Assembly: GCA_038727095.1 (NCBI GenBank)
Contig: JAVYWK010000042.1
Coordinates: forward strand, 1-12,762
Origin: Thermofilaceae archaeon
GTDB taxonomy: Archaea > Thermoproteota > Thermoprotei > Thermofilales > Thermofilaceae
Length of the DNA: 12,762 nucleotides
Reading direction: 5' to 3'
The stretch's first letter is position 1; each line of letters opens with the position of its first letter. The notes under the pieces are model-generated. The model made no database searches. It was not told the origin of the DNA and was given only the letters and a program-made list of their open reading frames with translations. Shown piece by piece: positions 1-12,762 of the stretch. Position numbers and translations under genes: made by a program.

Positions 1-531
1 CTGGAAGCTGAACGCCCCCGCGTCTCCGATCGCGCCAACCTTCCTGCCCCTGTAGGCTGAGCCGTGCGCTTGAGCAGCATCCTCAACCACAGCTGCCCCG
101 TGCTCGCGTGCGATCTTCAGGATCTCGTCCATCTCGGCCGGTATACCAGCGAAGTGGACGGGGACGATCAGCCTCACGTCCTTATGCCTCTCCACAACCC
201 TCTCAAGGTCGCCAGGGTCCATGTTGAGCGTCACTGGGTCAACGTCAACGAAGACGGGGACGGCCCTCCAGATCACAGCGGCCGAAGCAGTAGCGATGAA
301 CGTGTAGGCGGGTACGGCCACCTTATCGCCGGGCCTAACTCCGACCGCCAAGTAGGCGAGCATCAGTCCAGCCGTCCCGCTCGTAACCGCCACGCCGTGC
401 TTCGCATCGTGGTAGCGCGCGAACTCCCGCTCAAACTCCTCGACTAGGGGCGACCTCGTCCCCCAGCGCCCCGACCTGTAAGCCGGGAGCAGGTACGCTT
501 CATCCAGCGGATCAGGCCTAGGCCAGGCCAT
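1..531 (-). CDS. DegT/DnrJ/EryC1/StrS-family PLP-dependent sugar/cyclitol aminotransferase (3' end runs off the window)
   Basis: Not in the ORF track. Manual translation from ATG at 531-529 gives 177 open codons: MAWPRPDPLDEAYLLPAYRSGRWG...VEEFEREFARYH...VAVTSGTAGL...GVRPGDKVAVPAYTFIATASA...PVFVDVD...IVPVHFAG...VVEDAAQAHG...GDAGAFSFQ. All are hallmark DegT-family motifs. The PLP lysine would lie just beyond base 1. Confidence 0.95.
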   Translation of the reverse strand, partial: MAWPRPDPLDEAYLLPAYRSGRWGTRSPLVEEFEREFARYHDAKHGVAVTSGTAGLMLAYLAVGVRPGDKVAVPAYTFIATASAAVIWRAVPVFVDVDPVTLNMDPGDLERVVERHKDVRLIVPVHFAGIPAEMDEILKIAREHGAAVVEDAAQAHGSAYRGRKVGAIGDAGAFSFQ

Positions 532-553
532 CGATGAATGAAAGCAGGGAGGG

Positions 554-568
554 AATTAAGGTTATCCG
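554..568 (-). promoter_or_regulatory. Putative BRE/TATA promoter of the aminotransferase (probably leaderless)
   Basis: Minus strand reads CGGATAACCTTAATT, with the AT core about 23-30 nt upstream of the ATG. There is no obvious Shine-Dalgarno sequence. Confidence 0.45.
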
Positions 569-603
569 TGCTAATACCTTAAACGATTTATGGGATCGTG
601 GTT

Positions 604-699
604 TTTAAGAAGTCTTCCATCAACGTCGTAGGCCAGAACCTACGTAAAACCTTGGCTCATCTTCTGACCGACCTACACGCCTGATGCACCTAAACGATG
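604..699 (-). pseudogene. Possible decayed fragment of an NAD-binding Rossmann motif (D-2-hydroxyacid dehydrogenase-like)
   Basis: One minus frame reads LGASGV*VGQKMSQGFT*VLAYDVDGRLLK with TAG stops at 675-673 and 642-640. This resembles the GxGxxG...GFxxxVLAYD signature. It is short, so chance is not excluded. Confidence 0.35.
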
Positions 700-717
700 G
701 GATCTGTAATGACTTGA

Positions 718-757
718 AGAAAAGAATTATAGAATTTATTATCAAGGTTAAAAATGT
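718..757 (-). terminator. T-rich archaeal terminator region after the 632-aa gene
   Basis: Minus strand after the stop reads ACATTTTTAACC...AATTCTTTTTC (two oligo-T runs). Confidence 0.5.
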
Positions 758-2656
758 TTAGAAAGGTAAGAGCCACGCGGACTTAGAAATCATCAATATA
801 ACGACCGTTAACGCTAGGGCCAAACCTACTCCGCAGAAGAGTCCGGCGATTATCGCCCCTCTAACTCTCTCCCAATACGTTTTCCCTAATTTCTTTTCGA
901 GTAGTCTCCCGACAATAGCGCCCATGAAGTAGTTGATGGCGTAGGGAGGCGTCAGAGCTGCGCCAGCGGCGAAGCCTATCGGTGAAAAGGGTAGCCCGAG
1001 GTACCGGGCGAGTAGCGAAACAATTAGCATTGCCACCGATGATGCAAGAATGAGCTCCGGCCTGAAAATCTCGATCGAACGGGAGACCCAAAGGGAGAAG
1101 TTGAGCGAAGCAATAGGCCACGAAATCACCGTCCAGGGATAAACAGCCGATGGGATGGGCGCCATTGACCAGAAGAATTGGAGGAAGACGAAGCTGAGTG
1201 CTAACACCAGTGGAAGCGTCAACGCGTAAGCTTTGAAGTAGTCCATCGGCCTTACCTCGAGAAGCGTAGCCACCTTTATCCTATGCGTTATAATGCCGGC
1301 ACCCGTCGTGATCTTAGCGGGTACAAGCCACGGTTCAACCTCCCCAGGCTTTGTGAAAGCGATTAGGAATGCTTCTCTGATATACGGGATTTGAACCCCC
1401 AAGCCTACTTCGCCGAAACTGCGGGCAAGCAGAATCCCCTGGATAAAGGGGAAAAGGGTCCATGAGAGTAGCCAGAACCACCAGAGGCTTGGGTAGAGCC
1501 AAGTTGCAACGGCTGTACCGACAAGCGCACCCGTAAAGATCATCGCTAGGATAAATCCCAGCGGTAAGTACCCTTTCCTCTTGGCAGCCTCTGTTAAGCG
1601 CAGCAAGCTGGAAAACGCTGTCTTGAAGTACTTCAGAGATACGATGAGCGAAAAGAGCCCAACCCCAACTGATAAGCCGATTAGCGGGCTAGCCCAGAGA
1701 TTGAAGACCGAGCGCTGCCATAACCAGTCGATACGCGCGACAGGGGACCAATCCGCTTTCCAGCGGAGCAGCACTGGGTTCCCTGTAATATCGGCTAGGA
1801 GGAGGCCAAGCACATTGCCCACAACGTAGAACGCTATCGAACCTATGAAGATCCAGACGATGCTCTCCCACGGTATAAGCCACCCCACAGCGAATGTGGA
1901 AATATCGGTTGCAACCCCGATGAGGGCGCCAGGTAATACGCCGGCAAAGTATTCCGTCAAGTCCACCCACGGATACGGTATTAGCTGGATGCGCGTACCG
2001 ATGAGCGCTTCCGATAACTGCGGGAAGCCGTAAATGGCGAACTCGTAAAGGAAGCCGATTACGGCAGCCGTGGCAAAGGGTATCATCCTATCAGGGGTTC
2101 TTTCAGTTAAAACTTCGATTGCTTGAGCGTCGATGGGCGCAACAGGGAAGGGTAGGTTCTCAACTTCTATGAAAAGCTGGATAAAGATGAAGGAAAGCCC
2201 GATATCTATCAGCAGGCTACCCGCTGTGCTGAGGAGCAATACGAGTATAGGGGTTAGCCACTCTCGGGCAAAGAAAGTGCGTAGTTGCACAGCCCAGCTA
2301 TCGAGTGGGGGAGCGGCCCACGTAGGTATCTTATCGGCGATCCCGAAGAGTTTTGTGTAGGGGGCGTCGCGGAAGTAGAGGTTCATCAGTAACCCAACCC
2401 AGTAGAGGGCATCGAAAGCGACGATCTGTGACATGAAGTAGATGATATAAGCCTCTTGCTTCGTCACGAACCTCCCGGTGAACCTACCGACTTCAGTAAA
2501 GAGAAGGAGTGAGATGAAAACCGGGATGAACCTGGCTGGGTCAGGTAGACCGGTGAGGAAGCTCATATAGATCATTATAGGCGTTACAACGATGGCAGCG
2601 TAAGCGATTGAGAGGAGGGAAACCGTCGTTAAGCCCGGCTTGTACCCCTCACTCAT
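758..2656 (-). CDS. OPT-superfamily-like polytopic membrane transporter (632 aa)
   Basis: Highly hydrophobic with well over a dozen apparent TM segments. It has EVENLPFPVAP, resembling the OPT/YSL LxFP motif, plus PWVDLT and an N-terminal GLT motif. The start overlaps the upstream stop by 8 nt (ATGAGTGA). Confidence 0.8.
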   Translation of the reverse strand: MSEGYKPGLTTVSLLSIAYAAIVVTPIMIYMSFLTGLPDPARFIPVFISLLLFTEVGRFTGRFVTKQEAYIIYFMSQIVAFDALYWVGLLMNLYFRDAPYTKLFGIADKIPTWAAPPLDSWAVQLRTFFAREWLTPILVLLLSTAGSLLIDIGLSFIFIQLFIEVENLPFPVAPIDAQAIEVLTERTPDRMIPFATAAVIGFLYEFAIYGFPQLSEALIGTRIQLIPYPWVDLTEYFAGVLPGALIGVATDISTFAVGWLIPWESIVWIFIGSIAFYVVGNVLGLLLADITGNPVLLRWKADWSPVARIDWLWQRSVFNLWASPLIGLSVGVGLFSLIVSLKYFKTAFSSLLRLTEAAKRKGYLPLGFILAMIFTGALVGTAVATWLYPSLWWFWLLSWTLFPFIQGILLARSFGEVGLGVQIPYIREAFLIAFTKPGEVEPWLVPAKITTGAGIITHRIKVATLLEVRPMDYFKAYALTLPLVLALSFVFLQFFWSMAPIPSAVYPWTVISWPIASLNFSLWVSRSIEIFRPELILASSVAMLIVSLLARYLGLPFSPIGFAAGAALTPPYAINYFMGAIVGRLLEKKLGKTYWERVRGAIIAGLFCGVGLALALTVVILMISKSAWLLPF

Positions 2657-5600
2657 AGATCTTCACCAACTCAACTCCTCTCTTGATGTAAGTTGCCCTT
2701 TCTTGCGGAGAAAGAAGCCTCCACGTCAGAAACTGCTCTCTCAGCTCACGCACAAACAAGTCGCATGATTTAAGCCACGTATCGTGGGGACCTGATTCGC
2801 GCTTGGCCGTTACCAGCGTCATGTACCTGGCCTCTGTTGCACTCTTTAACAGAGCCACATCAACGTCCTGGACTATGTTCTGCTCGAATGGCGCGAGCCA
2901 AACCTTGGCCCGAACGCCGACTCTCCCCGGCTCCGAGTACGGAGCGTAACTCAGCACCGCAAACGTCCCCATTCTCTCCCTCCTGTTCTCAAAATACTCA
3001 CATAGGTAAATTGTGACGCCTACCACCATCTCCCTCTCCTTGAAGGTGAAGGGTAATGGTATCTCCCATACATCGCCGCGAGGCTTTGTGGGGATTTTCC
3101 ACTTCCTTTCGAGGGACGGTGTAACGATCCTCGAAACTTTCAGGAATGGGTATAGAGAAGCTAGGAGGACCATTAGAATCGCGAGTGCTAAGCCGACGAG
3201 TACAGACGAGCTCGAGTAGTTCATTCCAATAATGCCGCCCGTGAGCGCCGCGAAATTCGTTGCTCTTGCCATCACCACTCCAGCTGCATAGCCTAGAGCA
3301 ACACCAAGTATAGCGTACGTGAGTACCTCGGCGAGAAACATTCCACCCACTTGTGCCGGCGCAAGACCGAGAGCACTGTATGTTGATGCCTCCCTTAACC
3401 TTTCGTGGATGCTCCCTAGCACAGTCGTCATGAGCACCATCCCGGAGATGAGTAAGGGCACCACCATGAAGCTGAAACCGAAGAACTCGTGGATAAACCT
3501 CCCGCTGATAATGTGAGTTCGCCCTCCATACGAGACATAGACGTCCAAGCCGCTAAATACGTTGTAAATCTCCATCGCCGTCGATACGAGCTCTTCCTCG
3601 CTCACCCTCCCTTTTGGCATGAGCAGCACAGAGTGCAGTAAGGCTCCTGGGAGGTTCTTCACTAGCTCAGCGTTAATTACGATGATATCGCTCCATGATA
3701 ATCTGTAGCTCTCATCGATCCTCTGCATTGTTGCCACCGTTACGAGGTCGTAGGGCCTACCACCGTACGGCCGCTCTCCTACTCTATCCGTTACGTCGCG
3801 GGCGAGCATCTCTGCAAGAGAATCATCGAAGACACCAGCAACTATGAGCTCCTCTCCGGCAAAACGCACTGTATCACCCACATCAACATCGAGCGCGGAG
3901 GCGAGAGTTTTCGGCAGCAAACAGCTGCTTGCAACACGGCTGAATATCGTCTGGCTCAAGCCAAGCTCCTTGAGACTCGCGTTGAGCTCAGCAGGGGCTA
4001 ATCCCATGACTGCTCTGAAGACCACCGACCTCCCTCCGCTGGACAGAGTGAAATAATCTTCAATTAGAGGCGGATAGAGCCAGTAACGCGGGGCTACAAC
4101 ATACCTTCCCTTCGCGAAGTCTTCGAGCACGTCTAACAACAAGGGATCAAGAGGTTCGTTTGAGGGAGACTTTACCACAATCCCGTCAAACGTGGCGTGC
4201 GTTTCGTAGGTCGAAGCGGTGATTCTAAGCACTGGAACAACAGAGGTGAGCGCGACTAGCGACATCACTACCAGGATTATCGTGGAAAGGGTAAGAGCTG
4301 TCCGAAGAGGCCTTCGCCTCATGTTTTCTATGCCCGTAGACATCGCTGTGACGAAGAGGTCGAAAGTTTCCCTCTCTAGCGCATGCACTCCCAACCTAAT
4401 CCTCCTTACTTGCGAAAGGGATCTATTGAAGAGTATGATTAGGAAAAAGAGTGCTGGGATGGAGAGGGCGGCCATTATCACGCTTATGCTCAACGCGTAG
4501 GTGCTGTAAACTATGGTGAAACCTGGGTGCAGAAGGGCAAAAACTGAGAACATTACAGCTCCTAACGTGACGATGTAAGCTATGCGGACAATGCCTCCTC
4601 TCCCGAAGAAGAGTTTCTCCCCAAGTACTGCGAAGGGAACAATGAGTAGCATCACGATCAGCGTCGCAGAAGCAAAATCTAGGCTCATACCGCGAGTGCG
4701 CTCGTACAAGCGCAGTGCAGCGCTCCAGGCGGCCCAAGCGAACCCGAACTCCTTTTTCGCCGTATAGTTCTCCACCATCTTCAATAGCTCAACAGTAGTT
4801 GGGTCGCTAACCCCACCCGACACAGCCTTGCTGTAGCGATCCTTAGCAATCGCTAGCAGCTCTAGAGTATATATGAACGGAGTATTTGTGATAACTTCCG
4901 TGGAACCTGCCCTCCCTAGGCGGTAACCGTTCATAATGTCTTCAGTTGTAGAGTTGAGAAGTACTATTGCTCTTCTCTGATCCCCGCCCAGGCTAACGAT
5001 AGCGCAGATCCGACTCTCTGGTGGGGCGTAGAGGATTACGAACCGATTCGAAAAGTCAATGGTGTAGTAATAGGAGTCCGGCGTCGCTAAGTTCGGGTAA
5101 AAAATGGAAACCGCCGAAGGGTAAGGTGAAGTGTAGCGCGTGAAGGGTATCGGGAATGAGGCTTTTCCATATAAGTTGAATGTAGCAAGAGGCCATGGTC
5201 TATCAGGTACTGAAACGAGTGGAGCTATGAGAGCCGCTGCTCTGAATACCACTGTTCTTAGGACGATCCCCATCGAGAGCTTTGGAGGGTAGGGAGAGAA
5301 CCTCGCTAAGCCGTTCGGCCCCATGTCGGGTACGTAAGTTAGTCGACCTCCCTCTACTTTGTAGGCGTAAATCTCTATGTTCCCAATGAATATTTCTGGA
5401 GGTGCTAATCCGACTATCGTGGCCTTTCCATTTTCATCCGCCAGCTCGATTATTTTGGCAAAGGGTGGATCGTATTGAGTAACGGCGAGAGAGCCCATGA
5501 CATTGAAGTACCAGTCTCTCTTATGCACGACAACGAGGGAGTTAGGGACGGGTCTGTACAGCGTCGCGACGGTCGGATCGTACTCCACGACCTCGACGAT

Positions 5601-7100
5601 TGCTACATGGTATCCGAAGCCACCATTTACTGGATCGACCTCTATCCTCCTGGGCTTAATAGTGTCCCATGAACCCCTTAAAACAAGGGTAACATCGTTG
5701 AGTATCTTGTCAAGTACAAATGCGGCAAAGCGAACCTGGGGTTTGATGTTCTCCCAATTGATGTGGTCGTAGGTGTCGGCAGGTGTGAAGACTCTTGGCC
5801 TCTTGTCCTGAAACGTTAGGAAAGTTACTGCGGGAACCTTAGCGAGCTGGAAGGGTTCAGCATCTAGGTAGAAGGGTTGCGAGTACGATATCGCGTAACC
5901 CGGGTTAAAGCTGCGCAAGAGAACTATCCCGGTCGTGGCGTTGTAGTGCATTGCGTCACTTGCGATAGCGCGATAATCGCTTGGGTACTTCTGGTAGAAA
6001 TCTTTGATAATCTCCGCTAAGCTTGAACGGAAGTCGGTGTATAGGTTCATAGCGCCTTGCGTTCTATGACCGTAGAAGAAACCGCCAGGGTACACTACCA
6101 GCCGACTGTCACCGGATGATATGTCAAAATTCAGAACGATATAGGGGTAAACCGAGCTTCCAATCAGTTCGCTAAACATGATTTTCTCGACAAACCACCG
6201 TGCTCCTGCAAGCCCCTGCCAGTGGCCCGACAGAAATAGTAGCCAGACCGTGTACTTAGGTCGATACTCGCTCAGCAGGCGGGCCAGGTGAAGGAGGAGA
6301 CCCACGTTCACAGCCTCCTCAGCCCCTGGTGCGAGGGCAGGTACGATCGATCCCGAGTCCACGTGAGCGGTGAGGATCACGATCTTCTCCGGCTCGCTTG
6401 AGCCAGCGATCTCAACCAAGATGTTGTAGGCTGTTACTCTCTTCCACTCGTATCGCCCTTCGATTGTCGCGTAAAGGCCCTTCCTAGAAGCCTCTCTCAA
6501 GAAGTCCGCATCGGCCCCCTCTCTCACGTAAACCCTAGGGATATCGAGAGGAGCTAGCGCTACTTTCCTCATTGCGGAGTCTCTGTCTACAGCGGGTCCC
6601 AGGAATATCAGCGCCCTAGCACCCCTAGCGATCGCAGCACCCCAATCGGCGTCGAACTCCAACACAGCAATCTTGCTCCGAAGATCTAATCCAGCCAGCT
6701 CAGGAGGAGTGCAATGACCAGCGTATACCAGCTGTCCCGACACGTTGGTCGCTGCTCCAAGTGCGACGAGGTTTGGGTACATATGGTAGGCCCTTATAAC
6801 TGAAGCCCCCACTTTAATAGTAGCCCCGTAGTCGATTGGTACAGTCGCGTTAAACGCGAGAAAACGCGGTTTTAAGCCTGACGAAACAAGTGAAGAGTTT
6901 ATGTAGGCTAAGGATGCATAATACCCAGGGTACCCCGTAAAACGGCTCCCCAGTAGAGACAAAGCTTCCACATGCTGCTTAACTTCAGTTAGATTCAGTA
7001 CACTTGTGAGAGTACCTGGCTCGGCGTAAAGAGCAGAGGCCGTTAACAGCCAAAGCAAAATCTCAGCAGCGAACGTTGCTATGAGCAGCCTTCGCATCAT
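2649..7100 (-). CDS. Large membrane-anchored fusion: signal peptide + M28-peptidase-like domain with PA insert + TM bundle + MacB/FtsX-type permease + C-terminal soluble domain (1483 aa)
   Basis: N-terminal MMRR + hydrophobic stretch + ALYA cleavage-like site. M28 scaffold motifs are SRFTGYPG, NILVEIAG, IVILTAHVDS, APGAEEA, LNFD and TPADT. PA-domain pattern is SGQLVYAG...DLRSKIAV...ARGARALIF. MacB TM1 motif is RRPLRTALTL, and the FtsX motif is ERLREASTYSALGLAPAQVGGMFLAE. Confidence 0.9.
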   Translation of the reverse strand: MMRRLLIATFAAEILLWLLTASALYAEPGTLTSVLNLTEVKQHVEALSLLGSRFTGYPGYYASLAYINSSLVSSGLKPRFLAFNATVPIDYGATIKVGASVIRAYHMYPNLVALGAATNVSGQLVYAGHCTPPELAGLDLRSKIAVLEFDADWGAAIARGARALIFLGPAVDRDSAMRKVALAPLDIPRVYVREGADADFLREASRKGLYATIEGRYEWKRVTAYNILVEIAGSSEPEKIVILTAHVDSGSIVPALAPGAEEAVNVGLLLHLARLLSEYRPKYTVWLLFLSGHWQGLAGARWFVEKIMFSELIGSSVYPYIVLNFDISSGDSRLVVYPGGFFYGHRTQGAMNLYTDFRSSLAEIIKDFYQKYPSDYRAIASDAMHYNATTGIVLLRSFNPGYAISYSQPFYLDAEPFQLAKVPAVTFLTFQDKRPRVFTPADTYDHINWENIKPQVRFAAFVLDKILNDVTLVLRGSWDTIKPRRIEVDPVNGGFGYHVAIVEVVEYDPTVATLYRPVPNSLVVVHKRDWYFNVMGSLAVTQYDPPFAKIIELADENGKATIVGLAPPEIFIGNIEIYAYKVEGGRLTYVPDMGPNGLARFSPYPPKLSMGIVLRTVVFRAAALIAPLVSVPDRPWPLATFNLYGKASFPIPFTRYTSPYPSAVSIFYPNLATPDSYYYTIDFSNRFVILYAPPESRICAIVSLGGDQRRAIVLLNSTTEDIMNGYRLGRAGSTEVITNTPFIYTLELLAIAKDRYSKAVSGGVSDPTTVELLKMVENYTAKKEFGFAWAAWSAALRLYERTRGMSLDFASATLIVMLLIVPFAVLGEKLFFGRGGIVRIAYIVTLGAVMFSVFALLHPGFTIVYSTYALSISVIMAALSIPALFFLIILFNRSLSQVRRIRLGVHALERETFDLFVTAMSTGIENMRRRPLRTALTLSTIILVVMSLVALTSVVPVLRITASTYETHATFDGIVVKSPSNEPLDPLLLDVLEDFAKGRYVVAPRYWLYPPLIEDYFTLSSGGRSVVFRAVMGLAPAELNASLKELGLSQTIFSRVASSCLLPKTLASALDVDVGDTVRFAGEELIVAGVFDDSLAEMLARDVTDRVGERPYGGRPYDLVTVATMQRIDESYRLSWSDIIVINAELVKNLPGALLHSVLLMPKGRVSEEELVSTAMEIYNVFSGLDVYVSYGGRTHIISGRFIHEFFGFSFMVVPLLISGMVLMTTVLGSIHERLREASTYSALGLAPAQVGGMFLAEVLTYAILGVALGYAAGVVMARATNFAALTGGIIGMNYSSSSVLVGLALAILMVLLASLYPFLKVSRIVTPSLERKWKIPTKPRGDVWEIPLPFTFKEREMVVGVTIYLCEYFENRRERMGTFAVLSYAPYSEPGRVGVRAKVWLAPFEQNIVQDVDVALLKSATEARYMTLVTAKRESGPHDTWLKSCDLFVRELREQFLTWRLLSPQERATYIKRGVELVKIYE

Positions 7101-7110
7101 ATTTGGGCAT

Positions 7111-7140
7111 CTAAATCACAAATATAAACTTATTTTTCTT
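7111..7140 (-). promoter_or_regulatory. BRE/TATA promoter for the 1483-aa + 632-aa operon
   Basis: Minus strand reads AAGAAAAATAAG-TTTATATT (TATA at 7128-7121), 21-28 nt upstream of ATG 7100. Confidence 0.7.
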
Positions 7141-7164
7141 TCGAATCTTCATAAAAAGGTATTT

Positions 7165-7184
7165 AGAGAAAAATTTTTATATAA
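7165..7184 (+). promoter_or_regulatory. BRE/TATA promoter for the second OPT-like gene
   Basis: AGAGAAAAATTTTTATATAA with TTTATATA at 7176-7183, ending 20 nt before the in-frame GTG at 7204. Confidence 0.7.
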
Positions 7185-7203
7185 CCCCGATACAATTACT
7201 GAT

Positions 7204-9147
7204 GTGAGCGAATCTAAGGGAGCCGAAGTTAAGTACGCTAGAGGTCTTACACCTTTTACGATCGCTTTGATCGTTGTGCTGGGCGTAGCGATGTTTTACG
7301 TTAACTACCTGATGTGGTGGCGCAGAGGGGTTACACTGGAACCCTTCTTTGGCGGTAGGATTGGTGCTCCGATATACCTACCATGGGGCTTTATATGGTT
7401 CCTAGCGATACTAATGGCGGGGCTTAAGAAACTCAGCGTGGCAGAAATTGTCGTGCTTGTCGGGGCTCTCTACGTAGTGATGGACAGCGGCTTCTTCTCC
7501 TTCTGGCTCGAACCATTGGTGGTTGCTTATCACGCACAAACTGAGCCGTCTCTAGCCCAGTTGCTAGAGTACATACCTAGCGCATGGGCACCCAAGGATC
7601 CCAGGCTTGTTGCCAGGATATTCAGCGGGGGCGCCAGCGTACCGGGTGAAGTCGTCGGCCCATTACTACTGCAAAGCGTGTTCATGTTCATATTCATTCT
7701 CATGTGCATTTTCACGGCTCAAACGATGATCAGACCATTCGTTGAGGTAGAGAGACTAACGTTCCCCGCAGTTATGCCAGCGGTGCAAGTACTCAGGATG
7801 GGACAGGAGAGCACTTTAACCAGCTTTGGGAGGAGCAAGCTGTTCTACATCGGCTTTATCATAGGATTGATAATCGCGCTTCAATCAACTTTGAACTACA
7901 TCTGGCCGGCCTTCCCAGTGTTCTTCGCGTGGGGGCAAATCTACCTCTCCGGATGGGACGCCTTCCTGAAAGGCATTAACCCCAGCATAATGGAGTGGTG
8001 GATGTTTATCCCAGCCGACACGATAATGTTCTTCCTCGCTCCAATCGATGTAACAGCCAGCGTGGCCATATGGACCGGTTTCAAATCCCTCATATGGCCC
8101 TTCATAGCCGTCGGAGCCGGCTTGATATCACCGGGCGCTAGCCCCGACGCTGGTCCCATCAAGCCAGGAACATTCTCATCCCTCCATGTAACATTCGCTC
8201 TAGGCATCTGGTCTATTATTTTCGGCTGGAAGACATGGTCCGATTCGTTCAAGCGCCTTTACAAGAGAGCTGCAACGGAGCCTGGTAGGCTTGATGAACG
8301 ATTGATATGGACCGGACTGCTGGGCAGCTACTTTGCCTACCTACTCTTCTTTGCGGCGCTCGGAGCACACGCAGGCTTCGTACTGCTATTCTTGATCCTC
8401 TTATACTTTGCCTTAATCGGCCACGCGAGAATCTGGGGTGAAACCGGGCAATGGCCCGCTGTCGCCGGTGTAGACTTGCCGCGTCAGTTAACGCTTACAG
8501 TTGCTTACGCCAGCGGGGTTCCAAACCCATGGCCCAGCACTACGTGGTGGGCCACTAAAGCAGCTACCCGCATAACCCACCACATTCCGCAGGCAACCTG
8601 GTTCCCATGGGCCGTTCTTTCCACCTACAAGCTAGCGAGAGACACGGGAACGAGTGAGAGGGATCTGTTTATCGGGCAGCTTCTAGCTGCTTTCCTGGCG
8701 AGCTTCATTGGCCTCTACCTTGGTTTAGCACTTCTCTACGCCTACGGCGCTGATACCGTGCTCACTGGGATCTGGTATGTCAAGGCGAGGCCTGCGGAGA
8801 TAACTAGAGTAAGAGAAGTGGGAGGTGTAATCAGCGCGGAGGGAGTACTCGATGCGACGGGTATAGGCCACTTCATCGCGGCTTTAGTGATCGTCGGGGG
8901 ACTATGGTTCATGAGAGCGAAGTTCCCATGGTTCTTCTTCACTCCTGTTGCGCTCTTCTTCTACAGCGGAATGTGGTTCCTAAGCTCGTTCCCCGCGCTC
9001 ATACTCAAGCTCCTAGTGCTAAAGGTCGGCGGTATGACCTTCTACGAAAAGTACGCTGTACCCTTTGCTATTGGTCTCCTCGTTGGAATCAGCTTCGGGG
9101 CCTTCCTCTTAGGGAGCATAGCGGCCTTCTATATACCGCCTGTTTAA
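7204..9147 (+). CDS. OPT-like / DUF6785-DUF6784-type polytopic membrane protein (about 647 aa; true start probably GTG 7204, not ATG 7081)
   Basis: Many TM segments. It carries EVERLTFP (OPT-like motif), IPSAWAP, ARIWGETG and C-terminal KVGGMTFYEKYAVPFAIGLLVG, a pattern I recall from DUF6784-type C-termini. The first 41 codons of the track ORF span the AT-rich divergent promoter and overlap the opposite gene. Confidence 0.8.
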   Translation: MSESKGAEVKYARGLTPFTIALIVVLGVAMFYVNYLMWWRRGVTLEPFFGGRIGAPIYLPWGFIWFLAILMAGLKKLSVAEIVVLVGALYVVMDSGFFSFWLEPLVVAYHAQTEPSLAQLLEYIPSAWAPKDPRLVARIFSGGASVPGEVVGPLLLQSVFMFIFILMCIFTAQTMIRPFVEVERLTFPAVMPAVQVLRMGQESTLTSFGRSKLFYIGFIIGLIIALQSTLNYIWPAFPVFFAWGQIYLSGWDAFLKGINPSIMEWWMFIPADTIMFFLAPIDVTASVAIWTGFKSLIWPFIAVGAGLISPGASPDAGPIKPGTFSSLHVTFALGIWSIIFGWKTWSDSFKRLYKRAATEPGRLDERLIWTGLLGSYFAYLLFFAALGAHAGFVLLFLILLYFALIGHARIWGETGQWPAVAGVDLPRQLTLTVAYASGVPNPWPSTTWWATKAATRITHHIPQATWFPWAVLSTYKLARDTGTSERDLFIGQLLAAFLASFIGLYLGLALLYAYGADTVLTGIWYVKARPAEITRVREVGGVISAEGVLDATGIGHFIAALVIVGGLWFMRAKFPWFFFTPVALFFYSGMWFLSSFPALILKLLVLKVGGMTFYEKYAVPFAIGLLVGISFGAFLLGSIAAFYIPPV

Positions 9148-9158
9148 AACATAAAATA

Positions 9159-9176
9159 TTATTTTTTATCTTTTTA
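9159..9176 (+). terminator. T-rich terminator after the OPT-like gene
   Basis: TTATTTTTTATCTTTTTT shortly after the TAA stop. Confidence 0.6.
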
Positions 9177-9206
9177 GTTGAAGTACCGTATACTAGTGAA
9201 GCTAGA

Positions 9207-9250
9207 TTGAATAGGGTTTGAATGGTGTGATTCAAGTGACAAGTATTCAA
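9207..9250. promoter_or_regulatory. Nested inverted repeats (candidate operator) upstream of the FAD oxidoreductase
   Basis: TTGAAT at 9207 and 9218; ATTCAA at 9230 and 9245. The inner pair forms TTGAAT-N6-ATTCAA. Confidence 0.5.
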
Positions 9251-9316
9251 CCGTATTTGCTGAAAACATATGTCAGGGAGCTCGGTCGATAGCTTATGCA
9301 AGGGGTAGAGCTTTCT

Positions 9317-10678
9317 ATGAGGGCATCTGTTGCACGCGTGACTCCGCGGTATGACGTGATTGTAGCTGGTGGCGGTGTAGCTGGAGTCTCTGCTGCTGTG
9401 GTAGCCAGCAGAATGGGGGTTAGGGTGTGTCTACTGGAAGCCTCGGGCACACTGGGCGGAACAGTTACGCAGGCTCTTGTTACCCCCTTCATGAAGTGGG
9501 TGAGTGGAGGTAAGCCCGTTGTCGCCGGTATTTTCCAGGAGTTCTTGGACAGGTTAGCGAAGCTGGGCGGTATAGATGTGAGGCAGCCCGCGATTTTCGA
9601 GCCTGAGTTGCTTAAGGTGGTAATGCTTGAGATGTGTAAAGAAGCAGGTGTAGACGTATGGTTTAACGCTACAGTTGTTGGAACCAAGGTTGAAGGCCAT
9701 AGCCTCAAGGCCGTGTCTGTTTACACGAAAAGGGGTTTGATTGAGGTTGAAGGATCAGTCTTTGTTGACGCAACGGGAGACGCTGATCTGGCGGAGTTAG
9801 CTGGTGCTCCAATCTCGATGGGTAGGGAAGAGGATGGGCTTGTGCAACCCGTGACGGTGATGTTTAAAGTGGGCGGCATTAACTTCACGAGGTTCCTCGA
9901 GTACCTTGAGCATCACCCCGATGAACTGGCTCCCTGGGTCAATGTCGAGCATCTTAGAAGAGCTATCGAAAGGGGAGAGCCATTCAGTTTCGCCGGTCTA
10001 TACGGCTTGGTAAGGGAGGCTAGAGTTAAGGGTGAGTTCCCCGAGATACCGGGTATCGATTACATTGCACCTCTTGCGGCTTTCCCTGATAAGGGTTACG
10101 CAGTCTTCAACAATACCAGGGTCTGCGGGATCGACCCACTTGATTCGAAGCAGCTGGCAAGAGCTACCCTAGAAGCCTACCGCCAAGCACTCGAGATCGT
10201 TAGGTTCCTTAGGAAGTGTGTCCCAGGCTTTGAGCACTGCTACCTTGTGCAGCTTAGCTGTAGGATCGGTGTTAGAGAATCGAGGAGGATCGTCGGTGAA
10301 CACGTGATCAAGTTGGAGGAACTTATCAACTGCGTTGAGTTCCCCGATACAGTGGCTAGAGGATGCTACGCCATCGATGTGCACCCCTTAAGGCCAGGGG
10401 AAGAGGCAATCTTTATCCCAATACCTGAGGGCAAGAGCTATACGATACCTTACAGAGCGCTCATCCCCCTAAGAGTTGAGGGTCTTCTCGCTGCGGGTCG
10501 CTGTATCTCAGCGACGCACGAAGCACTGGGTGCGGTTAGAGTAATACCTACTGCGACAGCCACAGGTCAAGCAGCTGGAGTCGCAGCTGCTCTCTCAGTC
10601 ATCGAAGGGGTAAAGCCCAGGGAACTAGACGTGTCTGAAATCCAGCAGATACTCCTTAAGCAAGGTGCCATTATCTGA
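9317..10678 (+). CDS. FAD-dependent oxidoreductase (FAD_oxidored/PF12831-like); alternative start ATG 9296
   Basis: YDVIVAGGGVAGVSAA dinucleotide fold, LLE...LGGT, FVDATGDADLA, IGVRESRRIVG, YAIDVH, Y.IPYRALIP and AAGRCISATHEA..AVRV....ATGQAAG. An SD-like AGGGGT at 9301-9306 precedes ATG 9317. Confidence 0.9.
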   Translation: MRASVARVTPRYDVIVAGGGVAGVSAAVVASRMGVRVCLLEASGTLGGTVTQALVTPFMKWVSGGKPVVAGIFQEFLDRLAKLGGIDVRQPAIFEPELLKVVMLEMCKEAGVDVWFNATVVGTKVEGHSLKAVSVYTKRGLIEVEGSVFVDATGDADLAELAGAPISMGREEDGLVQPVTVMFKVGGINFTRFLEYLEHHPDELAPWVNVEHLRRAIERGEPFSFAGLYGLVREARVKGEFPEIPGIDYIAPLAAFPDKGYAVFNNTRVCGIDPLDSKQLARATLEAYRQALEIVRFLRKCVPGFEHCYLVQLSCRIGVRESRRIVGEHVIKLEELINCVEFPDTVARGCYAIDVHPLRPGEEAIFIPIPEGKSYTIPYRALIPLRVEGLLAAGRCISATHEALGAVRVIPTATATGQAAGVAAALSVIEGVKPRELDVSEIQQILLKQGAII

Positions 10679-10814
10679 TTTTTCCAAGGTGGAATGAACA
10701 ATACTAGGAGAAGGATTTAGGATGAATATAAATAAACATAAAGTTTTCCTTTAAAATTGTGATTTAGGCTTATTTATAATTTTAATCCAAGTGCATCTGC
10801 CTCCAAAAGTACTT

Positions 10815-11175
10815 ATGATGGCCATTGACGCTTCACTATCGTGGAATTGCCGCTTAAGGAGGAAGGCTGGGACGAGGCATTGAAGTATATGCGCACTGGA
10901 GTGATGTCCATGGACTTCGTAGCTAAATAGGCGCTGAACGCGATCTGGAGAGGGCATAACGCGCGAGGGATCCAACTTGATGCTCAAAGCCCTGGCGATT
11001 GAGGGGGTCAGCTAATCTGAAGGACGAGAAGGGTCCACCTCGAGGCGGCCATTGAGATCGCCTCTACGGGTGAATTACAGTGCGAGATGCGTTCTACATC
11101 GCCCTAGTAAAAGCGAAGGTCTTAGGCCCCCCACTTTGGACGCGTAGCGAGCAGCTTCGCATGTGAGCTCACAAG
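10815..11175 (+). pseudogene. vapC: Eroded VapC/PIN-domain toxin pseudogene
   Basis: Joining frames gives MMAIDAS / IVELPLKEEGWDEALKYMRTGVMSMDFVAK*ALNAIWR / ...HLEAAIEIA / ITVRDAFYIALVKAK / PTLDA*. The PIN motifs IDAS, KExxNAIW, ITxYDAxYIALA and TLD appear in the correct order. There are several frameshifts and TAG stops at 10928-10930 and 11145-11147. The 3' end is approximate. Confidence 0.85.
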
Positions 11176-11289
11176 CACCGGGTTCGTTTCCCAACTCAGC
11201 TATACCAGTGAAAAATGGGCTTGCCTGAGATTCGATGCCCGCTTTGCTTCCCGCCGCAACTGGTCGGAGGAGCGCGCTGCCTTTCTACT

Positions 11290-12687
11290 CTAAACGACTA
11301 CGGCTTTTATGTCGAGCAGCTTTGCGGCCATCTTTAGGGGCTCTACGATGTCGCCGTGGATCATCGAAGCATGGTGGATGAAACCTTCCTCAATCAGCGT
11401 TGTGTAAACCTTATCCAAGTCGGGGACCTCAACCCAAGCCCAGCTACCTCTAAACTCTCCCGGTTCTTCAACTATTCTCCCTCTCGTTACGAACAGCTTG
11501 AACTCGCCATCGTACTCGACGAGCCTACTGATGGTCACTTCACCGGGCTTGGCGCGCCCGTCAACCGTCCCGTAGCAGCGCTCGGCGCCGAGGGCTCTGT
11601 GCATCACGCCGTGGAAGCTCAGCCTGCAACCTCCGCTGCAGAGGGATAGCGGCAGGTTCCCGCAGTGCCAGGCTAGGAACACGTTGTCTCTAGTCGGGTG
11701 CCTGATCGTCCAATCGATGAAGAAGGGCACCGTTTTGCCCAGCGATGCGGCGTACTGGAGGGCCATCGTCAGGACGCCGTAGACATCGACCTCGCATGCC
11801 ATCATTACGCCCTTATCGGTCAGCCTACCCATCACGAGGCAGGGAGTCACGCCGAAGTAGCGCTCCAGCTCGGTCCAGCAGCGCACCCCCATGCCGACCA
11901 GCTTCCTCCTCTCCGCCAGCTCGCTCAACACGACCTCAAGCTTCGCCAGCTTTAGAAGGGCTTCTCGGGTGACTCCGCTGACGTCCAGCTGAGCCTCGAT
12001 CTCCCCGATGGTCTTAGCAACCCTAGGGTCGCTGTCGCTCAGCCGCCTTGCCTCCTCCACGACCTCGATAAGGTCGAAGTGAACAACCCTCTGGCTGAAC
12101 TTCGCCGCCATCACCGCCTCGTTAAACGTGACGGTCTCAAACCTCTCAGGCCTCGGGCCCACGGCTCCCACCTTAGCGCCGACGAAGGTCTTCACGGCGT
12201 TAACGGCCCTAACGAACGAGTCGAAGCTCCGCTTGAACTCGGGATCCTCGGGGTAGACAATACCGCCGAAGACGAACGGAATCTTCCTCCTGTAGAGGGC
12301 CGAGGCCAGCGAGAGAGTCCCGCAGAATGAGTCTGAGCGGCGGAAGCCCCCGGGCAGCGGGGGAGGCTCCTTCGTGGCGTAGATCATCACCGGCTTCCTC
12401 AGCAGCTCGGCAACCCTCGCCCCAGCAAGCTCGTCGCCGAAGGTGAGCGCCGCGATGACGATGCTGTCAACCCTTTCCCGCTTGAAGAGCTCCGCCACAG
12501 CCTCCGCGTCATCGTCGTCTGAAACCAGCCCCAGCTTCGTATCACCCTCGCCCGGGTAGACAAGCTCCACGATGTCGCCGAAGCTGGCTCTCACAGCCTC
12601 GATGAATCGGTGCTTCAGCTCGCGAGCCCACTCCTCATCGAAGGGTACCCTGTGGAGAGGGACAAACCCCACCTTTACTTTCGTCAC
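11290..12687 (-). CDS. L-fucose/L-arabinose isomerase-family protein (465 aa)
   Basis: Motifs TFGDE, RRSDSFCG, VRCWTE, MMACEVDVYG (metal-ligand region), AWHCG and GFIHHASMIHGD. GTG start with GGAGG 8 nt upstream. Substrate cannot be assigned. Confidence 0.9.
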   Translation of the reverse strand: MTKVKVGFVPLHRVPFDEEWARELKHRFIEAVRASFGDIVELVYPGEGDTKLGLVSDDDDAEAVAELFKRERVDSIVIAALTFGDELAGARVAELLRKPVMIYATKEPPPLPGGFRRSDSFCGTLSLASALYRRKIPFVFGGIVYPEDPEFKRSFDSFVRAVNAVKTFVGAKVGAVGPRPERFETVTFNEAVMAAKFSQRVVHFDLIEVVEEARRLSDSDPRVAKTIGEIEAQLDVSGVTREALLKLAKLEVVLSELAERRKLVGMGVRCWTELERYFGVTPCLVMGRLTDKGVMMACEVDVYGVLTMALQYAASLGKTVPFFIDWTIRHPTRDNVFLAWHCGNLPLSLCSGGCRLSFHGVMHRALGAERCYGTVDGRAKPGEVTISRLVEYDGEFKLFVTRGRIVEEPGEFRGSWAWVEVPDLDKVYTTLIEEGFIHHASMIHGDIVEPLKMAAKLLDIKAVVV

Positions 12688-12695
12688 GCTGGGAT

Positions 12696-12700
12696 CCTCC
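12696..12700 (-). promoter_or_regulatory. Shine-Dalgarno site of the isomerase gene
   Basis: GGAGG on the minus strand, 8-nt spacer to GTG at 12687. Confidence 0.7.
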
Positions 12701-12762
12701 CCCTCCCGTACTAAAGCGTTGTCTGGGGCTTCGTAAGCAATGAGTTGGGAGGGGGCTTCTCT

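Follow-up and report, generated by a model that had tools for sequence, protein, structure and literature searches.

A three-gene membrane module of hot-spring archaea links an FtsX-type giant with a dead M28 domain to two OPT-like proteins and is probably powered by ATPases encoded elsewhere

How might a membrane system be energised when its largest protein resembles the permeases of ATP-driven machines, its partners resemble secondary carriers, and no ATPase gene lies beside it? The question is posed by three large membrane genes, here termed A, B and C (Table 1), in a window that comprises the whole 12,762-nt stretch of DNA analysed. The initial annotation had read them as an uptake system in which B captures a substrate and passes it to an A/C heteromer driven by an ion gradient. 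Its account of the layout stands: the coordinates of A and B are confirmed by the ORF listing, the GTG start of C is backed by public gene calls whose 647-aa product is identical, the overlap of B and A agrees with their translational coupling, and B and C are separated by a common divergent region of 103 nt (106 nt with B starting at its second ATG, as in one public record). By direct reading of the sequence, each start codon is preceded at about 25 nt by a TATA-like box, which suggests that this region acts as a divergent promoter. Metatranscriptome-library contigs with 95–99% identity span the A/B junction, B and C, which attests to presence in an RNA library and does not by itself prove transcription. 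The three neighbouring genes are likewise of the kinds first described. The Walker-A pattern [AG]x4GK[ST] is found in none of the six frames of the window, and its six long ORFs show no Pfam match to ABC_tran or to solute-binding families, as had been claimed. Since the window is one whole 12.8-kb contig, the missing ATPase says little when taken alone; a collinear stretch of a relative (G002), 99.2% identical and lying on a 125.6-kb contig, extends the view by 4.6 kb and 2.6 kb, again with no ABC domain. Our literature search found no paper on such a module; the initial annotation likewise named no experimental characterisation.

Table 1. Features of the locus and candidate motor genes of the same genome (positions in the window unless a contig is given)
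Feature	Position	Strand	Basis or remark
DegT-type aminotransferase	1-531		neighbour gene, profile match
Gene A, 632 aa, polytopic membrane protein	758..2656	-	ORF; downstream of and overlapping B
B stop/A start overlap, 8 nt	2649..2656	-	translational coupling
Gene B, 1483 aa, M28 + MacB_PCD + FtsX giant	2649..7100	-	ORF, Pfam, structure model
B cytoplasmic C-terminal domain, residues 1341-1483	2652..3080	-	conservation, high-confidence model
B FtsX domain, residues 1210-1325, TM2-TM4 of type VII module	3126..3473	-	Pfam FtsX
B short helix between TM2 and TM3, residues ~1231-1243	3372-3410	-	model residues 462-474
B MacB-like periplasmic core domain, residues 934-1094	3819..4301	-	Pfam PF12704, fold match
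B M28-like (aminopeptidase-like) ectodomain, residues 46-453	5742..6965	-	Pfam, PDB profile relatives
Putative divergent promoter region between B and C, A+T-rich	7101..7203	.	direct sequence reading
Gene C, 647 aa, DUF6785 membrane protein, GTG start	7204..9147	+	Pfam, model, Foldseek
FAD_oxidored gene	9296-10678		neighbour, profile match
Fucose-isomerase-like gene	11290-12687		neighbour, profile match
Orphan MacB-type ATPase	G000:C11:8829-9563		own genome
211-aa ectodomain-less FtsX protein, single-copy	G000:C2:90283-90918		own genome
Paralogous MacB-type ATPase	G000:C2:90961-91689		own genome, behind small FtsX gene

Protein B begins with an N-terminal membrane anchor, continues through an ectodomain of ~760 aa and three TM helices into a MacB/FtsX module, and ends in a cytoplasmic tail domain of 140 aa. 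The ectodomain includes a Pfam Peptidase_M28 match (residues 226–453, E 4.4e-14); its closest PDB relative is the aminopeptidase 2ek8 (E 7.5e-26), and the profile also matches the non-catalytic transferrin receptor and nicalin (E about 1e-7 to 1e-5). Throughout the 53 homologues the catalytic-Glu position is occupied by His and the zinc-Glu position by Tyr or Trp; the last zinc His is found in none of them, and the first is retained in 24. With the catalytic Glu and most zinc ligands gone, the domain is catalytically dead, in agreement with its earlier reading as a pseudo-peptidase, and would most likely serve as a binding or handling domain. The MacB/FtsX module is canonical, with one TM helix, a periplasmic core domain and three further TM helices. 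Its core scores 28.9 bits against MacB_PCD (cut-off 27) and matches in fold the periplasmic domains of MacB and LolC/E (3ftj, 5lj8, 5udf, 6f49), its FtsX domain has an E-value of 4.1e-14 and was located at the same position by a second search, and the model of residues 770–1483 (pLDDT 82.6) retrieves MacB, LolC/E of LolCDE, HrtB of HrtBA, YtrF of YtrEF, YbbP of YbbAP and BceB of BceAB in Foldseek. The first four TM helices of B bear no sequence likeness to an FtsX repeat. Between TM2 and TM3 lies a short helix equivalent to the major NBD-coupling helix of type VII ABC proteins, which docks the NBD in the account of MacB given in PMC5985334. It is the most conserved cytoplasmic element in the alignment of B homologues, with the motif ER.RE...G..P, in which E1233, R1234, G1245 and P1248 are invariant across all 53. 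The tail domain, preceded by an invariant PSLERKWK...P.GD.W motif, is modelled as a strand, a helix, four strands and two helices, and has neither a Walker A nor a match in Pfam, NCBIfam or Atlas.

Gene C, publicly named 'DUF6785 family protein' (Pfam DUF6785, E 2.4e-20), gives a model (pLDDT 81.3, pTM 0.88) whose sole PDB matches in Foldseek at E ≤ 0.001 are to barley Yellow Stripe 1 (7wst and 7wsr; E 5e-9, TM 0.65/0.70). Gene A is a public 'hypothetical protein' whose window copy has no Pfam match; 12 of the 49 members of its family, one of them a paralogue from the window's own genome, match Pfam OPT (PF03169, best E 3.9e-17). A and C are homologous (hhalign 99.7%, E 3.4e-25, 592 columns), and it is this homology, together with the match of the C model to barley YS1 alone, that places both in the OPT/YSL fold, C as a distant paralogue of A, and A as a divergent member of the OPT superfamily. 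The original view of both partners as OPT-like is thereby sustained. HvYS1 is described as a dimer (PMC9691689), and its homodimeric state makes an A/C pair plausible.

Candidate motors are encoded elsewhere in the same genome. They comprise two MacB-type ATPases of 74% identity, one of them behind a gene for a small FtsX protein and the other an orphan with no permease alongside, whose neighbours, THUMP and RLI, form a housekeeping neighbourhood conserved across the taxonomic order to which the window belongs. Both types have all catalytic motifs intact and constitute separate old paralogue groups in a tree (type-1 clade support 98/98). Among 21 related genomes, orthologues of the orphan ATPase (79–99% identity or partial matches) follow B without exception: the 15 with B all have one, and the six without B, five of them 90–99% complete, have none. 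Other MacB-type ATPases (43–54% identity) are found in nearly all 21 genomes and provide a built-in control, since they are present even in five of the six without B. Across a sample of 251 Thermoproteota genomes, which are related and hence non-independent, 52 have B and the ATPases, one has B only (a 70%-complete MAG), ten the ATPases only and 188 neither; presence and absence agree even inside the mixed families f13, f26 and f36. The small FtsX gene is single-copy in 57 of the 251 genomes, and 48 of the 53 genomes with B possess it. Moreover, some lineages bring these genes close to the module: the complete genome G066 has the small FtsX gene and two ATPase genes 3.2 kb from an A-C-B operon, G104 an ATPase 2.2 kb from B, and L039 the small FtsX gene two genes away from C, while a Pfam scan of an Armatimonadota locus (L054) reveals an FtsX permease and an ABC ATPase behind B and A on the same strand, with an ABC domain at equal distance in L043 and L067. 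The initial annotation had supposed that the system runs on an ion gradient and needs no ATPase; these observations and the invariant coupling helix argue against this, and B is probably not ATPase-free, using ATP through ATPase genes located elsewhere in the genome.

The assignment of a particular ATPase to B is presumptive. A complex prediction for B residues 770–1483 with the orphan ATPase scored 0.41 (best of three controls 0.00), which is a weak pass: 58 of 80 solved complexes clear the mark, as do 2 of 110 mismatched pairs, but the range at or below 0.60 holds only 7 of those solved complexes and both passing mismatches. Contacts are shared between runs to at least 46%, with a partner pLDDT of no less than 76, and resemblance to the solved MacB and LolCDE complexes may account for the pass. 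Further, one small FtsX protein and two ATPases stand in this genome beside six B modules and another four orphan long FtsX proteins. As ten genomes carry the ATPases with no detected B, the ATPases and small FtsX can exist without it, and they may make up a separate system or act for those other orphan long FtsX proteins.

This last point is among those that speak for B as a passive membrane-anchored receptor or scaffold that has lost its NBD partner, its conserved tail domain occupying the NBD site, with the A/C heteromer importing by the proton gradient alone. No ABC ATPase adjoins B in archaeal loci: among 42 related loci flanked on either side by 2.5 kb or more the nearest is 2,957 nt away, with none closer than 2.9 kb, and in the one Pfam-scanned locus of this nearest group (L026) the ATPase is part of a phosphonate-type importer. 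Four of the five contigs that bear the own genome's modules are free of ABC ATPases, the window has no Walker A, and the tail of B, which belongs to no known family, is absent from classical FtsX proteins. We know of no FtsX-family protein that works without an ATPase. OPT and YSL carriers, as presented in PMC9691689, are proton-coupled and need none, whereas type VII ABC systems are described as ATP-powered in the available text of PMC5985334 and PMC12646458. Against a passive B stand also the coupling helix as its most conserved cytoplasmic element, the ATPases in 52 of 53 B-positive genomes, the agreement in 21 of 21 relatives and the proximity of motor genes in several lineages, and we consider it unlikely.

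We therefore return to an ATP-driven B, and propose a scheme to which, taken as a whole, we would give an even chance. B would supply the transmembrane part and the ectodomain of a type VII (MacB/FtsX-type) ABC machine, with the two paralogous ATPases, possibly together with the small FtsX protein, as a shared motor acting in trans. ATP binding and hydrolysis would move the coupling helix and stalk helices of B by mechanotransmission; its ectodomain would capture an extracellular nutrient, most likely an oligosaccharide or glyco-conjugate and less likely a peptide, and press it onto the A/C pair, two diverged OPT/YSL-fold carriers most likely associating like homodimeric barley YS1, for carriage across the membrane. 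The substrate would differ from one paralogous module to the next.

The direction of transport could also be the reverse, with A/C moving a compound out, or B extracting it from the membrane, and B pushing outward by ATP for delivery to the S-layer or cell surface, in the manner of MacB, LolCDE and YbbAP; glycans, glycolipids and surface-protein precursors are conceivable cargoes. Such an export or envelope role fits family precedent better, because the characterised type VII ABC systems in the available text of PMC5985334 and PMC12646458 all act outside the membrane, with no import among them. Some neighbours are indeed biosynthetic, namely the DegT aminotransferase of the window and a GT2 glycosyltransferase, PMT_2 and a sugar nucleotidyltransferase at other loci. 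However, the characterised OPT and YSL proteins treated in PMC9691689 are importers, and a repertoire of at least six diverged paralogues in a 1.9-Mb genome, rising to 11 B matches in one relative, suits substrate-specific uptake better than a single envelope task. The same can be said of the frequent catabolic neighbours: GFO/IDH/MocA genes at 21 loci, glycoside hydrolases (GH57, GH130, GH42, GH4, rhamnosidase, GHL10), and sugar-kinase and dehydratase genes, among them PfkB, UxuA and galactokinase. The paralogues and recurrent catabolic genes thus point to uptake, and we regard export as improbable. As to the cargo itself, a glycan or aminosugar, as first suggested, is plausible from the neighbours, although the gene context is heterogeneous; with many flanking genes housekeeping or without assigned function, it gives a faint indication of substrate class.

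All of the above treats the three genes as one system, as the initial annotation did, and the genomic record is in accord. The own genome has six paralogous A+B modules; a C gene adjoins five of them, and they show five distinct gene orders and orientations. A is present at 35 of the 42 related loci, within 300 nt of B at 33, and both A and C at 27, so that the co-occurrence of M28-FtsX giants with OPT-like/DUF6785 genes extends to other genomes; the loci come from Thermofilales, Bathyarchaeia, Brockarchaeota, Desulfurococcaceae, a Korarchaeia-labelled MAG, Armatimonadota and Planctomycetota. That the genes are mere neighbours with independent functions, linked by chance or local accident, might be argued from the one own module without C, the lone C genes (C31, C5/C40) and the eight of 35 A-bearing loci with no detectable C within 10 kb, but is strongly disfavoured and very improbable given an adjacency that persists through shuffled orders in one genome, at ~25–30% protein identity and across classes and two bacterial phyla, with B and A overlapping or abutting in many loci. 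A, B and C are a conserved, multi-copy three-gene membrane unit of hot-spring archaea.

Among known systems, the closest parallels of B are the type VII ABC machines (MacAB-TolC, LolCDE, FtsEX-EnvC, YbbAP-TesA, BceAB, HrtBA), with which it shares the FtsX four-helix module, the MacB-type periplasmic core between TM1 and TM2, the conserved coupling helix, matching structures and co-occurring MacB-type ATPases with intact motifs. In contrast to these, archaeal B has no ATPase fused to it or in its operon, adds the N-terminal anchor, the large ectodomain with its dead M28 domain, three more TM helices and the tail domain, exists as many paralogues per genome, and has two OPT-fold proteins linked to it, partners of a type that the accounts of type VII systems in the available text of PMC5985334 and PMC12646458 do not report. 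The OPT/YSL proteins (PF03169) are represented by HvYS1 (7wst), on which the C model superposes and whose family profile A-family members match; identity is 12–13%, window A escapes Pfam and C is filed under DUF6785, and instead of a homodimer there are two diverged paralogues tied, lone C genes aside, to an FtsX giant. Like transferrin receptor 1 and nicalin, B keeps the M28 fold and has lost the metal and catalytic residues, but carries this domain as a fusion to a transporter-type membrane module. Group II ECF transporters and the shared sugar-ABC ATPases of the MsmK/MalK type rely on an energising set that is encoded once and serves many scattered substrate-specific components. One small FtsX protein and two ATPases apparently serving six B modules would follow a similar logic with unrelated protein families, a sharing suggested here by gene counts and co-occurrence alone. 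The SusC/SusD-type polysaccharide utilisation loci of Bacteroidota, finally, provide many diverged capture-plus-translocator sets per genome; though lacking homology to them and differing in membrane and energy source, the module likewise comes in many paralogous sets, often near glycoside hydrolases and sugar-catabolic genes.

The window constitutes one complete contig of a 1.86-Mb, 52-contig archaeal MAG, and near-identical DNA is found in hot-spring metagenomes. The positions and strands of its three large membrane-protein genes, A, B and C (see table), agree with the initial annotation, as do the translational coupling of A and B, which overlap by 8 nt, and the spacer between B and C, which measures 103 nt because C starts at the GTG codon at 7204; the 647-aa product of that start exactly matches public gene calls. 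Both B and C are preceded by a TATA-like box about 25 nt upstream of the start codon. The ends of the window (1-531 and 11222-12762) have a G+C content of 0.56-0.63, as against about 0.52, and in the DNA run X1 the contigs that cover them are distinct from those of the middle part and about fourfold deeper. A chimeric assembly, suspected on these grounds, was rejected, since the whole window is collinear with, and 99.2% identical to, a 125.6-kb contig of a relative (G002). The composition and depth suggest instead that the flanking genes are common to more abundant relatives that lack the module.

Neither Rfam nor tRNA scans gave a match in the window, and no ORF in the 611-bp gap at 10679-11289 exceeds 78 aa. 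The FAD_oxidored gene at 9296-10678, a single frame of 460 aa, is present in G002 as two overlapping ORFs of 268 and 204 aa (L092:6678-8061), which may reflect a frameshift or an assembly error. The gene at 11290-12687 (-) is fucose-isomerase-like, its best NCBIfam match, to sulfoquinovose isomerase, being at 157 bits far below the cut-off of 700; a paralogue (L003:18059-19462) lies beside another module. Metatranscriptome library contigs, 95-99% identical to the window, cover 2360-3081 across the A/B junction, 3057-7061 within B, and 7594-7994 and 8816-9148 as parts of C, which attests only to presence in an RNA library. In the RNA-library run X13, the bins 427-852 and 9799-11076 have little or no cover; as neither such holes nor contig depths prove anything, we neither rank the genes nor claim an operon from this run.

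Features of the module, its candidate ATPases and associated families
Feature	Location	Description
A	window 758-2656 (-)	OPT-like membrane protein, 632 aa
B	window 2649-7100 (-)	MacB/FtsX-type giant protein, 1483 aa
C	window 7204-9147 (+)	OPT-like membrane protein
M28	B residues 226-453	Pfam, 53.1 bits (cut-off 21.3)
MacB_PCD (PF12704)	B residues 934-1094	Pfam, 28.9 bits (cut-off 27)
FtsX four-TM module (PF02687)	B residues 1210-1325	Pfam, E 4.1e-14, 53.1 bits (cut-off 25.5)
MacB-type ATPase	contig C4	after classical MacB_PCD-FtsX permease
MacB-type ATPase	contig C2	after 211-aa, four-TM FtsX protein without ectodomain
MacB-type ATPase, orphan	C11:8829-9563	between THUMP, CGI-121 and RLI genes
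Long FtsX-domain protein	C12:8523-13901	1792 aa
Long FtsX-domain protein	C12:38476-41532	1018 aa
Long FtsX-domain protein	C18:5494-8376	960 aa
Long FtsX-domain protein	C8:50358-53627	1089 aa
URO-D-like family	L005:5439-6509	and 11 other loci
Family of about 500 aa	L005:6611-8077	and 8 other loci
Family of about 780 aa	L005:16711-19062	and 4 other loci

Searches with tblastn and family HMMs recovered six A+B modules in the same genome, on contigs C42 (the window), C8, C10 (two), C18 and C16. C is adjacent in five of the six, the C16 module being A>B> only, and five module orders with C were seen: <A<B|C>, <B|A>C>, <A|B>C>, A>B>C> and <C|B>A>. Apart from the modules, C31 carries an isolated C, and a C-like gene is divided between the ends of C5 and C40. 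The paralogous modules are merely 20-33% identical and differ in their flanking genes; the conserved unit is the three genes and not the surrounding neighborhood. Beyond this genome, a pattern and tblastn scan, with one genome per species, yielded 63 loci, of which the 42 flanked by 2.5 kb or more on each side were used for counting. A is present in 35 of these (within 300 nt of B in 33) and both A and C in 27, and the linkage of M28-FtsX giants to OPT-like genes proposed for the window thereby extends to other genomes. The carriers comprise Thermofilales, Bathyarchaeia, Brockarchaeota, Desulfurococcaceae, a Korarchaeia-labelled MAG, Armatimonadota and Planctomycetota, with up to 11 B matches per genome among relatives. 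The seven loci with neither A nor C are one fragment and six members of a clade with a B of 1556-1592 aa.

This sister clade of B (L014, L018, L021, L025, L026, L058 and L062, at about 14.5-16.5 kb in each locus and without A or C) has its B intact in six loci and in pieces in L062, and Pfam detects only FtsX in the L026 copy. Its MAGs are labelled Calditenuaceae, Nitrososphaerota, Thermoproteota or just 'archaeon'. Two conserved genes always follow B here, for a membrane protein of 339 aa and a soluble one of 296 aa, neither with a Pfam match; that these are A-like was rejected, as the A and C HMMs gave no match at 1e-5, Pfam none, and the consensus sequences resemble one membrane and one soluble protein. 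B-like matches of comparable length (1559-1593 aa) in family f36 of our genome sample come with one ATPase match and a small FtsX protein. The source genome additionally encodes the four other long FtsX-domain proteins of the table (loci L008, L009 and L005), with no A, C or ABC ATPase adjacent; an M28 domain was seen in none, the Pfam scan covering the 960-aa protein. These orphans may be further clients of trans-encoded ATPases.

A and C are distant homologs (profile-profile probability 99.7%, E 3.4e-25, 592 aligned columns) and have in common the motif E-x-E-(K/R)-L-P-F-P. C matches DUF6785 (PF20581) with 73 bits against a cut-off of 25, over profile positions 9-498 of 498, and the C-terminal DUF6784 of its paralogs is absent from the window's copy in Pfam scans. 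Its model (pLDDT 81.3, pTM 0.88) retrieved with Foldseek, as the sole PDB matches at E <= 0.001, the HvYS1 structures 7wst and 7wsr (TM 0.65/0.70, probability 1.00); by its modelled structure, C thus has the OPT/YSL fold. This relationship emerged from the fold search alone, the profiles of A and C giving no meaningful match to the PDB by sequence. The window's A has no Pfam match, and hence none to OPT (PF03169, TC 2.A.67) above the gathering score. However, 12 of 49 members of the A family do match Pfam OPT (best E 3.9e-17), among them the paralog at L004:10171-12108 in the source genome (45.6 bits against a cut-off of 25.8), so that A is a divergent OPT relative by transitivity rather than by its own score. 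Thus, the initial designation of both proteins as OPT-like is upheld, for C by its fold and for A by its homology to C and its relatives in Pfam OPT, while their public names are 'DUF6785 family protein' and 'hypothetical protein', respectively. Barley Yellow Stripe 1 is a proton symporter of the OPT family. HvYS1 is described as a homodimer with an elevator-like mechanism (PMC9691689); as A and C are diverged paralogs, it is reasonable to propose, and no more than that, that they form the corresponding heterodimer. Among archaea, an OPT-family gene (Smar_1400) has been reported from Staphylothermus marinus (PMC2678158). Two planctomycetotal loci (L055:6012-9410 and L072:5018-8416) encode C-like proteins of 1132 aa with a long N-terminal extension, and the L055 copy matches DUF6785 (E 2.4e-82) far more strongly than the archaeal copies do, along with DUF6784.

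The ectodomain of B aligns with the aminopeptidase 2ek8 (E 7.5e-26); two non-catalytic proteins, the transferrin receptor and nicalin, align with it as well. At the positions that we take, following the literature on AAP and SGAP, to be the zinc-ligand and catalytic ones, the M28 Glu-Glu pair is replaced by His-Trp/Tyr in 53 of 53 B homologs, an invariance that is partly built in because 47 of them, from other genomes, were retrieved with a pattern containing GH[WY]. In all six B paralogs of the source genome, found by tblastn, the position of the catalytic Glu is likewise His. The position of the bridging Asp is Asp in 13 of the 53, that of the first His is retained in 24 and that of the last zinc-binding His is never His. 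With neither the two-zinc site (His, Asp, Glu, Asp/Glu, His) nor the catalytic Glu preserved, the original interpretation of this domain as a pseudo-peptidase stands.

The remainder of B (residues 770-1483; model pLDDT 82.6) matches MacB, LolC/E, HrtB, YtrF, YbbP and BceB in Foldseek searches. The domain between its TM1 and TM2 has the fold of the MacB periplasmic core (Porter/Sabre), with matches to 3ftj, 5lj8, 5udf and 6f49, and a short helix lies between TM2 and TM3 (model residues 462-474), in which E1233, R1234, G1245 and P1248 are invariant across 53 homologs. In MacB, the helix at this place is the major coupling helix that passes on the movement of the NBD (PMC5985334). Judged by its model, and the cognate ATPase aside, B has the structural attributes of a type VII ABC protein. 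TM4 is followed by an invariant PSLERKWK...P.GD.W stretch and a confidently modelled 140-aa alpha/beta domain, which belongs to no known family and for which an ESM Atlas search gave nothing usable. The first four TM helices of B are FtsX-like in topology, without detectable sequence likeness to FtsX: the first three helices after the ectodomain show none to the FtsX domain of B itself (hhalign probability 0.4%), and the idea of a 'double FtsX' was dropped on these sequence grounds.

The window has no Pfam match to ABC_tran or solute-binding families and no Walker-A pattern, and no ABC domain occurs in the further 4.6 kb and 2.6 kb of flanking sequence on the G002 contig. In the source genome, ABC_tran matches are entirely absent from contigs C8, C10, C18 and C42; on C16, 13.6 kb separate the module from the closest one. 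Across the 42 loci, the ABC domain closest to a B is 2,957 nt away. Those within 10 kb (10 of 42 loci) were not accepted as adjacent partners. The ATPase of L026, which alone of its group was scanned with Pfam, belongs to a phosphonate-type importer, and in L054, from Armatimonadota, it comes after a separate FtsX permease.

Elsewhere, the source genome encodes three MacB-type ATPases with every catalytic motif intact. The orphan on C11 (type 1) is 74% identical to the C2 copy that follows the small FtsX protein (type 2), and in the ATPase tree the type-1 clade (support 98/98) stands apart from the copies after small FtsX. Across the order (L076-L087, e.g., G000:C11:7332-11063), the neighbors of type 1 are mostly a THUMP-domain gene and RLI/ABCE1, and its 79-99% protein identity is unusually high for a transporter ATPase. 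Its orthologs (79-99% identity, or partial matches) are found among 21 relatives in exactly the 15 that have B, and are absent from all six without B (completeness 91, 90, 99, 95, 52 and 98%); more distant MacB-type ATPases are present in nearly all 21, including five of those six. Among 251 evenly sampled Thermoproteota genomes, which are related and hence not independent, the ATPase (E <= 1e-85) is present in 62 genomes, at 62-80% identity and usually in two copies, and B (E <= 1e-60) in 53. Both co-occur in 52 genomes and both are missing from 188; B alone is seen in one 0.6-Mb, 70%-complete MAG, and ten genomes have these motor genes without B. In families of mixed content, the genomes with B are also those with the ATPase (f13, 2 of 10; f26, 5 of 6; f36, 6 of 10). 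The small FtsX gene is single-copy in 57 of the 251 genomes and accompanies B in 48 of 53, with a diverged copy in at least one of the five apparent misses.

Physical linkage is occasional. In the complete genome G066, 3.2 kb separate an A-C-B operon from a tandem of small FtsX, type-2 and type-1 ATPase genes, which GH57 genes surround; in G104 the ATPase is 2.2 kb from B, and in L039 small FtsX is two genes away from C. In L054, as scanned with Pfam, B and A are followed on the same strand by an FtsX permease and an ABC ATPase, and L043 and L067 have an ABC domain at the same distance. Complex prediction for B(770-1483) with the orphan ATPase scored 0.41 against 0.00 for the best of three controls, a mark that 58 of 80 solved complexes reached, as did 2 of 110 mismatched pairs, though at or below 0.60 there are just 7 of the 80 and both passing mismatches, and likeness to solved MacB and LolCDE complexes may explain the pass. 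At least 46% of the contacts agreed between runs, with a partner pLDDT of at least 76, and the prediction weakly favors the pairing. The absence of an ATPase claimed initially therefore holds for the operon, with none in the window or adjacent, and probably does not hold for the system, considering the co-occurrence in 52 of 53 B-positive genomes and the linkage in G066, G104 and Armatimonadota. The four orphan long FtsX proteins could equally well be clients of the same ATPases.

From the gene linkage, the folds, the dead M28 site, the conserved coupling helix and the ATPase and small FtsX genes that co-occur with B and occasionally lie near the module, we infer, as the best reading and one to which we give about even chances, that B is a type VII ABC mechanotransducer that feeds the A/C pair and is powered in trans by a common motor encoded elsewhere. 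Its ectodomain would catch an external substrate, which ATP-driven movement of B would pass to the OPT-fold pair for translocation. More speculatively, the small FtsX might act as the other half of an FtsX pair, each half taking one ATPase type, which would explain why two ATPase paralogs and a single small FtsX serve many B genes. A broader and less probable proposal is that these modules represent a new class of archaeal nutrient-uptake machine, a hybrid of primary (ABC) transporter and secondary-carrier fold with a shared motor and exchangeable heads: a set encoded once, the ectodomain-less small FtsX with its two ATPase paralogs, would team up with whichever of the scattered giant FtsX receptors (up to about ten) is at hand, each giant loading its own OPT-fold heterodimer by ATP-driven mechanotransmission outside the cell.

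Other accounts seem less likely still. The ATPase-free mode of action proposed at the outset agrees with the bare operon and conflicts with the near-perfect co-occurrence, and we regard it as improbable. To a similar degree, we think it unlikely that the module serves export or an envelope task, as known type VII systems do. That the three genes are mere neighbors is scarcely credible in the face of their recurrent linkage.

Neighboring genes also bear on the substrate, for which a glycan, glycopeptide or aminosugar had been suggested. Recurrent near modules are glycoside hydrolases (GH57, GH130, GH42, GH4, rhamnosidase and GHL10) and sugar-catabolic genes (PfkB, UxuA, galactokinase and fucose-isomerase-like), and these weakly favor sugars or glyco-conjugates over peptides. 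However, the context is heterogeneous, with many neighbors that are housekeeping genes or have no known function. GFO/IDH/MocA is the commonest family among the neighbors (21 loci), with URO-D-like proteins next (12 loci); two families without a Pfam match, of about 500 aa (nine loci, often directly beside C) and about 780 aa (five loci), also recur. The last three may be further components or substrate-processing enzymes.

In keeping with the earlier statement that no experimental characterization of such a module was known, we found no paper on DUF6785, DUF6784 or the combination of M28, FtsX and MacB; the one paper found to combine FtsX, the OPT family and archaea is a census of bacterial transporters. 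The module is apparently a type VII ABC system that has OPT-fold proteins as partners and a motor encoded in trans and seemingly shared. If so, DUF6785 and DUF6784 would gain a fold and a context, and annotation that relies on the operon would mislead, since its motor would be shared and encoded elsewhere. Given the presence of B in 53 of the 251 sampled genomes, a conserved, multi-copy ABC-OPT coupling would account for a large and so far unannotated share of nutrient acquisition in heterotrophic Thermoproteota, and would offer a handle for assigning substrates in carbon use by Bathyarchaeia and Brockarchaeota. Type VII ABC systems are known from the bacterial envelope as exporters, extractors or hydrolase activators, and OPT carriers as stand-alone proton symporters; a hybrid import machine, if real, would be categorically new and would give a type VII ABC system its first role in import.
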